Shown: positions 1-64,000 of the stretch, one piece after another | How positions within the stretch are numbered: the stretch's first letter is position 1 | Layout of the letters: every line of letters begins with the position of its first letter | NCBI GenBank assembly: GCA_947053455.1 | Contig: CAMRSV010000001.1 | Location: forward strand, 113,010-177,009 | Reading direction: 5' to 3' | From: an uncultured Alphaproteobacteria bacterium | GTDB lineage: Bacteria; Pseudomonadota; Alphaproteobacteria; Rs-D84 | DNA: 64,000 nucleotides | The notes under the pieces: generated by a model | The model's database searches: none | What the model was told of the DNA's origin: nothing | The model's input: only the letters and a program-made list of their open reading frames with translations | Program-made: the position numbers and the translations under genes

Positions 1-1
1 G

Positions 2-349
2 ACCGACGGCGAAAAATTTTTCCCACTGTCCGTTGATGGAACTATTGTTAACACCCCCGGACAAACACGCGACAACGACGGCATTTTATTCCGTGGCGAC
101 CTGCCCGAAGATGTTTCGCAGATAACAAACGCGGTACAACGCATTGCCGGCGACATAGATTATATGGAATGGATTGAAAACCGACGCTGGAATCTGGTGA
201 CACAGGGCGGTATAACGGTTATGCTGCCGGAAAAGAATGCGGCAGACGCGATTGGCGCATTGATTGTTATGAATACAAACCATGGCATTTTGAACAAACA
301 AATTAGCGTCATTGACATGCGCGACAGTGCACGCATACTAGTAAAATAA
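2..349 (+). CDS. ftsQ: Cell division protein FtsQ, C-terminal part (5' truncated by window edge)
   Basis: Frame 2 is open from the window start to TAA at 347-349. The C-terminal translation ...RWNLVTQGGITVMLPEKNAADAIGALIVMNTNHGILNKQISVIDMRDSARILVK matches the FtsQ beta-domain pattern (RW.L.L.NG..V.LG ... IDLRY). It lies immediately upstream of ftsA, as in the dcw cluster. Confidence 0.6.
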   Translation, partial: TDGEKFFPLSVDGTIVNTPGQTRDNDGILFRGDLPEDVSQITNAVQRIAGDIDYMEWIENRRWNLVTQGGITVMLPEKNAADAIGALIVMNTNHGILNKQISVIDMRDSARILVK

Positions 350-356
350 AAACGAA

Positions 357-2138
357 ATGAACCTGTTTGATTCATCTTTTCTGTGTCTTGACATCGGGAC
401 AAGCGGCGTTCGCGGCATTGCACACCGAATAAAATCGGGTCAGATTGACAAGTCCGCGGTATTTTCAATACAAAGCCCGGACATCGCATTCGCATTGATG
501 TCAGTGGTTGACGAATTGGAACGCCAAATCGGGGTTCATTTTGATTCTGCCTTTGTTACCGGAAATTTTGGAAATGCCGCATTTGACATATCGTTAAAAA
601 GCATACGCTGGTCTGGGGAACATAAAATAACACCCGCCGACATTAAAATGCAGGCTTCACAAATAACACCACCGGACGGTTTTTTCCCCATGCACATAAT
701 ACCGCTGCGATATGATACGCCCGGGGCACGAAACATGGACAGTCCAATTGGCCACACGGATAGACAACTGATGTCTATATTTTCATCAATATCATATGCA
801 CACGCCAGACTGGACAAAATCCAGGCGGCATTGCGCCGCGCGCATATCCAGGCCAACGGATTCTATGACCCGCAATTTTTAATGAACGCCACCATACGTC
901 AAAAAAAGCAGGTTGCAATGTTCATTGATTTTGGCAATGAATTCGTATCTGCATCCATCTGGACGGATCGCGGACCTGTGTGGCTTGAAAAATTTCCAAA
1001 TGGCGGCGGTGAAATCACAACCGCAATTTCAGAAAAAATGCAAATAGACCCGACAGAGGCCACACGCATCAAACACGCCAGCATCAGCATGATACCACGC
1101 GAAATGGATAGGTTCACACCGGCCGATACCGCGTATGAATTTTCACGCGCTGACATTTGCGAAATTGCGGTTCCGCATATCATGAACACAATCGCCGCCA
1201 TACTTGAGGCGGCCAGCAGCGTTCTGGAAAAATACAAACCGTCCCTAATAACAATATGCGGTGGCGGCGCAGAAATCGACGGTATTTCAGACGTAATTGA
1301 AAGCGCCTTTGGAATAAAAGTTGACGTCGCACCGCCGGATGCGGTTGTACGTGCATTGTCAAATTACATATGGAATTGCGAAGAGGCACACCGCCAAGCC
1401 TATTCGGCCAGGCGCGAAAAATTAGCGCGTTATAAAGAAAAAATAACAAAATTATTTCACCGCCGCCGTATCAAAAAACGCACACGTTTCATCCCGATTT
1501 TGCCAAGCACACTGTGCTTTAACATGAAAAGTCCGGTAACATATTCACTGTTTCAGTCGGGCGGAATATCTATGATTCATGTCGATATAATGGATGGCCT
1601 TTATGTTGACCGCATTGCGGGCGGAATTGATGAACTAAAATATATTCGGGCACACACACGTGCACATCTTCATGTCCATTTAATGACCGAAAGCCCGGGT
1701 GTCTGGGCGGCGGACGCGGCGGCGGCGGGCGCGAACACAATAATATTATCGACAAACACATCGGGATTGCGCGCCGCGCTGCGCGCAGTGCGTGCGGGCG
1801 GCCGACGGGCGGGCGTCGCACTTAACCCCGATTCACCTGTTTCATTATTAAAACCGATTTTACGTGATGTGGATGAAATAATGGTGATGACTGTCGCCCC
1901 TGGTGCGGCAGGTCAGGCGTTTCATCCCGAATGCCTACATAAAATATCTGTACTGGCGGCGACACGCAAAAAATATGGATTAAAATTTACAATATCCGTG
2001 GACGGCGGAATAAACGACAAAACGGCGCCCCTATGCTGGGAGGCTGGTGCCGACCTGCTGGTTAGCGGTTCATACCTGGCACGCAGTTCTGATTTTCCAC
2101 TTGCGGTCCAAAGCCTGCTAAAGAAAAGCGGTGATTAA
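357..2138 (+). CDS. FtsA-like actin-fold ATPase (about aa 1-365) fused in-frame to ribulose-phosphate 3-epimerase (about aa 375-593)
   Basis: N-terminal LCLDIGTSGVRG and ITICGGGAEIDGI motifs are typical of FtsA/PilM actin-like ATPases. The C-terminus has the Rpe hallmarks IHVDIMDG, HLHVHLMTESP, MVMTVAPGAAGQAF and ISVDGGIN. It is a single ORF with no stop between the domains. An in-frame ATG at 1524 could also give a stand-alone Rpe of about 204 aa. Confidence 0.6.
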   Translation: MNLFDSSFLCLDIGTSGVRGIAHRIKSGQIDKSAVFSIQSPDIAFALMSVVDELERQIGVHFDSAFVTGNFGNAAFDISLKSIRWSGEHKITPADIKMQASQITPPDGFFPMHIIPLRYDTPGARNMDSPIGHTDRQLMSIFSSISYAHARLDKIQAALRRAHIQANGFYDPQFLMNATIRQKKQVAMFIDFGNEFVSASIWTDRGPVWLEKFPNGGGEITTAISEKMQIDPTEATRIKHASISMIPREMDRFTPADTAYEFSRADICEIAVPHIMNTIAAILEAASSVLEKYKPSLITICGGGAEIDGISDVIESAFGIKVDVAPPDAVVRALSNYIWNCEEAHRQAYSARREKLARYKEKITKLFHRRRIKKRTRFIPILPSTLCFNMKSPVTYSLFQSGGISMIHVDIMDGLYVDRIAGGIDELKYIRAHTRAHLHVHLMTESPGVWAADAAAAGANTIILSTNTSGLRAALRAVRAGGRRAGVALNPDSPVSLLKPILRDVDEIMVMTVAPGAAGQAFHPECLHKISVLAATRKKYGLKFTISVDGGINDKTAPLCWEAGADLLVSGSYLARSSDFPLAVQSLLKKSGD

Positions 2139-2165
2139 AAATCCCGGGTAAACCCGGGATTTTCG
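2136..2165 (+). terminator. Rho-independent terminator after the ftsA-rpe ORF
   Basis: Hairpin ATCCCGGG-taaa-CCCGGGAT followed by TTTCG. Confidence 0.6.
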
Positions 2166-2439
2166 AACAATGCTCTTTTCTGAACTCATCTGAATTCAAA
2201 TGAATCCATAGGGATGTGGGTTCGGGACTATAAAAGCCCTCGATTAGGCAGTGCTCGCATGCGTTATTTATCCGCACGGTTGCATTCGCAACAAAAGCAC
2301 TATGACCCATATTTAATGAAAATATAACAAGTACCTTTTCCCAGGAAACATTGCAACGCTTGTATTTTTTTATTCGTTCTGATAGCATAACAATGAAACC
2401 AAATGGGATATGGTTTTAGGACCGTTAGAAAGTCCTTGA

Positions 2440-2638
2440 TTCGACGGCGCATTGCGCGCTGGTTTTTGCGTCGGTGTTTTTTAACGCCGATGGTTCCTGA
2501 CATTTATCCTGGTCAGGAAGCTGCTGTCATACAACAGGGATTACCCGAAAGCAGCAGGGTCATTTCGAATCATGATTTTCTAAACTTCCTGACCGCCGAT
2601 TCCCATGGCGGTTTCTTCGTTAAACCAAGGAAGATATC
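2440..2638 (+). promoter_or_regulatory. Structured 5' leader (attenuator-like) upstream of the Cys-rich secreted protein gene
   Basis: Three elements: TTCCTGAC (2494-2501), GGTCAGGAAG (2511-2520) and CTTCCTGACC (2585-2594). The middle element can pair with either outer one. The third overlaps the left arm of the hairpin CCGCC-gattcccat-GGCGG + TTTCTTCG (2593-2619), 20 nt before the ATG. Confidence 0.5.
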
Positions 2639-3076
2639 ATGAAAAAAACTGTTACATTTTCGTTATTGTTACTAGGCACCATTTCAACAAACGCATTTGC
2701 TATCGTACGGCCCGATTGCAATGATAATACAACATGTTTTGATATAACAAATGGTCAAAGATGTACTACAGTATGCCCGACCTGTGACCAAGTAACACTT
2801 GGATGCCCATGCTGCATCGAATACGATACCACCGTATCCTGTACCTGCAATTCCGGGTATCATTCGGCGACAAATGCCACATATGGATGCGAATGCAAAA
2901 AAAATTGCGCCGCCGGATATTATGGTGATGGCACAACGTGCACAAAATGTCCAACACCCGGCACAACAACCGGATATGCACAAACCATCACAGATTGCTA
3001 TGTACCACAAAACACATCGGTAACAGATTCAAGCGGCACATATAACTATTCTAGCAATTGTAAGTACAATCTATGA
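2639..3076 (+). CDS. Small secreted Cys-rich protein, paralog family member 1
   Basis: Signal peptide MKKTVTFSLLLLGTISTNAFA and about 20 Cys. Shares C.AGYY..G..C..CP and C-terminal Y.Y[ST].NC.Y motifs with 58647-58913. Confidence 0.7.
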   Translation: MKKTVTFSLLLLGTISTNAFAIVRPDCNDNTTCFDITNGQRCTTVCPTCDQVTLGCPCCIEYDTTVSCTCNSGYHSATNATYGCECKKNCAAGYYGDGTTCTKCPTPGTTTGYAQTITDCYVPQNTSVTDSSGTYNYSSNCKYNL

Positions 3077-3475
3077 CACGATAATTTTTCGACCGTCATT
3101 ATGTGCCGTAATATAAATATGGGTTGTATCGGCCGGTAACATATCCGCCGCAATTTCCGGCCATTCTATCAATGTTATATCATTACGCATCGCGTGGTTA
3201 AGTCCGATTTCAATCAATTCCGACGGGTCTTCGACCCGGTACAGGTCAAAGTGCGATATCCCATCATACGATTGCACGATTGTAAATGTCGGGCTGGGGA
3301 CGACTGTATCAGCCCCGCGCAGCGTTTGAATTATTGTGCGTGCGATTTCGGATTTGCCCATTCCCAAATCACCGTGCAGCGCAACCACCACCGGCGCGGT
3401 CAATCGCCCGGCAAAATCCGCCGCAAACTTACGCGTTTGTTCCAGATTTTCGGTTATTATTTCCATATGCATCAT
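3071..3475 (-). CDS. tsaE: tRNA threonylcarbamoyladenosine biosynthesis protein TsaE (YjeE-family P-loop ATPase)
   Basis: P-loop LHGDLGMGKSEIARTI. Size about 134 aa. Confidence 0.7.
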   Translation of the reverse strand: MMHMEIITENLEQTRKFAADFAGRLTAPVVVALHGDLGMGKSEIARTIIQTLRGADTVVPSPTFTIVQSYDGISHFDLYRVEDPSELIEIGLNHAMRNDITLIEWPEIAADMLPADTTHIYITAHNDGRKIIVS

Positions 3476-3483
3476 ATCGCCTT

Positions 3484-5475
3484 TTATTCTAATAACAGTA
3501 AATCATCCTCTAATTTATGTATCGCGTCACGCAGTTCGGCGGCCGTTTCAAATTCCAAATCCTCGGCCGCACGGCGCATCTTCTTTTGCAGGTCTTTGAT
3601 TTCCTTTCTGATGGAAACCGCATCCATGACACCACCTGATTTGTCGTAAACAAAGCGACGCTTTTTATCAGCCTTTTCTTCCTTGTCGCCAACCTCGGCA
3701 AAGACCGCCTTGGCCACAGTTTTAGGCGTAATGCCGTGCGCCGCGTTGTACGCCATTTGTTTTTCACGACGACGCGCCGTTTCACCCAGCGCAGCGCGCA
3801 TAGAATCAGTTATGCGGTCGGCATACAGTATCACGCGACCATTCGCGTTTCGTGCCGCGCGCCCAATTGTCTGGATAAGCGAACGCGTCGAACGCAGGAA
3901 TCCCTCCTTGTCGGCGTCCATAATCGCAACCAGTTCGCATTCTGGAACATCCAACCCCTCGCGCAGCAAATTAATCCCGACCAAAACGTCAAATTTACCC
4001 AACCTTAAATCACGCAACAATTCTATACGTTCCAGTGTTTCTATATCGCTGTGCAGGTATCTGGCACGCACCCCGTTTTCATTGAAATAATCAGTCAGTT
4101 GCTCGGCCATTTTTTTGGTCAGCGTTGTAACCAGTACGCGCCCTTTTATCCCCTTTACCTCTGCCAGCAGGTCATCAACCTGATGTTCGGTGGGTCTAAC
4201 CTCGCACACAGGGTCGAGCAGACCCGTCGGTCGTATAACCTGTTCAGACACAATCCCGCCCGACTGTTCCAATTCCCACGCGGCGGGCGTTGCCGACACA
4301 AATACGGTTTGTGGACGCAATGCGTCCCATTCCTCAAACGTCAATGGGCGGTTATCAATACACGCCGGCAATCGGAATCCGTATTGTGATAAAGTTTCCT
4401 TGCGCGCGCGGTCACCACGGCTCATTGCGCCGATTTGCGGAACGGTTACATGGCTTTCATCAATAAACAATACGGCGTCACGCGGCAAATATTCAAACAA
4501 TGTCGGTGGCGGCTGTCCCGGGGCGCGACCCGACAAATAACGCGAATAATTTTCAATACCGCGACATGTCCCCGTGGATTCCATCATTTCAATGTCAAAA
4601 TTAACACGTTCGCGCAGACGCTGCTCTTCTATATACTTCATGTTTTCGTGAAAGTATTTTAACCGTTCGTCCAAGTCATCACGGATTTGGCTGATTGCCT
4701 GCAAAATACTGGGCATCGGGGTTGCATAGTGCGTGTTCGGATATATCGCAATTCGATCAAGTTTATGTAGCTTTGCCCCGGTCAGTGTGTCAAATTCCCA
4801 TATATCCTCTATCTCGTCACCAAAGAACGATATTTTCCATGCCCTGTCCAGGGAATGCGACGGGAACACATCCAGCGTATCGCCACGCACACGAAAATCA
4901 CCGCGCTCAAAAGCTGTGTCATTTCGCTTGTACTGAATATCAACCAATGCCCGCATCACATCTTTTTGGCCGATTTTATCCCCAGAATTTAGAACCAATT
5001 TCATGCCCGAATACTGTTCCGGCGAACCCATACCGTAAATTGATGACACAGATGATACGACAACGACATCCTTTTCCTCTAGCATGGCGCGCGTGGCACT
5101 GTGACGCATACGATCCAACTGTTCGTTTATGGACGCATCCTTGTCGATATACGTATCGGTTGTCGGCATGTACGCCTCGGGCTGATAATAATCATAATAT
5201 GATACGAAATATTCGACATGATTGTTTGGAAAGAAATATTTCATTTCCGTATACAACTGCGCCGCCAAAATTTTGTTCGGCGCCATAATCAACGCGGGGC
5301 GCCCCAATTCGGCGATAACGTTCGCCATGGTGAACGTCTTGCCGGATCCGGTCACGCCCAACAACACCTGCGAACGGCGCCCTTCGTTTATCCCAGACAC
5401 CAATTCGGATATAGCCGTGGGCTGATCACCCATGGGTTTGTAATCACTCTGAAGATCAAAGATTTTTTTATTCAC
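3484..5475 (-). CDS. uvrB: Excinuclease ABC subunit B
   Basis: 663 aa. Motifs [10 protein letters not shown], helicase motifs and the C-terminal UvrB/UvrC interaction helix ([19 protein letters not shown]). Confidence 0.9.
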
Positions 5476-5522
5476 AAGGTTTAGTATAATTCATTATAAT
5501 CAAAATACAAGAGGGAGAATAC

Positions 5523-7997
5523 ATGGCATTAAAACCTAGGTATAAGCGCAGAATATTGTGGACGGTTATTTCGGCAATCGGATTGCTGGCCGTGGCGATT
5601 GTGCTGGTGCCTCCCCTTATCACATTAAATTATATGAAACCCAAAATAGAGGCCGCCATCACGGCGCAAACAGGCGTTACGGCAAAAATCAATGGGAACG
5701 TGCATTTTAGTCTGCTGGGGCATGCGACAATCGTTGCACACGATGTTGTGATTCCAATGGGCACAATAAACTCTGCCGTGTTTAGGGTGCCGCTTTCATC
5801 CATACTTGATGCGGGTAACACATCGCTTACGGGTAATATCGTTGTATACGGCGCAAACCTGCACATTGAACGATTGGAACCACAATCATTTAATTATAAT
5901 ATTGAAATAAAAAACTCGCAGATAATGTTTATGGGCAAACCGTATTATATATTAAACGGAACTGTCTTTGATGGAAAGTTCACAGGACTTGTCCGCACAG
6001 ACGACCATAAATATGAAATCGAATTTCAAGGTGACGCATTCCACGTGCGCAACCGCGACAATGCATTGAATCTGACGGGGTATCTGTTTTCAGACGGTGC
6101 GGCACGCGGTAAAATCGCGCTGGCGACCGATGACATAAACCGCTGGTTTGAATTTGATACGCCGCGAATTGACCGCCCGATACAAATGACGGCAAACTTT
6201 GAATGGGACGGTGCAAACGGCGTTAAATTCCAAGACATACATGCAAATTCCTTTACTGGGAACATTGACTTGAACGGCGACGGTTCACGCCGCGTTCAGT
6301 TGGCGTCAAAAAACATGGACTTTGATTTTTCATTCCTGTTAAAACCCAATGACGTTTTATACCGCACCGCGTTTGATTTGGATTTTTATGGCAATATGAA
6401 ATTAGGGTCGAAAAAAATACACCATCTAAAAGTATTAGCAAACGGTGCCCGCGACAAAATACAAATCCGGGAAATCGTTGCGGACGACACGACCATATCT
6501 GGTGGGTACATTGATGCAAACGGTGCCCATAATATTATGATACGCACCCCGTTTGATGGTGTCACGGTCACATGCCTGTTTTCAGGGACGCCGGATAAAT
6601 GGCAATGCGGCGAATTTTCTTATAACCACATAACAGGCCAAATATCTGTTGACGGCGACAAATTTAACATATATGTACAGAGCCCAAAAAACATACCCGG
6701 CGACGATGAAATACGCCGGATGGCACTGCGTTTTGGAAAACATGGGACGGTTGAATTTAAATTTAACGACGCCGCCGGCCGCATGGAAATAAGCGAAAAG
6801 GAAATGTCACGCGAATACACCTTTGCCAGAAATAGGAGCCTTGAATGGTTTGGTGGTGACATAAAATTTATGCCGGAATTTATGCGGCGCGCCACTGGTG
6901 ATTTCACATGGTCTGGCGACAAAATGCATTTCAAGCCGAAATCAGAACAATGGATTCTCACCGTGCAGGGGGGCAAATTTACAATTCGCGGAAAAAACGC
7001 CAAGCAGTGGTTACCAGGTATTGATTTACAGGCACTTAATGATTTGCCATATGAAATATCCGGCACATATGCAGGCGACGCGATTGACAATTTAAACATA
7101 ATAATCGCCGGCCAAGAATTTTCTGGCACCGCAACGGCTGGCGCAATAACATTGAAAACAAACCTGCTGGATATGGATGCATTCACGAACCAATCATTTG
7201 TCGATAACTTTGAAGAACTAGAATTCACGACTATGCATCCGCTGATGATACCGTTTGATGTCGGTACAAATATTTCGATTTCGGCGGCGCACGTTATATA
7301 CAACGGTAATGAATATAGCAACTTTGTATATTCAATGCGCGGAAATACCCAGACATTCTCTATCACAGACGACGCACGGGGCGGAATTTTGATGACTGTG
7401 CGCCGCGACAAAAACAAATACGACATTTCCGCGGCATTGTCGCGTTTCAAGATTGCCGGATTTTTACTAAACAATGTGATGCCACTAAATGTTAGCGACA
7501 CACTGATTACGGGCGAAATTGAAATAACCACGTTCGGCAAAGTCGCGCACGACATACTTTACAATATGGCAGGTGAAATTGACACAACATTTGACGGCGG
7601 AATGATAACGGGTATTGGGGTTGACGGTTTTTATCAGTCTGCCGAAAATATAACAAAACTAAACGCTGAATATGCATTGAGCGCTGCATTGACAAGTGGC
7701 GAAACCGCGTTAAAGAGCATGCGCGTCATCGGTCACTATGAAAACGGCAACTTTGAAACAACGCGCCCACTGGAAATATCAATGCGTCATTCGACAGCCA
7801 CGGGGCAAATGCAAATTATAGATGGCCGCATGTCAGCAAATCTGAAAATCGTAATGCGTGGCGTCGCGCCGGCACCATCTCCAATCGAACTGCAAATAAA
7901 TCCAAATGGGACGCGTAATTATTCGCTGTCCCAGATAATGATGGATTTGGACACGGGATATATGCGTGAATTTGTGAAAACACATGCAAAGTTCTAG
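5523..7997 (+). CDS. AsmA-family outer-membrane biogenesis protein
   Basis: N-terminal membrane anchor followed by the AsmA-like start (MKPKIEAAITAQTGVTAKINGNVHFSLLGHATIVAHDVVI). Large beta-rich periplasmic body, 824 aa. Confidence 0.55.
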   Translation: MALKPRYKRRILWTVISAIGLLAVAIVLVPPLITLNYMKPKIEAAITAQTGVTAKINGNVHFSLLGHATIVAHDVVIPMGTINSAVFRVPLSSILDAGNTSLTGNIVVYGANLHIERLEPQSFNYNIEIKNSQIMFMGKPYYILNGTVFDGKFTGLVRTDDHKYEIEFQGDAFHVRNRDNALNLTGYLFSDGAARGKIALATDDINRWFEFDTPRIDRPIQMTANFEWDGANGVKFQDIHANSFTGNIDLNGDGSRRVQLASKNMDFDFSFLLKPNDVLYRTAFDLDFYGNMKLGSKKIHHLKVLANGARDKIQIREIVADDTTISGGYIDANGAHNIMIRTPFDGVTVTCLFSGTPDKWQCGEFSYNHITGQISVDGDKFNIYVQSPKNIPGDDEIRRMALRFGKHGTVEFKFNDAAGRMEISEKEMSREYTFARNRSLEWFGGDIKFMPEFMRRATGDFTWSGDKMHFKPKSEQWILTVQGGKFTIRGKNAKQWLPGIDLQALNDLPYEISGTYAGDAIDNLNIIIAGQEFSGTATAGAITLKTNLLDMDAFTNQSFVDNFEELEFTTMHPLMIPFDVGTNISISAAHVIYNGNEYSNFVYSMRGNTQTFSITDDARGGILMTVRRDKNKYDISAALSRFKIAGFLLNNVMPLNVSDTLITGEIEITTFGKVAHDILYNMAGEIDTTFDGGMITGIGVDGFYQSAENITKLNAEYALSAALTSGETALKSMRVIGHYENGNFETTRPLEISMRHSTATGQMQIIDGRMSANLKIVMRGVAPAPSPIELQINPNGTRNYSLSQIMMDLDTGYMREFVKTHAKF

Positions 7998-8368
7998 CGT
8001 GATTCATCCTTGATTGCACGTCGGAATGCATCGCGCGATATAGCGCGTCCGCTGGCATCGGCATAATACTTGTTTCGTCCGACAGTAATGCAATGAAATC
8101 CGCCCGCACAGAATTTTAATCCGCGCACCGCGCGCAGCATGGTTTTATCAGGCCCAATAAGGTCGGCCGTCTTTCCAAACAGCAGACGTGAAATTCCGCG
8201 TATAAAGCCGTTCGCTGCATGCGGCGCGTAAAGGACGCCACCACGCTTTACCAAACCATTAACATCATATTTGCCCGCACCCGATGTGATTGTCTGTGTC
8301 TGATACGGCGTCAGATTCATTGTATAGCAAATTTTGTTTATATCAGTTGTCATGCGAAATCCCCCCAT
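7994..8368 (-). CDS. Hypothetical protein (about 120-125 aa from an internal Met; the long ORF is 154 aa)
   Basis: ORF with plausible starts at 8368 (MGGFR) or 8353 (MTTDIN). No family recognised by eye. Confidence 0.3.
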   Translation of the reverse strand: MGGFRMTTDINKICYTMNLTPYQTQTITSGAGKYDVNGLVKRGGVLYAPHAANGFIRGISRLLFGKTADLIGPDKTMLRAVRGLKFCAGGFHCITVGRNKYYADASGRAISRDAFRRAIKDESR

Positions 8369-8474
8369 ACGCTTTTTATAAAAATTATATATGGAAAAAA
8401 TTCTGCTGTAATAGGTATGATTTCCGAATAAAAACGGGGCCGCAAATTGCGGCCCCATGTAACGCGCGCGGGCA

Positions 8475-10229
8475 TTAATTTTTCTTGCGAACAGTGATGT
8501 GCACCTCGCGCAGTTGGGTTTCGGTCACCTCTCGTGGCGCCCCCAGCATCAAATCCTGGCCGCGCTGGTTCGTTGGGAACAGCACAACTTCGCGCAAATT
8601 TGGTTCGGCACGCATGATTTGAACCAAACGGTCGATTCCGAACGCGCATCCACCGTGGGGCGGTGCACCGTACTGGAATGCCGCATACATTCCGCCGAAT
8701 TTTTCACGAACAACCTCTTCGCCGTAACCCGCAATTGCAAAGGCCTTTACCATTGTTTCCGGGTTATAGTTGCGCAGACCCCCACTGCAGATTTCCGCAC
8801 CATTTAACACCATATCAAACTGGTTCGCTTTTATCTTTAATGGGTCGCCATCTAATTCACCCTTGGGCAGTGAAAACGGATTATGTCCGAAATCAATTGC
8901 GCCCGTTTCTTCGTTTAGCTCGTACATTGGGAAATCTTCTATCCAGCAAAGACGGAATTCGGTCGGGTCAATCAGATTCAAATCTTCACCCAGCTTGATA
9001 CGCAGTTTACCCGCAGCCTTGGCCGCGGCATCGGGCGCATCACAAACAAAGAATAAAGATGAATTGTCACCAGATATTTCACGCAGCTTTGCAATACGCG
9101 CCTCGTCCAGTTTTTTGGCGACCGGTCCCTTGGCCTCGTCCGCAAAGACAATGTAGCCAAGTCCACCCAGCCCCAATTCTTTTACCGCATAATCGCCCAG
9201 TTTATCAAACCATGAACGCGGCCGGTCGGCGGAATTGGGCGCCGGTATGGCACGCACAACAGAGCCATTTTCAATTGCGGACGCAAAGATTCCAAAATCC
9301 GACCCGCGGAAAACATCTGTCACATCATGAATGATAATAGGGTTACGCAAATCTGGCTTGTCGCACCCATATTTCAGCATGGCTTCTTCAAATGGTATAT
9401 GCGGGATTTCCGGATGTATTTTTGCATTCGGTACAAATTCGCGAATCATCGCCGGCATCAGTTCGTCGCCAACCGCCTGAATGTCACGCAAATCGACAAA
9501 CGACATTTCCAAATCCAACTGATAAAATTCCAGCAACCGGTCGGCGCGCAAATCTTCGTCACGAAAGCATGGTGCAATCTGGAAATAGCGGTCAAATCCA
9601 GAAATCTGAACCAATTGCTTGAACTGCTGCGGTGCCTGGGGCAATGCATAGAACATGCCATGATGATTGCGGCTGGGGACGATAAAGTCACGCGCACCCT
9701 CCGGGCTAGAGACAGTCAAAATCGGGGTTTGGAATTCGGAAAAGCCCATATCCCACATTTTATCGCGCATGAATTTTATCACGCGGTTGCGGAACAGAAT
9801 GTTGTTGTGAAGACTTTCACGACGCAAATCGATATAACGGTATTTCAAGCGCAAATCTTCGGAAACATTGCCGTCATCACCGAACACCTGGAACGGCAGA
9901 ACATCCGAATTAGTCAATACAGACCAGGATGTGACCTGAACCTCAATCGCGCCGGTGGGTAATTTGTCGTTCACGGCGGACGCGTCGCGGGCAACCACGG
10001 TGCCTGTAACCATTATAACGGATTCGGGGCGGACTTTTTCCAAGGCTTCATTTCCGCCGTCAAATACAATTTGCGTCATGCCATAGTTGTCGCGCAGGTC
10101 AATAAATAACAACGAGCCATGGTCACGCTTTCTATGTACCCAGCCCGACAGTGTAACGGTTTCGCCGACGTTTTTTGCGTTTAATTCACCGCATGTGTGC
10201 GTTCTGTATTTTGATTTAAGTGTTAACAT
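8475..10229 (-). CDS. aspS: Aspartate--tRNA ligase
   Basis: 584 aa. N-terminal OB-fold and class II aaRS motifs (FRDEDLRADR, GGCAFGIDRL). Confidence 0.9.
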   Translation of the reverse strand: MLTLKSKYRTHTCGELNAKNVGETVTLSGWVHRKRDHGSLLFIDLRDNYGMTQIVFDGGNEALEKVRPESVIMVTGTVVARDASAVNDKLPTGAIEVQVTSWSVLTNSDVLPFQVFGDDGNVSEDLRLKYRYIDLRRESLHNNILFRNRVIKFMRDKMWDMGFSEFQTPILTVSSPEGARDFIVPSRNHHGMFYALPQAPQQFKQLVQISGFDRYFQIAPCFRDEDLRADRLLEFYQLDLEMSFVDLRDIQAVGDELMPAMIREFVPNAKIHPEIPHIPFEEAMLKYGCDKPDLRNPIIIHDVTDVFRGSDFGIFASAIENGSVVRAIPAPNSADRPRSWFDKLGDYAVKELGLGGLGYIVFADEAKGPVAKKLDEARIAKLREISGDNSSLFFVCDAPDAAAKAAGKLRIKLGEDLNLIDPTEFRLCWIEDFPMYELNEETGAIDFGHNPFSLPKGELDGDPLKIKANQFDMVLNGAEICSGGLRNYNPETMVKAFAIAGYGEEVVREKFGGMYAAFQYGAPPHGGCAFGIDRLVQIMRAEPNLREVVLFPTNQRGQDLMLGAPREVTETQLREVHITVRKKN

Positions 10230-10471
10230 TTCGGTCCCTTTTTTTATTGCCGGGACGCATCAAATTGCGGCACCGGTATTGTTTATGCACGGGGGCGCAA
10301 AATTTTATTCGCGCGGTGCCACCCCGAATTTATAACTTTTGGTTATGGGTTTTGAACATTCCGCGGTTGTCAGTCGCATCACCACATTCGCGCCCGAAAA
10401 ATCTGTATCGGATTTTAACGCCCGTCCACCCAAAATGCAAGAAATTATTATTTTGTACCACGCACATCAGA

Positions 10472-10506
10472 TTTACCAGATTGCCACGCTACGATCGCAA
10501 TGACAA
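10472..10506. repeat. 35-bp direct repeat copy 1 (TTTACCAGATTGCCACGCTACGATCGCAATGACAA)
   Basis: Exact second copy at 11287-11321. Confidence 0.8.
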
Positions 10507-10592
10507 GTTCGTTATTAAGTTCTTAATCTCTTTACTTTATCATTGCGAGCAAGTGCATCTGCACACAGCGAAGCAATCCAACATATAATAAA

Positions 10593-10868
10593 TTATTTCC
10601 CGCGATACGCATCGGCGTCATCGCCCCAATACCACGCGGGGATGCCGTATGTAAATATAAATATTAAAAATACTGTCGGAAATGGGGCACAGCCGGATTC
10701 TATATCCCGCAATTTTTCGACCGTTATACCAATGTCACGCGCAAACTGTTCCAACGATATTTGTGAATTTTCACGTATACTGCGGAAAAGTTCACCCGGC
10801 GGCATCCCGGTATCTTCTAGTGATACCAGTTTTTTTATCCCCGCCATTATATCGGCATTGTTGGTCAT
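10593..10868 (-). CDS. XRE-family helix-turn-helix transcriptional regulator, with a hydrophobic C-terminal tail
   Basis: Cro/C1-type HTH signature ISLEQFARDIGITVEKLRDIESG. Start chosen at MTNNADIM (ATG 10868). Confidence 0.5.
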   Translation of the reverse strand: MTNNADIMAGIKKLVSLEDTGMPPGELFRSIRENSQISLEQFARDIGITVEKLRDIESGCAPFPTVFLIFIFTYGIPAWYWGDDADAYRGK

Positions 10869-10917
10869 GTTTATACCCCCGTTGTGCAAAAACAAAAACC
10901 ACCGAAAAATTTCAAGT

Positions 10918-11060
10918 GGTTGGAGGTTCACGACTATGTAAGAAATAGTGTATGTGTATTCAATATATTTTCACATACCCTCCAACCTAGGATTGGAGAG
11001 ATAGTTTTTTGTCTTATCTAGACATCTTACGCGGAGTCGTGAAACTCCGTGATGGAATTA
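10918..11060. repeat. Structured repeat unit A (long hairpin GGTTGGAGG...CCTCCAACC plus a second hairpin)
   Basis: Near-duplicate of 11122-11245. Second hairpin is GGAGTcgtgaaACTCC. Confidence 0.6.
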
Positions 11061-11121
11061 CCATCAATGATTATTATAGTATATTAGGGAAAAATATCAA
11101 TAAAAAAACCGCTTTATTGCG

Positions 11122-11245
11122 GTTGGAGGTTCACAACTATCGTAAGAAATAGTGTCGTTTATTCATATATATCACGACCCTCCAACCATGGTTGAAGTTT
11201 CTCTTACGAGGGGTTGTGACACCCCACCGATGGAATACCCTTCGG
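11122..11245. repeat. Structured repeat unit B
   Basis: GGTTGGAGGTTCACAACTATCGTAAGAAATAGTGT...CCTCCAACC. The second hairpin GGGGttgtgacaCCCC differs from unit A but keeps pairing. Confidence 0.6.
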
Positions 11246-11286
11246 CACAATTATTATATCAACACAAAAATCAAATTGCAAATTTA

Positions 11287-11321
11287 TTTACCAGATTGCC
11301 ACGCTACGATCGCAATGACAA
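11287..11321. repeat. 35-bp direct repeat copy 2
   Basis: Identical to 10472-10506. Confidence 0.8.
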
Positions 11322-11370
11322 AGCAATCCAGTTAATAATAAAATTTAATAAAGCGCATAATAATATACAT

Positions 11371-11402
11371 CAAAAAACCCGGTGATTTCCGGGTTTTTAT
11401 TA
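11371..11402 (-). terminator. Rho-independent terminator downstream of infB
   Basis: AACCCGG-tgattt-CCGGGTT with a flanking A/T run. Confidence 0.6.
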
Positions 11403-11418
11403 ACATTATGCCGCCACA

Positions 11419-13797
11419 TTACAACTTGGCGCGAACTTCCTCCACCTCATAACATTCGACGCGGTCACCCTCTTTCAAGTCGTTGTACTTGTCAAACGAC
11501 ATACCGAATTCAACGCCGCCAGATACTTCCTTGACTTCGTTCTTTTCGCGACGCAGTTCACCGATTTTACCATCGTATATAACAACGTTGTTGCGCAACA
11601 GGCGTACAAATGCATCCTTTTTTATCATACCCTCGGTCATGCGGCAACCGGCAACACGCGTGCCCTTGCCCACCGTAAACAATTGGATAACGTCGGCGTA
11701 TCCAATAAAGTTCTCGCGACGTTCCGGCGCCAGTTTTCCAGACAATATTTCCTTTACCTCGTCCGTGATACGGTAGACTACACTGTGGTATCTGATGTCG
11801 ACATTCGCACCGCGTGCCATGTCGCGTACGGCCGCATCTGCACGAACATTAAACGCAATTATAACCGCGTTTGATGCCGACGCCAGGCGTATGTCGCCCT
11901 CTGTAATCTGTCCAACGCCAGATGACAAGATTTCAACCCCAGCTTTGTCCGTATTAATTTCGCGCAGCATGTCGGAAATCGCCTCTACACTGCCCTGAAC
12001 ATCAGCGCGCAAAATTATCGGCAAAATCAGCTTCTTATTTTCGTCACGCTTGGCAAACAGTTCTTCTAGCGATGAACGCTTTACCGCATTTGCCTTATCG
12101 CGCGCCTTTTGTGCGCGGTATGCGGCAACTTCACGGGTTTGTGCCTCGGTCTCCATAACACGCAGGTCGTCACCCGCGGCCGGTACCGCATCAAGGCCAA
12201 GTACCACAACTGGTTGACCCGGTTTTACCGATTTAACGCGTTCGCCCGACGAATTTATAAGCCCGCGCACGCGCCCGAATGTTTCGCCGACAACAAACAC
12301 ATCGCCAATCTTTAGCGTTCCCTGACGCATCAAGACGGTTGCAACCGCGCCCAGCCCCTTTTCCATTTTTGCCTCAACCACGTATGCGATGGCCGGCATT
12401 TCCGGGTCGGCTTTCAAATCCATCATTTCCGCCTGCAGCAAAATGGCCTCTTCCAACTTATCCAGATTGATTTTTTTCGTCGCAGAAATTTCAACGCATT
12501 GAATATCACCACCCATTTCTTCAACCTGAACTTCCTGTTGCAACAGGTCTGTTTTTACGCGTTGGGCGTTTGCCTCTGGCAAATCAATTTTGTTAATCGC
12601 AACAATAAACGGAACGTTCGCGGCGCGAATGTGATTAATCGCCTCAATCGTTTGGGGCATTATGGAATCGTTTGCCGCAACAACCAAGACAACAATGTCC
12701 GCCATTTGGGCACCGCGGGCGCGCATGGCCGTAAATGTTTCGTGCCCCGGTGTGTCCAAGAATGTTATTACGGCGCCAGATTTGGTCTTTACCTCGTAGG
12801 AAGATACATGCTGGGTGATACCGCCTGCCTCTGATGCAACAACGTTTGCATTGCGAAACGCGTCCAATAATGATGTTTTACCATGGTCAACGTGTCCAAC
12901 AACGGTTACAACGGGTGCGCGCGGCTGTAATTTTGTCGCATCCGGTTCACGTTCCAAAATATCCGCATAAGGCTTCATATCAACGCGCTTTACCGTTGCA
13001 CCGAATTCGGTCGCAACCAGTTCGGCCGTATCAGCATCAATCGACTGATTTACAGACGCCATCATGCCCATTTCCATCAATTTCTTGATAACATTTCCGA
13101 CCTTTTCTGCCATTGCCGCCGCCAGGTCTTTAACCGTTATCGTATCTCCCAGTTGAACAACACGTTCAACCTTTTGTGGGGCGGCAAACATTGCGCGCGC
13201 CTTTTCCCGGAAACGTTTAAGTGACGCCTCTGATCTGCGGCGGTTCGCACCACGCAGACCGATTTCGTCATCATCGTCATCACCGCCACCCATTACGATG
13301 TCGTGCAGTGATATTTTTCCGGACTTTTTAAAATCACGATTTTTCCCATTGTTAAACTTTGACGGACGGGCGTCATCCTCTTCGCCGCGAGCCGTGCGTC
13401 TCGTAGCCGGCTGCATATTATTTTGGAATTTCTTTGACACCGGTGCGGGTTCAACCGTATCGGCCGCGGGCGCGCCTTCACGTGCAGCCAACTGCTCTTT
13501 TACCTGTTCGTATTCACGCGTCTCTCTGGCAATTTCCGCTTCACGCGCTAGGCGCTGCGCCTCTTCGGCGGCCTCGCGGGCTTTGCGTTCTTCTTCTCTC
13601 GCGCGGGCGGCCTCTAAAACGGCGCGCAGTTTTTCATCGGCCGCATTTCGCGCCGGGGTGGGTGACGCGGGTTCGTCGCGCAATTCACGCGCGCCGGGTG
13701 CCACAACGCGACGACGGCGTTCAACAAAAACCGCGTCGCCCTTCTTACTTGCAACCTGGTCTATGGTCACAGATTTTCCCAGTGTCAATGTTGCCAT
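11419..13797 (-). CDS. infB: Translation initiation factor IF-2
   Basis: 792 aa with G-domain [20 protein letters not shown] and NKID motifs. Confidence 0.9.
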
Positions 13798-13836
13798 TTA
13801 ATCTACTCCGTTCAGTTATGTGTTCGGGTTTGTACT

Positions 13837-15372
13837 TTATTCCTCGTCTTGAGTAATGTTATAAACCACCTCGCGAGCCTTCATAATTATACGCGCAGCC
13901 AACCGCGGTGACATTGCGTCTTCGCCCAGAATTTCAATCAGTTCATCAGACGCCAAATCCGCCAGGTCTTCCAGGGACTTTATTCCAGCACGCCCCAGCG
14001 CCATAATTGTGGGCCGCTTTATAAAATCAAACTCCAGCAAATCGTCCTTCATCCCCATCGCATGGCCTTCGTCTTTGTAATCCTGCTCGATTTTGGCCAG
14101 ATAATCCTTGGCACGCTTTTGCAGTTCTGATGCCAGTTCCGCATTGAATCCCTCAATCGCGGTAAGTTCTGCCTCATCAACAAATGCGATTTCTTCGATT
14201 GTGCGGAACCCTTCGGTAATCAGCAGGTGCGCAATCATTTCATCAACATCCAATCCCTTTATAAACAGTTCTGTCTTTTCCTTGAATTCATTGGCGCGGC
14301 GTTCCTGTTCGGTCTGTTCGTTCATGACGTCAATGTTCCATCCCGTCAGTTGGGACGCCAATCGCACGTTCTGCCCGCGACGACCGATGGCCAATGATTG
14401 CTGGTCATCATTTACAACAACGGCCGCTGTGCGTGTGTCTTCATCGACGATAATTTTTGCAACTTTGGCCGGCTGCATCGCATTTACAATGAACACCGCC
14501 GGGTCTTCGGAATATAAAATAACGTCGATTTTTTCACCATGACATTCGTTAATAACCGGCTGAATACGTGTACCCTTGATACCGACCGTCATGCCGACTG
14601 CATCAATTGACGGATCCTGGGTTTCAACGGCGATTTTCGCGTGCGAACCCGGTGCACGTGCAACAGATTTGATTTTGATTATGCCCTCGTAAATTTCGGG
14701 TACTTCCTGAACAAACAGTTTTTCCATAAACATAGGATGCGTACGGGTCAGGAAAATCTGCGGACCGGAATTGGAACGCGCAACATCCATAATCAGCGCG
14801 CGCACACGGTCACCCACCGCTAGGCGTTCGCCCGGTATCAATTCAGTGCCCTTGATATACCCTTCGGCCTTGCCGTTAATGTCAACAAATATATTGCCGA
14901 ATTCTACACGCTTTACAACACCGGATACAATATCACCGATATTATCTTTGAATTCTTCGTACTGGCGCCCCTTTTCTGCGTCGCGCACGCGTGCTGTCAT
15001 TATCTGGCGCGCGGTCTGGAACGCCATACGGCCAAATTCTGGTTCCGGCAACGGATCTTCAACAAATTCACCAATAATTGGGTTTTTAGAATACTTTTTA
15101 GCCTGCGCAACCGTCAACATTGTGTTAGCATCATATTCTTCAACAGATTGCGGGGATTCAATAACCTCGAACAAGCGTTTAACATAAATCGCACCGTTTT
15201 TACGGTCAATATGCGCCGTGATATTGAACTCTTCGCCATACTTGTGCTTGGCGATTTTGGCGATTGCCGCCTCTAATGATTCTATAACAATTTCACGGTC
15301 TATCAGTTTTTCCTGGGCCAGGGAATCGATAGCCAGCAGCAAATCCTGACGGGGCATTGAAACAAAAGACAT
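13837..15372 (-). CDS. nusA: Transcription termination/antitermination factor NusA
   Basis: 511 aa with S1 and KH domains. Conserved order nusA-infB. Confidence 0.85.
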   Translation of the reverse strand: MSFVSMPRQDLLLAIDSLAQEKLIDREIVIESLEAAIAKIAKHKYGEEFNITAHIDRKNGAIYVKRLFEVIESPQSVEEYDANTMLTVAQAKKYSKNPIIGEFVEDPLPEPEFGRMAFQTARQIMTARVRDAEKGRQYEEFKDNIGDIVSGVVKRVEFGNIFVDINGKAEGYIKGTELIPGERLAVGDRVRALIMDVARSNSGPQIFLTRTHPMFMEKLFVQEVPEIYEGIIKIKSVARAPGSHAKIAVETQDPSIDAVGMTVGIKGTRIQPVINECHGEKIDVILYSEDPAVFIVNAMQPAKVAKIIVDEDTRTAAVVVNDDQQSLAIGRRGQNVRLASQLTGWNIDVMNEQTEQERRANEFKEKTELFIKGLDVDEMIAHLLITEGFRTIEEIAFVDEAELTAIEGFNAELASELQKRAKDYLAKIEQDYKDEGHAMGMKDDLLEFDFIKRPTIMALGRAGIKSLEDLADLASDELIEILGEDAMSPRLAARIIMKAREVVYNITQDEE

Positions 15373-15523
15373 TTGTTTTTCTCCTTGCTTGTATTAAACG
15401 CCTTTATGATTAAGGGCGAGGTTTTTTAACCCCGCCCTTAAAAAATTATTTTTTAAGAACAATTAGATTATACATCCCGATTACGCAAATGCAAGGAAAA
15501 AGTCAAAAAAAACATTAAATTAT

Positions 15524-16618
15524 TTGACGGTCGGGCTTTTGGGCTTTATACTGCAAAATATGAAAATTATTAATCGATATTTTTTGCGCCAATTGGTGAC
15601 CATTTTTATAATGCTGCTGATGGTTCTGACGGGGCTGGCCTGGATGGTGCAGATTATGGCACTGATGAAATTCCTGCTGAACTATGGCGTTAATGTGACA
15701 AGTTTCCTGGGGCTAACCATTTTAATGGTGCCGTTTATCGTGTCTATTATAGTTCCGTTCGTAACATTTATCGCCGTTATTTTCGTATACAATAAAATGA
15801 TTGCCGATAACGAGATAACCGTCATGGCGGCATCAACCCTGTCACCGGCACAGATTGCGCGCCCGGCACTAAAATTGGCAACGGTACTGACGGTGATAAA
15901 TTTCATTTTAAACCTGTGGGTGGTTCCGGCATCCCAACGACAATTTTATAACACACAATGGAATCTGCGATATGGTCTGGCGCATATGAAATTACAGGAA
16001 TCGGCCTTTACGCAATTATCGCGCGGACTGGTGGTATATGTGGACAAAGTGTCCGGGCACGATTTGTCACAGGTAATGCTGTCCGACATGCGCGACGAAA
16101 AATCGACAATGACGATATTTGCAGAAAAGGGAAAACTAGTTTCAACCAGCCGCGGTCTGTCAATCATAATGGACAATGGTTCCATTCAATCAACGGGCGA
16201 CACCGTGGCAATCGGAACGTTTGAATCATTTGACATGGATTTAAACGTTGCAGAAAAGAATATTGATGACGCGTTCCGTGTTCGGCGGGTGCCGACGGGC
16301 GCGTTGCTGTCTTCGGTTCTGGATTCACCGACCGCCAAACGTCACAAAGTTGTTGTAGGTGAACTGGCGAACCGCTTTATCATGCCGTTTATGAATCTGC
16401 TGCTGGTGGCGTTGTGTACATTAATTTTACTGCGTACATCATTGTTGCGTCGCCGTGCCAGTTTTGCGCCCGTATTGGCCGTTGGCGCAATGGCCAGCAC
16501 AATGGGACTGTTCATGGCCGCATCCAGTATGATTGAAAATTTGACGCAGTTAGGGTTGCTGGCCTTAACAGTGGCAATAGCGATAACTGTTGTATTTGGT
16601 GTATTATATAAGAAATGA
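15524..16618 (+). CDS. LptF/LptG-family LPS export permease (YjgP/YjgQ)
   Basis: Six-TM permease followed by lptD. A likely true start is ATG 15560 (MKIINRYF). Confidence 0.7.
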   Translation: MTVGLLGFILQNMKIINRYFLRQLVTIFIMLLMVLTGLAWMVQIMALMKFLLNYGVNVTSFLGLTILMVPFIVSIIVPFVTFIAVIFVYNKMIADNEITVMAASTLSPAQIARPALKLATVLTVINFILNLWVVPASQRQFYNTQWNLRYGLAHMKLQESAFTQLSRGLVVYVDKVSGHDLSQVMLSDMRDEKSTMTIFAEKGKLVSTSRGLSIIMDNGSIQSTGDTVAIGTFESFDMDLNVAEKNIDDAFRVRRVPTGALLSSVLDSPTAKRHKVVVGELANRFIMPFMNLLLVALCTLILLRTSLLRRRASFAPVLAVGAMASTMGLFMAASSMIENLTQLGLLALTVAIAITVVFGVLYKK

Positions 16619-18627
16619 AAATCAGTATCGCCTTTTTTGCCATATTGCCGATTTGCGCGAACGCCATAGCCGCGCCCATGGATTTCAATACCCCAAAAAC
16701 AATAACTGCCGATAAAATAGAATATGACATAAAGTCCGAATCCATAAAAACCAGCGGCACAACAGAAATCGTAAATGCCGGCGGCGGACGCGTAACACTT
16801 ACGGATTCATACCTGTCACAACGGGGCGCCGAACTGTCCGGTGACGATATAAAAATATGGCTGGGGCAGCATATTTATCTTGAATCAGATAACATAACGC
16901 GCGAAAACAATAAAACAATTGCACGCGACGCACTATTTACGGCATGCGATGGTTGCAATCCGATTGGCAACGCATGGGAAATCAGTGCAACCAAAATAAT
17001 ATATGATGAAACCGATGAAATGATGCGGTTTCACAATCCGGTATTCTGGATATACAACGCACCGATTATCTGGATTCCATACTATGAAATGCCCGGCCCC
17101 GGCGTAAAATATAAAAGCGGTTTGTTAATGCCGGGCTTTGAATCAACCAATAACATGGGCAGCCAGATTAACCTGCCGATTTACATAAACTTTTCCGATA
17201 CACATGACGCAACACTTACACTGTCATATTTGACCAAGGAAAATCCCCTGTTTCAGTTGCAGCATCGGTTAAACCTGCCACATTCGGAATTCCGAACAAA
17301 GGGCTCTTTTACGCGCAATCGCCAAGGCGAAAACCGTTGGCACATATTTAACAATGATGTTATAGAAATGGGGCCATATGCGCGGGCATCAATATTCCTG
17401 GAACGCGCATCGGATAAAACATACCTGCAAAAATATGGATTCTATGACGATCAGCCATATTTGGATTCTGGTGCAAAGTTGGAATTGTTTGGCGTGTCCA
17501 GCTATATCGTTGCAGATGCGCATATCTTCCAGGAACTGCGCAGTACGTCTGTAAATTATTCAACGCCGTCTGGTAACATTTTGCCCAATGTGCGCGCCGT
17601 ATATCAGACCAAGCCGATATACAAGGAAACCTATGCCACTTTTGGTGGCGACGTTCTGGGAATATACGACGACGGCACAACCAGCCAACGCTTAATCGGC
17701 GAAGCGCGCATTGTATCACCATGGACGCTATGGGGCGGCAACCGCATAACGGCAAGCGTTGCCACACGATATGATATATATAATTTTAGCAACACGGACA
17801 TGATTGATGGCGACAAGTTCACGGGGCTAAAGACAAGGTTCCTGCCCAGTGGATATGTGGAATGGGGGTTGCCAATGTTTCGCCCAACATCAACATGGAC
17901 ACAAATTCTGGAACCGCGCGCAAGACTGACGATAATGCGCCATACAGATAAAGACCAATTTGCACTGAACAATGATTCGGCGGGCGCGTTTTTATCGGAC
18001 ACCACATTGTTTTCAGATAATCGGTTTGCGGGTCTTGATTTATGGGAAAACGGAACCTTTGCCGATTACGGTGTGCGTTGGGCGGCGTTCAACGACAAGG
18101 GGCATAATTTCGAATTGTTTTTTGGGCAAACATATGACTTCACCGATCGTGCCGCCACAGATTCAAACAGCGGATTTTTTAACGGTCAATCTGACTATGT
18201 CGGGCGAATCAATTATTCAAATTCAAAGTGGGTTGATTTATCAACAAGATTCCGCTTTGGGCGGGACAATTTTGCACTGCGCCACATGGAAACAAGCGCG
18301 GTTATCGGAACCCAGCGAAACTATTTCAACATAGGCCATATCTGGTCACAGCGTTTCATAGACGAACAAACACTGGGTGACGATATAAACGAAGCAATAA
18401 CAGGGATTGGTATCCAATTGACTGGGCGATGGTCTGTGCGCTTTAATGCGGCATATAACTTTGAGGAAGGAATGTTCCAGCGCCACACGGGCGAACTGCA
18501 TTATGATCACCCGTGCTATTATCTGATATTCGGATATCGCCGGGACAATGCATCCAAGGAAGACTATGTAGGAAATACAACCTACCAGTTCCGTTTTGGT
18601 ATGAGCATAGAGGGGCAGCGCTATTAA
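16615..18627 (+). CDS. lptD: LPS-assembly protein LptD (OstA/Imp)
   Basis: Signal peptide, 670 aa beta-barrel, OstA-like N-terminus, aromatic C-terminus. Start overlaps the permease stop. Confidence 0.8.
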   Translation: MKISIAFFAILPICANAIAAPMDFNTPKTITADKIEYDIKSESIKTSGTTEIVNAGGGRVTLTDSYLSQRGAELSGDDIKIWLGQHIYLESDNITRENNKTIARDALFTACDGCNPIGNAWEISATKIIYDETDEMMRFHNPVFWIYNAPIIWIPYYEMPGPGVKYKSGLLMPGFESTNNMGSQINLPIYINFSDTHDATLTLSYLTKENPLFQLQHRLNLPHSEFRTKGSFTRNRQGENRWHIFNNDVIEMGPYARASIFLERASDKTYLQKYGFYDDQPYLDSGAKLELFGVSSYIVADAHIFQELRSTSVNYSTPSGNILPNVRAVYQTKPIYKETYATFGGDVLGIYDDGTTSQRLIGEARIVSPWTLWGGNRITASVATRYDIYNFSNTDMIDGDKFTGLKTRFLPSGYVEWGLPMFRPTSTWTQILEPRARLTIMRHTDKDQFALNNDSAGAFLSDTTLFSDNRFAGLDLWENGTFADYGVRWAAFNDKGHNFELFFGQTYDFTDRAATDSNSGFFNGQSDYVGRINYSNSKWVDLSTRFRFGRDNFALRHMETSAVIGTQRNYFNIGHIWSQRFIDEQTLGDDINEAITGIGIQLTGRWSVRFNAAYNFEEGMFQRHTGELHYDHPCYYLIFGYRRDNASKEDYVGNTTYQFRFGMSIEGQRY

Positions 18628-18654
18628 ACGCTGCACCACAAAAGGAAGAGAAAA

Positions 18655-19473
18655 ATGAAAAAAATATTAATACTGATTGCGGCATTGTTTATTGCGCCAG
18701 CGCATGCCGCCAGCATTATCGCAACGGTTGCCGGCACCCCCATAACAGATGCGGATGTGACCGCACGCACAAAACTTATGGCACGCCAAGGCAATGCACC
18801 CGCCGATAATCGCCGGGTGGCGCTGCAAAACATCATTGACGATTACATAAAAACCTCCTATGCGTCAAATTTTGATGCGGTTCCAGACGACAAGACAGTT
18901 GAACAAGAATTAAAGAAAATGAACATGGACGGCATGTCGGCGACAGAATTGGAAATGACACGACGCGCGTTAAAGGCGGATATCGCATGGCAGATTGTGG
19001 TTGCACGCACCATTTTGCCGACGATTGAAACATCTTCGGACGAGATAAACGCAGAAAAACGTGCCCTGGCGGCAGAGCATGGATTGCCCCTGGAAATGAC
19101 GATAATCCGCCTGATTGACATACCGGCCAGCGCGGCAGATAAACTAACCAAACCTAAAAGTTGCGATGATGCGTTGAAAATGGCGGAAAGTTTGGGTGGG
19201 GCCCCGCAAAAATTCACTGCGATGCAGTATGAATTGTCACGTGACATTCGTGAACGCGTCGCGGGATTACCTAATCTTGTATGGTCGCCGCGTATTGATG
19301 ATTCTGTTTTACTGGTGTGCAGTTCCAAAAAGACGGCCGAATATGGAAAAATAGACGAGATAATAAAACAGAACACAATGTTCAAGCGCGCTATGTTTAT
19401 CGCCGACCAGCAATTAAAACAACTGCGCCGCAAAGCGGTTATAGTAATAAATGACGACAGATACAAATTATAA
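18655..19473 (+). CDS. SurA N-terminal-domain periplasmic chaperone (no obvious PPIase domain)
   Basis: Signal peptide. Sits in the conserved lptD-surA neighbourhood. 272 aa. Confidence 0.5.
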   Translation: MKKILILIAALFIAPAHAASIIATVAGTPITDADVTARTKLMARQGNAPADNRRVALQNIIDDYIKTSYASNFDAVPDDKTVEQELKKMNMDGMSATELEMTRRALKADIAWQIVVARTILPTIETSSDEINAEKRALAAEHGLPLEMTIIRLIDIPASAADKLTKPKSCDDALKMAESLGGAPQKFTAMQYELSRDIRERVAGLPNLVWSPRIDDSVLLVCSSKKTAEYGKIDEIIKQNTMFKRAMFIADQQLKQLRRKAVIVINDDRYKL

Positions 19474-19487
19474 ATAAGGGGCATAAT

Positions 19488-19847
19488 ATGAAACCAACAG
19501 ATAAAAAAACAAATACTACGCGGGCAAATAAAGCCATACTTACCCTATCTCTGGCGCTATCTTGTTTGGTTGCAGCGGACTTGGTAACATCGGCTGAACG
19601 TACACGGGATATTATGAGAAAAATGAACTCTCTGCAGGAACAAAGGGATTATCTGCGCACAATGATAAGTATTTCTGATACACTCATAACACGATACAAT
19701 TCAACCGCAGCGCGCAAGGCAGCACGGGACGCATCCTATGAATTACAGAAAATTGACAGCGCATATAATCGGGCTGTAATGGAATATGATGCAAACAAAA
19801 TGTATCTTCAGCGCATAATTGATAAAATCCAATCAAAAGAAAAATAA
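19488..19847 (+). CDS. Hypothetical small protein with N-terminal hydrophobic segment
   Basis: ORF only. Coiled-coil-like C-terminus. Confidence 0.3.
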   Translation: MKPTDKKTNTTRANKAILTLSLALSCLVAADLVTSAERTRDIMRKMNSLQEQRDYLRTMISISDTLITRYNSTAARKAARDASYELQKIDSAYNRAVMEYDANKMYLQRIIDKIQSKEK

Positions 19848-19852
19848 TTATA

Positions 19853-20965
19853 ATGTCAAACAAACCCATTTTGTTTAACATGACCGGCGGCGAATTGGAA
19901 AAGTTTGTCACCGACATGGGACAGCCGCGTTTTCGTGCGACGCAAATAAGCCAATGGTTGCAACGTGGTGCGCCAAATGCGGCGGCGATGAAAAATCTGC
20001 CGGAAACTTTGCGGCACGATTTGGATGCGGTGGCGCAAACACTGCCCGTACAGATTGTAAAAAAACTGCAATCGGCAGACGGCGAAACAACTAAATTTTT
20101 GCTGCAACTGCAGGACGGCGAACAAATCGAATGTGTTCTGATGCGTACAACATACGGCAACAGCGTATGCGTCAGTTCCCAGGCTGGATGCGCCATGGGT
20201 TGCAAATTCTGTGCCAGTACACTGCTGGGGCTGAAACGAAATCTGTCCGTAAACGAAATACTTGCCCAGGTATTGATTGCACAATGGGAACTGCGCAGCG
20301 CGCATGCAACAAAATGCAACAGCCGCCCAAACGGCGATGCGAACAACGGCGATGTGTCACATATAGTGATAATGGGCACGGGTGAACCACTGCAAAACAC
20401 CGAAAATGTAATCGGTTTTATTGAACGGGCAAATGCAGACCTTGGCATCGGGTGGCGGCGAATAACATTATCCACATGCGGCGTCGTTCCCGGCATACGC
20501 GATTTGATAAACTGGGGCCGGCCAATAAATTTGGCAATATCACTGCATGCGCCAACCGATGAATTACGCAGTCAAATTATGCCAATAAACAATCGCTATA
20601 AACTAAACGAAGTGTTGGCGGCGGCGGATGATTTTGCCGCACTGCATAATCGGCAATTGATGATAGAATACATACTGCTGGGGCGTCGTGATGAAAATGG
20701 TGACACAGTTTTATATAATTCATCGCCCGAACATGCGGAACAATTGTCAAAATTACTGGCGGGAAAAAATTGCATGGTAAACTTGATACCATGGAACGCG
20801 GTTGATGAGCGTGATTTCGCATCCATTTCGGGTAATGCGGTACACCGTTTTCAGGACACGCTGATTAAAAACGGAATTCATACGCGCATTCGCCGGGAAC
20901 GCGGCACAGACATCGGCAGTGCATGCGGGCAACTGCGACTGAACAGCGCCCGAAAAAAAGATTAA
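19853..20965 (+). CDS. rlmN: Dual-specificity rRNA/tRNA adenine-C2 methyltransferase RlmN (radical SAM)
   Basis: CAMGCKFCAST radical-SAM motif. 370 aa. Confidence 0.85.
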   Translation: MSNKPILFNMTGGELEKFVTDMGQPRFRATQISQWLQRGAPNAAAMKNLPETLRHDLDAVAQTLPVQIVKKLQSADGETTKFLLQLQDGEQIECVLMRTTYGNSVCVSSQAGCAMGCKFCASTLLGLKRNLSVNEILAQVLIAQWELRSAHATKCNSRPNGDANNGDVSHIVIMGTGEPLQNTENVIGFIERANADLGIGWRRITLSTCGVVPGIRDLINWGRPINLAISLHAPTDELRSQIMPINNRYKLNEVLAAADDFAALHNRQLMIEYILLGRRDENGDTVLYNSSPEHAEQLSKLLAGKNCMVNLIPWNAVDERDFASISGNAVHRFQDTLIKNGIHTRIRRERGTDIGSACGQLRLNSARKKD

Positions 20966-20995
20966 TCCGCCATATGGCGGATTTTTATTTCTCTT
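20964..20995 (+). terminator. Terminator after rlmN
   Basis: Perfect palindrome ATCCGCCATATGGCGGAT followed by TTTTTATTT. Confidence 0.6.
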
Positions 20996-21236
20996 TAATC
21001 TTTGCCTGCGCTCTTAAATATTTAGAAACAATAAAAAATTGTTGCGCACATGGAACATGTTCCTTGCGTTTCTTGCGGTTTATGCAATCACCCCCGCGAT
21101 GTCCACATCCCCATCCGCATGACATAATATATTTGCCCGGCACAACATCAATATTCGACGAAATTTCATCGGGACGAACCGTCATCAACATATTGTCCAA
21201 CACCCCGCGTGTTATACAGCACTTCGGATATTGAAA

Positions 21237-21533
21237 CTACCTCTGTCTTGAATCAACTAATTTAAATTTCACGCCGTGCCACATTGTATCGACATTTCCA
21301 CAAGGAAAAACGTTTAATTTACATTCAGTTTGACTAATATCTGATTTCGGTGCCGTAATAACACGCGCCGATGCCGACGGGTCACCAAAAATCACATGAG
21401 TATATTTCGCGGACACCATGCACAACATTGAAATACATGCTAAAATAATCGTCGCAGAACGTTCCGGATATTTATCCAGGGCGCGACTTGTCAACCTATC
21501 AAAATTTACCAAAATTCTATTCATTTTTTGCAA
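21237..21533 (-). CDS. Hypothetical small membrane protein at the distal end of the pilus-like cluster
   Basis: ORF with one hydrophobic segment. No canonical prepilin leader. Confidence 0.25.
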   Translation of the reverse strand: MQKMNRILVNFDRLTSRALDKYPERSATIILACISMLCMVSAKYTHVIFGDPSASARVITAPKSDISQTECKLNVFPCGNVDTMWHGVKFKLVDSRQR

Positions 21534-21612
21534 ACACTTATCAGTCTATATTTTTCATACACAAAAATATAGACAAAATTTGCAAAATGTCGACTATTTT
21601 ATATAAAAATTA

Positions 21613-22362
21613 TTAATATTTTGATTTTTTGCGGTTTTCGCGCGCCATTTCTTTGGCTTCACGGGCATCACGCGCTTCCTGTATAAGTTTAATTTTATCG
21701 CGCTTTATGTTTTCAATATATGTTTGTTGGTACAATTCCTGATATACATTACGGAAAAATCGGTCAAAGACGGGCGCCAATTCATCCGGATAACAGGTCA
21801 AAGGAATCTTTTTAGATCTGTTAGATTCCCTATCAATGTATAATTCCTTGCACGGCTTGCGCTTTGCATATAATTCGGGGTAATTTTTCCGTGCCTCGCT
21901 GTTAAAACGGCGGCTAACTGACAAATCGGGACGAATTCCGACAACATCGCCCAACTTGTTGTCGATAATGTCTGATAACAACGGGTCAATACGTTCAAAC
22001 GCAACAAAATATCCATCCGGAACGCGCGTTAAATCTATATTGCTGCGCCGGGCGATATCCGCAGCCATACCCGGATCATGCTGAATTTCATTTAGCATCT
22101 TTGGCGTCAAATTTATATCTATTTTACATGTTTTGCATGATTTTTCCTGAACTTCGGTTTGTGTTCTGGACGCAATTATATGTGTAAGTGTAACAAACCC
22201 CAGCACCATTACAACCAATATTAATAATACAACTTTTCCCGATACCCCGTGACTGTTATTGATGTTTGTTTCAGTTATGGAATTATTATTGCCACGTTGA
22301 ATAACGGTTTTACCAGATTTTGGTTTTATGAAACTGATAAGCCAAGATAATATCTTCGTCAT
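21613..22362 (-). CDS. Hypothetical bitopic membrane protein (pilus-cluster associated)
   Basis: Basic N-terminus, one TM (KVVLLILVVMVLGFVTLTHIIA), K/R-rich C-terminal tail. Lacks Glu+5, so not a canonical type IV pilin. Confidence 0.3.
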   Translation of the reverse strand: MTKILSWLISFIKPKSGKTVIQRGNNNSITETNINNSHGVSGKVVLLILVVMVLGFVTLTHIIASRTQTEVQEKSCKTCKIDINLTPKMLNEIQHDPGMAADIARRSNIDLTRVPDGYFVAFERIDPLLSDIIDNKLGDVVGIRPDLSVSRRFNSEARKNYPELYAKRKPCKELYIDRESNRSKKIPLTCYPDELAPVFDRFFRNVYQELYQQTYIENIKRDKIKLIQEARDAREAKEMARENRKKSKY

Positions 22363-22428
22363 GAAAACAATCCCTTCCGCATTTTTATAATATAGGATTT
22401 ATTTCCTTTGGGCAAGTCAGATTTAATT

Positions 22429-23532
22429 TTATCCCAATGCGGTGGTTATTTGGTCTTGCATCTGGAATGTTCCCAGAACAACCCATGCGATTATAGCGGA
22501 CACCAGCAAAATACCAAGACTGTTCATCGTACTGGAAATTGATTCCATTTTTCGGATGGATTCATCCAAATAATCATTTGCCACCGCAGACAAATTCGCG
22601 TCAAATCCGTTCATATCTGCATATATCGTCAAATCCCCGATTATTTCACGACTTGGAAAATCGCGGTCTGCATGATTAAGCGCCATTCCCAGATTGTCAC
22701 CGTTTGCGATAAACCCCAGTGTTCTATCCAATATACCGCCCAAATACCTGTTTGCATTATCGGCCAACATACGCATAGCAGCAGGTATTGTCACGCCCGC
22801 CGACACCATTGATGCCAAACTCATCAACCATGTGACGGAAACTTGAATCTTGTATATGCTCCATGGGGGAATTTCATCAAATTTAGAACGCAGCCATCCG
22901 GACCAGTTGGAAAGACTCAACCATATAACCAGCACGGACAGCAAAAATCCAATTACAATTGCAAACCAATAATTTATCGCAAAATCAGACATCCATATCA
23001 GTCCACGCGCAGTTCCGCGCCAAACAACATCATCACCCGCAACAGATGCCAACGGTGGCACCAGATAAACACCTACCATGATGATTATTCCAAATGTCAG
23101 CGCCAATAAGAACAACGGGTACGCAATTGCGCTGCGCATGGCGCGCTTTATACGTTGTGTACCATCGACAACACGACCGACATTTTCCAGCGCAACCACC
23201 AAATTGGACAAATTCCCCGACGTCACCAGCAACGTTTCATCCATCGGCACCCAGCCGCGCGTTGCATCGGAAAAGCTCATTCCGCGTTCCAGGTTTTTTT
23301 GCCATTCACGCATAACAATTGCAAAGGGTTCGTTTGGCTTTTTTCCGTTGTCGCTTTCTATCATTTCCAGACGACCCAGCGCATCCATCAATGTAAAATC
23401 ATTGCGCAGCAACGATGCCAATTTGCGCGCTGTCGCCATTCGCTTTTGTGTATTGAGCCGGAATACCATTTTGGCATAAAGTTTTTCGAGCGCTTCCATA
23501 TCAATACACCCCCGGTCTATCCAACAGACCAA
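22429..23532 (-). CDS. GspF/PilC-family inner-membrane platform protein (R64 PilR / TcpE / BfpE-like)
   Basis: 367 aa with three TM blocks in GspF-like topology. Immediately downstream of the GspE-type ATPase. Confidence 0.55.
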   Translation of the reverse strand: MVCWIDRGCIDMEALEKLYAKMVFRLNTQKRMATARKLASLLRNDFTLMDALGRLEMIESDNGKKPNEPFAIVMREWQKNLERGMSFSDATRGWVPMDETLLVTSGNLSNLVVALENVGRVVDGTQRIKRAMRSAIAYPLFLLALTFGIIIMVGVYLVPPLASVAGDDVVWRGTARGLIWMSDFAINYWFAIVIGFLLSVLVIWLSLSNWSGWLRSKFDEIPPWSIYKIQVSVTWLMSLASMVSAGVTIPAAMRMLADNANRYLGGILDRTLGFIANGDNLGMALNHADRDFPSREIIGDLTIYADMNGFDANLSAVANDYLDESIRKMESISSTMNSLGILLVSAIIAWVVLGTFQMQDQITTALG

Positions 23533-25135
23533 CCCATCTTTCCAACTCGTCTACACCGATTATTCCGCGCAGCATTAATTCCATGGCCGATTCTTTTAAT
23601 GTACGGCCATCCATTTCTTCTAGCCAATAACGTATCGCACCGTCTGTATTCCCGGACAAGGCTAAACCCAAAAATTCACTATTTGTGATAATGATTTCGC
23701 CGGCCTTGATACGCCCCAACGTTCCCGTTCCGTTGCATTCCGTACATCCAGCACCACGAATATAAACTTGACGCAGTCCAATTTCTCCAAATGCGTCCAA
23801 AACACGCTGATACGCCGGATTTTCTGGATGGTCCGCCAAACGTTCCCGGCAATATGGACATAATTTTTTAAAAAGACGCATGGAAACCAAACCGCGCATC
23901 ATCGTTTCTTCTTTAAGTTTGAAACCTTCTATGCCTAAATCCAGCAATCGCGTCAAAGCCGCGATGGCAGAATTGGCGTGCAGCGTTGTCCAAACATTAT
24001 GTCCAGACAACGCGCCACGTATAGTCAACTGCGCCGCGGCCAGAGTTCTGATTTCCCCCACCATCAGCGTATCAGGGTCGCTGCGTAATGCCGCGGCCAG
24101 TGCCTCGGTATACTTTTCGTCACGCTGTTCTTCGGTCGTAGTGTTTACAACCGGCATTTGATGGGCGCCGAATATTTTTTGTTCGACCGGATTTTCAACC
24201 GTTATCATGTTTATTTCATAATGCCGCTCTTTTAGCATAAGCGACATGTTCCGCGCCAATGTTGTCGATTTTCCGGAACTGGTGGGACCTGCGACAATCA
24301 CCAGCCCCGTCGGGAATGCTCGCAGACGCATCAACAACCTTTGTTCATATTCACCAAATTCCTGCTCGGTTTTTATACCTTCTGATGGATTATCATACAG
24401 TAGGCGCATAACAACGTAACGACTGCCGAAGGCAATGGGATTGAACTGCATACGAATGCTTAATATCCCCGCTGGCAGATATAAATCCTTGGTTCCGCGC
24501 AATGGTGTGCGCCCATCTTTCTGTGCGGACTGATATTCATTCTGCGCATAGTTAGCGTTTGACATGTCGGACGACGCAAATGCCGCGCGAACAAAAGATT
24601 CACCCCACCCAGAGTTATATTCCAAAACCGGCTGCATACTTCCGTCGATACGGAAATAAATCGTTGTCTGGTCTGCAACCTCTATGTGAATATCGGAAAC
24701 TTTTTGTGCAGCGGCCTTGGCAATTATATCGACAAAATCCTTTTGCATTTGGTTGTCGAAATCGCGGGTTGCGCGGCCACTGCCCAATTTTAATTCATAA
24801 GACTTGTATATCGCGGAAACCAAGCCCAAATCAGAATAGAACGGGCGGCGCATAGCGCGTCCCCGCTTTTCCAACAAATCCAGAAACGCCAGTACGCGCC
24901 CGTCATATCTATGCGTACGTGAAATTATAATCTCGCCGCCGGAAAAATACGCAATCAAACTCTGTGTATCTTTGGGCAATTCCAGTTCCGCCCCGGTCGC
25001 CGTCAGCAGTCGGTTCCCATTTGCAAATAGATAGTCAACCACGTCTTTTATTTCGGCGTTTTCCAACCCCGTTGGCACGGAATCTGTTTGCACCAGAGAA
25101 ATATTTTCCAAAGAATCGTTGTTCTGCTTTTTCAT
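23501..25135 (-). CDS. GspE/PilB-family secretion ATPase (R64 PilQ / BfpD-like)
   Basis: Walker A VAGPTSSGKSTT. Tetracysteine zinc motif CPYC...CTECNGTG, characteristic of the GspE/PilB C-terminus. Confidence 0.75.
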   Translation of the reverse strand: MKKQNNDSLENISLVQTDSVPTGLENAEIKDVVDYLFANGNRLLTATGAELELPKDTQSLIAYFSGGEIIISRTHRYDGRVLAFLDLLEKRGRAMRRPFYSDLGLVSAIYKSYELKLGSGRATRDFDNQMQKDFVDIIAKAAAQKVSDIHIEVADQTTIYFRIDGSMQPVLEYNSGWGESFVRAAFASSDMSNANYAQNEYQSAQKDGRTPLRGTKDLYLPAGILSIRMQFNPIAFGSRYVVMRLLYDNPSEGIKTEQEFGEYEQRLLMRLRAFPTGLVIVAGPTSSGKSTTLARNMSLMLKERHYEINMITVENPVEQKIFGAHQMPVVNTTTEEQRDEKYTEALAAALRSDPDTLMVGEIRTLAAAQLTIRGALSGHNVWTTLHANSAIAALTRLLDLGIEGFKLKEETMMRGLVSMRLFKKLCPYCRERLADHPENPAYQRVLDAFGEIGLRQVYIRGAGCTECNGTGTLGRIKAGEIIITNSEFLGLALSGNTDGAIRYWLEEMDGRTLKESAMELMLRGIIGVDELERWVGLLDRPGVY

Positions 25136-25156
25136 TTACTGCGCTTATATTTTGGT

Positions 25157-25870
25157 TTAGCGGTTTGCACTGATGTTTAGGTTTTGCGTCATACCATCTT
25201 TGATAAATTCAACCCCGTCGTACAATGATATTGATTTGACCGTGAACCCGTCCAACGTCTTGCCAACAGAAATCCGTTTATTTTGACCGGTCTGTAAATC
25301 CGTGACTGTTGCCTGTAATTGGGAACCTGCACCAAAAACATTAACCAGGCGATATTTTTCACCTAAATCAATATCAGTTTCAATCGGTTCATTGGCAACT
25401 TGCACCGGCGCGGTTGCAGATGCAGCTTCTGCCTGGGCTTGCAGTCGCTCCTTTTCACGGGCAAGACGGGCGGCCTCTGCCTCTAATTTCGCCTTTTCAG
25501 TTTCTATTTCCTGCTTTTGCGCCTCGGCACGCCCGGACAGCGTGTCTATTTCCATATGCAGTTTTATTTTTTCTGCCGCCAGCCGGTCTAACTCCAAATC
25601 CAACTGTGCACGTTCTTTTTCCAGCTGCATTAAAACCTTTTCCTGCTCCAATGTAGTTATCTGTTGAAAAAGGGAACCATCCGCGTTATACGCCGCAACC
25701 GCATCCGCGGTAAGTGAATCTAATTCATCATCTGTGTACCCCATATCCGGCGTCTGTGCAACCATCATCGGTTCGCTTTGAAAATCGGACGTGTCCATTT
25801 CTGCGAATGCCGGTGCGATACATGTCGCGACAAAAACAGACATTATGAAAAAATTTATCTTATTTGGCAT
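25157..25870 (-). CDS. PilP-like periplasmic protein (signal peptide, long coiled coil, C-terminal beta domain)
   Basis: C-terminus LVNVFGAGSQLQATVTDLQTGQNKRISVGKTLDGFTVKSISLYDGVEF matches the PilP/GspC HR-domain pattern. Confidence 0.4.
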   Translation of the reverse strand: MPNKINFFIMSVFVATCIAPAFAEMDTSDFQSEPMMVAQTPDMGYTDDELDSLTADAVAAYNADGSLFQQITTLEQEKVLMQLEKERAQLDLELDRLAAEKIKLHMEIDTLSGRAEAQKQEIETEKAKLEAEAARLAREKERLQAQAEAASATAPVQVANEPIETDIDLGEKYRLVNVFGAGSQLQATVTDLQTGQNKRISVGKTLDGFTVKSISLYDGVEFIKDGMTQNLNISANR

Positions 25871-27122
25871 ATATTATCACCTCATAGTTCCATATCCGAC
25901 GTGATGCATCCCAAGCGCATCGCGTCATATAAACACCGCCGAATTCATCGAATATACGCATAAATTGCGACGGTACAAGTTTTGATTCAACCGCAATTTC
26001 CACAATGTTTAGTGACATCGTGTCAACCCCATTCGACAAAACATCAACAACAATCTGGGATTCAATTGGCGTTCCGATTGACTGAAAAGCAGACTGAACA
26101 TCGCGCAAGAGTGTTTCCGCATCGCGTTCATCTTGACTTGCCACCGATTGAACCGCAGGCAACGGCACACTAACCCGCAGCATATCCTCGTTTTGCTTTG
26201 TAACGATAGCACCCGGCATTAATTCTGTTGCCATTACGTAAAAATCATCGAGAGTTCCAAAATCACGTTGAAATTCGGCGACGGCGTTCAATTCTGTGCA
26301 CTCAACAGACGTCTGGTTCCATCCGGTTACATTCTGCATTACAAATGCCATCGCACGAAAACACATATCCGCCCGCGCGGAGACATCCGGTAAACTGTCA
26401 TATGGCGGTACAATCGGTTCCGGTTCTGGTTCCTTTTCAATATTAAACTCTGCGTCTAGTTCACGATTTTTTTCTTCTATTTGTCGCTTGTACTCGGCCG
26501 CCAGTTCCGGATTTATCTGTGAAATCTGGGGGCGCGGCATCATCATTTGATGCAGCGGTTCGCGAAATATTGACCCGATAAGAGCCAAAAACAAAACAAT
26601 TATTACCAATGGCCCAAGAGCCGCACGAACACGGCTAATAGAACGTAAAACCGCGCGTGCGCCACCGGAAACAACCTCGGAAATAGTTCGTTCAACCGCG
26701 CGCGGCATACCCCATGTACCGGGTGCGACAAACGTCCCCCAATCTGGTATCTGGGATAATTTTGAATATTCAGCGCGAGCTTCGCTTTCCGTTGCAAATA
26801 ATTTGTCTTCTAAAATGACACCGTTTCGCATCGCAACCAGGTAATAACCCTTGTCTACCTGAAACACGGCTAAAAAAGATGAAAATTCCGGGAATGAATC
26901 CACAATGGAGGCCGCCGCGGATGGCATTGCGGTTCGATGTCCAAATTTTCGCGCCCCCAAGCCAACCATTGAACGATATTCTGTAAACAGGTTAAGTTTT
27001 TTATCAACGCCACGTGCAAGACTGCGTGCATAATTACGTGCAAAAAAGCCCGTTGCAACCGGCTGCCAAAACAGACCGACCGCGTATTTTTTTCTGTTAA
27101 CAGATATGACTTGGTTTGCCAA
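25860..27122 (-). CDS. PilO-like pilus assembly protein of the type IVb (R64 / S. Typhi pil) family
   Basis: 420 aa. N-terminal VISVNRKKYAVGLFWQ-type start and a central TM, as I recall for the R64 PilO accessory-protein family. Assigned from memory of that family only. Confidence 0.4.
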   Translation of the reverse strand: MANQVISVNRKKYAVGLFWQPVATGFFARNYARSLARGVDKKLNLFTEYRSMVGLGARKFGHRTAMPSAAASIVDSFPEFSSFLAVFQVDKGYYLVAMRNGVILEDKLFATESEARAEYSKLSQIPDWGTFVAPGTWGMPRAVERTISEVVSGGARAVLRSISRVRAALGPLVIIVLFLALIGSIFREPLHQMMMPRPQISQINPELAAEYKRQIEEKNRELDAEFNIEKEPEPEPIVPPYDSLPDVSARADMCFRAMAFVMQNVTGWNQTSVECTELNAVAEFQRDFGTLDDFYVMATELMPGAIVTKQNEDMLRVSVPLPAVQSVASQDERDAETLLRDVQSAFQSIGTPIESQIVVDVLSNGVDTMSLNIVEIAVESKLVPSQFMRIFDEFGGVYMTRCAWDASRRIWNYEVIIYAK

Positions 27123-27234
27123 TTTCTCCCTCTTACGATAAATTATAGCACAAAAAGATAAACCTTGGCAAATATAGAATGAAAAATACCCGATGAAAAT
27201 ATCGCCGGGTATTCAAACTTTTTTTATCTGCGTA

Positions 27235-27648
27235 TTACTTGCATCCGTATACCGGGTCACACACAGGTCCCACACCATACACCGCGGTCGAACCTGCACC
27301 ATTGGCCGCCGTGTGAACACGGTTCGGATACGGACAATCATAAACGTTTGCCGCCAATACGAATGCGCGTTCAGGGCCAAATATCACCCATTCATTTGGA
27401 CGCGTGCGCTGGCTGGTTATCCAGTATGCATTTCCGCCACGCGCCTGATCGACGATACGGTTTTCTAAATAACGACGGGCATCATCCGCGTCATATACAG
27501 AAACTTCTGATTCTATTTTGTACAAATACGTACAACCCATTGGCTCTGCATTAAGTTGTGTCAAATATTCGCTGCCGTTTTCATTCTTTATAAGTCCGCC
27601 GCACGCCGTCAGTGTTGTGAGCATTACGACCGCAAAAATCTTTTTCAT
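27235..27648 (-). CDS. Lipoprotein (lipobox LTAC), first gene of the pilus-like module
   Basis: MKKIFAVVMLTTLTACGG. 137 aa. Confidence 0.5.
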   Translation of the reverse strand: MKKIFAVVMLTTLTACGGLIKNENGSEYLTQLNAEPMGCTYLYKIESEVSVYDADDARRYLENRIVDQARGGNAYWITSQRTRPNEWVIFGPERAFVLAANVYDCPYPNRVHTAANGAGSTAVYGVGPVCDPVYGCK

Positions 27649-27684
27649 TTTTTGTTCCTTTTTTATTATGCGTCTACACCAATT

Positions 27685-28641
27685 TTAAGCCCTTTTCTGT
27701 CTACTTTCAACTATATCATAATTTGCCGGGTCGCTAAACAATTTTTTCAGCACTAGATTGTTCATCGCGTGGCTACCCTTGTATGATTCGACGCAACCGC
27801 ACACAAATCCGCCACTTGTCGCCATGTCACCGATTACATCTATGATTTTATGCCTAACAAATTCATCGGGCCAGATTACCGAATTCAATGTCCCGTCGCC
27901 GGCATCATTCAATGCGATAACATTTGTCGCGTCCGCGCCACGACCCATGCCGCGCGCCTTTAGATATTCCCATTCGGAATATTTTCCAAATGTACGCGCG
28001 CGCGATATGTTCTTAACAAAATTAGCAACTGATTTTTTCGAACCATCAAAAGAATATTCAAAAGTCTGTGTCCCGATTATTTTTTCCGGATAAACCAATG
28101 TTGCCCGCACATCCAGCGTTTTGCCACCATTTGGCGACAGTTTCACAAAACCATTTGACCGGCGCCCAGAAACAATGTTAAAAAAATAAATTTTCATGCG
28201 CGTCAAAAACGGCAATTCGCGTAAAATTTCATGCGCCCTTGCAATAACGGTACGCTTTACAATGACGCGACGCGTGAACGCGCCCACCGGTTGTGCGACC
28301 GCTGAAATTTTGGAATAAAATTCGGCTGCACTACCGTCCAATATCGGTGTTTCTGGCCCATCAATTTCAACAATGGCGCTATCTATGCCCGACAAAAACA
28401 ACGCGGCCATCAAATGCTCAATCGTTTGAACGTGCGCACCATGAACACTGCCAATTGTGGTGTTACGCATTTTTGTTTCACCGACATTATCATATCGCGC
28501 CATAATTAAATCAGAAGCCTTTATATCCGTGCGGCGAAAAAATATGCCATATTTTTTAGAAGGCTTTATAACCATGTTAACCGGCAATCCGGAATGTATA
28601 CCTACACCAGAAATTTTAATTTGTTTTTCAACTGTTCTCAT
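27685..28641 (-). CDS. lpxC: UDP-3-O-acyl-N-acetylglucosamine deacetylase
   Basis: HTIEHLMAALFLSGIDSAIVEIDGPETPILDGSAAEF motif. Confidence 0.9.
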   Translation of the reverse strand: MRTVEKQIKISGVGIHSGLPVNMVIKPSKKYGIFFRRTDIKASDLIMARYDNVGETKMRNTTIGSVHGAHVQTIEHLMAALFLSGIDSAIVEIDGPETPILDGSAAEFYSKISAVAQPVGAFTRRVIVKRTVIARAHEILRELPFLTRMKIYFFNIVSGRRSNGFVKLSPNGGKTLDVRATLVYPEKIIGTQTFEYSFDGSKKSVANFVKNISRARTFGKYSEWEYLKARGMGRGADATNVIALNDAGDGTLNSVIWPDEFVRHKIIDVIGDMATSGGFVCGCVESYKGSHAMNNLVLKKLFSDPANYDIVESRQKRA

Positions 28642-29543
28642 TTTATCTTATCCCCCAACCATTCAAAAAACGCGTCATCTATTTTGGTGACAAGTTTTGC
28701 ATATTTTATTTTATCGCGCACCCCATCCGGCAGACGAACCCAATCTTTTTCTGTGGTGACAAGTTTTGCCCCCTTCTTCTTGGCCAGCGCAAACAAAGAA
28801 TCCAAATCTGCAAATGTGTACTGATAATGGTCTGCAAACGCGCGCGTTGCCACAATATTCGGCAATGATGCAAAGAACTTTTTCGGAAATCCGATACCGG
28901 CGAACGCAACCAATTTTTCATTCCCTTCATACGGGTTCAGCGTTTCATTTTCTGCATAAAACACCGGCACCCCGCGTGGCAGGACAAAATCTTTTCTGGG
29001 GCGATTGGCACGGATAACAATTATTGCATCGGCACGGCGCGCGGCACGCTTTGGCTCGCGCAGAGGGCCGGCCGGCAGTAAAAAACCGTTGCCATATCCG
29101 ATTCCTTCATCAAAGACAGCAATCGTCACATTCTTTTTTATCGACGGATTTTGCATTCCGTCATCCATTATAATTGGGCGACGGTCACCTTTTTGCCGGT
29201 TAAGCAATATTATATTGCTTTTTCTGTCACCTGTATGCACCTGCAATCCATCGCGAGACATCATTGTCGCCTCGTCCCCGGCATTTCCGGTTTGTGCACT
29301 TTTTTTATACCCGCGCATAACAACAGGGGCATCAAAATAATTTGCAATTGCGCGAACAACCGGTGTTTTACCAACACCGCCCGCCAATATGTTGCCGACA
29401 CACACTATTGGCCGGCGTGATGACATCGCGAACATGCGCCGCCATAGCCATACAATACGACCAATAATATAATACATCACGCCCACCGGCAGTAATAAAA
29501 ACGATACCGGATTTTTATGCATAAACCACCAAGGTGTTTTCAT
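28638..29543 (-). CDS. lpxK: Tetraacyldisaccharide 4'-kinase
   Basis: VGNILAGGVGKTP P-loop. 301 aa. Confidence 0.8.
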   Translation of the reverse strand: MKTPWWFMHKNPVSFLLLPVGVMYYIIGRIVWLWRRMFAMSSRRPIVCVGNILAGGVGKTPVVRAIANYFDAPVVMRGYKKSAQTGNAGDEATMMSRDGLQVHTGDRKSNIILLNRQKGDRRPIIMDDGMQNPSIKKNVTIAVFDEGIGYGNGFLLPAGPLREPKRAARRADAIIVIRANRPRKDFVLPRGVPVFYAENETLNPYEGNEKLVAFAGIGFPKKFFASLPNIVATRAFADHYQYTFADLDSLFALAKKKGAKLVTTEKDWVRLPDGVRDKIKYAKLVTKIDDAFFEWLGDKIK

Positions 29544-29552
29544 AACATATCC

Positions 29553-30371
29553 TTATTTTTTTGAACGCTGTTGCGATTTTTTCTGCCGCTTTTGTGTTTT
29601 CTTTTGTTTTTTTGCGTCTCGCATACTTTGCTTGAATTCGCCTGCATTCAAATCCTGTTCAACTTTGAACAAATTAAATTCGGCATCCATTTCACGAACC
29701 TGTTTTACCATTTCGTCCTCTATACGGCGGCGAATAGATTCAAACTGTTCGGGTGACGCCTTGGCGTCAATGAAGACGGGTTCTGATACTTTGCATGTTA
29801 TTTTTGAAAATGGCAATGCGACCAAATACCTGTCCCAGCGTTTCTGAAACCATGCATGCGATGCGGAAAAACACACTGGAATAATCGGCGCACCTGTCAT
29901 TTTTGCAAAATACAGGGCACCATCTTGAACACGCATAGACGGGCCACCGGGGCCGTCTGGCGAAATACATATGCCGTAACCGCCCGCGCGTAATATACGC
30001 ACCCCCTGGCGCAAAACAGATATTCCACCATCAGACGTACTGCCATAAATGGGCTTTAATCCGAACAATCTTTGCAATTTTGCCATCATACGTCCATCAC
30101 TGTGGCGCGACGCAACAGCGTACGCGTGCATGCCGCCCAATGCAATAATCGGCGACAGCATCATACTGCGCCCATGCCAAAATACAAAGACGGCCGGTTT
30201 GCGGCGATATTTCTTGAATATTTCATATCCCGTTATGCGTTTGCGCGATGTGAAGTATATAAACCAAATGCACAACGCCATAATCCCGGCAATAGTCCAC
30301 TGAATAATTGGACAGTGCAAAATTGGCTGCCAGAATTTTTTCCAAATCTTTCTAAAAGTTTTATTATTCAT
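29553..30371 (-). CDS. DUF374-type lysophospholipid/lipid A acyltransferase-family protein
   Basis: N-terminal TM and FWHGRSMML motif. Commonly sits next to lpxK/waaA in alphaproteobacteria. Confidence 0.5.
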   Translation of the reverse strand: MNNKTFRKIWKKFWQPILHCPIIQWTIAGIMALCIWFIYFTSRKRITGYEIFKKYRRKPAVFVFWHGRSMMLSPIIALGGMHAYAVASRHSDGRMMAKLQRLFGLKPIYGSTSDGGISVLRQGVRILRAGGYGICISPDGPGGPSMRVQDGALYFAKMTGAPIIPVCFSASHAWFQKRWDRYLVALPFSKITCKVSEPVFIDAKASPEQFESIRRRIEDEMVKQVREMDAEFNLFKVEQDLNAGEFKQSMRDAKKQKKTQKRQKKSQQRSKK

Positions 30372-30473
30372 AAATATTCCTTTAACACAAATTCATATGA
30401 ATATTAGCAAGAATAAATTCATATTTCAAGACGGACGCTAAAAACCTTATATTTTAATTTTTTTTATGGTAAA

Positions 30474-30878
30474 ATGCCTATTATGACCAAAGCGATTACA
30501 ATATGGCAGCCCTATGCGGCGGCAATTGCATGCGGATTAAAGCGGTATGAAACGCGCGGTTGGGCAACAAAATACCGCGGCCCGCTGATTATTCATGCAT
30601 CAATGCGGCGATTAAATTCTGTGGGGCGTGAACTGGCCGAAAAATATAATATATTGTCGAACGCGCATCACACCGGCGAATTTATTGCAATATGCGACAT
30701 TGTTGATTGTATTGAAATTACTGCGGAATTTATCGAAAAACAAAGCGAAACCGAAAAAATTTTTGGAATCTGGGCCATTGGGCGATATGCATGGAAACTT
30801 GAAAACGTTCGTCCTTTGCCACATGGCATAAAATCACGCGGATATCAGGGATTATGGAACGCACCAAATTTTAATTGA
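30474..30878 (+). CDS. ASCH-domain protein
   Basis: 134 aa; ASCH-domain-like size and N-terminal pattern (MPIMTKAITIWQPYAAAI... then ...YETRGW...). Confidence 0.5.
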   Translation: MPIMTKAITIWQPYAAAIACGLKRYETRGWATKYRGPLIIHASMRRLNSVGRELAEKYNILSNAHHTGEFIAICDIVDCIEITAEFIEKQSETEKIFGIWAIGRYAWKLENVRPLPHGIKSRGYQGLWNAPNFN

Positions 30879-30915
30879 CATGTAATATATTTAATATATA
30901 ATACACATACTTTAT

Positions 30916-30992
<77 letters not shown>

Positions 30993-31003
30993 AGATTCAT
31001 CTC

Positions 31004-31036
31004 CGTCCCCAAAAAGTACTTTGGGGATTTTTTATA
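31004..31036 (+). terminator. Bidirectional terminator after the tRNA
   Basis: TCCCCAAA-aagtac-TTTGGGGA + TTTTTTAT. Confidence 0.6.
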
Positions 31037-31039
31037 AAC

Positions 31040-31315
31040 CTATACCTCGCCCGTCTTCATATCTACGCCGATATAATATTTGTATTTTTCCGGCATGAAT
31101 CGCATCAATATAAAATTTTCAACATCTGGGCCGCCATATCCGAACCTTTGATACTCGTCGCGCCAATATTTATTTCGTGTAGCGGCATCTGTTACAAATT
31201 CAATAAATCCAAACAATCGCAGCGCATGACGCGTTTCGGGGTATCCATCCGCCCCATTTGTAGACAAGTGCACATATGTACACGCACGAACTATTTGCAT
31301 TATATAGTCATTCAT
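31040..31315 (-). CDS. Small pyridoxamine-5'-phosphate-oxidase-like protein (start at MNDYIM)
   Basis: YVHLSTNGADGYPETRHALRLF resembles PNPOx split-barrel strands. The upstream part of the long ORF looks non-coding. Confidence 0.35.
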   Translation of the reverse strand: MNDYIMQIVRACTYVHLSTNGADGYPETRHALRLFGFIEFVTDAATRNKYWRDEYQRFGYGGPDVENFILMRFMPEKYKYYIGVDMKTGEV

Positions 31316-31417
31316 TATTCCCCCACCGTTTATTGAAATAAATATACCAAAACATATTTTTAATTTCACCCGGAATAAAACCTTGCACACGGCGGATAAA
31401 TTCATACAATAACCGGC

Positions 31418-33031
31418 ATGCGGGCACATAATCTATCATTATCATTTGGCACAACCGTAATTTACGACGGGGCGGAATTTAACCTGGCGCCGCGTGATAA
31501 ATGCGGGATAGTCGGCGTAAACGGTGCTGGAAAAACCACATTGTTTCGAATAATAACCGGTGAAATATCGCCCGATGCCGGCTTTGTCGATACAGGTGGC
31601 CGACGTATAGGATATCTGCCACAGGTTATAAAAATCCAAGACCAAAACCAAACCGTGTGGGATTTTTTATTATCAGGCCGCCCCATTGAAAGGCTAGAGG
31701 CGCAGATGCGCAGCCTCTACAACCAACTGGCACAAAATCCAGAGGATGAAAATTTATCGACACAAATTGCCAACACGCAACATGAACTGGATTATTACGA
31801 GGTGTACACCGCCGAAGATGAATTGCTGCGACTGATTGAAAGTATGAAGATTGATTCCCAATGGCTGGATATGAAATTATCCGAACTGTCCGGTGGTCAA
31901 AAATCCAAGGTAGCGTTTACGCGAATGTTGTATTCCATGCCAGAAATATTGTTACTAGACGAACCGACAAATCATCTGGACGCCCAGACGCGCGAATTTA
32001 TCGCATCATATCTGAACAAATACCGCGGATGCATTTTAGTAATCAGCCATGACCGCGATTTTCTAAACGCCGTAGCTGGCAAAATCATGCTGATTGATAA
32101 GCGGGATAAAAAAATATCTGTATTTGACGGTAACTATGACGCGTATTTGAACAAGGCCGCCGAATTAAAGCGTGCGCGTGCACAACAAATAGAAGCAGAA
32201 AACAGAAAAATTGAACACCTGTCTGATTTTGTAAAGCGTGCCGATGCCGCCAGCCCCACACGCCATGCAATGAAACGCGCGGGCAAGGTTCGCGCCGCAA
32301 TTTTGGAAAAAATCATTGCAAACCGAACAGAACGTGAAGCGATATATAAAAAAGTTCGAATGAATCTGGCACCAAAAAGCGACGGTGCAAAATTCCCGAT
32401 TACGGTTCAAGACCTGTGGTTCCGATATCCTGGCGCGCGGTTACTGTACCGGAAACTGTCTTTTTACATAACAGGTGGCGAAAGGTTTTTAATTGTTGGT
32501 GAAAACGGCGCGGGGAAATCTACACTTTTAAAACTGATAATGGGGATGCTGTCACCGGAACGGGGAAAAATTGAAATCAATCCAAAGACTGACATTGCAT
32601 ACTACGCCCAAGAACTAGAGCAACTGGATTTATCAAAAACAATTTTGGAAAATGTTGCATCCGATGAATACACAGACGACCAATTACGCGCAGCGCTGGG
32701 GAATTTTTTATTTTCTGGCACCGACGTATTTAAAAAATTAGACACATTATCACCGGGTGAACGGGCGCGTGTCGCATTATGCAGGGTTTTGTTACGGCGT
32801 GCCAATATGTTAATACTGGACGAGCCGACAAACCATTTAGATCCGGAAACCCAGCGCATAATCGGCGACAACTTTCGCGACTTTGTTGGTACAATTATCG
32901 TCGTAAGCCATAACCCGGATTTTGTTGAACAAATTGGAATAACGCGCATGCTGGTACTGCCCGACGGACGCATAGAAGATTATGACCACGACAAACTGGA
33001 ATATTACTATGAATTAAACAGTGAAAAATAA
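31418..33031 (+). CDS. ABC-F family ATPase (two ABC domains, no TMD)
   Basis: Two Walker A motifs (GVNGAGKTT, GENGAGKST) and two signature motifs (LSGGQKSKV, LSPGERARV). Confidence 0.85.
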   Translation: MRAHNLSLSFGTTVIYDGAEFNLAPRDKCGIVGVNGAGKTTLFRIITGEISPDAGFVDTGGRRIGYLPQVIKIQDQNQTVWDFLLSGRPIERLEAQMRSLYNQLAQNPEDENLSTQIANTQHELDYYEVYTAEDELLRLIESMKIDSQWLDMKLSELSGGQKSKVAFTRMLYSMPEILLLDEPTNHLDAQTREFIASYLNKYRGCILVISHDRDFLNAVAGKIMLIDKRDKKISVFDGNYDAYLNKAAELKRARAQQIEAENRKIEHLSDFVKRADAASPTRHAMKRAGKVRAAILEKIIANRTEREAIYKKVRMNLAPKSDGAKFPITVQDLWFRYPGARLLYRKLSFYITGGERFLIVGENGAGKSTLLKLIMGMLSPERGKIEINPKTDIAYYAQELEQLDLSKTILENVASDEYTDDQLRAALGNFLFSGTDVFKKLDTLSPGERARVALCRVLLRRANMLILDEPTNHLDPETQRIIGDNFRDFVGTIIVVSHNPDFVEQIGITRMLVLPDGRIEDYDHDKLEYYYELNSEK

Positions 33032-33032
33032 A

Positions 33033-33062
33033 AAAACACCGGCAAATTCCGGTATTTTTATA
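33033..33062. repeat. Palindromic terminator-repeat family, copy 1
   Basis: AAAAACACCGGcaaattCCGGTATTTTTAT between convergent genes. Confidence 0.7.
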
Positions 33063-33066
33063 TAAT

Positions 33067-33909
33067 TTAATATGAATTTGTGGCAAATTCAGCCAGTGCC
33101 TTTTTCAAGCTGTCGCGCCAATGCGGAACCGAAACACCAAAGTCACGAACAATATCATCCTTGTCAAGAACACTATAGTGCGGACGCTTCGCGGGCGTTG
33201 GATATTGCGCCGTATTTATCGGATTTACTTTACATTTCAAACCAGATAATTCCATTATGCTGTGCGCAAAATCATACCAAGAGCACGCGCCGGCATTTGA
33301 ATAATGATATATTGCCTGCATTCCCGGCTTTATTTCGCCAGCAATTTTTACAATTGCCGCCGCCAAATCCGCCGCCCAAGTTGGTGTTCCAATCTGATCT
33401 GCGACAACATTTAATTCTGCGCGTTCCGCCCCCAGGCGTCGCATTGTCTTTACAAAATTGTTTCCAAACGCCGAATATAACCATGCGGTGCGTATAATAA
33501 CCGCAGTATTCGCCACACCCATAATTACATTTTCGCCTTGAAGTTTTGTTTGCCCATAAACCGATACAGGATTCGTTTTATCAGAAGGTGAATATGGCCT
33601 GTGACCTTTGCCATCAAATACATAGTCCGTTGATATGTGAATTAACGGCACACCAGTTAATGCCAGATTGCGCACGCCATCAACATTAACACGCCGCGCG
33701 ATATCCGGTTCTGATTCCGCCTTGTCTACCGCGGTGTATGCAGCGCAATTTATTATCAAATCAATATTTTTTTCGCGCACAAAATTCATTACATCCGTAG
33801 TACCCGTTATATCCAACATTTTAGAATCAGCAAAAACAGCATTCGGAATCAATCGGCGCAATTCGCACCCCAATTGCCCATTAGCCCCGGTAACCAACCA
33901 CATCGTCAA
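33067..33909 (-). CDS. rfbD: dTDP-4-dehydrorhamnose reductase
   Basis: MTMWLVTGANGQLG Rossmann start. 280 aa. Confidence 0.8.
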   Translation of the reverse strand: MTMWLVTGANGQLGCELRRLIPNAVFADSKMLDITGTTDVMNFVREKNIDLIINCAAYTAVDKAESEPDIARRVNVDGVRNLALTGVPLIHISTDYVFDGKGHRPYSPSDKTNPVSVYGQTKLQGENVIMGVANTAVIIRTAWLYSAFGNNFVKTMRRLGAERAELNVVADQIGTPTWAADLAAAIVKIAGEIKPGMQAIYHYSNAGACSWYDFAHSIMELSGLKCKVNPINTAQYPTPAKRPHYSVLDKDDIVRDFGVSVPHWRDSLKKALAEFATNSY

Positions 33910-34432
33910 ATCCTTTTGCTAATTTATCTTTTTCAGAAATAACCGCCTTATCCGCTGGAATCCGCCAATCAATGCCGAACGCCGGGTCATCAAAACGCAC
34001 ACCGAATTCAGATTCCTTGTTATACAGGTTGTCGCACTTATATGCAAAAATTGCCGTTTCACTTAACACAGAAAATCCGTGCAGGAATCCGCGCGGCATA
34101 AACAATTGACGGTTGTTTTCCGCGGACAACTCAACGGCGACATGCTTTCCAAATGTCGGTGAACCCTCGCGAATATCAACCGCCACGTCAAGAACAGTTC
34201 CCTGCAAAACACGAACCAATTTCGCCTGGGCATGCTCGTCCAACTGGCAATGCAGGCCGCGAATAACACCATATGATGACTTTGATTGATTATCCTGAAC
34301 GAACTTGTTTGTTATTCCGTTTTTAATAAACTCTGCCTCGTTATAACTTTCGAAAAAGTACCCGCGGTCATCGGCGAAAACACGCGGTTCAACAATAATG
34401 ACACCTTCTATTTCGGTTTTTATAAAGTTCAT
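33881..34432 (-). CDS. rfbC: dTDP-4-dehydrorhamnose 3,5-epimerase
   Basis: ADDRGYFFESY and GVIRGLHCQ motifs. Confidence 0.8.
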   Translation of the reverse strand: MNFIKTEIEGVIIVEPRVFADDRGYFFESYNEAEFIKNGITNKFVQDNQSKSSYGVIRGLHCQLDEHAQAKLVRVLQGTVLDVAVDIREGSPTFGKHVAVELSAENNRQLFMPRGFLHGFSVLSETAIFAYKCDNLYNKESEFGVRFDDPAFGIDWRIPADKAVISEKDKLAKGFDDVVGYRG

Positions 34433-34443
34433 TTTTTCACCAC

Positions 34444-35055
34444 TTATTCAAAACATTTTTTAAGAGCCGCACCAGTATCAACCTGGTCTACGCGTTTGTT
34501 GCGTATTTCCTCGGCCGCCTTTATCTTTTGTTTTGCAATTATCAAATCCGGATGCGATTGCAGTTCTGTATTCAACCTGTCCACTGCATCAGATATTTCG
34601 GATTCAGTCCTAACAAATACAGGCATTATTGAATCCGCCGCCCCATAAACCGCATTATAAAGTTCGGTTTTATTATCTTCAATAACAGATAAATATGCGC
34701 GAATATGTTCATCTTCGTGTGATAAAATTGCATCATATGAACAGGTATCAGGACTGTGCCTCAAATCAATTTTAACCAGAAAATCACTGTACCCTATTGT
34801 AGCCGCAACAGATTTTAACCCAACGCAAAATCCGTCTTCAATCGGTGTTATATCTGCCGTTATATCATAATTATCAACCATTGTCGCAATTACGTTTCCA
34901 TGCAAATAATCCATCGGTGTCAAGGGTTGTACAACCTCCTTGGTCCAATCGGGTGTTTCGATATCAATTCGCGGCTTTAGTTTATAATCCAGGCAATCAT
35001 CAGCACGCGCCGACATCGCAAAAATTAAAAGAAATCCGATAATAAACCGTTTCAT
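34444..35055 (-). CDS. Secreted putative Zn-metallopeptidase (DUF922-like; HEDEH motif)
   Basis: Signal peptide MKRFIIGFLLIFAMSARA. HExxH motif SHEDEHIRAY. Confidence 0.4.
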   Translation of the reverse strand: MKRFIIGFLLIFAMSARADDCLDYKLKPRIDIETPDWTKEVVQPLTPMDYLHGNVIATMVDNYDITADITPIEDGFCVGLKSVAATIGYSDFLVKIDLRHSPDTCSYDAILSHEDEHIRAYLSVIEDNKTELYNAVYGAADSIMPVFVRTESEISDAVDRLNTELQSHPDLIIAKQKIKAAEEIRNKRVDQVDTGAALKKCFE

Positions 35056-35115
35056 ACCATGATTATATCGGATAAAAATGTAAATTTCTATTATTTTAAT
35101 CAGGCAACGCCATCG

Positions 35116-37536
35116 TTAAAAATCACCGGCACCCTGCTTTTTTAGGTATTCGGCAACAAATGCGCTGCCGTATTGACGGTATAGTTCCTCGGCCAACAAC
35201 ACTGACGAACGACCGGATTCAAACAGTCGCAATAAACTACCCAGTCCGCCCAGTTCTGTATTTAAAATAACAGATTCACCGGTCACTGGCCGCGATAACA
35301 ATACCGCGCGTTTTAGATTCGGATATGCCTTGCCCTGAATAAACGCCATTTCAATCGGATTTAGATTCCAATGTGCATAATCGTTTGCGTCCGCCCCGGG
35401 ATTACGGAAGAACATCACCGTCTGCACCTGGCCACGAACAACGTCGCCAATCCCCAGTTTATCTAAAACGTTCGCACGCTGAAACGCGACCATGTATGCC
35501 TGGCGATTTTTGCGCCCTTCCTGCAGGCCCATTATAAAATTATCACGGAACATCTTGTTTTCCAGCATTGGCGCCGTTTCGTCAATCATAATCAGTGACG
35601 GATTACCGCCAGATACGGTTATATTATTAATTCTGTGCAATATATAAGATATAACCGCAGGGGCAAGCGTCTCGTCCTGTAATATATCTGTAAAGTCAAA
35701 TGTGGTAAGTCGCGCCTGCAAATCAAGCGTATCGGACGCATCATTAAACATGTCGCCGTACTGCAACGGATCAACCCATTTTTTCAGCGCCGGACGCATG
35801 TTGCCCGCGGATGAAAAACAACTTTCCCACAAGTTTTTAAGCAATCTGTCACGTTCGGGCAAATAATCAAAATTTACCGAAACCGCACGCGCGATTTCAT
35901 CCATGGACGTGGCGTCATTTTGCCCTGTTATCATTGCAAACCAACGTCGCAGGAACGCCCTGTTTGCCGCTGTGTCCGCCATTTTCAGCGGATTCAGACG
36001 TGTTTCAAATTGTGCGGCCATGGGGTCGGTGTTTTTTTCGCGCCCTTGCATTGTGACATATTTTCCACCAACCGAAAGTGTAAATATCTCTGCACCCTTG
36101 TTTCTATCAAAGAAAAAGGCTTTTAACTTTTGATGACGCATTGCCTGCGCAATCAGGAAACTAAACAACGTAGTTTTACCACCACCGGTCGGCCCTATGG
36201 TAAGGGTATGCCCCACCGCCGCGGGTGCATCAGATACATGAAATTGAAACTGATACGGGGTTCCCTGCGCCGTCGGGAATACAACCAATGGTCCCGACCC
36301 CCAGTCGGAATTTGCAACACCACGCGGCTGGGTTGACATGGGAATGCTTATCGCGGCCGTCCGCGACAACATCTTGAAACTGCGCGGAAAAACATCAAAA
36401 CCCGGAATCTGTGAAAACCACGAAACCTTTGATGCAAATGTTTCAACAATTGGCGACACACCAAAAGACGCGGAAATCTTTCTAAATTCATCGATATATT
36501 TATCCAGTTTCCCCGGCGTTTTTCCAAACAATACGAACAACGGATAATAATTTACCAAGCTTTGATTACCGGACAGATTTTCATCCATCGCGCGATTTGC
36601 GGCGTCAATCTGGGAATGAGTGGAATCATTTTCCTCTTCTGCGGTTGTGCGACGCTGACGCAGGGCAACCTCTACATCCGCGGCGCCCATTACGCGGAAA
36701 CCGTTCATACAAATCATTTCAGTCTGAATTGTGGAAACGGTGGTAAAAAATTCCTCGTCCAGGTAATCGGGCGATATGCGAAAGGACAACATCGCCGCAT
36801 AAGATTCTTCGTTGCCGCTTATATACCTAACCAGGCCATTTTGCAAAAATTCCACATTATCAACGGCAACCAAATCAGAAATATTGTTATCACACACGGC
36901 GGGCGTGGGCTTTGAAATCGGGGACAAAATACGCCCAAAAAATCGCGCCATATTGTCTGGCGACGTATTTTTCAATACGCTTGGTCTGTACGCCGCCAAA
37001 ATCGATTCAATGTAATTTCCATACTGATTTAATTTGCCACGCGCGGACGCACCAGACACCGACAGCACAATATAATAACTGTTCAGAAAAATGCGCAATC
37101 CCTGCGATTTCCATTTGTCATATATTTTTTGCAGCACAGGCTGATGAAACTCGTAATCTGTGTTTTCGTCGGCTGCGTCACGAACCATATAAAAACGCAA
37201 AGTGACACTGGGGTCATGTATCTGGTTGAACAATTGCGTGCGTAAATCCAAAAATTTTTCACGGGTTGCGTCATCTTGCATACTGGTTTGAACCCCAACA
37301 ACACGATATACACGAACAAGTGACCCGTCCGTTAATTCAATTGAATTATCGTCAAAAACTGTCTTGAACGGCAGGTATCTGGCATATGATGCATAGCCAA
37401 ACCGAGGAAACACCCGGCGAACCAATGCCGGCACGTACATCATCATCACAACAAAGACCAGCACCGTTATCATCGCCAGAACGATTGTTGTTATCGGGAA
37501 TCCGCCACCTGCAAAGTATTCAAAAAATCCGTTCAT
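35116..37536 (-). CDS. virB4: Type IV secretion system ATPase VirB4
   Basis: 806 aa. N-terminal TM, Walker A TIGPTGGGKTTLFS, overall VirB4/TrbE architecture. Confidence 0.85.
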   Translation of the reverse strand: MNGFFEYFAGGGFPITTIVLAMITVLVFVVMMMYVPALVRRVFPRFGYASYARYLPFKTVFDDNSIELTDGSLVRVYRVVGVQTSMQDDATREKFLDLRTQLFNQIHDPSVTLRFYMVRDAADENTDYEFHQPVLQKIYDKWKSQGLRIFLNSYYIVLSVSGASARGKLNQYGNYIESILAAYRPSVLKNTSPDNMARFFGRILSPISKPTPAVCDNNISDLVAVDNVEFLQNGLVRYISGNEESYAAMLSFRISPDYLDEEFFTTVSTIQTEMICMNGFRVMGAADVEVALRQRRTTAEEENDSTHSQIDAANRAMDENLSGNQSLVNYYPLFVLFGKTPGKLDKYIDEFRKISASFGVSPIVETFASKVSWFSQIPGFDVFPRSFKMLSRTAAISIPMSTQPRGVANSDWGSGPLVVFPTAQGTPYQFQFHVSDAPAAVGHTLTIGPTGGGKTTLFSFLIAQAMRHQKLKAFFFDRNKGAEIFTLSVGGKYVTMQGREKNTDPMAAQFETRLNPLKMADTAANRAFLRRWFAMITGQNDATSMDEIARAVSVNFDYLPERDRLLKNLWESCFSSAGNMRPALKKWVDPLQYGDMFNDASDTLDLQARLTTFDFTDILQDETLAPAVISYILHRINNITVSGGNPSLIMIDETAPMLENKMFRDNFIMGLQEGRKNRQAYMVAFQRANVLDKLGIGDVVRGQVQTVMFFRNPGADANDYAHWNLNPIEMAFIQGKAYPNLKRAVLLSRPVTGESVILNTELGGLGSLLRLFESGRSSVLLAEELYRQYGSAFVAEYLKKQGAGDF

Positions 37537-37539
37537 ATT

Positions 37540-37836
37540 TTACGCCACCAGTTTATTCGGTATCTTTTTTTTCATCAGTTGTATTTTTGCCGCGACAATC
37601 TGACCCAGTTGTGGATCGCGCTTTGAAAATGCCGCCAAAATCATATGTACCACAATGACGGACAACAAAAACCACAAAGGATTAATTACACCCTGCCCCT
37701 TTGTAAGAACCAAGCTTACGACAAAAATCGCCATAAATATCAAAAACTGAAGGGTAAAGTTTATCACAGCCAGCATATATGGCACATAAAATATACGCGC
37801 CGGGTTTGCCAATGCTTTCAGAACTTGCTGTTTCAT
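37540..37836 (-). CDS. virB3: Type IV secretion system protein VirB3
   Basis: About 98 aa with two TM segments and the NPLW...PLWF-like motif. Stop is 4 nt from the virB4 start. The long ORF to 37932 is probably upstream read-through. Confidence 0.7.
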   Translation of the reverse strand: MKQQVLKALANPARIFYVPYMLAVINFTLQFLIFMAIFVVSLVLTKGQGVINPLWFLLSVIVVHMILAAFSKRDPQLGQIVAAKIQLMKKKIPNKLVA

Positions 37837-37868
37837 AATCTCTCCCCTTGTGTTAAAAATTATAACAA

Positions 37869-38061
37869 TTTCAACAATTTTCAACAAGCATAAAAAATAT
37901 ATGAAATATTTTGTTAAAAGTGTTGAAAACATGATAGTTTTTTAACAGTTAATTAAATGCATAAGTTTTCAACAAATTTCTAAAAATCCGCAGAAAATTA
38001 ACAAAAAATTGTTGAAAACTTGTTAAAAAATACATAATAAACGTTTTCAACAGTTTCAACA
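37869..38061. promoter_or_regulatory. Array of seven TTTCAACA 9-mers (5 direct, 2 inverted) in the virB3/rpmJ divergent intergenic region
   Basis: Copies at 37869, 37878, 37921(inv), 37966, 38010(inv), 38044, 38054. TTAA-N7-TTAA at 37942-37956. Confidence 0.5.
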
Positions 38062-38146
38062 GGCACTATAAAAACAACAAATAATATAATAATTATTTGA
38101 TTTTTTCCAAAAAGCGTTTATAATCGGCAGGTAAAAAGGATTTGAT

Positions 38147-38281
38147 ATGAAATTTTTAAGTTCATTAAAGGCTTGGAAAAAACGCGGCAATGTAAAACAG
38201 ATTCGTCGTGGTAAGCAGATTATCCTGATTGATCCGGATAATCCGAAATTCAAGGCCAAGCAGGGCTTTAAGAAAAAATAA
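38147..38281 (+). CDS. rpmJ: Ribosomal protein bL36, zinc-independent paralog (no Cys)
   Basis: MKFLSSLKAWKKRGNVKQIRRGKQIILIDPDNPKFKAKQGFKKK. SD AAGGA 7 nt upstream. Below the ORF-track size cutoff. Confidence 0.7.
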   Translation: MKFLSSLKAWKKRGNVKQIRRGKQIILIDPDNPKFKAKQGFKKK

Positions 38282-38311
38282 AGCCGATTGTCGTAATTGC
38301 GACATATGATA

Positions 38312-38342
38312 TTTATGCCCTTTATCGGGCATATTTTTTATT
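38312..38342. terminator. Bidirectional terminator between rpmJ and the SufD-like gene
   Basis: ATGCCC-tttatc-GGGCAT + TTTTTTATTT. Confidence 0.55.
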
Positions 38343-39022
38343 TAAAATAACGGCAAATCATTCATAAATGCGTCACGCATGGCGACGTCTACCTCTGCCC
38401 TGGACAGACCGGCCGAACGTAAAAATTCTATTTGTGGTTTGGTCGGGTGAAAAATTGCAGCGCCGTGTTCGGCTGATTTAGGAATGGCATTTATTCTTTG
38501 CATGGGCATGAATGTTATTTTTGCCGTTTTGTCCGACAACGCCGAAAAAGATATGTCGGAAATTACGGATGTTGCGTTTCTTTCAATTTCAGCCGCACCA
38601 GACAATTTTGTCACCGAATTTTTATTTGCAACGATTTTTGTGTTAATTAAAATCGTTGTATTTGGCGCCAAATGTTTTGCGTTTATATTCAAATTAAATG
38701 TGTCGCTGTTTTCAATAATAACATGACAACGAATTTCAGAATTTTCCCCGATGTTTTTTATAAAAAAATTCAAAAAGGCCGGCTTTTTATTTTTTAAATT
38801 TACGCTAACAAACACTTTTTGATGTGCCACCCGCAGGTCTATGTTCAATTCATTTTGACCAGATAATTCACCGACATATATTATATGAATTGGCAAATCA
38901 TAGTTTTTATCTATTACCCCGTTATTTATTGTCGACAATTCGGGTACAAACACGCCGTCACGGTAAACTATTGTTTCCGCGGGAAATGTTTTTATATTGA
39001 ATTGATTCCACATGTATGACAT
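38342..39022 (-). CDS. Short SufB/SufD-family protein (C-terminal beta-helix plus helical domain only, 226 aa)
   Basis: C-terminus HGAAIFHPTKPQIEFLRSAGLSRAEVDVAMRDAF parallels the SufD C-terminus [21 protein letters not shown]... Confidence 0.5.
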   Translation of the reverse strand: MSYMWNQFNIKTFPAETIVYRDGVFVPELSTINNGVIDKNYDLPIHIIYVGELSGQNELNIDLRVAHQKVFVSVNLKNKKPAFLNFFIKNIGENSEIRCHVIIENSDTFNLNINAKHLAPNTTILINTKIVANKNSVTKLSGAAEIERNATSVISDISFSALSDKTAKITFMPMQRINAIPKSAEHGAAIFHPTKPQIEFLRSAGLSRAEVDVAMRDAFMNDLPLF

Positions 39023-39049
39023 ATTATTTGCATTATAAAGGATTTTGAC

Positions 39050-40129
39050 ATGGGATTCAATTGTGGAATTGTCGGCCTGCCGAATGTTGGTAAATCGACA
39101 CTATTTAATGCCTTGACGCAAAGCGCCGCCGCAGACGCGCAAAATTATCCGTTCTGTACAATAGAACCAAATACCGGACGTGTGGTTGTGCCGGATGCAA
39201 CACTAATGCAGTTGGCGGGCGCCGCAAAGTCGCAAAAGATTATTCCGACACAACTGGAAATAGTTGATATTGCGGGTCTGGTCAAGGGTGCAAGTGCTGG
39301 CGAGGGACTTGGAAACAAATTTCTGGGAAATATCTTGGCGACGGACGCAATAATTCATGTTGTTCGCTGCTTTGAAAATGATGACATAGTTCATGTCAAT
39401 GGCCGTATTGACCCGTTGATGGACATTGAAACCATTGAAACGGAATTAATGCTGGCGGATATGGAAAGTCTGGAAAAGCAGATAAAAAATTTAGAGAAAA
39501 AAGCACGCGGACTTGATAAAGAGGCGGCAAAGTTGTTGTCTGATGCATGTGCCATTCGTGATGCGTTATCACGCGGCGTGCCGGCACGTTCGGGTGACAC
39601 AGATGCGGCGCCGTTTAATCTGCTAACGGCAAAGCCGGTGATTTATGTTTGTAATGTAGAGGAATCTGCCGCCGCGCATGGCAACAAATATTCGGACATG
39701 GTTCGTGAAAAATTTGGAAACAATGCGCCGGTGTTGGTAATATCATCAAAAATCGAAATGGAAATCTCTCAAATTGTAGATTTAGATGAACGTAAAATGT
39801 TTTTGGATGATTTGGGGCTAAACGAATCCGGCCTTGATAAGGTTATAAAGACTGGTTATGCAACGCTTGGTCTGCAGACATTTTATACAATCGGTCCCAA
39901 GGAAGCGCACGCATGGACAATTACGCGCGGGATGACCGCCCCCCAGGCGGCCGGAAAAATCCACACCGATTTTGAAAAAGGATTTATTCGTGCAGAAATT
40001 ATAACACCGGCGGATTTTTTGGAGTTTGGTGGCGAAGTTGCCGTCAAAGAGGCAGGTCGCATGAAACTTGTCGGGCGCGATTATATAATGCAAGATGGGG
40101 ATATTTGTCATTTCCTGTTTAATAATTAA
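39050..40129 (+). CDS. ychF: Ribosome-binding ATPase YchF
   Basis: GIVGLPNVGKSTLFNALT, TGS domain. 359 aa. Confidence 0.9.
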   Translation: MGFNCGIVGLPNVGKSTLFNALTQSAAADAQNYPFCTIEPNTGRVVVPDATLMQLAGAAKSQKIIPTQLEIVDIAGLVKGASAGEGLGNKFLGNILATDAIIHVVRCFENDDIVHVNGRIDPLMDIETIETELMLADMESLEKQIKNLEKKARGLDKEAAKLLSDACAIRDALSRGVPARSGDTDAAPFNLLTAKPVIYVCNVEESAAAHGNKYSDMVREKFGNNAPVLVISSKIEMEISQIVDLDERKMFLDDLGLNESGLDKVIKTGYATLGLQTFYTIGPKEAHAWTITRGMTAPQAAGKIHTDFEKGFIRAEIITPADFLEFGGEVAVKEAGRMKLVGRDYIMQDGDICHFLFNN

Positions 40130-40139
40130 AAGATTATAA

Positions 40140-40170
40140 AAATACCGGCATTGGCCGGTATTTTTATATT
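40140..40170. repeat. Palindromic terminator-repeat family, copy 2
   Basis: AAAATACCGGCattgGCCGGTATTTTTAT between ychF and dnaG. Confidence 0.7.
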
Positions 40171-41783
40171 GAAATAAGTGTTTCCAGTTTGTCGTTTGTG
40201 CGTGCAATCTCGTTGTCTATGTGCATGATTTCTTCGCGTGCCGACACATCGCCATTTAACATTTTTGACATTAATTCGCGTTTTTGTAAATTTAGTTTTT
40301 CAATATATTTTTGTGCCTTTAACGACACTAGATATTTTTCGGCACCTTCATGTGATAGATTAATGTCTGTTGTGTCACGGTCAAAATCTATGTTTAGCGA
40401 CGCCAGAAAATCGCCATATCTTTCTGCCAAATCTGGGTATGTGCCGATGATATAGACCAGTGTATTTATCGTGACAGTATCAATTTCCGGCACAGGTGCG
40501 GCAGTTTTTGTATTGCCGCCCCGCTTCCATTTATGCCATTGGTTGAATTTTCGTGAATCATATTCATTGGCGTATTCGCGACGCAGACCAGAATCTTGTA
40601 TTTTTTCGAGTTCTTTATTTAAAAACTTTTCCGCGGCTGCCCGCCCGCCCGGTGTCGAAACAAGAAAATTGCTGTTTGTTGTATTCCATAAGAAATCCAC
40701 CAATGGTGTTGCATCGTCTATAATTTTGCGCATCTGCGCTTCACCGCCATTTTTTAATACTTCGTCTGGGTCTTTACCGCTTGTTACAAAGGCAAAACGA
40801 ATGTCAGATGTATCGCGTAAAAACGGCATGACAATTGTACATGCGCGTGCGGCGGCCTTTTGTCCCGCTTTATCCCCGTCAAAGCAAAATGTGATATTTC
40901 GATTTGATTTGCATAATATTGCGATATGGTCTTCGGTCAATGCGGTACCAAGCGGCGCGACCGTTTCGCCAAAACCATGTGATTGCATTTGAATGGCATC
41001 AATCTGACCTTCGACAACTATGCTGCGGCCGGAACGGTAAATTGCGTCGCGTGCAAAGTTTAAACCGAATATTGTTTTGCGCTTGTGAAACATTTCGGTA
41101 TCAGTCGTGTTCATGTATTTGGGTTCGCTTCCATCCATGCTGCGGCCAGAAAATGCGACAATTTGTCCACGTGCGTTGAATATTGGGAACATTAAACGGT
41201 CACGGAAAAAATCGTACATTCCGTATTCGCCCCGCCGGCAAAGCCCGGTTGAAACAAGTGCATCCTGTTTCACGTTTGCCATTGTGTTTGCGATAATATT
41301 ATTTTTAGGCGCGTATCCGATGCGGTATTTTTTTATCATTTCATCCGTAAAGCCGCGTCCACGTATATATGAAAGTGCATGCGCGCCCGTGTCTTCGAAT
41401 AACTTTTGCTGGTATAATTTTGCAGCGCGTTCTGTAATTGATAAATATGTGTCTTCGCGGGCAACCTGCGCTGGGTCACGCGGTTTGTATTCTGGTAATT
41501 TTAATCCGGCTTGGTTGGCAAGTTCCGCAATCGCCGCGCGGAAATCCATATTGTTCGTTTTCATTGTAAACGAAATTATGTCGCCGTGTTCCCCACATCC
41601 GAAACAATGGTAAAACCCCTTTTCCTCGTTTACAGAGAAACTGGCGGTTTTTTCATTATGGAACGGACAGCAACCCCAGTAATTCTGCCCCTTTTTGGTA
41701 AGCGGTACACGCCGCCCAACAACATCCACGATTGACAATCGTGTACGCAGTTCATCTGTAAAATTGCGGTCATATGACGGCAT
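40164..41783 (-). CDS. dnaG: DNA primase
   Basis: Zinc finger CPFHNEKTASFSV...CFGCG. TOPRIM domain. 539 aa, which is short. Confidence 0.85.
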   Translation of the reverse strand: MPSYDRNFTDELRTRLSIVDVVGRRVPLTKKGQNYWGCCPFHNEKTASFSVNEEKGFYHCFGCGEHGDIISFTMKTNNMDFRAAIAELANQAGLKLPEYKPRDPAQVAREDTYLSITERAAKLYQQKLFEDTGAHALSYIRGRGFTDEMIKKYRIGYAPKNNIIANTMANVKQDALVSTGLCRRGEYGMYDFFRDRLMFPIFNARGQIVAFSGRSMDGSEPKYMNTTDTEMFHKRKTIFGLNFARDAIYRSGRSIVVEGQIDAIQMQSHGFGETVAPLGTALTEDHIAILCKSNRNITFCFDGDKAGQKAAARACTIVMPFLRDTSDIRFAFVTSGKDPDEVLKNGGEAQMRKIIDDATPLVDFLWNTTNSNFLVSTPGGRAAAEKFLNKELEKIQDSGLRREYANEYDSRKFNQWHKWKRGGNTKTAAPVPEIDTVTINTLVYIIGTYPDLAERYGDFLASLNIDFDRDTTDINLSHEGAEKYLVSLKAQKYIEKLNLQKRELMSKMLNGDVSAREEIMHIDNEIARTNDKLETLISI

Positions 41784-41786
41784 TTG

Positions 41787-42182
41787 TTATCTCTGTAGTG
41801 CGTGTTGCGCCTTTTCAAATATTTTTTTTGCACGATTCCCGTAAAAGCAATAGTTATTAAGATTCTCGTCTTCAACTTTTACACTGTATTCAGGACCCAC
41901 ACATAAACCAGAGTGGACAGCAGTTATACGCATGTCTTTTATATCCATAAAAATAATAGAACTACGAAACAGATTTATATTTTCCGAAATATTCTTTGGG
42001 GTACCAGACATCAGTTTTTTGAATAACAACCATTTTTCAAAAAAGTTTAATTTTTTGGGTGAATCCATTTTTTTAATATCTATTTGAAACTCTTGTTGAA
42101 TATTTTTCAATTCAATACGGTAGCGTATTGTCTGGATTTCATCTTTTATATTTTGAATTTTGTTTTTGATATATTGTTTCAT
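41787..42182 (-). CDS. Hypothetical K/I-rich protein tightly packed between topA and dnaG
   Basis: Overlaps both neighbours' termini by 4 nt. No recognisable domain. Confidence 0.3.
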   Translation of the reverse strand: MKQYIKNKIQNIKDEIQTIRYRIELKNIQQEFQIDIKKMDSPKKLNFFEKWLLFKKLMSGTPKNISENINLFRSSIIFMDIKDMRITAVHSGLCVGPEYSVKVEDENLNNYCFYGNRAKKIFEKAQHALQR

Positions 42183-44452
42183 TTTTTTATTCCTTTCTTA
42201 AACCGTGTTGATGGCTTTTTATTATTTATCAATTCAATCGCCGTTTCCAAATCGGGTTGTGATTTTACAGACACGTTAACCTTGTTTGACGATATGTATG
42301 CGCCATATCGCCCGGTCGGATAGAAATAAATCGGTTTGCCGGTTGCAGGGTTTTCGCCGATTTCAATCGGTTCAGCTTTTTTCGCGCCGCCGGCCAATAA
42401 TTCGCGCGCAATATCAAGGGTTATCGTTTCTGATGTGTATTGTTTTGCCGCGACATTTTTTTCACCGTTTGTAACATACGGGCCAAATCGTCCAACACGG
42501 AATGATATTCCATCGCCCAGGTCTATATTCGTTGGCGCACCCTTTGCAGATGATGTGTCTGTGTCGCTGGGTTTTTGTGTTTCGTCTGAACTGTCGTCCA
42601 TGCGACGCGTGTAATTACATTCCGGATATTTTTCACACCCGATAAATGCACCATATTTTGATAATTTTATCCCAAGTTTTCCGCCGCAATTTGGGCATAC
42701 GCCATCTGTATCGCCAAACATGTGCGAATGCATAAAACCATTTATTTCGTTTATTATTTCGGTTGTTTTAATATCGCGGGCACCGTCAATCATTGTCTTG
42801 GTTGGGCTCCAGAAATTGGACAGAGCCACAATCTTGTCCTGTTTTCCGTTTGAAACATCGTCAAGAGTGTCTTCGGTCTTTGCGGTAAAGTTTACATTGA
42901 CCAATTCATTAAAATATTTGTTTAGATACGATGCAATCACCCATCCGCCCGATGTCGGGTGGAAACGGCGTTGTTTGTCCTGCTCAACATACTTGCGGTC
43001 AACGATGGTGGACATGATTGTCGCATATGTTGATGGCCGGCCGATGCCCAGTTCTTCTAGTTTTTTAACTAGGGACGCTTCGGTATAACGGGCGGGCGGC
43101 TGTGTAAAATGCTGCTCGGGGTCAAGTTTTGTTATGGTTATCGTGTCGCCGACATTTAATGGCGGCAGTTTAGATTCCGCCGCATCGTTTGCGTCGTCGC
43201 GTGCCTCTATATATACGCGCATAAATCCGTCAAAGGTACGTGTTGTGCCAACCGCATGAAATAATGCGTTACGCTTTTCGGTTTCTATGTCCGCAGACAC
43301 TACGTCGAATTCTGCGTTCGTCATTTGACATGCTATCGTGCGTTTCCATATCAGGTCGTAAAGCTTTTCTTCGTCCCCGGAAAGCGCGGGCGCGTTTCCA
43401 TCAAAATGCGTGGGACGAATAGCTTCGTGTGCCTCTTGTGCGTTTTTTGATTTTGTTACGTAAATATTGGGTGTTTTCGGAACAAATTTATCACCATATT
43501 GCGCCGCAATATGCGCGCGAATTTCGGAAATCGCATCCGCCGAAAGGTTTGTTGCATCGGTTCGCATGTATGTGATAAGACCCTGTTCGTATAATTTTTG
43601 CGCAGCGTTCATTGTGCGCTTGGACGAGAAATAGAGTTTCCGCGCGGCTTCCTGCTGCAGGGTGCTGGTGGTAAACGGCGCGGCGGCGCGGCGCGTTGTT
43701 TTCTTTTTATCGATTGCTGCAACTGATGCATTTATTTCCGGCGTACCGATTTGTGCAAGTATTTCATCCATACGCGCACGGTTAGTAATGGACATTTTTT
43801 CAATTTTTTCACCGCAAATTTCAGATAGATTCGCATTGAATATTCCAGAAGTTGCCCCGCATTGCGCAGACAGCGACCAATATTCATCCGGCCGGAATGC
43901 CTCTATCTCGCGTTCGCGGTCAACAACCAGTTTTACCGCAACAGATTGTACGCGACCGGCTGATTTTCCCAAATTACGCCGCCACAATAACGGCGATATG
44001 CCAAATCCGATTAAATAATCCAACGCGCGGCGAACCAAATATGCATCAACCAAGTTTGTATCTATTTCGCGCGGGTTTTCAATCCCGGCCAGAACCGCTT
44101 TTTTTGTGATTTCATGAAATGCGACCCTATAAACTTTTTTACCGTTTAGCAGCTTTTTTGATTTCAAAATATCCAGTATATGCCAAGCAATAGCTTCTCC
44201 TTCGCGATCCGGGTCGGATGCAAGATAAATCGCGTCGGCCTTTTTCACCTCTTCTGTGATAAGTTTGATTTGCTTTTCCTTGCCCGGCATAATCTGCCAG
44301 CGCATTGCAAAATTGTTTTCCGTATCAACACTGCCATTTTCTGGAACCAGGTCGCGCACATGTCCGACCGATGCAATGACGCGCCATCCACGCCCTAGAT
44401 ATTTTTCGATTGTTTTGGCTTTTGACGGTGATTCAACAATAAGCAAATTCAT
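42179..44452 (-). CDS. topA: DNA topoisomerase I
   Basis: MNLLIVESPSKAKTIEKYLG TOPRIM start. C-terminal zinc ribbon CPNCGG...CEKYPEC. Confidence 0.9.
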   Translation of the reverse strand: MNLLIVESPSKAKTIEKYLGRGWRVIASVGHVRDLVPENGSVDTENNFAMRWQIMPGKEKQIKLITEEVKKADAIYLASDPDREGEAIAWHILDILKSKKLLNGKKVYRVAFHEITKKAVLAGIENPREIDTNLVDAYLVRRALDYLIGFGISPLLWRRNLGKSAGRVQSVAVKLVVDREREIEAFRPDEYWSLSAQCGATSGIFNANLSEICGEKIEKMSITNRARMDEILAQIGTPEINASVAAIDKKKTTRRAAAPFTTSTLQQEAARKLYFSSKRTMNAAQKLYEQGLITYMRTDATNLSADAISEIRAHIAAQYGDKFVPKTPNIYVTKSKNAQEAHEAIRPTHFDGNAPALSGDEEKLYDLIWKRTIACQMTNAEFDVVSADIETEKRNALFHAVGTTRTFDGFMRVYIEARDDANDAAESKLPPLNVGDTITITKLDPEQHFTQPPARYTEASLVKKLEELGIGRPSTYATIMSTIVDRKYVEQDKQRRFHPTSGGWVIASYLNKYFNELVNVNFTAKTEDTLDDVSNGKQDKIVALSNFWSPTKTMIDGARDIKTTEIINEINGFMHSHMFGDTDGVCPNCGGKLGIKLSKYGAFIGCEKYPECNYTRRMDDSSDETQKPSDTDTSSAKGAPTNIDLGDGISFRVGRFGPYVTNGEKNVAAKQYTSETITLDIARELLAGGAKKAEPIEIGENPATGKPIYFYPTGRYGAYISSNKVNVSVKSQPDLETAIELINNKKPSTRFKKGIKK

Positions 44453-44455
44453 TTT

Positions 44456-45601
44456 TCAACTTCCTTTGGCCGATAATTGCTGGTCTTTGTGAATGTGTGC
44501 GTTTTGGCAAAGTCCGAATCCGAACATTAGTGAAAGCAAGCTGCTGCCGCCGAAGGACATTAATGGCAGCGGTACACCAACCGTGGGCATCAGACCCAAA
44601 ACCATGGAAATATTTATAAAGTAATAAATGAAAAAGTTCAACATAAAACCAAAACAGATAAGTTGTCCGAATCTATTCCGGCATGTCTTGGCGCACCAAA
44701 ACAGCATCAATATTATGATACTGTAGAGCGCGATAAGCGCGAACGCCCCGATAAATCCTAATTCTTCACCCAGCATTGTAAAGATGAAATCTGTCTGCTT
44801 TTCCGGCAGGAAAGATTGCTGGGATTGTGAGCCATTCATATACCCCTTGCCCAGCATGCCGCCACTACCGAATGCGATTTTTGCCTGATTAATCTGGTAA
44901 CCGGCGCCACGTGCGTCGTGATCTGGGTTTATAAAGGTTATAATTCGCGCCCGCTGGTAATCATGCAGACCGCCAAACCATACAACGGGCGCGGCCAATG
45001 CACCCAAAATTGCGGCGATAATAAACCATTTTTTTTGCGCACCTACAATATAAAATATTCCGACCGTAATCATCCCAAGTGACAATGCAGTGCCCAAATC
45101 CGGCTGTGCCACAATTAGCAAAAATGGCACCAAAAGCATCACCGTCGGTACCAAATAATTTTTTATTTGAGACAATTCAACGGAATTCATCCATGCAAAG
45201 TACCGACCCAACGCCAATACTAATGCGATTTTTATCATTTCTGATGGCTGAATATGGATAAACCCCAGATTTAACCACCGTTGCGCGCCCATTCCGGTAT
45301 GCCCGACAAATGTAACCAGTATAATCATTAGTAATGCCGCCGCATAAATCCAGTATGCCGATTTTATCCATGTTTTTATGTTTGTAAACGCCGCGACAAA
45401 GAATACGACAAATCCCATGATGATTTTTATTGTTTGTGATAAAGCAAACGGCCGCCATGCACCACCGCCCGCGGAATATAAAACGACGATTGACGTGGCC
45501 AACACCAGGCACATCGGCACAAATAGCCCCCATGAAAAACGGTTCAGTTTTTCAGATATTGTCATCATGGATGCATTTGAAACGCGTGTTTGTCTTGCCA
45601 T
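44456..45601 (-). CDS. mrdB: SEDS-family peptidoglycan polymerase RodA
   Basis: 10-TM FtsW/RodA family, immediately downstream of PBP2. Confidence 0.75.
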   Translation of the reverse strand: MARQTRVSNASMMTISEKLNRFSWGLFVPMCLVLATSIVVLYSAGGGAWRPFALSQTIKIIMGFVVFFVAAFTNIKTWIKSAYWIYAAALLMIILVTFVGHTGMGAQRWLNLGFIHIQPSEMIKIALVLALGRYFAWMNSVELSQIKNYLVPTVMLLVPFLLIVAQPDLGTALSLGMITVGIFYIVGAQKKWFIIAAILGALAAPVVWFGGLHDYQRARIITFINPDHDARGAGYQINQAKIAFGSGGMLGKGYMNGSQSQQSFLPEKQTDFIFTMLGEELGFIGAFALIALYSIIILMLFWCAKTCRNRFGQLICFGFMLNFFIYYFINISMVLGLMPTVGVPLPLMSFGGSSLLSLMFGFGLCQNAHIHKDQQLSAKGS

Positions 45602-45605
45602 GGTA

Positions 45606-47381
45606 TCAGTTTCCTGTCTTTAATAGTTCACGCATTGTCGCGGCGGCAACGCGAGCAGCCGTTGAACTGGTGCCGCTATGTTCCGTTACGACGCATATTG
45701 CATACTTTGGTTTATCTGTGGGTGCATACCCAACAAACAGACCGTGGTCACGCATATTCCATTGAATCTGCTCTTTTGGAATCTTGCCGCTTTCACGTTC
45801 GGCCTTGGAAATGCTGCGAACCTGTGATGTACCCGTCTTGCCCCCCATACGCGCGCCGTTTACGTTTATCGCGCTGCCTGATGCTGTACCGCCCTTTTTC
45901 GTAACCTGCTCTAGGCCATTTAAAACAGCGTTTATATTCTTGCGCTGTAACCCCAAACTTTGGAATTTGGGAACCTTTTCCGTATTTAACAAACGTGGCA
46001 ATATGTTCCGGTTTGTTGCCGCGCGTCCCATCATAACCGCCAGTTGTAGGCAGTTTGTAAGAATATAACCCTGACCGATGCCGGAAATAATTGTATCGCC
46101 ATGAACCCAATGGGCACCGACATGTTTTTCCTTCCATTTTCTGTCTGGAATTATACCCGCCATTTCACGCGAGATGACGTCGTTCATATACTTTTCGGAC
46201 AGTCCTAGTTTTAACGCCATTTCTTTGATTGCATCAATTCCGATGCGCAGCGCCATCTGATAAAAGTATATGTCGCATGAATGTTTTAATGCCCCCGCCA
46301 GGTCTACGTATCCGTGTCCCTTGTGTTCCCAGCAATGATAACGCCGGTCGCCATAGTCCCAGTGACCGGGGCAGAATATTTTTTCATTTGGTGTGGTTGC
46401 CCCAGATTCCAATGCAGCCAGTGCAACTATAATCTTAAACGTTGAGCCTGGTGGGTAAAGCCCTTCGACCGTCTTGTTCATAAAGGGTTTTGCAAAGTCT
46501 GCACGCAGTGACGCAATATATTCATCTGCATCATCGGCTTCAAATTTGTTTGCATCAAAACTGGGTACCGACACCATCGCCAGAATATCGCCGTTTTCCA
46601 AATCCAGCGCCACACCCGCGCCGGAACGGTTCTGGCTCAATGCGTCGTACATAACCTTTTGTGCGCCAGGGTTTATTGTTGTGTGCAAATCAGTGCCCCG
46701 CACAGCTGGGGCGAACTGTGATTTATCCTCGCCCGTAACACGCCCCAGCGCATTGGTTATCATAACAGTTTGACCAGGCGTTCCGAACAATTGTTCGTTG
46801 AAACGCTTCTCTAGGCCTGTGATTCCGGTTGTATAAAACGGTGTGTTTGCCATCGCGCGTTCGGGGGCACCAACATACCCAAATATATGGGCACCGGCCG
46901 GCCCCATTTCATAATGGCGTGAAAATCCGCTAGAAACGCGTAACCCCGGCAGATTTTTAGCCTGTAATTTAGCAAGTTGAGCCCAGTCCGAATTTTCACT
47001 TAACAAAATCGGCTGAAATTTAGGCTGTTTTTTCATCTGCTTGCGTATTCTTTTTAATGCTTTTTCCGACAGACCCAAATCCACAGCCGCAATTTTTATC
47101 AGTTCTTCGGGGTCATTCGCTTCTTCTGGGACTATATATATTCTATATATGTGCCGGTCGCCGGATATTGTACTGCCGTCAGAGGCCAATATTGACCCCC
47201 GTTCAGGCATATCATGCTGAATCCGGAAAGAATTGCTTTGGCTTTTTTTCGTGTATGTGCGGTAATTAAACAACTGCATCTGCAGCATACGCAGCACAAG
47301 CACGGACGTTAAAATCGTTCCACCCGTTAAAAACAGGGCTGATCTGCGATCGAATTGGCGTGCGACTTCGGTATCAATCAC
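45606..47381 (-). CDS. mrdA: Penicillin-binding protein 2
   Basis: 591 aa. Transpeptidase motifs STFK, SCD, KTGT (KTGTSQV). Confidence 0.85.
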   Translation of the reverse strand: MIDTEVARQFDRRSALFLTGGTILTSVLVLRMLQMQLFNYRTYTKKSQSNSFRIQHDMPERGSILASDGSTISGDRHIYRIYIVPEEANDPEELIKIAAVDLGLSEKALKRIRKQMKKQPKFQPILLSENSDWAQLAKLQAKNLPGLRVSSGFSRHYEMGPAGAHIFGYVGAPERAMANTPFYTTGITGLEKRFNEQLFGTPGQTVMITNALGRVTGEDKSQFAPAVRGTDLHTTINPGAQKVMYDALSQNRSGAGVALDLENGDILAMVSVPSFDANKFEADDADEYIASLRADFAKPFMNKTVEGLYPPGSTFKIIVALAALESGATTPNEKIFCPGHWDYGDRRYHCWEHKGHGYVDLAGALKHSCDIYFYQMALRIGIDAIKEMALKLGLSEKYMNDVISREMAGIIPDRKWKEKHVGAHWVHGDTIISGIGQGYILTNCLQLAVMMGRAATNRNILPRLLNTEKVPKFQSLGLQRKNINAVLNGLEQVTKKGGTASGSAINVNGARMGGKTGTSQVRSISKAERESGKIPKEQIQWNMRDHGLFVGYAPTDKPKYAICVVTEHSGTSSTAARVAAATMRELLKTGN

Positions 47382-47829
47382 GTGACAGCCTCCTTATTAT
47401 CTCGGTGATGGGGATATATAATATTGTTGCCCATATAAACATCCAGCCGGAACGCAGCAGGTTTGTGGCGCTTATATGCGTCAGAAATAAAATAATGGTG
47501 CATATACCGAAATACGCCATAAATGCATGTATGCCATGCCGGTTCATTCGCGATATTTCGACAATTGTTTGAAACCCGTATGCGGCGTAAACCATGCAAT
47601 ATGTTGCCGTCCAGAACAGAACTGTGTCAAAATTATAGTCAATCAAAAAACAAAACAGAGCGCCAAACGGCGCGAACCACGGCACGGGGCGCACGAATGT
47701 GCAGTAAAATATCGGTATTATTGCTAATATGCCCGCTGGATTCCACACCGGCGCCGACAGACGCCACAAAAACACCGTCGCGAAAAACGGAAACAACGCG
47801 CGTAAAAAATTAATAATGCTTTTTTTCAT
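47374..47829 (-). CDS. mreD: Rod shape-determining protein MreD
   Basis: 151 aa polytopic protein in mreC-mreD-mrdA order. Confidence 0.6.
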   Translation of the reverse strand: MKKSIINFLRALFPFFATVFLWRLSAPVWNPAGILAIIPIFYCTFVRPVPWFAPFGALFCFLIDYNFDTVLFWTATYCMVYAAYGFQTIVEISRMNRHGIHAFMAYFGICTIILFLTHISATNLLRSGWMFIWATILYIPITEIIRRLSRD

Positions 47830-48651
47830 TTATTTGTATTTGTTTGCGTCATCAAATCGCAGAACCATGACACGCGATATCTGCGAAGGCGCGTGAACCC
47901 TTACGTCAGTTTCGTTAATCATGTCGCCGACGATTACTCCGGCCGGTAGAACACCAGAAATATTGCTGGTAACAATGCGCTGGTTTGGCGCGGGTTTGAA
48001 TTCGGGGTCACTGAACAGGCCAATTGTTGGTCGGTTTGTACCGTTTCCAATCATAAATCCGTATATTTCCGTGCCCGCGACACGTACGGCAATATTGCTT
48101 TTAGAATCCGTCAGTGCGCGTACACGCGAAAAACGGTTGCCGGCGTCCGTTATGATTCCGCCCAGAAATCCGTCCGTCGTAATGACAATCATGCCATTTT
48201 CAATTCCATGGTCTGTACCACGGTTTATCATAAATGTTTCATGGTTCAGAGCCGTATTGTCATGTATTACGTCCGCAATTATAGATGCGGTCGGTCGCGC
48301 ATTTATTAAATCAAGTTCACGGGTCAGTTTCTGGTTTTCATCAATTGCAATGCGGCATTCGTTCTGGTTTAGCAGCGCCGCGTTAAGCCGCGCGCGCAAT
48401 TCTTCGTTTTCTGCGCGTATTGATGCCAGTTCGCGCATATTTGTTGCCGCGCGCCCGATTGCGCGTACAGGCCACGTGATGATGTCACCTACCAAGTTTG
48501 CTGTTGGAACAACTACATGCGCCATGGCATTCATTATGCGATAATCTGGTTTTGCAATCATTATATATGTGAACAATAACGGCAAAACCGCCGCAGATGC
48601 CGCAGATTTTATCAGCGCATGCGCCTTTGAAGATAATTTATTAGCTTTCAT
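47830..48651 (-). CDS. mreC: Rod shape-determining protein MreC
   Basis: N-terminal TM, coiled coil, beta domains. 273 aa. Confidence 0.7.
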   Translation of the reverse strand: MKANKLSSKAHALIKSAASAAVLPLLFTYIMIAKPDYRIMNAMAHVVVPTANLVGDIITWPVRAIGRAATNMRELASIRAENEELRARLNAALLNQNECRIAIDENQKLTRELDLINARPTASIIADVIHDNTALNHETFMINRGTDHGIENGMIVITTDGFLGGIITDAGNRFSRVRALTDSKSNIAVRVAGTEIYGFMIGNGTNRPTIGLFSDPEFKPAPNQRIVTSNISGVLPAGVIVGDMINETDVRVHAPSQISRVMVLRFDDANKYK

Positions 48652-48790
48652 TAAATGACACTTTAATAATTAAAATGAAAACATTCAATAAAAACTTGAT
48701 TTTTCCATTGTTTATGTCACAATAGCCCGTGCATAAGTAAATCCAAAGTGGCAAATTGGCTGCCACCAGGATAAGAAAAGAGGTAGAAAA

Positions 48791-48997
48791 ATGCCAAAAT
48801 TGAAAACAAAGTCGTACTTGAAAAAGCGCGCATCTATGACTGCGACCGGAAAAATCCGTGTTGCCAGAAATGCCCACAAAAAATTACTGCGTAAGAAATC
48901 GGCCCGTGCAAACAATGCCGGATCAAAGCCGCAGTATCTGAACGAAAACATGGTCGGTCAGGCAAGAATCTTGGCCCCATATGGTCTGAAAAAATAA
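48791..48997 (+). CDS. rpmI: Ribosomal protein bL35
   Basis: MPKLKTKSYLKKR... Confidence 0.85.
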   Translation: MPKLKTKSYLKKRASMTATGKIRVARNAHKKLLRKKSARANNAGSKPQYLNENMVGQARILAPYGLKK

Positions 48998-49012
48998 TAA
49001 GGGGGTAGATTC

Positions 49013-49381
49013 ATGGCAAGAGTTAAACGCGGAACAACCGTAAAACAGAAACATAACAAGATATTGGCGCGTGCAAAGGGATATCTGGGTCGTCACAGCA
49101 CAACATACCGTGCCGCACGCGAAAAAACAGAAAAGGCGGGTCAGTACGCATATCGCGATCGTCGTGTTAAAAAACGCGAATTCCGTGGACTGTGGATTGT
49201 CCGCATCAATGCAGCATGCCGTATGAACGGCCTGACATATAGTCAGTTCATGAACGGTCTGAAAAAGGCCGGTGTCGCCCTGGATCGCAAGGTTCTGGCC
49301 GAAATGGCATACGCAGGTGACGAAAATTTCACCAAATTGCTGGAAACTGCAAAACGATTTAACAGCACTGAATCCAAATAA
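49013..49381 (+). CDS. rplT: Ribosomal protein bL20
   Basis: [24 protein letters not shown]... Confidence 0.9.
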
Positions 49382-49458
49382 TCGCTTGGCGGTGGTGTTT
49401 CGTTTTGTAATAATAAAGCCGTCAAATGACGGCTTTTTAATTATTCGGGGTTAATAAA

Positions 49459-50418
49459 ATGCAGGAACAGATTAAAAATATACAAACGTTGGAAGATTTA
49501 CAGGCGCTTTATTCGTCAGTCTTTGGCAAAAATGGTTCAATGACTGCAAGGTTGCGTGAAATGAAGAATCTGGACAATGATGCGCGTGCGGCACTTAATG
49601 CGGAAAACGTGATGCTGCGTGAATTATTCAAAACGCGCCAGACGGAAATTGAAAATGCGGTGATATTGGCTGGTCTTGAAAAGCAGAAACTGGATTCAAC
49701 GCTAAATCCAATGCCGGAAAATCGCGGGACGCTGCATCCGTTGACCAAATCGTTATGTGAAATTTCTGCGATTTTGGAATCTTTTGGGTATGAAATGCGC
49801 ACCGGTCCCGAGGTTGAAGACGACTGGCACAACTTTACGGCACTAAACACCCCAGCGCACCACCCTGCGCGCGACATGCAGGACACTTTCTTTTTAGAAA
49901 ACGGAAACGTTTTGCGTACCCAGACATCTGCCATTCAAATTCGCGCAATGGAGACGGACGGGGTTCCAATCAAAATGTTCGGTATTGGCGCCACATATCG
50001 CAAGGAAATGGATGCAACCCATTCGCCCATGTTCCATCAAATAGAGGGACTTTACATCGACAAGAATGTAACAATGTCTGATTTGATTGGTGATATTCGC
50101 GCATTTTTAAAGAGTTTTTTCGAATTGGATGATGTAGAACTGCGTATTCGGCCGTCTTATTTTCCGTTTACGGACCCCAGTATAGAGGTTGATATTAAGT
50201 GGCACGGCGGTAAACTGGACGGAAAGTGGTTGGAAATCATGGGGGCCGGAATGGTTCATCCAAATGTTTTGAAAAATTGTGGGATAAATCCAGATGAATA
50301 TCAGGGTTTTGCATTTGGTTTTGGCTGGGATAGATTGGCCATGCTGAAATACGGGTTGGATGATTTGCGCGAATTTTATAACGGCGATGTGCGCTGGTTG
50401 CATAACAGCGGGTTTTAA
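49459..50418 (+). CDS. pheS: Phenylalanine--tRNA ligase alpha subunit
   Basis: Class II motifs. FHQIEGL. Confidence 0.9.
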   Translation: MQEQIKNIQTLEDLQALYSSVFGKNGSMTARLREMKNLDNDARAALNAENVMLRELFKTRQTEIENAVILAGLEKQKLDSTLNPMPENRGTLHPLTKSLCEISAILESFGYEMRTGPEVEDDWHNFTALNTPAHHPARDMQDTFFLENGNVLRTQTSAIQIRAMETDGVPIKMFGIGATYRKEMDATHSPMFHQIEGLYIDKNVTMSDLIGDIRAFLKSFFELDDVELRIRPSYFPFTDPSIEVDIKWHGGKLDGKWLEIMGAGMVHPNVLKNCGINPDEYQGFAFGFGWDRLAMLKYGLDDLREFYNGDVRWLHNSGF

Positions 50419-50435
50419 AACGAAAGGAAGTTGAT

Positions 50436-52739
50436 ATGAAATGGACTTTGGATTGGTTGTTGGAATATCTAAAAACGGATTTGAGCGCTGATGAAATCGC
50501 CGATGTTTTGACTAAAACTGGACTAGAGGTGGACGATGTTTTCGCGCCCATTGCGCCCGTTGCTGCAAAAATTGTGGAATGCGCCCCGGTAGAGGGTAGT
50601 GACCACCTGCATGTACTAAAGGTTGATGACGGCGCGTCAGATTTGCGCCAAGTTGTATGCGGCGCACCAAATGCACGCGTGGGACTTGTTTCTGCATTGG
50701 CACGACCCGGGTGCATTGTCGCAGGTCACAAAATAGAATCTGGCAAACTGCGCGGTGTTGTATCAAACGGCATGATGTGCAGTGAACGGGAATTGGGAAT
50801 TGGGGAAAATCACGACGGAATTATGGAATTACCAGCTGATACGCCCCTGGGGGCGCCCGTTTTGGATGTGGATACTGTATTTGATGCCGGAATTACACCA
50901 AATCGCCCGGATTACCTGGCGGTGCGTGGAATTGCACGGGATTTGATGGCCGTCGGTGCGGGGCAATATATTGCACCGATGGATTCGGAAATTTCCGATG
51001 TACCGACCGCGCGGCGCGTTATTGTTGAAACTGAAAAATGTCCAATTTACAGGTTCTGCGAAATTGCTGATATTAAAATGGCGCCAAGTGACAAGAAAAT
51101 CGCGCGGCGCTTGGCTGCAATCGGTATAAATCCGAAAAATGCGCCGATTGATGCAACAAATTACATCTGCTATGACATGGCGCAGCCTATGCATTGCTTT
51201 GACGCGGACGAAATCCAGGGGGATATAATTGTTCGTATGGCAAAGGATGGTGAAGAATTTACAGATTTGTTCGGGGCGACGCACGCATTATGCGATACAG
51301 ATATTGTAATCGCGGATAATGCCGGAATTTTGGCGCTGGCGGGTGTTATTGGTGGTGCGCGCGGGGCAACAACCGATAAAACCAAAAATATCATCCTAGA
51401 AAGCGCGTATTTCGATTCAGTTTGCGTACGCAAGACGTCAAAGCGTATCGGTGTGTCGACCGATGCATCATACAGGTATGAACGTGGAATTGACCCGACA
51501 ATATCAGGTGTTGCGATTGCGTCGGCGGCGCGCATTATAATGGATGCGTGTGGTGGTAAAATTGTCGGAACGGGTATTGGGGGCGCCGGCGTTAAAGATG
51601 CGCCGCAAATCGAATATTCGCCCGATTTATTCATGAAAAAGACAGGGATTGATATGCCTGCCATGCATCAGCGCCAGATTTTGGAAAATTTAGGCTTTGT
51701 TGTACGTGAATCCGGTGAAAAGTGGATTGTAACGCCACGTGCCGCGCGCGTGGATGTTCAAATTCCGGAAACTATTGTTGCAGAGTTGATGCGCATTTAT
51801 GGTTATGATAAAATTTCTGGCGCAAAATCAACTATTTGTACCGAACCGCGTCAACACGATATGCATGAAATGATGATAAAGACGCAGCTGGCGGCACGTG
51901 GGATAAATGAATGTAAATCATTCGGTTTTGGCAATAGTGCAACAGAAGTCGCATTGTTTGACCGGACGCCATTAAAAATTGCAAACCCGATTACGTCGGA
52001 TTTGGACACAATGCGTGGCGATTTGCTGGGGAATCTGTTAGTTGCGGTTGCAAATAATGAAAAGCGCGGATATCCGGATTTATCATTGTTTGAATTGGGG
52101 ACGGTTTTTACAGGATTTAACCCGGGCGAGCAGAAAACGTCGCTAACCATTGTGCGTACTGGGGCGACAGGACCAAAACATTGGTCCGGGCGCGCGCGCG
52201 CATACGACATATATGACGTCAAGGCGGATTTAATCGCATTAATGCAAGGTCAGCGCTTTACAGTTGATGCATCTAATCCACCCCGTTGGGCACATCCGTT
52301 TAGATATGGTGCAATTTATCAGGGTAAGAAGAAAATTGCCCAATTTGGGGAATTATCACCGGTTGTGGCAAAAAAATTGCGGATAAAGACCAATGTTGTT
52401 GTTGCAATTGTTGATGATATCGCCAATCTGCCCGGCATCAGACGCCCGAAAAATACGGTTCTGTCGGAATTTCAACCGATTACACGCGATTTTGCGTTTA
52501 TAACGGATGCAGACGCACAGGCCGAAAAAATAGTTGCCGCCGCTGCATCGGCCGATGCGCGCATAACTAATGTTGTTGTGTTTGATGCGTTTAATATGGG
52601 AGATGGAAAAAAATCAATTGCATTTACAATAACGGTTCAGCCGACTGCCAATATGTCGGATGAAGATTTATCCGCGCTGCAAAATGCGGTTATATCCCGT
52701 GTGGAATCAAAATGCGGTGCAAAAATCCGTGATAAATAA
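50436..52739 (+). CDS. pheT: Phenylalanine--tRNA ligase beta subunit
   Basis: 767 aa. tRNA-binding, B3/4, B5 and FDX-ACB domains. Confidence 0.9.
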   Translation: MKWTLDWLLEYLKTDLSADEIADVLTKTGLEVDDVFAPIAPVAAKIVECAPVEGSDHLHVLKVDDGASDLRQVVCGAPNARVGLVSALARPGCIVAGHKIESGKLRGVVSNGMMCSERELGIGENHDGIMELPADTPLGAPVLDVDTVFDAGITPNRPDYLAVRGIARDLMAVGAGQYIAPMDSEISDVPTARRVIVETEKCPIYRFCEIADIKMAPSDKKIARRLAAIGINPKNAPIDATNYICYDMAQPMHCFDADEIQGDIIVRMAKDGEEFTDLFGATHALCDTDIVIADNAGILALAGVIGGARGATTDKTKNIILESAYFDSVCVRKTSKRIGVSTDASYRYERGIDPTISGVAIASAARIIMDACGGKIVGTGIGGAGVKDAPQIEYSPDLFMKKTGIDMPAMHQRQILENLGFVVRESGEKWIVTPRAARVDVQIPETIVAELMRIYGYDKISGAKSTICTEPRQHDMHEMMIKTQLAARGINECKSFGFGNSATEVALFDRTPLKIANPITSDLDTMRGDLLGNLLVAVANNEKRGYPDLSLFELGTVFTGFNPGEQKTSLTIVRTGATGPKHWSGRARAYDIYDVKADLIALMQGQRFTVDASNPPRWAHPFRYGAIYQGKKKIAQFGELSPVVAKKLRIKTNVVVAIVDDIANLPGIRRPKNTVLSEFQPITRDFAFITDADAQAEKIVAAAASADARITNVVVFDAFNMGDGKKSIAFTITVQPTANMSDEDLSALQNAVISRVESKCGAKIRDK

Positions 52740-52752
52740 GTTGAATAAATGC

Positions 52753-52788
52753 ATAAAAATACCGGCATTTGCCGGTATTTTTATATGT
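52753..52788. repeat. Palindromic terminator-repeat family, copy 3
   Basis: AAAAATACCGGCatttGCCGGTATTTTTATATG between pheT and gpsA. Confidence 0.7.
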
Positions 52789-53644
52789 TTAATTTCTTGC
52801 GCATTTGATTTAGAACAGGTGTTGCCACATTATATTTTTCCGCGCGTGATAGCAAACCCAATAGTGCGGTTATACCTTCGACTGTACCGACGGGGGCGTT
52901 ACCGCGTGCAATATCCGCGCCGCCGGAAAAATTACGGCTGGTATATGACGTTGCCGACAGGAACAAATCCCCTATTCCACATAATTCGAAAAATGTTTCA
53001 AGTTTTGCGCCCGCGGCGGTTCCAATTTTTACAACTTCGCCCCAGGCTAGTGTGAATATTAATGCGCGTTCGTTTTCACCAGCCGCCGCCACAGAATTAT
53101 ACCCACAAATCAATGCTACGGCATTTTTGCCTATTCCGCAGATTTCGGCGCCTATTACGTCTTCGCTGTCGGTTAGGTACAGATTGCGTAGCGCATCATG
53201 TGCGGCGTTACGTGCGATTGACGTACCTGCTATGGTAGAACCCGTCGGGATGCCACGCGCCACCTCTGATGCAAATTGTGGCCCTGATAAAATGCCAAAA
53301 TTTTTGCATTCAGGTATCTCGGCATGCAAAATTTCAGACATAAAGCAGCCCGTTTCCGGTTCTGCCCCCTTGGTACAGATTATAATCGGCACGTTTTTAT
53401 AATGTTGCCGTGCCTTGCGCGCGGTTTCACGAAAAAATGCCGCTGGTGTTACCATAATCCATGCATCGCATCCGGACAAATCATGCATTTCACGGGTTAT
53501 TTGTATGTTTTTTGGTGTATCAACACCGTCAAAATCTGCGATTTTACCGTCATAAGACCATATTAAAACATCCGCACCACTGCGGGCAGCGCATATTCCC
53601 AGTGCTGTTCCCCATGCACCCGCGCCAATGATTGCCAGGTTCAT
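52781..53644 (-). CDS. gpsA: Glycerol-3-phosphate dehydrogenase [NAD(P)+] (short form, 287 aa)
   Basis: MNLAIIGAGAWGTALG Rossmann start. Confidence 0.8.
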   Translation of the reverse strand: MNLAIIGAGAWGTALGICAARSGADVLIWSYDGKIADFDGVDTPKNIQITREMHDLSGCDAWIMVTPAAFFRETARKARQHYKNVPIIICTKGAEPETGCFMSEILHAEIPECKNFGILSGPQFASEVARGIPTGSTIAGTSIARNAAHDALRNLYLTDSEDVIGAEICGIGKNAVALICGYNSVAAAGENERALIFTLAWGEVVKIGTAAGAKLETFFELCGIGDLFLSATSYTSRNFSGGADIARGNAPVGTVEGITALLGLLSRAEKYNVATPVLNQMRKKLNI

Positions 53645-55257
53645 TTTAATTTCCTTATTTTCTTTTTTAATTGCGGCGCCACGGTCAAACCATCGCCGGA
53701 CAATTCCAGGGCGCGCATATACGCATCGCGGGCGGCGTTAGTATTGCCCAATGCCTTATGCTGATCACCGATATTTTCAAACAGTGCGGAATTTGAATTG
53801 GATACCTCGCCTACGCGTTCTAATAATTTTAATGCCTCATCGGCACCTTCACGTGCCGCAACGACGCGCCCCAGCGTATCCCATGCCATAATATCGGTAG
53901 GGTTGCGTTTAATTATAGCCATTGCATAATCATATGCGTTTTCAATTTCGCGATTTTGAGCCGCCCATATTTTTGCCTGCAGTGATAATATTTCATCGTC
54001 CATTGACAAAACAGCCGCCGCATCATGCAAATCCGACTGGGCACGGTCAAGGTCGCCGAATACGAAATATATGTGCGCCCTGCTCTTTTTAAAGAACGCG
54101 CGTCCATCATCGCCAAGATTTTTACTTTTTAATGCACGGTTTACAACGCGCAAAGCCCGCTTTTGTTCGCCCTGTTCTATGTATTTTGCGACAAGCACAT
54201 TTGACGCCGACACGAACAACGGATTATCATCCAGCATTGTTTGTAATGCGTTTATGTCATTGCGTTTTTCCGCCATTCGCAGAACGGCAAACGGATAAAA
54301 CGGACTTTGTGGTTTTATCGTTTCAAAATATGTTGCCCAATCGCCAGTATTATTAAAGAAAAACTGACCCAGATAGTAATTTACGGCATCACCGTTTTTA
54401 CTGAAATCGTGTCCAACTATTTGTGCAAAGCGTAACAATAAAATTGCCAAATCAGAATACATCATAATCTGGGTGTGCGATACATTCTGAACCAGGCTGA
54501 AAGCCAAGGCATTTTTTAAACCTGAAAATGTGTTCCAATCTGGAAAATCACAAAATTCGGCCATAAACATTCCGCCCGGCATCGCAGTAAAACGCGCCCG
54601 CAATTTTTCGGCCGCCCCGTCCATATCATGTGCACGGAAAAAGGCCATTAAATACAAATAGTCGTTGATATTCATAAATTCCGGGCGAACCTTCTCGAAT
54701 TCGGTCGCAGCCTGTTCGGTGTTACCTGTTTCGGCATAAATTTGACCGGTGACAAATGATTTCCATGATTCGTTTGTCGGCAATTTTTTTATGAATTTCA
54801 ATGCATCCTGGGTGCGTCCGGTTGCAACCGAAGACCAAACACGCAATGGTGCAGCTAATGCCGATTCATCGTTCTTGTGGCGTTTGTATAATTCATCCCA
54901 ATTGCTTTCTGTGACTAGGTGCGCGTCGTATATTAATCTTGCGGCCAACCCGCCCTCGTCCGACAATTGGGCGGCGCCATCCGGCATGCGTCCGCTTAAA
55001 AATTCTGACATAATGCGCGTATTTTCAATGATTGGATAGTCTGTGTCTGAAACAGATTTCATTTCAAACGTCGCGCGGTCAAAATCATTTACATAAATTG
55101 CATGCTGGGCAGCCAAAAAGGCCCCATATTTTGTTGTTTGTTGATTTTCCGCAACGGTTTGCCCGACGCGGGTGCAATGTTGCCAAATCGTTATTCCGGT
55201 TGTGGCAACCCCAGCCAATAATATTGCGCTGATAAATAAGTTTTCTCTTTTTCTCAT
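53641..55257 (-). CDS. Tetratricopeptide-repeat protein with N-terminal TM anchor
   Basis: Start chosen at MRKREN (ATG 55257), followed by TM LFISAILLAGVATTGITIW. TPR-like helical repeats throughout. Confidence 0.5.
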   Translation of the reverse strand: MRKRENLFISAILLAGVATTGITIWQHCTRVGQTVAENQQTTKYGAFLAAQHAIYVNDFDRATFEMKSVSDTDYPIIENTRIMSEFLSGRMPDGAAQLSDEGGLAARLIYDAHLVTESNWDELYKRHKNDESALAAPLRVWSSVATGRTQDALKFIKKLPTNESWKSFVTGQIYAETGNTEQAATEFEKVRPEFMNINDYLYLMAFFRAHDMDGAAEKLRARFTAMPGGMFMAEFCDFPDWNTFSGLKNALAFSLVQNVSHTQIMMYSDLAILLLRFAQIVGHDFSKNGDAVNYYLGQFFFNNTGDWATYFETIKPQSPFYPFAVLRMAEKRNDINALQTMLDDNPLFVSASNVLVAKYIEQGEQKRALRVVNRALKSKNLGDDGRAFFKKSRAHIYFVFGDLDRAQSDLHDAAAVLSMDDEILSLQAKIWAAQNREIENAYDYAMAIIKRNPTDIMAWDTLGRVVAAREGADEALKLLERVGEVSNSNSALFENIGDQHKALGNTNAARDAYMRALELSGDGLTVAPQLKKKIRKLK

Positions 55258-55278
55258 GATTATGTTAGAATACCCAAT

Positions 55279-55854
55279 ATGATTGATAATGTCAAATTTG
55301 AACAATACGAAAAAATGTTGCGCGATTGGTCGGCGCGCATGAATTTGGTTGCCCCCAGCACGCTGGCCGACATAAAGATGCGACATTTTGCCGATTCGGC
55401 ACAGTTGGCAAATTTACTGCCGCGTGATGCGCAGATTGTAGATTTGGGCAGCGGTGCCGGATTCCCCGGCGTGGTTTTGGCCATATTGGGATGGCGCGTG
55501 ACATGTATTGAATCTATTGGCAAAAAGGCTGCATTTTTGTCGGCATTAAAAGATGAATTAGATTTGCCGAATTTAACCGTGTTTCATGGCCGGGTTGAAG
55601 ACTATATAAAAAAATTACGCCCCGTGCCCGAAAATTTGATTTTTACTGCCCGCGCATTTGCCTCATTAACCAAAATTCTGGATTATGTCGCACCGGCAAA
55701 TCGCCAATTGTTTTTATTAAAAGGCCGGGATATTGCATCCGAGATTGATGCCGCAAAACAAAAATATAAGTTTGATTACGAACTTGTGCCGTCCAAAACA
55801 GGTGATGGTTTTGTGATTATTATTAAAAATTGCCGGTTGTTTCATGTGAAATAA
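55279..55854 (+). CDS. rsmG: 16S rRNA (guanine527-N7)-methyltransferase
   Basis: GidB family: SAM motif VDLGSGAGFPG. Confidence 0.85.
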   Translation: MIDNVKFEQYEKMLRDWSARMNLVAPSTLADIKMRHFADSAQLANLLPRDAQIVDLGSGAGFPGVVLAILGWRVTCIESIGKKAAFLSALKDELDLPNLTVFHGRVEDYIKKLRPVPENLIFTARAFASLTKILDYVAPANRQLFLLKGRDIASEIDAAKQKYKFDYELVPSKTGDGFVIIIKNCRLFHVK

Positions 55855-55871
55855 GCTGTAACTTATTGTTT

Positions 55872-56789
55872 TTAGCGTGTTTTAATGTTTTTATAAAAAT
55901 GCTTGTTTTGGCCGGCGATTTTTATAACCAAAGAATCTATTTTTGTAATCAAGTTAGTTTTTGTGAGATTTGATGAATGTATCCATGGGTTAACCGTGCC
56001 GCGACGACTTTCGAATTGCCATAATGGTTCCCATATGTTTAAGTCCGGATTAAACAGCGAATACTGCGCGGTTTCGCAATGTTCGCATGGTATATATAAT
56101 ATTTGTCTGTTGGCCAGCTTTTCGGAAATTGCCTTGCGGTAAAGGTGACTGTGTTTTAAAAAATATTCGCCGGCATGTCTAATGGTTATGTCTGCAATTT
56201 TTTGGTTATTGAAATCAATCGGCCATTCCAGATTGGTTGCCTTTATTTCTGCTAAAATCTCGTTGCGCGCCAATCGTGTCAAGTTATCCAATCCTGGGTA
56301 CTTTTTCCCGGTATCAAATTCATAATCCAATGCGGCGATTATTTCGGCGGTACATGAAACTATTTCATTAAAAACCTCTACACGGGCGCGGGTTGTTCCG
56401 GTGTAAACCGGTTTGTTGACCAGAGCCGCCTTTCGTGCATGTTCCATTTCGTGTCGCATCACAGTAATTCTGCGCGTGCAAATATATTTGCAAAAATTTT
56501 GTATTTCAGTGGTGCTATCCTGTGCCAGATAGTGGTTAATTTTGATTCGGTTTTTATAATTATTAAAACTTCCCAGCGTATATCGTTTTTTTATTTTATT
56601 AAAATTTTCACGGCTGATATAAATCGTATCGTGTGTAAAATCTAGTTTTTGTGGCCATAATGGCATACCGGTATTTGCCGGTATTTTTTCGATTGTTTTG
56701 TGTCTTGATATGGGGCCGTTTGTTGTCATAATAAACGCCACAGACAAAACAAATGCAATTGATAAAAACGCTTTTTCTGAATATTTCAT
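55872..56789 (-). CDS. Hypothetical secreted or membrane protein with an HEMEH metalloprotease-like motif, inserted between rsmG and parA
   Basis: RHEMEHARKAAL HExxH. Alternative starts at 56813, 56789 and 56666. A copy of the palindromic repeat lies at 56667-56684 inside the N-terminal region. Confidence 0.4.
   Translation of the reverse strand: MKYSEKAFLSIAFVLSVAFIMTTNGPISRHKTIEKIPANTGMPLWPQKLDFTHDTIYISRENFNKIKKRYTLGSFNNYKNRIKINHYLAQDSTTEIQNFCKYICTRRITVMRHEMEHARKAALVNKPVYTGTTRARVEVFNEIVSCTAEIIAALDYEFDTGKKYPGLDNLTRLARNEILAEIKATNLEWPIDFNNQKIADITIRHAGEYFLKHSHLYRKAISEKLANRQILYIPCEHCETAQYSLFNPDLNIWEPLWQFESRRGTVNPWIHSSNLTKTNLITKIDSLVIKIAGQNKHFYKNIKTR
56660..56690. repeat. Palindromic repeat family, variant copy (TACCGGtatttgCCGGTA + T-run)
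   Basis: Same arms as the other copies. Located within or just upstream of the N-terminus of the HExxH ORF. Confidence 0.55.
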
Positions 56790-56961
56790 ACAAAAAATAT
56801 AGTTCAAAAACACTTGTTTGTCAATAAAAACGTTTGTTATTTCATGTGAAACAAACTTTATCTCATTGTTTATTCTATGTTTTTATAATTTTGTGTTTAA
56901 ATATCTTGACATGGTAAAGGTGGTTTTAATAACCTTCAACATGAAAAAGAAACGGATTAAA

Positions 56962-57744
56962 ATGACAAAAGTAATCGCATTTGCAAATCAAAAGGGCGGG
57001 GTTGGTAAAACCACAACCGCCATTAATATCGGTGCGTCGTTGGCGGCGATAAAAAAACGTGTGTTGTTAATTGATTTAGACCCCCAAGGTAATGCAGGAA
57101 CGGGCCTTGGGTTTGTTCGCGCATCACATCGACAAAGTGTTTATGGCGTTATAATGGGAATGGCGTCGGCGGCTGATAACATTTTATCAACTGCGGTGCC
57201 GGGGCTGCATATTATGCCATCGTCCCAGGCACTATCTGGGGCAGAGGTTGATTTGCTGGATATGGATAACCGTGAATATCGTTTGCGTGACGCATTGGCG
57301 TCCGTGCGCGACCATTATGATTACATATTATTGGATTGTCCGCCGGCGTTGGGGTATTTGACGCTAAATGCGCTGACGACAGCCGACGCGGTAATAATCC
57401 CGTTACAGTGCGAATTCTTCGCGTTGGAGGGTATTCAGCACCTGGTCAACACAATTTCAGAGGTTCAGACAAAATGGAACCCTAATTTGGAAATTCTGGG
57501 GGTTTTGCTAACCATGTACGACAAACGGTATGGCTTGACACGAGCGGTTGACGAAGATGTAAGAAATACGTTTGGTGACCGGGTTTTCAAAACCGTTGTC
57601 CCACGTAATGTTCGTGTGTCCGAGGCACCAAGTCACGGCAAGCCGGCATTGTTTTATGATTTTAATTCAAGTGGCGCCCAGGCGTACCTGCGCGTCGCGA
57701 CAGAGGTTGTTCAAAAAACAGAAGGGGATTTAACAAATGTCTAA
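56962..57744 (+). CDS. parA: Chromosome partitioning ATPase ParA
   Basis: KVIAFANQKGGVGKTTT deviant Walker A. Start ATG 56962 (alternatives 56941, 56818). Confidence 0.85.
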   Translation: MTKVIAFANQKGGVGKTTTAINIGASLAAIKKRVLLIDLDPQGNAGTGLGFVRASHRQSVYGVIMGMASAADNILSTAVPGLHIMPSSQALSGAEVDLLDMDNREYRLRDALASVRDHYDYILLDCPPALGYLTLNALTTADAVIIPLQCEFFALEGIQHLVNTISEVQTKWNPNLEILGVLLTMYDKRYGLTRAVDEDVRNTFGDRVFKTVVPRNVRVSEAPSHGKPALFYDFNSSGAQAYLRVATEVVQKTEGDLTNV

Positions 57745-58612
57745 ATTTGGATTGGGACGCGGCTTGGCCGACTTAAAAAATGAAATGGGGACAATTCCCG
57801 ATATATCGATTTTAACCGGTGCAGAGCGCGTTGTTGTAAAGCAGATTCCAATAGTTCAAATTGGCGCCAACCCTGATCAGCCACGCAAGACTTTTTCTGA
57901 TAATGAATTGTCGGATTTGGCAGCATCTATCAAAGAAAAGGGTGTTTTACAGCCAATATTGCTGCGTGCGGTGTCAGGGCGCCCGTATTTGTACGAAATT
58001 GTCGCCGGTGAACGCCGTTACCGAGCTAGCAAAATGGCTGGATTGTCCGAAATACCCGCGCTGGTAAAGACTTTGAATGACGAAAATGCAATGGAAATTG
58101 CATTGATTGAAAATGTGCAGCGTGAAAATCTAAATCCAATAGAAGAGGGCGCTGCATATAAAAACTTGATGGAAAAGTGCGGATACGAATTGGCAGATGT
58201 GTCGCGTCTTATCGGAAAATCAGAAAGTTATATAAAAAACATAATGCGCTTGGATGCTTTGCCGGCTGATGTAAAGGTCATGGTGGAGGATGGGGCGCTT
58301 TCCGCGTCACATGCCCGAACAATTTCAGTGGCAGAAAACCCGTCAGAGATTGCGCGTGAAATTGTTGCAGAAAAATTATCAGTTTCCGAAACACAGAAAC
58401 GCGTAAAAAGTGGCGCCCGATGTGTCACAAGCCGCGCAAGCACAAGTAGCGGCATGCAGGCTGATGAAATTTGTGAAATAGAAAGGCAGTTGGAATCCGC
58501 AATTGGGGCGCCGGTTAAATTACAGGAACGACGCGGTGGTGCAGGGCAGTTTGTGATACAATTTTCAACCCGGACACAGATGCGTGAATTAATTGAAAGA
58601 TTAACCAAATAA
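57737..58612 (+). CDS. parB: Chromosome partitioning protein ParB
   Basis: ParB box GERR (AGERRYRAS). HTH. 291 aa. Confidence 0.85.
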   Translation: MSKFGLGRGLADLKNEMGTIPDISILTGAERVVVKQIPIVQIGANPDQPRKTFSDNELSDLAASIKEKGVLQPILLRAVSGRPYLYEIVAGERRYRASKMAGLSEIPALVKTLNDENAMEIALIENVQRENLNPIEEGAAYKNLMEKCGYELADVSRLIGKSESYIKNIMRLDALPADVKVMVEDGALSASHARTISVAENPSEIAREIVAEKLSVSETQKRVKSGARCVTSRASTSSGMQADEICEIERQLESAIGAPVKLQERRGGAGQFVIQFSTRTQMRELIERLTK

Positions 58613-58617
58613 ATATA

Positions 58618-58652
58618 TAAAAAACACCGGCATTTGCCGGTGTTTTTTAATT
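58618..58652. repeat. Palindromic terminator-repeat family, copy 4
   Basis: AAAAAACACCGGCatttGCCGGTGTTTTTTAAT between parB and the Cys-rich gene. Confidence 0.7.
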
Positions 58653-58913
58653 AGAATAATTGCAGTTTGCCGTGTATTGGAAATCACCGGTTGAATCTGA
58701 TTTCTGGGTGCCTGATGGCAGATAGCAGGCGGTCTTGCCGGTTTTATTTCGGTCGGCAGATGTGCCGCCATCCGGACAGGGCAGGCATTGGCCGTTTTCA
58801 AGGTAATATCCCGCCTTGCATGCGGTATAAGATATTGGGTTTGCAACGCAGGCGGCATATGCTATGCCAGGCCCCATGGCAAATAAAACAAAAAATAATG
58901 ATTTTTTTAGCAT
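58647..58913 (-). CDS. Small secreted Cys-rich protein, paralog family member 2
   Basis: Signal peptide ending AYA. CKAGYYLENGQCLPCPDGGTS and DFQYTANCNYSN align with 2639-3076. Confidence 0.65.
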   Translation of the reverse strand: MLKKSLFFVLFAMGPGIAYAACVANPISYTACKAGYYLENGQCLPCPDGGTSADRNKTGKTACYLPSGTQKSDSTGDFQYTANCNYSN

Positions 58914-58934
58914 ATAAACTTCCTTTAGTATATT

Positions 58935-59300
58935 TTAAATTTTGTCCCCAGGATAAAGATAGCTGCATATAAAACATTTATTTATGCCTCCTGGCGTGTG
59001 GTTTGTATAGTAAAAGCATGTTTCTCTTGATGGGGTTGCAGCGCATGTGCCATATGTTTGCGAGTAATATCCCTTATTATCGCTGGTTTCCCGGTCTTTT
59101 ATACGCGTGCAGGTGTTTCCGGTCAATGATAATATCCAGCCAGTTGGGCAAGAGTATGTTGTTTCTGTTTCCAGACTCGGGCAACAATAACCGCTTTCTT
59201 TATTAGCGCAGCATTCTAATTGATCTGGGCATGTTAACGAGGCTTGTGCTGTTGTAATAAATGCAAACGCAAGAATAAAAAACGGTATAAATTTTGTCAT
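58935..59300 (-). CDS. Small secreted Cys-rich protein, divergent family member 3
   Basis: Signal peptide ending AQA. 14 Cys. GYY..x..G.C element. Confidence 0.55.
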   Translation of the reverse strand: MTKFIPFFILAFAFITTAQASLTCPDQLECCANKESGYCCPSLETETTYSCPTGWILSLTGNTCTRIKDRETSDNKGYYSQTYGTCAATPSRETCFYYTNHTPGGINKCFICSYLYPGDKI

Positions 59301-59450
59301 TTTTGGCCTCTTTATTGGTTAAAACAAAACCACCAGGTTTTTTTGGTGGTCAGGAGGCTGAGAACAATTGCACGAATTGCACGATTTATTGGTTATTTAA
59401 TCGCCCTCCTGACCGTGGTCAGGAGTTTGTTTATCGTCGTAATAAAAACG
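59301..59450 (-). promoter_or_regulatory. Structured 5' leader (attenuator-like) of the Cys-rich gene pair
   Basis: GGTCAGGAGG (59348-57), CCTCCTGACC (59405-14) and GGTCAGGAG (59417-25) give alternative pairings. On the mRNA a CCACCA-n8-TGGTGG hairpin plus U-run lies directly adjacent. Architecture is the same as 2440-2638. Confidence 0.5.
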
Positions 59451-59599
59451 GCATGATACGCCACAAATATATTCCGACGTGTGCAATAGGGATTCTCAGG
59501 CCCTGCCGCGGTAACCCACCGCGATATAAAGATTATATGAATTTTCATGAATTGTGTAAAGTCAAAAAGGCCATATTGATAAATATTGCATTACAAACA

Positions 59600-60560
59600 A
59601 AAGCTTTGTCAATTTTATTTTAGTAAAATGTATAAAAATACCGGTTTTCTGCGGTTTTTAGAAATTTCTTGAATCGTTTCAAAGGATTTTTGCGGGTACA
59701 TATTGCCGTGTTTGTCGGCGCAAAAACAGCCATATTTCAGGTGTTTTTTTGCCATATTATAGTGTGCTTTTGTGGGGTATAAATCTTGCTATATGATAAG
59801 CGGATTTATCTAAAATGTATATGGCGTTATTGCATGACTGTGTGGTGGCGTTTTTTTTATCAAATGGTTGTGTCATGATGGCTTTTTATTAGTAATTCTT
59901 TATAAAACATATGTTTTTTAAGGCCTAATGTACGGTTAAAATACAATTTTTTGCGTATGATTTTGTTATAAAATTGTCGGCAAATACCGGTATTTTAATT
60001 TATAAAATATCTATATCGATAGATATATGCAAAATGTGAGTGTATTTTGTTAATTTTTAATAAAATGCCGATTTGAAAAAGCCGTTTTTCTTGTGCGGTT
60101 CATGATTGGATGCTAAAAAAATATAAAATAATATTAAAAAAAGCATGCTTGTTGATGATGAAATTTCCGTAAATATTACCGCATTTCTTAAACATTTGCC
60201 AAATAATATATGTACCAATAATCGTGTTGTCAATAAAAAAGACCTTTTTGTTATTTCATTGTATTTTTTAGTCTAAATAAGTATAATGATTCTATGATTT
60301 TTTTCAGGTTTTCTGCGGCTTGTAGGGATTTATTGCAAAGTTATAGTGATGTAGGGTAAAGATAATACCGGTACATATTGCCGTGTTTGTCAACCTGTTT
60401 TTTGTGGTTTTTAGGGAAAAAGTTGTATTACTTATTTGTTGTCTTGAATTTATTGTCAATATTGTTAAATAGATTGCGTATTTTATATGGTTATGTGTGG
60501 TTTTTAGGACTGTGTTGGGTATTTATTTATCTTTAATATGTCATCAATGGGGATTGGCAT
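59600..60560. repeat. Repeat-rich AT-rich non-coding tract with degenerate direct repeats
   Basis: Exact 21-bp repeat GTACATATTGCCGTGTTTGTC at 59699 and 60374. Recurring TTTTCTGCGG, GTGGTTTTTAGG and TACCGGTA motifs. No ORF with coding character. Confidence 0.5.
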
Positions 60561-60918
60561 ATATGTTTTTTTAATAATGGCATCCATAATGCTTGGTCAT
60601 GGGCGGATGGTTTGTTTTACATCAAGGCATTTGATTTTAATTAGGGGCACGGGGATTTTTCATCTGATGCCCCCAGTTGCGGGCAGATTACAGTATTTTA
60701 ATACCTTTATCTGCATTTTTGGTCTGTTTTAGTATTTTATTTACCTATAATATATCGCCACAGCCGGGTGATTTTCATATTTTATGTCATTATGTGCGTT
60801 TTTTTTTTGTCTGTGGTGATATGCTTATCTGCTTGATTTCATAAAGTGCCGGTATTTTTAATGGCAAATGGTCAATATAGTTAAAATTTGATGATGATAT
60901 ATGAATATTTATAAAAAA

Positions 60919-60950
60919 AGCGCGGACAATTGTCCGCGCTTAAACAACGT
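60919..60950 (-). terminator. Terminator downstream of pal
   Basis: Perfect palindrome AGCGCGGACAATTGTCCGCGCT with an A/T run. Confidence 0.6.
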
Positions 60951-60958
60951 AACTGTTA

Positions 60959-61375
60959 TTATTTAACAGTTGTTGTGGCGTTACGATTCCATTTCCAGAC
61001 ATTTTCGCCAGTACCTTTAACCAACGGGCGTTCTTTGCCATAAGAAATTGTGGAAATACGGTTTGCCTCAACACCATCTTTTACCAAAACAGTCTTGGCT
61101 GCGTTCGCACGACGTGCGCCCAACGCCAAGTTGTATTCGCTTGAACCGCGTTCGTCGCAGTTACCAGCGATTTGAATCTTGGTATCTGCATGGTTTTTCA
61201 TATACAGAGCCTGACCCAGCAGGTTATCGCGCGCTTCGTCAGAAATTTCATACGAATTGAACGCAAAGAATACACGCTGGTCATTCAGGTCCGCCGGTTC
61301 AACGATATTAGAGCCACCACAAGCAGCCAAAATGCCCGCTGCGCCAGCCAACAAAGCAAAGTTTTTAATTTTCAT
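60959..61375 (-). CDS. pal: Peptidoglycan-associated lipoprotein (OmpA-family)
   Basis: Lipobox LAACGG. OmpA-like NLALGARRANAAKTVL. Confidence 0.85.
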   Translation of the reverse strand: MKIKNFALLAGAAGILAACGGSNIVEPADLNDQRVFFAFNSYEISDEARDNLLGQALYMKNHADTKIQIAGNCDERGSSEYNLALGARRANAAKTVLVKDGVEANRISTISYGKERPLVKGTGENVWKWNRNATTTVK

Positions 61376-61452
61376 GAAAATACTCCCTTGAGTTTCTGTT
61401 GCTCGTGTTTTAGTGTATAATAAAATAATGGCGAAATCAAGGGGAAAACAAA

Positions 61453-62253
61453 ATGTCGTTGGATATGTTGCGTGATTTGGAACTGGCCGGTGTTAAGTGG
61501 GAGATAAATGAAATACCCGCGGCATTGATGGCTGATGTCGCGGCGGCAACCGTTCATGACGGTGGGGCGCAAAAAAATATCGCGCAGACACATTGTGTTC
61601 CGCCATCGGCCGTGTCGCGCACGCGTGCATCTGTTGTACCGCCGGTGGCACCGGTGCGGCCCATTTCGGTGGAAACAGCGCGCGCAATGGCGGCGCGTCC
61701 CGGTGACATGCGGGCATTGTGCCGCATGATTGGCGAATTTAACCATCCACTGCGCGCCGGTGCAACAAATGTTGTTTTGCCGCATATCGCCGATGTCCAG
61801 GATTCAATGGTGATAATTACCGATATTCCCGGAACGGAAGATGACGCAACGGGGCGCATTTTGTCCGGGGGGGCGGGCGAACTTATGGATAAGATGTTGT
61901 CTGCAATTGGATTGACGCGCGACGTGGTGTCAATTGTTCCAATGTTGTTTTGGCGAACGCCGGGGGGGCGAACACCGACGGCGGAAGAACTAGACCTGTC
62001 GCGGCCATTTGTGGATAGGGCAATTGAACTGCTGCGGCCACGTGTTATTTTAACGCTTGGGACATTGGCCGCACAAGAGATTGCCAATGTTGCCCTGGGG
62101 CGTGGGCATGGGCAAATAACCCGATTGCCATCTGGCGCGGATTGCATGCCGATTTATCATCCAAACTATCTATTGCTAAAACCAGCGGCAAAGCGTGATG
62201 TGTGGGCGGCGTTGCAGGTTGTGCAAAATTTGTTGAAAAGTGCCCAATTATAG
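61453..62253 (+). CDS. Uracil-DNA glycosylase superfamily protein (family 4-like C-terminal domain with N-terminal extension)
   Basis: GTEDDATGRILSGGAGELMDKMLSAIGL and YHPNYLL motifs. No Fe-S cysteine cluster seen. Confidence 0.55.
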   Translation: MSLDMLRDLELAGVKWEINEIPAALMADVAAATVHDGGAQKNIAQTHCVPPSAVSRTRASVVPPVAPVRPISVETARAMAARPGDMRALCRMIGEFNHPLRAGATNVVLPHIADVQDSMVIITDIPGTEDDATGRILSGGAGELMDKMLSAIGLTRDVVSIVPMLFWRTPGGRTPTAEELDLSRPFVDRAIELLRPRVILTLGTLAAQEIANVALGRGHGQITRLPSGADCMPIYHPNYLLLKPAAKRDVWAALQVVQNLLKSAQL

Positions 62254-62288
62254 TTAATAATTTCATGGCATATTAAAAGGAGCATACA

Positions 62289-62837
62289 ATTAAAACAACA
62301 AATAACCGTGATAATCGCCGGGACACGGGCCCGCGCATGAATAATCGGATTTTTGCCAAAATGGTTCAGGTCATAAGTGCAGATGGGCAAAATCTGGGCA
62401 CAATGGCGACATCTGCTGCGTTGCAAATGGCAATGGACGAAGGAATGGATTTAGTTGAAATCAATGCCAACTCCACACCGCCAATTGTGAAAATAATGGA
62501 TTACGGCAAATTCAAATACGAACAGAAAAAACGTGCAAACGAGGCACGCAAAAACCAAAAAACGGTCGAAATGAAGGAACCTTGGGTAAAACCATTTATC
62601 GAGGAAAACGACCTGAATATAAAAATGAAAAAGGTTTTTGAATTCTTGGACGGCGGTAACAAAGTAAAAATTGCTGTTATGACGCGCGGTTCTAAAAAGG
62701 TTTTGGCACGCGGTAAGGATGCGGTTCCAGAACTTTTTGCACGCATTTTGGAAATTATTGGTGCGCGCGGAACGCTGGAGGCAAAGTCAAAGCCGGATGA
62801 ACGGACAAAATCAATTATCGTTGCCCCATCTAAATAA
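62289..62837 (+). CDS. infC: Translation initiation factor IF-3, AUU start codon
   Basis: Homology extends upstream of the first ATG (IKTTNNRDNRRDTGPRMNNRI aligns with the E. coli IF-3 N-terminus). ATT at 62289 is preceded by AAGGAG at an 8-nt spacing. Confidence 0.7.
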   Translation: MKTTNNRDNRRDTGPRMNNRIFAKMVQVISADGQNLGTMATSAALQMAMDEGMDLVEINANSTPPIVKIMDYGKFKYEQKKRANEARKNQKTVEMKEPWVKPFIEENDLNIKMKKVFEFLDGGNKVKIAVMTRGSKKVLARGKDAVPELFARILEIIGARGTLEAKSKPDERTKSIIVAPSK

Positions 62838-63006
62838 ATTATAGCGGCATATCTGCGAAAAAAACGGGTTGTTTAGGTAGTGTATATGTACTAGGCAACC
62901 CGTTTTTCACATGTTTGCGCTTTTCTAATTTATTTTGTGCTTCTGATTTTTTTATAGAAATTCTGATTTTTATTTTGTATCTTGAAGATGAATAAAAGGA
63001 TAGGAC

Positions 63007-63201
63007 GTGGACGAAAAAAAATTGTCTTTTGAAGAGGCTTACAAGCAGTTGATTGAACTGGTGAAAAAAATGGAAAGCGGTGAAATGCCGCTGTCTGATG
63101 CCGTGGCTGCGTATGAGCAGGGCATTAAATTAAAAGCATATTGCGAGCAATTGCTCAAAGAAGCTGAATTAAAAATCGAAACGCTGAAGGTCAACGCGTA
63201 A
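63007..63201 (+). CDS. xseB: Exodeoxyribonuclease VII small subunit
   Basis: 64 aa: LSFEEAYKQLIELVKKMESGEMPLSDAVAAYEQGIKL. GTG start with AAGGA SD. Confidence 0.75.
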   Translation: MDEKKLSFEEAYKQLIELVKKMESGEMPLSDAVAAYEQGIKLKAYCEQLLKEAELKIETLKVNA

Positions 63202-63234
63202 TCAATTAAATATTTCTAAACAAATGGATTTATT

Positions 63235-64000
63235 GTGGCGGAGAAAAAAATAAGTCCGGTAATGCAGCAATACCTTGACATGAAATCGGAAAATCCCGAT
63301 GCGCTGCTGATGTTCCGGTTGGGTGATTTTTACGAGGCGTTTTTTGACGACGCACGCGTAATAAGCGAAACATTGGGACTGGTCTTGACCCAGCGTGGGA
63401 CGGCAACCATGCCGGACGGCGAAAATATCCCGATGTGTGGCATTCCGTGGCATGCGGCGGATAATTATTTCGGACGCCTAGTTCGTGCAGGGCACAAGGT
63501 TGCGCTGGTTGAACAAATGGAAACCCCGGCCGAGGCCAAGGAACGTGGCCATAAGTACATAGAACGCAAGGTTATACGCGTGTTGACGCCGGGAACGCTG
63601 ACGGATGAAAATTTGCTGACACCAAAGAATTCAAATTTTCTGGTTGCGGTGTTACCCATGCCCGACGGCGGATTTGATATTGCCGGGTGCGATATTTCAA
63701 CGGGTGAATTTTTTGTCGGAAAAACAACTAATTTGATTGACGATTTGGTACGCGTTAACCCGGCCGAGGTTATTTATCCGGCCGCCGCCGCCGAAACAGA
63801 ACCGGTTATGAAACTGCGCGGATTATTTAAAACGACGCCTGTTTATGAAAAGTTATATACCCGTCAGGACATTGGTAAAATTGTTTCACGTATATTTGGC
63901 GGCGCAATATCTGGTGAAGGCGTCGCGTGTGAAAGTGCGGTTGCGCTGCTGGCCGGATATTTGTTTAATACACAGCGCGGGGCGAACATAATCTTTCGTG
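63235..64000 (+). CDS. mutS: DNA mismatch repair protein MutS (3' truncated by window edge)
   Basis: MQQYLDMKSENPDALLMFRLGDFYEAFFDDA N-terminal signature. Open to the end of the window. GTG 63235 or ATG 63262 as start. Confidence 0.8.
   Translation, partial: MAEKKISPVMQQYLDMKSENPDALLMFRLGDFYEAFFDDARVISETLGLVLTQRGTATMPDGENIPMCGIPWHAADNYFGRLVRAGHKVALVEQMETPAEAKERGHKYIERKVIRVLTPGTLTDENLLTPKNSNFLVAVLPMPDGGFDIAGCDISTGEFFVGKTTNLIDDLVRVNPAEVIYPAAAAETEPVMKLRGLFKTTPVYEKLYTRQDIGKIVSRIFGGAISGEGVACESAVALLAGYLFNTQRGANIIFR

Follow-up and report, generated by a model that had tools for sequence, protein, structure and literature searches.

An FtsA–ribulose-phosphate 3-epimerase gene fusion adjoining ftsQ in the alphaproteobacterial order Rs-D84

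The division ring is held to the membrane mainly by FtsA. Several moonlighting enzymes are known from the divisome, for example UgtP in Bacillus subtilis, OpgH in Escherichia coli, and GdhZ/KidO in Caulobacter, all of which are separate proteins acting in trans on FtsZ. The locus described here shares with these systems a central-metabolism enzyme that is physically tied to the early division machinery. In this case, however, the enzyme, a ribulose-phosphate 3-epimerase (Rpe), is covalently part of FtsA.

The fusion has much in common with canonical FtsA, as represented by the proteins from E. coli, Vibrio maritimus (7Q6F), and Thermotoga maritima (1E4G/4A2A): an actin-like fold with a 1C-type insert, phosphate-1 and adenosine motifs, a gene position directly 3′ of ftsQ, and an amphipathic basic helix following the last helix of the fold. 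It differs in showing only 14–17% identity in structural alignments, in a phosphate-2 motif that reads DFGxEF rather than DIGGGT, and in having no adjacent ftsZ. PilM (2YCH, 5EOX) belongs to the same FtsA/PilM subfamily fold, and the phosphate-2 motif of the fusion resembles the DIGAExT of PilM. The fold match to PilM is nevertheless weaker (TMt 0.54 vs. 0.72), the fusion lacks the pilNOPQ context, and its ftsQ adjacency and amphipathic tail are features of FtsA rather than PilM. A literature search found no paper combining FtsA, ribulose-phosphate 3-epimerase, and fusion, and we regard the FtsA-Rpe protein as real and so far undescribed, a variant of families that are already known.

The host order, Rs-D84 (Candidatus Enterousia and relatives), consists of gut alphaproteobacteria with genomes <1 Mb, found in human and animal guts. 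The initial annotation had guessed at a reduced genome from the DNA itself, in agreement with the reduced genomes described for Rs-D84 (PMC12306168).

The fused reading frame and its conservation across the order

The window (the whole 64-kb stretch of DNA that was analyzed) begins within ftsQ, and the fusion starts 7 nt after the ftsQ stop codon. Its features on this side are:

2..349, + strand: 3′ part of ftsQ, encoding the FtsQ C-terminus (Pfam FtsQ_DivIB_C, 34.9 bits)
357..2138, + strand: ftsA::rpe fusion ORF, 593 aa, with an ATG start, a TAA stop, and no internal stops
357..1382, + strand: FtsA-like actin-fold module, aa 1–342 (Foldseek, phmmer, motifs)
aa 11–15: phosphate-1 motif LDIGT, invariant in the clade
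576..839, + strand: strand-helix-strand-strand insert where FtsA has subdomain 1C, aa 74–161 (AF2 secondary structure)
aa 191–198: phosphate-2 motif DFGNEFVS, invariant in the clade
aa 302–309: adenosine motif GGGAEIDG, invariant in the clade
1383..1487, + strand: basic amphipathic linker, aa 343–377 (AF2 model)
1488..2135, + strand: complete Rpe (beta/alpha)8 barrel, aa 378–593 (PF00834, NF004076)

The reading frame and the domain matches confirm the initial annotation in its central claim, that one 593-aa ORF joins an FtsA-like domain to an Rpe barrel with no stop between them. Full-length FtsQ is 226 aa in the closest relative (L001). On the 5′ side of ftsQ are an ORF for a lipoprotein and, in divergent orientation, ABC transporter genes of the MacB/FtsX type. 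The ORF of 126 aa on that side was considered as a candidate FtsL/FtsB and rejected, being a lipoprotein with no family match.

Comparison with related genomes, a check that had been proposed for this locus, recovers the same arrangement throughout: an uninterrupted ORF of 588–598 aa adjoins ftsQ in 80/80 related species genomes, all independent assemblies from many studies. A relative of the fusion is encoded in 255 GTDB species genomes. Each of the best 120 database homologs is ~590 aa long and contains both Pfam domains, and such two-domain homologs of ~590 aa number in the hundreds in public data. The identical protein is public (P0001) and present on 3 other contigs. In an exhaustive search the fused architecture is kept down to 29–30% identity, with conserved synteny. 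Among partial database matches, possible naturally unfused versions were examined and rejected, since all resemble contig-edge fragments or frameshifted reads; frameshifted tails occur in a few database fragments (P0123, P0145, P0151).

Both halves of the fusion are under strong purifying selection. Compared with L001, dN/dS for the FtsA module, the linker, and the barrel is 0.09, 0.28, and 0.04, respectively, and the values per domain are similar in two further species pairs. Conservation is highest in the barrel (79% vs. 58% identity). Fusions can persist merely because splitting them is mutationally hard, and conserved architecture alone is no proof of functional coupling.

The explanation that best fits these observations as a whole is a genuine, ancient, and vertically inherited in-frame gene fusion typical of the order Rs-D84, a reading that we consider very likely. 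Of the three origins that the initial annotation had offered, the genuine fusion is thus strongly supported by its presence in 80/80 species assemblies, its persistence down to 29% identity, and the selection on both halves, and the same evidence refutes an assembly error. A deletion removing the FtsA C-terminus together with ftsZ is unsupported in that form, given that the actin fold is complete and a helix equivalent to the membrane-targeting sequence (MTS) of FtsA is kept before the barrel.

That ftsA was joined to a downstream rpe, with loss of ftsZ, through faulty assembly or sequencing or through a recent deletion, leaving a chimera or pseudogene peculiar to this assembly, has a certain prior plausibility for any single MAG-like sequence, and the few frameshifted database fragments could be cited in its favor. 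It can nonetheless hardly be entertained here: 80/80 independent species assemblies and 3 other contigs would have to carry the same lesion, the dN/dS values of 0.04–0.09 and the syntenic fusion at 29% identity speak against a decaying gene, and a systematic error common to different assemblers and samples is not credible. The arrangement is ancestral to the whole order and not a recent lesion.

The FtsA-like module, the linker, and the barrel

The FtsA-like half is recognizable but divergent. Pfam FtsA (PF14450) matches aa 189–328 with 35.8 bits (cutoff 31.8), and the NCBIfam ftsA equivalog TIGR01174 scores 53.2 bits, far below its cutoff of 175.85, in a collinear alignment of aa 26–331 with model positions 34–351 of 371. 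Pfam also gives weak PilM and MreB matches for the N-terminal half. In Foldseek comparisons of an AF2 model of the fusion (pLDDT 83), the top PDB matches are the FtsA structures 7q6f, 7q6d, and 1e4g (best E 2.6e-20, TMt 0.68–0.72), and the best phmmer match in the PDB is likewise FtsA, collinear over aa 29–338. The N-terminal half is thus predicted to have an FtsA-type actin-like fold, complete but divergent. The modeled insert comprises the elements E74–85, H93–101, E109–119, E134–148, and H149–161, and its sequence aligns with the 1C region of FtsA 7q6f. In the phosphate-2 motif the D and the first G are kept and the GGT of DxGGGT is not, a PilM-like pattern; phosphate 1 is lost in several deep lineages.

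In canonical FtsA, the C-terminal amphipathic helix is the membrane anchor (PMC8897712). The linker of the fusion is modeled as a long helix (aa 343–367) followed by a low-confidence polybasic stretch, and its most amphipathic 14-mer is LARYKEKITKLFHR (aa 356–369, nt 1422–1463). Across 81 sequences the linker is only 39% identical, yet always strongly basic (net charge +7 to +13), with a median muH of 0.66 compared to 0.62 for the membrane-targeting sequence of E. coli FtsA. From these properties, the linker looks like a putative FtsA membrane-targeting helix, here internal instead of C-terminal, since an enzyme of 216 aa follows it. The pTM of the fusion model is only 0.58 despite confident folds for both domains, which points to a flexible tether.

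The position of the junction, exactly where the MTS-like helix ends and the first Rpe strand begins, invites the question of whether one gene here makes two proteins, a normal FtsA and a free Rpe, by internal initiation, programmed frameshifting, or proteolysis of the linker, so that the fusion would be merely genetic. The window does have an A6 run (ATC AAA AAA CGC) with stops within ~15 codons in both other frames, and the linker, where the model is least structured, would be protease-accessible. Across the 80 loci, however, neither an internal start codon nor a slippery run is conserved at the junction: 66/80 lack an in-frame ATG, GTG, or TTG within the last 16 codons ahead of the Rpe beta1 strand, and the length of the A-runs ranges from 2 to 8 nt without conservation. 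No SD-like motif was found at the junction, but since these genomes show none even at the true start, its absence is uninformative. We consider production of two separate proteins highly unlikely.

The C-terminal half is clearly placed among the epimerases. It matches Pfam Ribul_P_3_epim (PF00834) over aa 399–574 with 149 bits (cutoff 21.1) and the NCBIfam rpe subfamily NF004076 with 170.6 bits (cutoff 165), while it falls below the cutoff of the TIGR01163 equivalog (152.9 bits vs. 212.6); the AlsE model NF007266 scores lower than the Rpe models (128 bits, cutoff 271). In the AF2 model the barrel superimposes on the Streptococcus pyogenes enzyme 2FLI with a TMt of 0.85 and 39% identity. The barrel starts with the beta1 strand FIPILPS and contains the motifs HVDIMDG (H408, D410, M412), VHLM (H441, M443), M511, and SVDGG (D549). 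The metal/catalytic residues (H408, D410, H441, D549) and those of the Met cushion (M412, M443, M511) align with HIDIMDG, CHLM, MTV, and VDGG of 2FLI, and all seven are invariant across sets of 24 and 81 sequences. By sequence, then, the barrel is assigned to the ribulose-phosphate 3-epimerase family with its catalytic residues intact.

The nearest stand-alone relatives of the barrel are found in the Lactobacillales, not the Alphaproteobacteria. With Rpe of this kind (2FLI; Lactobacillales) the fused barrel shares all the His and Asp residues for metal binding and catalysis, along with the Met cushion and the Gly-rich phosphate loops. It differs in having no start codon of its own, in its position behind FtsA, and in the clade-specific substitutions of YVDR for FVPN and PGAAGQ for PGFGGQ, which may bear on substrate specificity (Ru5P/Xu5P against other sugar phosphates such as allulose-6-P). 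Neither a second rpe nor a second ftsA-like gene is present in the window or in the relatives' loci. The invariant catalytic residues, together with the highest conservation in the protein (dN/dS 0.04), are as expected of an active and probably sole Rpe. Non-oxidative pentose-phosphate genes have been reported in most Rs-D84 genomes (PMC12306168).

The region downstream and the position of ftsZ

Beyond the fusion, the window contains the following features:

2138..2163: perfect hairpin AAAATCCCGGG-TAAA-CCCGGGATTTT, directly at the stop codon (read from the sequence)
2199–2280: conserved structured RNA-like element
2511–2602: sRNA-Xcc1-like match, sub-threshold
3071–3475, − strand: tsaE (Pfam TsaE), convergent with the fusion
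3484–5475, − strand: uvrB (UvrB domains annotated in syntenic loci)

The ~500 bp after the stop codon had been described as non-coding. This region is indeed without a credible protein-coding ORF, but it is not empty, containing as it does the hairpin, the RNA-like element, and the sub-threshold sRNA match. The hairpin, in a region 89% conserved in L001, reads as a bidirectional terminator-like structure that would close the ftsQ-ftsA::rpe unit; it is absent from the list of a consensus terminator scan because its T-run has just 4–5 T. The conserved element after the stop codon gave no match as a tRNA, a tmRNA, or a known Rfam family. The genes farther downstream are unrelated to cell division, in keeping with the initial annotation: a Cys-rich secreted ORF, tsaE, and uvrB. 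The tsaE-uvrB pair (3071..5475, − strand) bounds the locus where ftsZ would be expected, and after the fusion tsaE is found in 57/80 loci and uvrB in 56/80.

The observation that ftsZ does not follow ftsA holds here and in every relative examined. The 64-kb window contains no FtsZ signature and no tblastn match to E. coli FtsZ, and no ftsZ lies within 10 kb of the fusion in 85 sequences (the window and 84 loci, ~2–7% of each genome). Of the contiguous mur/fts genes ending in ftsQ-ftsA-ftsZ that define a dcw cluster, just ftsQ and ftsA::rpe are still together. The mSphere 2025 paper on Rs-D84 mentions neither ftsZ nor ftsA.

Proposed role of the fused protein

We propose that the fusion protein is made as a single chain. 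Its FtsA module would be held at the membrane via the internal amphipathic/polybasic linker, as the properties of that sequence suggest, and the Rpe barrel, flexibly tethered behind the linker, would supply the epimerase activity of the cell. The barrel probably also multimerizes FtsA, because Rpe enzymes are obligate oligomers; this step builds on the known quaternary structure of Rpe and on a single pairwise dN/dS value from a lineage of 26% GC. ftsZ, if present, would be encoded elsewhere.

That lineage (P0139/P0286; loci L081 and L085) is AT-rich and has the same synteny as the other loci. Its barrel has lost the Rpe catalytic H, D, and D (3/4 metal/catalytic residues) and the PG..GQ phosphate loop, and the ATP motifs of the protein are lost as well. 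Identity in the Rpe domain is 33%, compared to 66–73% for UvrB, AspS, and TsaE. The barrel is nevertheless full-length, and in one species pair its dN/dS is 0.20, below the 0.37 of the FtsA half and the 0.32 of FtsQ. The retention of a full-length protein under purifying selection after catalytic loss hints at an additional, structural role for the barrel, and a sublineage that keeps the barrel without catalysis supports such a contribution.

This evidence could be extended to the view that the barrel is primarily structural, for example an oligomerization or adaptor module for cross-linking FtsA filaments or recruiting a partner, with epimerase chemistry secondary or dispensable; P0141 is degenerate too. 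We find this doubtful, as the catalytic residues are all invariant in Enterousia proper and most deep lineages, no other part of the protein is as well conserved as the barrel (79% vs. 58%; dN/dS 0.04), and the degenerate lineage amounts to a single species pair of extreme AT content. Still bolder, and in our estimate quite unlikely, is the proposal that the barrel is an integral oligomerizing part of the division scaffold, cross-linking membrane-bound FtsA or gating it by pentose-phosphate levels, perhaps with ftsZ lost or radically relocated. If this were true, division would be organized by an FtsA-enzyme chimera and not by the classical FtsZ-FtsA pair. The N-terminal half could also be some other actin-like ATPase, PilM-like or a degenerate paralog, in cells that perhaps divide without FtsZ-FtsA by way of MreB/RodA/PBP2 as in the Chlamydiae. 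Its score under the FtsA equivalog cutoff, the weak PilM and MreB matches, and the degenerate ATP motifs of some deep lineages are consistent with this, as are the absence of an ftsZ match in 1.6 Mb around the locus (85 sequences), the elongasome genes rodA, PBP2, and mreC inside the window, and the MreB, RodA, and MrdA noted for Rs-D84 in the literature. Against it, the fusion directly follows ftsQ in every genome examined, the fold is clearly closer to FtsA than to PilM, the 1C-type insert and the MTS-like helix are present, and the ftsZ search covered just ~2–7% of each genome. To our knowledge, the FtsZ-less bacteria known so far also lack FtsA. On balance, a protein other than FtsA is improbable.

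The genuine FtsA-Rpe fusion therefore remains our preferred reading, and it bears on genome annotation as well as on cell division. Public annotation names the entire protein ‘ribulose-phosphate 3-epimerase’, with the consequence that automated reconstructions of these organisms will count Rpe as present and may record FtsA as missing. The membrane-targeting helix of FtsA is expected at the extreme C-terminus; here it would lie between the actin fold and a metabolic enzyme, order-wide (at least 255 species-level genomes), in an arrangement kept under selection across deep divergence. The fusion is in this respect a natural experiment on whether a membrane-targeting helix can work internally, and it asks whether an oligomeric enzyme can organize FtsA. 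The locus points to a whole-genome question, namely where in Rs-D84 ftsZ is located, if anywhere, and it may reveal how cell division becomes coupled to carbon metabolism in genomes of <1 Mb.

Domain architecture and origin of the fusion protein

The initial annotation described a single uninterrupted ORF joining FtsA to ribulose-phosphate 3-epimerase (Rpe). This description is correct: no internal stop is present, and both halves match Pfam models.

2..349, partial ORF ending 7 nt before the fusion; matches the FtsQ/DivIB C-terminal domain
357..2138 (+), fusion ORF, 593 aa, ATG start, uninterrupted by stops
aa 74-148, strand-helix-strand-strand insert at the FtsA subdomain 1C position
aa 356-369, LARYKEKITKLFHR, most amphipathic 14-residue segment of the linker, helical hydrophobic moment 0.71
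H408, D410, M412 (HVDIMDG); H441, M443 (VHLM); M511; D549 (SVDGG), residues of the Rpe half

The FtsA half (aa 1-342) matches Pfam FtsA (PF14450, aa 189-328) with 35.8 bits (cutoff 31.8) and is collinear with the NCBIfam ftsA equivalog TIGR01174 over aa 26-331, at just 53 bits against a cutoff of 175.85. By sequence only, the top PDB match of aa 1-378 is likewise FtsA, collinear across aa 29-338. The phosphate 1 (LDIGT) and adenosine (GGGAEIDG) motifs are both present and invariant in the clade, whereas phosphate 2 (DFGNEFVS) is nearer to the PilM version than to DIGGGT, and the aa 74-148 insert sits at the position of FtsA subdomain 1C. The Rpe half (aa 378-593) matches Pfam Ribul_P_3_epim (PF00834, aa 399-574) with 149 bits and the NCBIfam rpe subfamily NF004076 with 170.6 bits (cutoff 165). 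Beginning with the first strand (FIPILPS, compare IAPSIL), it is complete and keeps every catalytic element of Streptococcus pyogenes Rpe 2FLI (HVDIMDG, VHLM, M511, SVDGG and SGS), from which it differs by the clade-specific changes FVPN to YVDR and PGFGGQ to PGAAGQ.

AlphaFold2, run with 24 homologs, gave a model (mean pLDDT 83) in which an N-terminal alpha/beta region leads into a long helix (343-367); after a low-confidence segment at 369-377, a beta/alpha barrel starts at 381. In PDB fold searches the top matches of the FtsA half are FtsA structures (7Q6F, 7Q6D, 1E4G, 3WQT and 4A2A; E ~1e-20, TMt 0.65-0.72), with PilM next at TMt 0.54, and the Rpe half matches 2FLI with TMt 0.85 and 39% identity. 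The pTM is just 0.58 although each half folds confidently, which suggests that the two halves have no fixed mutual packing.

S. pyogenes Rpe, with 159 bits, is by a wide margin the top PDB sequence match of the Rpe half (window 1488-2135); plant, cyanobacterial and proteobacterial Rpe score 85-103 bits. Among stand-alone proteins, all named closest relatives belong to Lactobacillales (Lactovum, Aerococcus, Trichococcus and Lacticaseibacillus, ~38-41% identity). These affinities suggest that rpe may have been gained horizontally, from Firmicutes, before the fusion.

Conservation, linker and selection

Searching 5.8 billion proteins gave 773 matches; the best 120 are ~590 aa each, carry both Pfam domains without exception and range from 100% to 63% identity. 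In a genome scan using one genome per GTDB species, 255 genomes encode a relative and 80 loci were kept, titled Candidatus Enterousia, uncultured Alphaproteobacteria or "Rickettsiales" and derived from the guts of humans, ruminants, horses, chickens and other hosts. An intact fusion ORF of 588-598 aa directly follows ftsQ in all 80 (79 ATG starts, one GTG). A HMMER search run exhaustively against 1.84 billion cluster representatives found the two-domain protein at full length down to 29-30% identity (P0139, P0141 and P0147), below which only ordinary Rpe proteins of ~220 aa were recovered. Enterousia belongs to the GTDB order Rs-D84, has genomes mostly below 1 Mb and lacks most biosynthesis while keeping most non-oxidative pentose-phosphate genes (PMC12306168); NCBI taxonomy places the genus in Alphaproteobacteria incertae sedis. 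One kept locus (L049, CAVGNU010000015.1) is titled "Bacteroides fragilis isolate ... cleanbin", yet has a typical Enterousia ftsQ-fusion-tsaE-uvrB arrangement; its bin or label is probably wrong.

A genuine fusion, an assembly error and a deletion had all been considered for this ORF. Since the fusion is intact across database homologs and in 80 of 80 loci, and persists to 29-30% identity, assembly error and recent deletion are excluded, and the comparison with relatives upholds a genuine fusion. Shorter matches raised the possibility of naturally split genes, which was rejected: these fragments look like contig edges or frameshifts. A deletion of the FtsA C-terminus, also proposed, does not fit the basic amphipathic linker (aa 343-377) that follows the actin fold. 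This linker is the least conserved part of the protein (median identity to the window 39%; FtsA half 58%, Rpe half 79%), but in all 81 sequences compared it is strongly basic (~36 residues, net charge +7 to +13, median +10). Its best 14-residue segment has a family median moment of 0.66, typically within the six highest windows per protein, compared with 0.62 on the same scale for the E. coli FtsA membrane-targeting sequence. In canonical FtsA the amphipathic helix at the C-terminus serves as membrane anchor (PMC8897712). The simplest reading of the sequence is that the ancestral FtsA tail may still be present as the linker, with the Rpe barrel joined straight onto its end.

At the DNA level, nothing points to separate FtsA and Rpe products. 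No in-frame ATG, GTG or TTG occurs in the 16 codons before the first strand of the barrel in 66 of the 80 loci, and the A-run at the junction is A6 in the window and 2 to 8 nt among species. No Shine-Dalgarno-like motif is found at the junction; this is uninformative, as none precedes the real start in any of 81 sequences. Upstream of that start (window 327-356 and its equivalent in the 80 loci, within 20 nt, 81/81 lacking the motif) lies a conserved A-rich leader, GTAAAATAAAAAC..ATG, which includes the ftsQ stop codon.

Pairwise dN/dS (Nei-Gojobori) was calculated separately for each part of the protein.

Pairwise dN/dS of the FtsA half, linker and Rpe half
Pair: FtsA half, linker, Rpe half
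Window vs L001 (89% identical): 0.09, 0.28, 0.04
L005 vs L008: 0.045, 0.10, 0.053
L003 vs L006: 0.067, 0.047, 0.044
L081 vs L085 (degenerate lineage): 0.37, 0.22, 0.20

Judged by these ratios, both modules are clearly functional in the three Enterousia pairs, in which constraint on the Rpe half matches or exceeds that on the FtsA half.

Gene neighbourhood and the region after the fusion

The absence of ftsZ after ftsA, reported initially, holds throughout: the GGGTG[ST]G signature is missing from all frames of the 64-kb window, and tblastn with E. coli FtsZ (E<=1) found no ftsZ in 1.6 Mb of sequence made up of the window and 84 loci. Downstream, convergent tsaE and then uvrB follow within ~10-350 bp of the fusion in 57 of 80 species; ftsQ is preceded not by mur genes but by a lipoprotein gene and divergent ABC transporter genes of the MacB/FtsX type. 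The dcw cluster is thus cut down to ftsQ-ftsA::rpe across the order. Neither the window nor the loci contain a second rpe or ftsA-like sequence. Elsewhere the window carries infB, nusA, lptD/F/G, lpxC, lpxK, pheST, gpsA, genes for parts of a type IV pilus/T2SS and for a VirB4-like ATPase, dnaG, topA, rodA, PBP2, mreC and parAB, and is devoid of ftsZ, further fts genes and pentose-phosphate genes.

Known FtsZ-less bacteria lack FtsA as well. For this reason ftsZ is more likely to lie elsewhere in the genome, its complete absence being a minority possibility. The Rs-D84 paper names MreB, RodA and MrdA and makes no mention of ftsZ or ftsA (PMC12306168). In the window, an elongasome cluster (44456-48651, -) comprises rodA (44456-45601), PBP2 (45606-47381), a 151-aa ORF without family match at the mreD position (47374-47829) and mreC (47830-48651); mreB is not directly upstream of mreC, where the next gene is rplT on the opposite strand.

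The 500 bp after the fusion had been called non-coding, followed by unrelated genes. Unrelated genes do follow, but the interval itself holds several elements, listed here with the ORF that comes after them.

2138-2163, perfect 11-bp hairpin, AAAATCCCGGG-TAAA-CCCGGGATTTT, abutting the fusion stop codon
2199-2280 (+), conserved structured RNA-like element of ~83 nt, core GAATCCATAGGGATGTGGGTTCGGGAC...GTCC...GCAGTGTTCGC..GCGAAT...ATCCGCAC
2511-2602 (+), sub-threshold sRNA-Xcc1 (RF02221) match over the full model length, 38 bits (gathering score 53; E 4.3e-5)
2639-3076 (+), Cys-rich secreted ORF, 145 aa, signal peptide, 17 cysteines, no Pfam family

The hairpin, with A-runs and T-runs on both flanks, looks like a bidirectional terminator between convergent transcription units; a consensus terminator scan does not list it because its T-run is short. 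The 2199-2280 element matches neither an Rfam family nor tRNA or tmRNA. When 15 copies were used to build a covariance model, it gave 44 matches in 84 sequences, ~30 of them 50-150 nt past the fusion stop and the others elsewhere in the loci. The element is multi-copy in some genomes (further copies include L001 11836-11916, 859-944 (-) and 2099-2176 (-), L057 21010-21099 and L078 20889-20970). Its three-helix structure is backed by covariation (89% of cells paired, 9 pairs with double changes), and none of the 500 shuffles or the slid controls reaches its score. The sRNA-Xcc1-like match is directly upstream of the Cys-rich ORF, which lies between the fusion and tsaE, is missing there in most relatives and has a weak paralog-like match at 58653-58820 (-); in L001 an unrelated ORF of 174 aa stands between tsaE and uvrB instead.

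A degenerate sublineage and the role of the barrel

One deep lineage is represented by two proteins: P0139, whose cluster has 14 members and sits on contigs of up to 198 kb, and P0286, which shares 75% identity with P0139.

L081/L082 10001-11770, degenerate-lineage fusion loci, 26% GC
L085 5415-7187, degenerate-lineage fusion locus, 26% GC

Here the fusion is still full length and syntenic, in an unchanged gene order (ABC transporter / lipoprotein, ftsQ, fusion / tsaE, uvrB, asmA-like, aspS). The Rpe His-x-Asp is now Y-x-T, the second catalytic Asp of the barrel (VDGG to VCGD) and the PG..GQ loop are gone, and FtsA phosphate 1 has become LSIAE. The barrel is now only 33% and the FtsA half 28% identical to the window, against 70% (UvrB), 73% (AspS) and 66% (TsaE) for the neighbours. 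The P0141 barrel is degenerate too; other deep lineages keep the catalytic residues.

Between P0139 and P0286 members, dN/dS is 0.20 for the barrel, 0.37 for the FtsA-like half, 0.32 for FtsQ and 0.09 for TsaE. The barrel value, from one species pair of extreme base composition, hints that the barrel remains under purifying selection after losing its catalytic residues, and the same single pair suggests that it may contribute something structural to the fusion protein. Rpe enzymes are dimers or hexamers, and multimerisation of FtsA by the barrel would therefore be the obvious candidate.

Each half of the fusion belongs to a well-known family. A literature search found no paper on FtsA, ribulose-phosphate 3-epimerase and fusion together, and the FtsA-Rpe combination, the internal FtsA membrane helix and the order-wide fixation appear undescribed. 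Among P0013, P0041, P0055, P0061, P0074, P0081 and P0147, the public name of the whole 590-aa protein is "ribulose-phosphate 3-epimerase" in all but one, a "hypothetical protein", and NCBI gives the epimerase name to several of the best 120 matches; the FtsA half is invisible to name-based functional profiles of these genomes. The two halves may be functionally linked, but fusions can last for purely mutational reasons. The fusion itself is solidly real and makes a natural test case for FtsA tail topology and for the coupling of an enzyme to the divisome.

Follow-up and report, generated by a model that had tools for sequence, protein, structure and literature searches.

Architecture of the leader upstream of a Cys-rich protein gene

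The window, that is, the whole 64-kb stretch of DNA analyzed here, carries near its start a forward-strand gene for a 145-aa Cys-rich signal-peptide protein, whose Shine-Dalgarno (SD) sequence AAGGAAG (2627 to 2633) precedes an ATG at 2639 (together 2627 to 2641). The initial annotation described three TCCTGAC/GTCAGGA pairing elements in 199 nt upstream of this gene. Reading of the sequence places them exactly there, as el1 TTCCTGAC (2494 to 2501), el2 GGTCAGGAAG (2511 to 2520), and el3 CTTCCTGACC (2585 to 2594). The accompanying hairpin CCGCC-n9-GGCGG is also present, and a terminator scan extends it to GACCGCC/GGCGGTT (2591 to 2613, 8 pairs); the U-rich run TTTCTTCG reaches to 2619 and stops 20 nt 5' of the ATG at 2639. 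The elements were thus located precisely, but the 199-nt region is just the 3' half of a longer unit: the flagged hairpins are the downstream half of a structured leader RNA of about 240 nt.

The 8-mer TCCTGACC occurs six times on the two strands of the window, against 0.62 expected, and none of 100 shuffles reached six. Five of the six occurrences fall within the two loci named in the initial annotation; the sixth, at 14746, lies inside a coding region and was dismissed as a chance match.

The predicted promoter of the leader (2360 to 2388, plus strand), read from the sequence, consists of a −35 box TTGTAT (2360 to 2365), a 17-nt spacer, and a −10 box TAGCAT (2383 to 2388). A TATAAT-like box stands at the equivalent position in family alignment A2. 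Two homologs of the 145-aa protein were found, giving a strain sequence (L007) and a locus 1 ortholog (L008) for comparison. The L007 strain differs from the window at 8 places within the 63 nt from 2295 to 2357, just 5' of the promoter, with two of the differences (2349 and 2356 to 2357) near the −35 box, and by 1 indel across 2359 to 2638.

The leader itself begins with hairpin H1 (2396 to 2416, AAACCA/UGGUUU), in which six of seven pairs show changes on both sides in the family alignment. Hairpin H2 follows (2418 to 2436, AGGAC/GUCCU); its loop UUAGAAA (2425 to 2431) is complementary to UUUCUAA at 2577 to 2583 and forms the 5' strand of a long-range pairing, PK1. The next linker, GAUUCGA (2438 to 2444), is the 5' strand of a second long-range pairing, PK2, whose partner is UCGAAUC (2565 to 2571). 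Helix H3 (2442 to 2473, with CGACG at 2442 to 2446 and CGUCG at 2469 to 2473) is altered on both sides in six of seven pairs across the family, and encloses T1, the first terminator-like hairpin of this copy according to the terminator scan (2445 to 2461), and its U-run (2463 to 2467).

In the downstream half, el1 (UUCCUGAC, 2494 to 2501) is complementary to el2 and is positioned as its upstream competitor, the putative anti-antiterminator. The SD-like el2 (GGUCAGGAAG, 2511 to 2520) can pair with either el1 or el3; in the second case it is the 5' strand of a helix that we call P1. Two hairpins fill 2521 to 2577: P2 (CUGCUG/CAGCAG), with an internal loop UCAUACAACA...GAAAG and an apical hairpin GGG-AUUA-CCC, and P3 (GGUCAU/AUGAUU), with the 3' strand of PK2 in its loop. 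J3/1 (UUUCUAA, 2577 to 2583) is the 3' strand of PK1, and el3 (CUUCCUGACC, 2585 to 2594) is the 3' strand of P1. The 3' GACC of el3 begins T2 (2591 to 2619), an intrinsic-terminator-like hairpin GACCGCC-n9-GGCGGUU followed by the U-rich run UUUCUUCG. Its 5' CUUCCU reads as an anti-SD sequence, and in the minimum free energy fold of locus 1 it is paired with AGGAAG of the SD. All these features lie on the plus strand.

Three further copies in the window

The window contains four leader copies: the one at 2396 to 2638 (plus strand), one at 59524 to 59301 (minus strand), and a tandem pair at 11246 to 10869 (minus strand). The initial annotation had reported a second locus with the same layout and different hairpin sequences. 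The three-element layout and the hairpin/U-run do recur there, on the minus strand, and the difference between the hairpins proves to be a compensated stem change in T2, from GACCGCC/GGCGGUU at locus 1 to GACCACC/GGUGGUU at locus 2.

This second copy (59301 to 59560; family profile E = 8e-19) has a promoter TTTACA-17-TATAAT (59560 to 59532), followed by H1 (59524 to 59506), H2 (59504 to 59488) with CUGAGAA at 59499 to 59493, the linker UUGCAC (59486 to 59481), and H3/T1 (59479 to 59435). Its el1, el2, and el3 lie at 59425 to 59417, 59414 to 59405, and 59357 to 59348. P2 (59404 to 59381) and P3 (59380 to 59364, with GUGCAA at 59373 to 59368) are followed by J3/1 UUCUCAG (59364 to 59358). The terminator scan finds T2 at 59351 to 59321 (stem 59351 to 59328), ahead of the SD (59313 to 59305) and the ATG at 59300.

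The tandem copies, 3a (11102 to 11281; profile E = 4.6e-8) and 3b (10866 to 11100; E = 2e-8), also lie on the minus strand, 3b being 5' of a gene for a 91-aa XRE-type HTH protein. Copy 3a comprises a promoter (11281 to 11253), H1 (11246 to 11226), H2 (11225 to 11210) with UCACAAC, el1 CUUCAACC (11197 to 11190), el2 GGUUGGAGGG (11187 to 11178), J3/1 GUUGUGA (11137 to 11131), el3 CCUCCAACC (11129 to 11121), and T2 (11122 to 11102). It is a variant set in which all three elements are altered in concert. Copy 3b has a promoter (11100 to 11073), H2 (11049 to 11032) with UCACGAC, el1 (11000 to 10991), el2 (10987 to 10978), J3/1 GUCGUGA (10934 to 10928), el3 (10926 to 10918), T2 (10921 to 10888), an SD (10882 to 10876), and the ATG at 10868. 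H3/T1 is missing from 3a and T1 from both, which makes T1 optional. PK1 and PK2 are present at loci 1 and 2 and in copies 3a and 3b.

On folding, the leaders of both loci are more stable than their shuffles (z = −4.2 and −2.5).

A leader family in front of secreted-protein genes

A scan for the three-element pattern gave more than 119 DNA stretches among the matches listed, from which 86 leaders were kept by sequence rules, and a family profile searched with nhmmer gave 111 matches, four of them in the window. The suggestion that the element is specific to a family is borne out, with four copies in the 64-kb window and the layout in at least 107 copies by pattern scan and profile search. Most of these are in Candidatus Enterousia-like gut Alphaproteobacteria, with numbers per metagenome-assembled genome (MAG) reaching 12 or more. 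Other pattern matches do not belong to the family: CRISPR repeats (L036, L100), Sphingomonad palindromic repeats (L040, L107, L108), a Bacteroidales element (L052, L054, L095, L126), and scattered matches in coding regions.

The genes 3' of the leaders almost always encode signal-peptide proteins, among them Cys-rich repeat proteins, a protease, and small secreted peptides. An extended SD, CAGG[AG]G, is found at 51% of these genes versus 6% of background genes, and in the three sequences that we read the SD matches its own el3 (AGGAAG, GAGGC, and GGGAU). T2 ends 20 to 40 nt from the start codon across the family, leaving no room for a separate promoter.

With the covariance models of Rfam 15, the whole window yields only tRNA at the gathering level. 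Riboswitch models have no match in the window, in the leaders of loci 1 and 2, or in 13 family loci; in E-value mode, locus 2 and the 13 family loci give only noise for the leaders.

Covariation supports the helices and both long-range contacts

In an alignment of 83 sequences, 93.7% of the paired cells can pair, versus 83.7% in shuffles and 30 to 52% when the partners are slid. For PK1, J3/1 is matched perfectly by the complementary 7-mer of the H2 loop in 76 of 82 leaders, and 20 distinct 7-mers occur (mean of 0.095 for mismatched partners); the helix is 99.4% paired and has double changes at five of six pairs. RNAalifold predicts PK2 on the family alignment with strong covariation (pair 107:298, for example, is CG in 27, AU in 23, UA in 19, and GC in 3), and a permutation test finds exact 7-mers in 53/80 versus 4.5 in the control. 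Another RNAalifold drawing joins PK1 to PK2 in a single nested long-range duplex that includes GGGG:CCUC and competes with H2, P3, and P1, so the exact topology of the two contacts can be drawn in more than one way.

The T2 stem covaries as well (pair 322:346 is AU in 59 and GC in 21), and el1, el2, and el3 change together among variants, both of which speak for the terminator/antiterminator/anti-antiterminator logic put forward in the initial annotation. The variant sets are, as el1/el2/el3, UUCCUGAC/GGUCAGGAAG/CUUCCUGACC at locus 1, CUCCUGACC/GGUCAGGAGG/CCUCCUGACC, CUCCAACC/GGUUGGAGG/CCUCCAACC, AAUCCAAC/GGUUGGAGU/ACUCCAACC, and AUCCCGAC/GUCGGGAU/AUCCCGGCC. The el1:el2 helix is systematically 1 to 2 bp shorter than P1. 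P1 and P3 are invariant in the main family. Because the family was collected with an exact P1 pattern, the evidence for this helix comes from about five classes of variants, which may not be independent. We also note that el1 and el3 are direct repeats, whose co-variation could come from duplication or gene conversion.

G·U pairs are common, with GU at 60:85 in 74 sequences and at 318:350 in 83, and they locate the selection on the transcribed strand. Two further pairings were considered and rejected. A T1 antiterminator, GCGUC with GACGC on the 5' side of T1, fits L016, L018, and L009 with one compensated change, and fails in L019, L109, and L124. Self-complementarity of the P2 loop, AAUAUAUU, as a dimerization site is not kept across variants.

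Relationship to sRNA-Xcc1 and C4 RNA

sRNA-Xcc1 (RF02221) is an 88-nt RNA that was discovered in an integron cassette of Xanthomonas campestris and is common in prophages and plasmids; its canonical 5' end is the first base of P1 (PMC2996969). The Rfam search, suggested in the initial annotation, yielded besides the tRNA a sub-threshold match at locus 1 to this family: 38 bits, E = 2e-5, with model positions 1 to 87 of 87 covered and a gathering score of 53. The locus 1 ortholog L008 and the family member L102 score 31.7 and 37.4 over the full model, and canonical controls 69 to 73 bits. Locus 1, L008, and L102 thus all stay below the 53-bit threshold, and locus 2 and the 13 family loci are unmatched. 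The three-way junction of sRNA-Xcc1 is recovered at locus 1 over the whole model: a closing stem P1 (here el2:el3), a P2 with the conserved AUACAA..GAA loop (matched as AUACAAcA and GAA) and an apical hairpin, a P3 hairpin, and J3/1. Canonical copies, too, lie 50 to 70 nt 5' of a gene on the same strand.

The likeness extends beyond the catalogued model. Canonical sRNA-Xcc1 loci share both upstream pairing sites, a hairpin whose loop can pair with J3/1 and a linker that can pair with the P3 loop: upstream complements were found for J3/1 in 68 of 108 loci and for the P3 loop in 84 of 108 (controls 8.6 and 11.7). A downstream copy of the address is present in 61/108 and 70/108, and the controls for upstream and downstream complements range from 6 to 12. 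The canonical phage loci carry a c4-like three-copy address in the a1b1/a'b'/a2b2 layout known from c4. An el1-like competitor occurs in 8 of the 108 loci versus 3.3, which is not significant.

The leaders differ from canonical sRNA-Xcc1 in several respects. P1 and P3 are retained in the main Enterousia type, whose P2 is a simple hairpin with another conserved loop. The third, downstream address copy of canonical loci is absent from the Enterousia leaders, where it is found at control level (0/84 and 3/80). The leaders are chromosomal and precede secreted-protein genes, whereas canonical copies belong to phages or integrons. In the literature consulted, sRNA-Xcc1 is treated as a small RNA, trans-acting according to its discoverers, rather than as a segment of some longer leader.

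C4 (RF01695; phages P1/P7, immI operon) is a three-stem antisense RNA in the leader of its own operon, in which two short variable determinants set specificity through complementary sites (PMC5320573). RNase P releases it from a longer precursor by cleavage at a GGW motif where the P1 stem begins on its 5' side (PMC5320573). The same paper reports a large chromosomal expansion of C4-like RNAs in Acinetobacter baumannii (PMC5320573), and a c4-a1b1 motif is listed in PMC2864571. The three-copy address of C4 resembles el1/el2/el3 and also the correspondence of H2 and linker with P3 loop and J3/1. In the leader, however, one determinant is a junction strand and the other a hairpin loop, in place of two hairpin loops, and the ribosome-binding site is predicted to be masked by a closing-stem strand, whereas C4 uses antisense loops. 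Rfam searches in E-value mode give no C4 match in the leaders of the window (E up to 10) or in the 13 family loci (E up to 0.05). As a separate observation, el2 begins with GGU, which fits the GGW motif given in PMC5320573, and ACCA often follows el3.

Taken together, the leader looks like a distant relative or chromosomal derivative of a phage sRNA-Xcc1/c4-type antisense RNA, as judged from a sub-threshold match, in which the downstream antisense target may have been replaced by an internal SD/anti-SD switch. The identity of el2:el3 as the closing stem of an sRNA-Xcc1-related junction favors c4-type RNA-RNA logic over a small-molecule sensor.

A two-level switch model and its alternatives

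We lean toward the view, somewhat more than we doubt it, that the region serves as expression platform for a cis-acting leader of about 240 nt, a default-OFF switch of c4/sRNA-Xcc1-type origin that would act on both transcription and translation. The parts of an attenuator are in place: T2 (2591 to 2619 and 59351 to 59321) is a conserved, covarying hairpin with a U-run just 5' of the gene, GACC is common to el2:el3 and T2, and el1 is a rival partner for el2. As in the expression platforms of riboswitches and of protein- or RNA-dependent attenuators (e.g., antisense-driven attenuation of the pT181 type), three mutually exclusive partners are followed by a hairpin and U-run before the start codon. 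The leader adds an anti-SD arm, and unlike in those platforms its el1 competitor lies 5' of the structured domain and two long-range helices join the platform to the 5' domain.

In this switch model, transcription would start about 100 nt 5' of the flagged region, from the leader's own promoter. In the OFF state, which would be the default, el1 and el2 would form a local hairpin and leave el3 free; the 3' GACC of el3 would then complete T2, while its 5' CUUCCU/CCUCC would pair with the SD. In the ON state, el2:el3 (P1) would close the three-way junction of P1, P2, and P3, take 4 nt from the T2 stem, and unmask the SD, with two Watson-Crick contacts, H2 loop to J3/1 and linker to P3 loop, tying the junction and the 5' domain together. 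Masking of the SD by el3 would thus give a translational arm besides termination. The two folds that gate termination and translation, like termination at T2 and SD masking themselves, are predicted from these pairings. Forced-pairing energies computed with pseudoknots left aside are −97.1 (OFF) versus −82.4 (P1) kcal/mol at locus 1 and −78.0 versus −64.0 kcal/mol at locus 2; the lower energy of OFF at both loci points to OFF as the default. With OFF favored by 14 to 19 kcal/mol, ON would need a substantial stabilizer. The shift from OFF to ON could be triggered by a protein, by RNase P-type processing where el2 begins, or by short RNAs that are set free at T1/T2 and act in trans.

To another reading we give a tentative and clearly lower place: instead of a cis switch, the leader may chiefly be a source of c4-like small RNAs. 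Transcripts ending at T1 and T2, and/or an RNase P cut 5' of el2, would yield a decoy (H1-H2-linker) and an antisense RNA (the three-way junction), which would act in trans on paralogous leaders of the same address, as feedback or cross-regulation of the secreted-protein family. The 88-nt canonical sRNA-Xcc1 with its 5' end at the first base of P1 (PMC2996969), the C4 cut at GGW (PMC5320573) considered beside the GGU that starts el2, the a1b1/a'b'/a2b2 complements on both sides of phage sRNA-Xcc1 loci, an address common to several paralogs in one MAG, and two terminator-like hairpins in most leaders are all in line with it. Against this, Enterousia-type leaders are without downstream a2/b2 (0/84 and 3/80), so that the sole partner of the antisense determinants lies in the same molecule, the copies stand directly before genes with an SD that matches their own el3 in the three sequences read, and T1-less copies exist (3a and 3b). 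Small RNAs would nevertheless be compatible with a cis switch, and both could coexist. That the junction and 5' domain form a riboswitch aptamer, in which a small molecule or second messenger stabilizes P1 and turns on a secretome regulon, seems improbable. Many copies per genome before surface or secreted proteins, the highly conserved P2 loop GAAUAUAUUGAAUAA and P3 stem, pseudoknots in the fold, an expression platform typical of riboswitches, and the lack of a match to known riboswitch families in Rfam 15 would suit an aptamer. Yet the regulated genes have no common metabolic theme and their context suggests no ligand, the nearest relatives are phage antisense-type RNAs with variable addresses, and the P1 sequence is almost invariant, which is unusual for the closing stem of an aptamer.

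Two other readings fare worse. The repeats could act as DNA, as an operator for a dimeric transcription factor or as remnants of small mobile or REP-like elements: el1/el2 is a perfect inverted repeat, el3 is a direct repeat of el1, the element is multicopy, and copies have been fused or lost by recombination at the repeats (L007 versus the window; L041). We regard this as highly improbable, given that the el1-el2 spacing ranges from 2 to 13 nt, the frequent G·U pairs would be A·C mismatches on the other strand, covariation links helices 200 nt apart, and the orientation and the distances to promoter and start codon are fixed. Attenuation by a leader peptide, in which a ribosome on a short ORF over el1 would select the fold, deserves even less credence. 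Its candidate, a 79-codon ORF (2403 to 2642), spans the whole leader, overlaps the gene's ATG with its TGA, and is annotated as a gene in one assembly (L006). The leader strand of locus 2, however, has no ORF of 60 aa or more; a stop-free frame runs across el1 to el3 in just 23 of 86 leaders, the other 63 being stopped in all three frames; and the frame relative to el1 differs between the two members inspected by eye. The AUG in GAUGAAAAA belongs to the 3' strand of H3, and many members have GACG instead. With no conserved short ORF over the first pairing element in the 86 leaders, we rejected the leader peptide.

Implications for Enterousia-like gut bacteria

At about 230 nt per copy, these leaders make up an RNA family of considerable size that Rfam 15 does not list and that the papers found do not mention. 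They also put the catalogued sRNA-Xcc1 in a new light, as in 108 phage loci it appears as the middle part of a longer leader with flanking complementary sites. This extended layout is the architecture of the P1 c4 immunity RNA and offers a testable hypothesis for the mechanism of sRNA-Xcc1, of which the literature consulted gives no description. The lineage-specific swap of an antisense target for an SD/anti-SD/terminator switch would be a phage module re-wired as a cis-regulator of the host.

A more far-reaching idea, which we hold to be rather improbable, is that of an RNA network coded by addresses, in which a c4-type circuit of phage immunity would have been domesticated. Each secreted-protein gene would have an address of about 13 nt in two parts (H2 loop and linker), matched to the P3 loop and J3/1 of its own junction, and paralogs with the same address would be targets in trans of short RNAs freed at T1 or T2. 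If true, the genes of a variable Cys-rich repertoire, surface and secreted, would be expressed in concert or to the exclusion of one another, similar to antigenic variation, and the network would operate in a gut symbiont with a genome below 1 Mb, the size reported for Candidatus Enterousia. Since the leader stands before almost every kind of secreted-protein gene sampled, it is likely a main control point of surface presentation to the host in these unculturable gut bacteria.

Two leaders with a common layout

The initial annotation had placed three mutually exclusive pairing elements upstream of a Cys-rich gene, and direct reading of the sequence found all listed elements in place at locus 1 (2396-2638, plus strand): el1 TTCCTGAC at 2494-2501, el2 GGTCAGGAAG at 2511-2520 and el3 CTTCCTGACC at 2585-2594, all on the plus strand. 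The terminator hairpin CCGCC-n9-GGCGG is present and longer than described (GACCGCC/GGCGGTT, 2591-2613, 8 pairs), and the U-rich run ends 20 nt upstream of the ATG at 2639. Six occurrences of the 8-mer TCCTGACC were counted in the window, where 0.62 would be expected; five fall within loci 1 and 2, and the sixth (14746) in a coding region. Locus 2 (59524-59301) has the same order of parts, as claimed, on the minus strand, and the gene that follows it, with its ATG at 59300 (minus strand), encodes a Cys-rich signal-peptide protein of 121 aa. Compared with locus 1, its terminator stem carries a compensated change, GACCACC/GGUGGUU. Folding, as had been proposed, showed both leaders to be more stable than shuffled controls (z = -4.2 and -2.5).

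The region originally flagged is real, but it is half of a longer leader rather than the whole element, as the promoters lie upstream: TTGTAT-17-TAGCAT at 2360-2388 (plus strand) for locus 1, and a sigma-70-type promoter with an 11/12 match at 59560-59532 (minus strand) for locus 2. These positions give a length of about 225-245 nt for each leader. Between the window and strain L007 (GCA_964017585.1, 96% identical), 8 differences fall in 2295-2357, and from 2359 to the ATG the sole difference is one 1-nt indel. Across the family, sequence conservation reaches 150 nt upstream of el1.

The family consensus runs from the promoter through hairpin H1, hairpin H2 (GGGG-UGUNNNNAC-CCC), a variable linker, helix H3, usually around a terminator-like hairpin with a U-run (T1), an A-rich linker, el1, a short loop and el2. 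It continues with P2 and its conserved loop GAAUAUAUUGAAUAA, P3 (CAAUU..AAUUG), the strand J3/1 (GUNNNNA), el3 overlapping the downstream terminator-like hairpin T2, a spacer of 15-40 nt, and a strong Shine-Dalgarno sequence (SD) with the ATG. The el2:el3 helix, P1, closes a three-way junction with P2 and P3. T1, a second, upstream terminator-like hairpin at the tip of H3, is present in most leaders (e.g., L016, 7045-7286, minus strand) and lies at 2445-2467 in locus 1 and 59464-59444 in locus 2. In some members the H3 5' strand GCGUC can pair with the T1 5' side GACGC; L009 provides the one compensated example (GCAUC/GAUGC), and the pairing is inconsistent across the family. Locus 1 has an extra hairpin at 2469-2492, a competitor of the H3 3' strand.

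Copies in Candidatus Enterousia

We scanned species-representative genomes for the pattern TCCTGAC-N(1-14)-GGTCAGGA-N(45-75)-TCCTGACC. The pattern matched more than 119 stretches, a lower bound, and 86 among the matches listed were clear leaders, in line with the family-specific recurrence suspected in the initial annotation. The source MAGs of these leaders, recovered from the guts of humans, chickens and ruminants, carry the label Candidatus Enterousia or uncultured Alphaproteobacteria/Rickettsiales. Candidatus Enterousia belongs to the order Rs-D84, with genomes mostly <1 Mb (PMC12306168). Single MAGs carry at least 12, 7, 7, 6 and 5 copies.

In the searched sequence, an nhmmer profile built on the 3' domain detected 111 copies, four of them inside the window: 59428-59326 (E = 8e-19), 2495-2614 (E = 2.5e-4), 10983-10896 and 11187-11106. 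The last two are tandem leaders preceding an XRE-type HTH gene. Both are complete (11281-10866, minus strand); L007 has one chimeric leader (18407-18259), apparently a product of recombination between repeats. In one leader of L041, the whole el1-to-el3 interval is deleted.

Family leaders also occur on contigs of Muribaculaceae/Prevotella-binned MAGs (CAZJGX01 contigs L070, L081, L092 and L115; L093), most likely through binning contamination. Another conserved element, in Alistipes/Rikenellaceae MAGs (L052, L054, L095, L126), has the identical three-element spelling, TCCTGAC-n13-GGTCAGGA-n45-AGCATACGACA-TCCTGACC-GTTCGCACGG; its remaining sequence is unrelated to the family leaders.

Covariation and long-range pairings

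The leader is a conserved, multicopy, strand-specific RNA structure with two long-range pairings. Our specified structure was scored on an alignment of 83 sequences (A2) and was 93.7% paired, vs 83.7% for column shuffles and 30-52% with partners slid. Both-sided changes were found in 6/7 pairs of H1, 6/7 of H3 and 4/8 of T2.

The strongest covariation signal, beyond the reach of the initial annotation, joins the H2 loop to J3/1. In 76 of 82 leaders J3/1 is exactly complementary to the 7-nt core of the H2 loop, through 20 different 7-mers (mean 0.095 for mismatched partners). This helix is 99.4% paired in A2, and pair 95:307 is AU 26, GC 25, CG 23 and UA 8. A further long-range helix, joining the post-H2 linker to the P3 loop, was predicted by RNAalifold. 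Its covariation is equally clear (pair 107:298: CG 27, AU 23, UA 19, GC 3), with 53/80 against 4.5 in a permutation test. Both pairings are present in each of the four window copies: UUAGAAA 2425-2431 with UUUCUAA 2577-2583 and GAUUCGA 2438-2444 with UCGAAUC 2565-2571 in locus 1, CUGAGAA:UUCUCAG and UUGCAC:GUGCAA, respectively, in locus 2. The long-range pairings may be kissing contacts or one extended duplex also engaging GGGG:CCUC.

Concerted change of the three elements

P1 is invariant in the main family because that family was retrieved by an exact pattern. Variant copies were obtained by the profile search and a sequence-independent search for the three-element layout, and across them the mutually exclusive el1, el2 and el3 change in concert, in six classes: CUCCUGACC / GGUCAGGAGG / CCUCCUGACC (about 90 copies); CUCCAACC / GGUUGGAGG / CCUCCAACC (about 9 copies, window tandem leaders 3a and 3b among them); AAUCCAAC / GGUUGGAGU / ACUCCAACC; UGCCAACC / GGUUGGGG / CCCCAACC; AUCCCGAC / GUCGGGAU / AUCCCGGCC (L008, a 45%-identical ortholog of locus 1); and UUCCUGAC / GGUCAGGAAG / CUUCCUGACC (locus 1).

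El3 overlaps both the terminator-like hairpin and the SD pairing: its 3' GACC forms the first four bases of T2, and its 5' part is complementary to the SD. The SD:el3 match follows local sequence in the three sequences in which it was read (CUUCCU:AGGAAG, GCCUC:GAGGC, AUCCC:GGGAU). A CAGG[AG]G SD precedes 51% of leader-associated genes vs 6% of background genes, and a strong SD 5-mer 86% vs 19%. The el1:el2 helix is 1-2 bp shorter than P1 and slightly weaker. Forced-pair energies put the el1:el2 state 14-19 kcal/mol below the P1 state, making the el1:el2 fold (OFF) the predicted ground state.

Genes downstream of the leader

Leader position is fixed, preceding secreted-protein genes. A recognisable ORF follows 79 of 86 leaders, usually 40-75 nt past el3, and nearly all, judged by eye, have a signal-peptide-like N-terminus. 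Many products are Cys-rich with Ephrin_rec_like repeats; also represented are a secreted family of ~70 aa, surface-type proteins (Flg_new and DUF285) and a protease resembling trypsin. An HTH regulator lies downstream of one window copy.

The small Cys-rich signal-peptide proteins at 2639-3076 (plus strand), 58935-59300 and 58647-58913 (both minus strand) have no Pfam match and a common C-terminal motif of the type C..GYY..G..C..CP....(T/S)G.(Y/F).Y..NC.Y. The 145-aa protein has two detectable homologs only, among 5.8 billion clusters. The 88-aa gene lies downstream of the 121-aa gene and has no leader of its own.

Other features of the window were noted. ORF 2403-2642 (plus strand, 79 codons) spans the entire locus 1 leader, ends with ATGA on the gene's start codon and is annotated as a gene in one metagenome assembly (L006); unconserved in the family, it is probably spurious. 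A 593-aa ORF at 357-2138 (plus strand) has FtsA and ribulose-phosphate 3-epimerase domains (Pfam), and would be an unusual fusion unless a frameshift or stop was missed. The stretch 59600-60100 is long, intergenic and AT-rich; it contains several sites resembling promoters and terminators, on either strand, and lacks ORFs of >=60 aa.

Relationship to sRNA-Xcc1

The proposed Rfam scan gave no match in the leaders at the gathering threshold. In E-value mode, 2511-2602 aligned to the entire RF02221 (sRNA-Xcc1) at 38 bits (E = 2e-5; gathering score 53), with el2:el3 aligned as P1 and the conserved AUACAA..GAA loop matched. Ortholog L008 (31.7 bits) and paralog type L102 (37.4 bits) aligned in the same way; canonical plasmid elements score 69-73 bits. 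Locus 2 and the main type had no Rfam match in this mode; the family profile nonetheless joins locus 1 to both. Some main-type members (L039, L081) share with sRNA-Xcc1 an extra hairpin inside the P2 loop.

In the two annotated plasmid examples, sRNA-Xcc1 lies about 40-50 nt upstream of a BRO-family gene or a hypothetical gene. Published accounts locate it ahead of symE in Xanthomonas integrons, ahead of an ORF6N protein in APSE, and beside isrK and C4 in a Xylella genome (10.1101/2025.06.18.660453; 10.1101/2020.03.17.996009; PMC12189769). The 5' end of the 88-nt Xcc RNA coincides with the first P1 base (PMC2996969).

Phage contigs very commonly carry canonical sRNA-Xcc1, at >=120 loci (L132-L251, IMG/VR; also L128-L131). 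We searched 108 distinct phage loci for the address, the sequences complementary to the J3/1 strand and the P3 loop. The J3/1 complement was found upstream in 68/108 (control 8.6) and downstream in 61/108 (control 6.2), the P3-loop complement upstream in 84/108 (control 11.7) and downstream in 70/108 (control 6.9). Of the two upstream sites, the second lies 12-15 nt beyond the first. The RF02221 model spans only the central 87 nt. Enterousia leaders retain the upstream pairings of the phage loci but are without the downstream address copy (0/84 and 3/80), whereas for an el1-like competitor the phage loci gave no significant signal (8/108 vs 3.3). The leaders and sRNA-Xcc1 are distant kin. An SD hairpin of the GGAGACGUCUCC type lies directly at the start codon in many phage loci.

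Proposed mode of action

We lean slightly towards a cis switch. A predominantly c4-like small-RNA role, in which short RNAs would be released and act in trans, is a less probable reading, and is compatible with a cis switch. A ligand riboswitch is improbable; no metabolic theme was found among genes downstream of the 86 leaders. Little weight goes to a DNA-level or a leader-peptide reading: G.U pairs are frequent, so selection is assigned to the transcribed strand, and the family leaders have no conserved leader ORF.

Antisense or attenuator RNAs embedded in a leader, of the sRNA-Xcc1/c4 type, are a kind already known. The chromosomal, expanded form with its own predicted SD/anti-SD/terminator switch is absent from Rfam 15, and none of the papers found mentions this form or the extended sRNA-Xcc1 architecture. 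As a cis switch, the leader would by default be OFF, with transcription ending at T2 and the SD masked, and would turn ON once el2:el3 closes the three-way junction; docking of the junction on the 5' domain may favour the ON state.

What the first reader, a model, noticed from the sequence alone, without database searches (positions are those of the whole stretch)
10466..11330. 35-bp direct repeats flanking an XRE-type HTH gene and two about 140-nt structured repeat units with compensatory stem changes
TTTACCAGATTGCCACGCTACGATCGCAATGACAA occurs exactly at 10472 and 11287. Between the copies lie a 91-aa HTH regulator and two tandem structured units. Each unit has a GGTTGGAGG...CCTCCAACC long hairpin plus a second hairpin. 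The second hairpin is GGAGT-cgtgaa-ACTCC in one copy and GGGG-ttgtgaca-CCCC in the other.

The whole block sits in the infB-aspS intergenic space where rbfA/truB would be expected. This looks like a miniature mobile or integrative remnant, or a pair of sRNA genes.
Basis: seen in the sequence. Interest (0 to 1): 0.6.

Follow-up and report, generated by a model that had tools for sequence, protein, structure and literature searches.

The report
Tandem terminator-switch leader RNAs, REP-flanked
The two "structured repeats" are tandem copies of an uncatalogued leader RNA, each with its own promoter and terminator, that can fold as either a terminator or an anti-terminator and sits in front of surface-protein and small-regulator genes across the uncultured gut genus Candidatus Enterousia; the 35-bp "direct repeats" are REP-like palindromic elements, not attachment sites.

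Summary
An exact 36-nt direct repeat (10471-10506, 11286-11321) brackets a 91-aa XRE-type gene and two homologous structured units. All of it is read on the minus strand, between infB and aspS.

Each unit has a sigma-70-like promoter, a 150-185-nt RNA, an intrinsic terminator, and then a ribosome-binding site and ORF. A covariance model built from the units finds a third copy in the window (59322-59531) and about 165 more in Ca. Enterousia genomes and gut metagenomes. Arrays of 2-4 units recur.

Covariation supports two mutually exclusive folds. One is a four-way junction plus terminator. The other is an anti-terminator three-way junction whose closing helix consumes the terminator's 5' arm. 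Rfam 15 has no match.

Downstream genes are mostly secreted or surface proteins (about half) and small HTH regulators (24 of 133).

The repeat belongs to a REP/REPIN-like family that is enriched at leader-HTH modules. It matches no tRNA, and no recombinase lies between the copies. The closest sister species has infB-aspS adjacent without the block.

Best reading: a new conditional transcription-attenuator family whose effector is unknown. Side finding: aspS carries a conserved T-box-like leader.

The parts
11286..11342 (-). REP-like element E, collapsed doublet. It consists of the 36-nt repeat copy 2 (11286-11321) plus the first ~10 nt and AT-rich flank of an inverted partner (11321-11342). 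It lies directly upstream of the unit A promoter.
   Evidence: (D1, D4).
11253..11281 (-). Promoter of unit A: TTGCAA, 17-nt spacer, TATAAT, with TG before the -10 hexamer.
   Evidence: A promoter at this fixed position is found in 63% of family members against 2.5% of random sites.
11101..11252 (-). Leader RNA unit A. Region 1 is 11197-11190, region 2 (GGUUGGAGG) is 11187-11179, and region 3 (CCUCCAACC) is 11129-11121. The intrinsic terminator is 11124-11107 followed by a U-tract.
   Evidence: (146 bits).
11073..11100 (-). Promoter of unit B: TTGATA, 16-nt spacer, TATAAT (11 of 12 matches).
10890..11075 (-). Leader RNA unit B. Region 1 is 10998-10990, region 2 is 10987-10979, and region 3 is 10926-10918. 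The terminator is 10921-10899 followed by a U-tract. It is followed by the ribosome-binding site GGGGG and the start of the HTH gene.
   Evidence: (135 bits).
10593..10868 (-). 91-aa XRE-type HTH protein with a hydrophobic C-terminal stretch. It is the gene under the tandem leaders.
10535..10592 (-). REP-like element E in the orientation opposite to the two 36-mers (TGGATTGCTTCGC...TCGCAATGATAAAG). With 10471-10506 it forms a REPIN-like inverted doublet.
   Evidence: (I11).
10471..10506 (-). REP-like element E, 36-nt repeat copy 1. It lies 30 nt upstream of the aspS promoter -35 hexamer.
59322..59531 (-). Third, diverged member of the same leader family. Regions 1, 2 and 3 are CUCCUGACC, GGUCAGGAGG and CCUCCUGACC. 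It lies upstream of a 121-aa Cys-rich secreted protein (59300..58935).
   Evidence: (53 bits, E 5e-12).
10230..10440 (-). Context, not part of the module: the aspS promoter (TTGCAT 10440-10435, TAAAAT 10417-10412) and a T-box-like leader. The specifier GAC is at 10371-10369 and the T-box core GGGGUGGCACCGCGCG is at 10325-10310. An SD-sequestering hairpin lies just before the start codon.

Best explanation
The locus holds two tandem copies of a family of self-contained promoter-leader-terminator modules, followed by the small XRE-type gene they control.

By default each leader folds co-transcriptionally into a four-way junction. P2 is a long-range closing helix, P3 a second long-range helix, P4 pairs region 1 with region 2, and P5 is a hairpin with a conserved AAUAUAUUGAAUAA loop. 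This fold leaves region 3 free to start an intrinsic terminator, so transcription stops and a 150-190-nt RNA is released.

In the alternative fold, region 2 pairs with region 3. That helix takes over the 5' arm of the terminator. It closes a three-way junction with P5 and a new hairpin P6 (ACUAU/AUAGU). The 5' GGGG then closes on a local CCCC. RNA polymerase reads through into the gene.

An unidentified effector is inferred to tip the balance towards the anti-terminator fold. It could be a protein, a small molecule or second messenger, or another RNA. Nearly all the sequence-conserved nucleotides sit in the anti-terminator fold.

Shown by computation: the promoters, the terminators, both sets of helices and the gene association. 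Inferred: that the RNAs are made, that termination is the default, and that a signal switches it.

The 36-nt direct repeats are copies of a REP/REPIN-like extragenic palindrome that clusters around such leader-HTH modules. They are not part of the RNA.
For: Anatomy on the minus strand. Near-consensus promoters and a terminator-like site for unit A were found by scan; unit B's terminator hairpin was read from the sequence and from its predicted fold. Both units fold far better than shuffles, z = -5.0 and -6.6.

Family size. Model R1 finds 17 members among the window plus 80 species-level Enterousia loci. It finds 152 more in metagenome and viral contigs.

Promoter position. A promoter scoring at least 9 of 12 sits at a fixed position in 63% of units, against 2.5% of random sites. 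Inner units of arrays keep their promoters.

Cis position. A same-strand ORF follows 133 of 152 assessable units at a median of 22 nt.

Terminator fold. 88.9% of cells are paired and 28 of 41 pairs change on both sides; 0 of 500 shuffles reach this, and slid controls pair at 35-45%. P3 averages 7.8 bp against 5.2 bp in shuffles, in 98 different sequence versions.

Anti-terminator fold, which the model was not built on. On 17 sequences, 91.3% of cells are paired and 19 of 28 pairs change on both sides. On 118 distinct sequences, 93.6% are paired and 13 of 18 pairs change on both sides; the middle pair of P6 is A-U in 59 and U-A in 50.

Three-way covariation. Regions 1, 2 and 3 change together, for example CUUCAACC/GGUUGGAGG/CCUCCAACC, CUCCUGACC/GGUCAGGAGG/CCUCCUGACC and CUCCUGC/GGCAGGAG/CUCCUGCC.

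Energetics. The terminator fold is the minimum-free-energy structure and is usually more stable by 7-20 kcal/mol. This fits a default-off switch.

Not catalogued. No Rfam 15 family matches.

Repeat identity. The 36-mer belongs to a family with 32 copies in 1.76 Mb of sampled contigs, often as inverted doublets or clusters.
Against: - There are no expression data. Transcription, termination and read-through are all inferred.
- No effector is identified. The downstream genes are heterogeneous (surface proteins, XRE regulators, DNA methylases, a glycosyltransferase, ABC exporters) and point to no metabolite.
- The terminator fold is so much more stable that the anti-terminator may rarely form without a strong stabiliser.
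- Complete units with their own promoters occur in arrays of up to four. This is unusual for riboswitches and also fits stand-alone sRNA genes.
- About 120 metagenome contigs, which supply most of the ~150 metagenome/viral members, were collected with a sequence pattern taken from the conserved part. This inflates apparent conservation there (partly controlled).
- The alignments were fitted to the terminator-fold model.
Confidence: 0.6

Rival explanations
1. The units are primarily stand-alone trans-acting small RNAs, tandem paralogues like AbcR1/2 or PrrF1/2. The conserved hairpin loop or the C-rich CCUCC stretch would pair with target mRNAs. The downstream genes would be neighbours, or only incidentally affected.
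For: Each unit has its own promoter and a strong terminator. The terminated form is the thermodynamically dominant one. Arrays of 2-4 units recur. The P5 loop is conserved and predicted to be single-stranded. In 7 units no downstream ORF was detected.
Against: 133 of 152 assessable units are followed at a median of 22 nt by a same-strand ORF with a ribosome-binding site, leaving no room for another promoter. A helix mutually exclusive with the terminator is maintained by covariation, which a pure sRNA would not need. No complementary target for the loop was found in the window. The two roles could coexist, as in riboswitch-derived sRNAs.
Confidence: 0.2
2. The whole block (repeat, units A and B, HTH gene, repeat) is a small mobile or integrated cassette. 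The 36-nt direct repeats would be its recombination sites, or the footprint of a Campbell-type insertion into a pre-existing repeat.
For: The block is absent from the closest sister species. There, infB and aspS (97-98% identical proteins) are separated by 311 nt containing only a degenerate copy of the repeat. Leader-HTH modules lie in different genomic contexts in different species, one of them at a prophage edge. E repeats are enriched at leader-HTH modules, 8 of 24 against 1 of 109, p = 3e-6. One strain has lost exactly one unit by recombination between units A and B.
Against: There is no integrase or transposase in or next to the block. The repeat matches no tRNA or tmRNA. The same repeat family occurs in clusters away from any module and at variable distances from promoters. 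Units A and B are only 74% identical and differ by compensatory changes, so they are old and under selection. The presence/absence pattern fits equally well a deletion between the direct repeats in the sister lineage.
Confidence: 0.25
3. The 36-mer is the operator of the XRE-type protein. The protein would bind it upstream of the unit A promoter and upstream of the aspS promoter.
For: It contains the inverted half-sites ATTGC...GCAAT. Copies lie immediately upstream of the -35 hexamer of unit A and 30 nt upstream of the aspS -35 hexamer. It co-occurs with HTH modules.
Against: The distance from the repeat to the promoter varies from about 3 to 60 nt or more between modules, and some modules have repeats only downstream. 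The associated HTH proteins belong to at least four subfamilies with different recognition helices. The repeats form alternately inverted clusters typical of REP/BIME elements.
Confidence: 0.08
4. The switch is driven by translation of a short leader peptide, as in classical attenuation. Region 2 (GGAGG) would serve as the ribosome-binding site and the UUG or AUG in the conserved P5 loop as the start codon.
For: UUG or AUG lies about 12 nt after GGAGG in 102 of 135 members. In 77% of those, a 5-25-codon ORF ends shortly before region 3.
Against: 23% of those 102 have no stop codon before the end of the RNA. The frame and stop position are not conserved. Peptide similarity is limited to the nucleotides of the conserved loop. 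The ribosome-binding site is base-paired in both folds.
Confidence: 0.07

Closest known systems
Terminator / anti-terminator / anti-anti-terminator attenuators and riboswitch expression platforms (for example PyrR-dependent pyr leaders; established knowledge)
   Same: It is a 5' leader with an intrinsic terminator. An alternative helix consumes the terminator's 5' arm. A third element (region 1) sequesters the anti-terminator strand.
   Different: No effector is known. The whole RNA refolds (P2/P2alt, P3/P6, 1:2/2:3), not just a short platform. Each unit brings its own promoter, and units are stacked in arrays. The downstream genes are not a metabolic pathway.
c-di-GMP class I (GEMM) riboswitches (established knowledge; named as an analogy only)
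   Same: Many copies per genome, sometimes in tandem, upstream of secreted, surface and uncharacterised genes.
   Different: There is no sequence or structure match (Rfam search). No evidence was obtained that this clade makes cyclic dinucleotides.
Leaders recognised by specialised anti-termination factors (JUMPstart/ops-RfaH, LoaP leaders, EAR; established knowledge)
   Same: A shared leader placed in front of surface-structure, conjugation-pilus and horizontally acquired genes.
   Different: Those systems act processively on downstream terminators through a short DNA or RNA signal. Here each leader carries its own terminator and a covarying anti-terminator.
REP / BIME / REPIN elements (established knowledge), as the comparison for the 36-mer
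   Same: A 25-45-nt imperfect palindrome that is extragenic and multi-copy. It often occurs as inverted doublets or alternating clusters, typically after terminators.
   Different: Copy number is low (3 in this 64-kb window). No RAYT-type transposase was seen in the sampled DNA. The elements are specifically enriched next to leader-HTH modules.
Tandem sRNA paralogues (AbcR1/AbcR2, PrrF1/PrrF2; established knowledge)
   Same: Adjacent homologous RNA genes, each with its own promoter and terminator.
   Different: Here an ORF follows directly with no promoter of its own, and an anti-terminator fold is conserved.
T-box leaders (Rfam RF00230)
   Same: The neighbouring aspS leader, not the units, has the T-box core, a bulged anti-terminator-like helix and a codon-bearing Stem I loop.
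   Different: The units lack all T-box signatures. The aspS leader itself scores only 21-26 bits against a gathering score of 93. It has a very short Stem I and appears to act on the ribosome-binding site.

Membership tests
Any Rfam 15 family (riboswitches, leaders, sRNAs) | Covariance-model score at or above the family's gathering score | tested here: not met
   No family hits the units even at E up to 10 in window 9500-12500. No family covers the members in L012 or L048 at E up to 1.
Transcription attenuator / riboswitch-type leader | Lies in the 5' leader of a same-strand gene | tested here: met
   An ORF follows 133 of 152 assessable units at a median of 22 nt from the terminator. Unit B ends 21 nt before the HTH start codon.
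Transcription attenuator / riboswitch-type leader | Intrinsic terminator at the 3' end | tested here: met
   The scan finds a terminator at 11124-11107. The terminator helix is 83.6% paired, and 5 of 8 pairs change on both sides.
Transcription attenuator / riboswitch-type leader | A conserved alternative helix mutually exclusive with the terminator | tested here: met
   The region 2:3 helix is 97% paired with 5 of 9 pairs changing on both sides, on alignments not fitted to it. It shares AACC/GCC nucleotides with the terminator stem.
Transcription attenuator / riboswitch-type leader | A defined effector (ligand, protein, tRNA or ribosome) that shifts the fold | not testable with these tools
   No candidate emerged from the gene context. 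The leader-peptide test was weak.
T-box leader (asked of the two units) | T-box core sequence with a UGGN bulge, and a Stem I specifier | tested here: not met
   No RF00230 hit falls on the units. The motif is absent from their sequence.
REP / BIME / REPIN (asked of the 36-mer) | Short imperfect palindrome, extragenic, multi-copy | tested here: met
   The pattern GATTGC..N6-34..CGCAATGA occurs 32 times in 1.76 Mb. Those inspected lie in intergenic regions; three are in the window.
REP / BIME / REPIN (asked of the 36-mer) | Occurs as inverted doublets or alternating clusters | tested here: met
   Seen in the window at 10471-10580, and in L019, L092, L139, L158, L164 and L200.
REP / BIME / REPIN (asked of the 36-mer) | A cognate RAYT (Y1 HUH transposase) in the genome | tested here: inconclusive
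Whole genomes were not available.
Integrative element with att repeats | A recombinase gene in or next to the element | tested here: not met
   Only the 91-aa HTH ORF lies between the repeats. The flanking genes are infB and aspS.
Integrative element with att repeats | The repeat equals the 3' end of a tRNA or tmRNA gene | tested here: not met
   The only tRNA in the window is tRNA-Met at 30916-30992. The best local alignment score of the 36-mer to any tRNA tested was 8 or less.
Integrative element with att repeats | Related genomes have an empty site with a single repeat copy | tested here: inconclusive
   The sister species L009 has the empty infB-aspS site with one degenerate repeat-like sequence. 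Insertion and deletion between the direct repeats cannot be told apart.
XRE / Cro-CI type HTH protein (asked of the 91-aa ORF) | Pfam HTH_3 / HTH_19 / HTH_31 domain | tested here: inconclusive
   E = 1.7e-5 to 3e-3 at residues 26-66, but 25 bits is below the curated cut-offs of 27-30. It is distantly similar to other leader-associated HTH proteins, E about 1e-5 in a small database.

The most novel reading that the evidence does not exclude
The units define a new class of signal-responsive anti-termination switch. The effector could be a riboswitch ligand such as a second messenger or ion, or a dedicated RNA-binding anti-terminator. The switch would form a genome-wide regulon of roughly ten or more operons for surface, secreted, regulatory and horizontally acquired genes in the reduced-genome order Rs-D84. 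Stacked promoter-attenuator modules would be a previously undescribed regulatory architecture.
Probability: 0.35. Interest if true: 0.8.

Novelty: new variant of a known kind. Interest (0 to 1): 0.66.

Why it matters
Candidatus Enterousia (order Rs-D84) is an uncultured clade of gut Alphaproteobacteria with genomes under about 1 Mb (PMC12306168). Nothing about its gene regulation turned up in the literature searches run here.

A single leader RNA recurs in front of adhesin-like surface proteins, small XRE regulators, DNA methylases, a conjugation pilin and prophage-edge genes. That would amount to a global switch for the cell-surface and accessory genome of a probable symbiont or parasite.

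For RNA biology it offers an orphan switch with unusually clear evidence for two complete alternative folds. There are about 170 examples and hundreds of compensatory changes, so the question "what flips it?" can be tested directly in vitro without culturing the organism.

For annotation, it shows that an eye-catching "direct repeat flanking a gene" can be a REP-like element rather than an attachment site.

Tried and rejected
1. Attachment-site reading of the 35-mer. ARAGORN found no nearby tRNA or tmRNA, and there is no similarity to tRNAs. Rejected.
2. The weak Rfam T-box alignment seemed to include the 36-mer in Stem I. The comparative alignment places the real Stem I at about 10385-10350 and the promoter downstream of the 36-mer. 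The overlap is an artefact of a forced global alignment.
3. Known RNA families. Rfam 15 at permissive thresholds, on the window and on five loci, found nothing for the units.
4. Homologues of the 91-aa protein. Only a 99% identical sequence turned up in 5.8 billion proteins, so gene-context transfer through the protein was impossible. Relatives were reached through AspRS instead.
5. Internal promoter. TTGAAT in the P5 loop plus NATAGT gives a 19-20-nt spacing, and the resulting transcript would still terminate. Rejected from sequence inspection.
6. Leader-peptide attenuation. Weak.
7. The 36-mer as an operator. Variable geometry and heterogeneous HTH proteins argue against it.
8. RAYT search. 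No hit in the DNA held.
9. Trans target for the P5 loop in the window. Nothing convincing.
10. Similar DNA in annotated phage and plasmid collections. None.
11. Literature. Nothing on structured RNAs in Enterousia or Rs-D84, and nothing on the repeat core sequence.
Full report
**1. What is in the sequence**

The 35-mer is present exactly twice, at 10472-10506 and 11287-11321, and no shuffle produced a match. The exact repeat is 36 nt long, 10471-10506 and 11286-11321.

Beyond copy 2 the similarity continues: 11321-11342 matches 10571-10592 at 82%. Copy 1 therefore carries a 64-nt insert relative to copy 2. That insert contains a third, inverted copy of the same core (TCATTGCGA at 10540-10548).

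All genes here are on the minus strand: infB 13797..11419, a 91-aa ORF 10868..10593, and aspS 10229..8475. The ORF has a weak but consistent XRE-type HTH signature at residues 26-66.

Between infB and this ORF lie two homologous units with a 203-204-nt period and 74% identity.

**2. Anatomy of the units**

Read on the minus strand, each unit has three parts.
- A near-consensus sigma-70 promoter. Unit A: TTGCAA, 17-nt spacer, TATAAT, ending at 11253. Unit B: TTGATA, 16-nt spacer, TATAAT, ending at 11073.
- A structured RNA.
- An intrinsic terminator. Unit A: 11124-11107 plus a U-tract. Unit B: 10921-10899 plus a U-tract.

Unit B ends 21 nt before the ribosome-binding site and ATG of the HTH gene. 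Both RNAs fold much better than shuffled sequence: -54.7 kcal/mol with z = -5.0, and -61.0 kcal/mol with z = -6.6.

**3. Where the window comes from, and what relatives show**

The HTH protein has no homologue other than a 99% identical one. Its exact sequence lies on nine read contigs carrying the same locus from the same species (eight places shown).

One of them, an NCBI metagenome-assembled genome, carries a single hybrid unit. It is a clean 203-nt deletion by recombination within the GTGAACCTCC segment shared by units A and B.

Using AspRS as the handle, 80 species-level loci were fetched. Their titles identify the clade as Candidatus Enterousia / Alphaproteobacteria from animal and human guts. 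This is a reduced-genome, uncultured lineage of order Rs-D84 (PMC12306168).

The closest species (L009; IF2 97% and AspRS 98% identical) has infB and aspS adjacent with only 311 nt between them. It has no HTH gene and no units. It has just one degenerate repeat-like sequence, ATTGCT..TTGTC..CGTGGCAATATGATAAT.

So the roughly 0.9-kb block is either an insertion in this lineage or a deletion between the direct repeats in the sister lineage. In the other 78 species, infB was not found within 6 kb upstream of aspS (or up to the contig end where the locus was shorter).

**4. The units belong to a large RNA family**

BLAST found unit-like sequences at other positions in six species. A covariance model built from eight sequences then found 17 solid members among the window plus the 80 loci. 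One is a third, diverged copy in the window at 59322-59531 (53 bits, E about 5e-12).

A degenerate pattern scan returned at least 120 metagenome contigs and 3 viral contigs. The model found 152 further members in them.

Arrays of two to four units recur, for example in L101, L118, L181, L164 and L174. Inner units of these arrays keep their own promoters.

A promoter scoring at least 9 of 12 sits at the same position in 63% of units, against 2.5% of random sites. Rfam 15 has no match for any member examined. Annotated phage and plasmid collections hold nothing similar. Literature searches found no description.

**5. Two mutually exclusive folds, both supported by covariation**

*Fold 1, the terminator state.* It consists of:
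- P1, a 5' hairpin.
- P2, a long-range helix, for example GGGGU-GUCACAAC with GUUGUGA-ACCUCC.
- P3.
- P4, pairing region 1 with region 2.
- P5, a hairpin with the conserved loop AAUAUAUUGAAUAA.
- The terminator.

On 17 diverse members, 88.9% of cells are paired and 28 of 41 pairs change on both sides. No shuffle out of 500 reaches this, and slid controls pair at 35-45%.

P3 pairs the strand just after the small 5' hairpin with the loop of P6. It averages 7.8 bp against 5.2 bp for shuffles and occurs in 98 different sequence versions.

*Fold 2, the anti-terminator state.* It consists of:
- P5.
- P6 (ACUAU/AUAGU).

On the 17 sequences, 91.3% of cells are paired and 19 of 28 pairs change on both sides. 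On 118 distinct sequences, 93.6% are paired and 13 of 18 pairs change on both sides. The central P6 pair is A-U in 59 sequences and U-A in 50. These alignments were fitted to fold 1, not fold 2.

Regions 1, 2 and 3 change together. Examples are CUUCAACC/GGUUGGAGG/CCUCCAACC in unit A, CUCCUGACC/GGUCAGGAGG/CCUCCUGACC in the third window copy, and CUCCUGC/GGCAGGAG/CUCCUGCC in L048.

Region 3 shares its 3' nucleotides with the terminator stem. The 2:3 helix and the terminator therefore cannot coexist. P3 and P6 cannot coexist either.

Fold 1 is the minimum-free-energy structure and is usually 7-20 kcal/mol more stable.

**6. Genes under the leader**

Of 152 assessable units (those not followed by another unit), 133 have a same-strand ORF starting a median of 22 nt after the terminator. 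Twelve run off a contig end, and seven have no detected ORF.

By a crude test, about half of the products have signal peptides. Pfam hits among 107 non-redundant products include:
- XRE-type HTH domains.
- Listeria-Bacteroides repeat surface proteins.
- Glycosyltransferase family 8.
- Beta-flower proteins.
- Superinfection-immunity proteins.
- ABC exporters.
- EcoRI-type, C5 and HsdM DNA methylases.
- A PLD-type nuclease.
- A YadA anchor.
- An outer-membrane beta-barrel protein.
- A TrbC/VirB2 pilin.

Twenty-four of the 133 products are small HTH-like proteins of 45-115 aa. The window's protein is a distant relative of several of them. One member sits at the edge of a P2-like prophage, next to a methylase/PLD pair.

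**7. Most likely mechanism**

The evidence fits a default-off transcription attenuator. The nascent RNA forms P4, P5, P3 and P2 in the order in which their strands emerge. The terminator then forms and a 150-190-nt RNA is released.

An effector that stabilises the 2:3/P5/P6 junction, or blocks region 1, would allow read-through. Most sequence-conserved nucleotides (region 2, region 3, the P5 loop, the P6 stem) lie together in the anti-terminator junction. The helices specific to the terminator fold vary freely in sequence. This suggests the anti-terminator form is the one recognised.

The nature of the effector is unknown. The gene set argues against a biosynthetic metabolite. It is compatible with a second messenger, an ion, or a dedicated RNA-binding protein.

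A leader-peptide mechanism was tested and found weak. A purely trans-acting sRNA role cannot be excluded and could coexist with the cis role.

**8. The direct repeats**

The 36-mer matches the pattern GATTGC..N6-34..CGCAATGA, with conserved flanks (ctgGATTGC ... TCGCAATGAcaaagg). This pattern occurs 32 times in the 1.76 Mb sampled. Copies are often inverted doublets or alternately inverted clusters after terminators.

In the window it forms a full doublet at 10471-10580 and a collapsed doublet at 11286-11342.

Its distance to leader promoters is not fixed. This argues against an operator role, as do the several different HTH subfamilies involved.

It is nonetheless strongly enriched at leader-HTH modules: 8 of 24 against 1 of 109, Fisher p = 3e-6. 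This association remains unexplained. Possible explanations are preferential recombination or insertion at these repeats, or a shared history as small cassettes.

No RAYT-type transposase was found in the DNA held.

**9. Side finding: the aspS leader**

The aspS leader, about 10405-10230 on the minus strand, is conserved in 78 loci. Its features are:
- The invariant T-box core GGGUGGCACCGCG is present in 78 of 79 leaders.
- An anti-terminator-like helix carries the 7-nt bulge UGGCACC.
- A short Stem I has covarying lower and upper helices and a 9-nt loop, ACU-GAC-AAC.
- The codon position in that loop is GAC (Asp) in most species and AAC (Asn) in one clade.
- A ribosome-binding-site hairpin covaries between species: GUCCC/GGGAC, UCGCC/GGCGA, ACACC/GGUGU.

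Rfam's T-box model gives only 21-26 bits against a gathering score of 93. I found no report of T-box leaders in Alphaproteobacteria.

**10. Caveats**

- There are no expression data.
- The taxonomy of the metagenome contigs was not verified.
- Most metagenome members were collected with a pattern taken from conserved segments, which inflates conservation there. The 24 members that do not match the pattern still show the same conserved loop and helices.
- The shuffle controls do not account for phylogeny. The slid-partner controls do account for it, and they are clearly lower.

Noticed in passing
window 10230-10440 (minus strand); also 78 related loci, alignment A9: aspS is preceded by a conserved T-box-like leader. 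It has the invariant core GGGUGGCACCGCG, a bulged anti-terminator-like helix, and a very short Stem I whose 9-nt loop carries GAC (Asp). In one clade the codon is AAC (Asn). A covarying hairpin sequesters the ribosome-binding site. Rfam's T-box model scores it at only 21-26 bits. No report of T-box leaders in Alphaproteobacteria was found.
   Followed up: partly
window 59322-59531 (minus strand) and ORF 59300..58935: A third, diverged member of the leader family lies upstream of a 121-aa Cys-rich secreted protein. Regions 1, 2 and 3 have all changed together relative to units A and B.
   Followed up: yes
L002 9653-10001 (GCA_964017585.1), compared with window 10890-11252: One assembly of the same species has a single hybrid unit: the 5' part of unit A joined to the terminator of unit B, a 203-nt deletion. 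This is either natural copy-number variation by unequal recombination or an assembly collapse of the tandem repeat.
   Followed up: partly
L101 151-1002; L118 8425-9383; L181 123-901; L174 7986-8591; L164 8683-9109: Arrays of two to four complete leader units occur in front of one gene, and most units keep their own promoter. Why promoter-attenuator modules are stacked is unexplained.
   Followed up: partly
leader-HTH modules in window, L029, L092/L138, L139, L158, L164, L200: REP-like E elements are strongly enriched next to leader-HTH modules (8 of 24) compared with leaders in front of other genes (1 of 109). The HTH proteins nevertheless belong to several subfamilies. The reason is unknown.
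   Followed up: partly
L011 1706-1807; L075 4048-4137: There are sub-threshold Rfam hits to sRNA-Xcc1, an integron-cassette-associated RNA (38 and 32 bits; gathering score 53). These could point to attC-like structures in this clade.
   Followed up: no
L029 7753-8760 (minus strand), upstream of its leader unit: Several G+C-rich repeated hairpin-like segments (for example ATTCCCACCGCCGTT..GGCGGGGG and GGGCCCCGC..GCGGGG) precede the unit's promoter. They were not characterised.
   Followed up: no
L209 1-13200 (IMG/VR contig): A P2-like prophage tail module (sheath, tube, tape measure, gpD) is followed by an AAA ATPase, a PLD nuclease and an EcoRI-type methylase. After these comes a leader unit in front of a 316-aa secreted protein. 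The leader is therefore also used at a prophage edge.
   Followed up: partly
window 11370-11395: The infB terminator hairpin (AAAAACCCGGAAATCACCGGGTTTTTT) has A and T runs on both sides and could terminate in both directions. The sister species L009 has an unrelated terminator at the same place.
   Followed up: no
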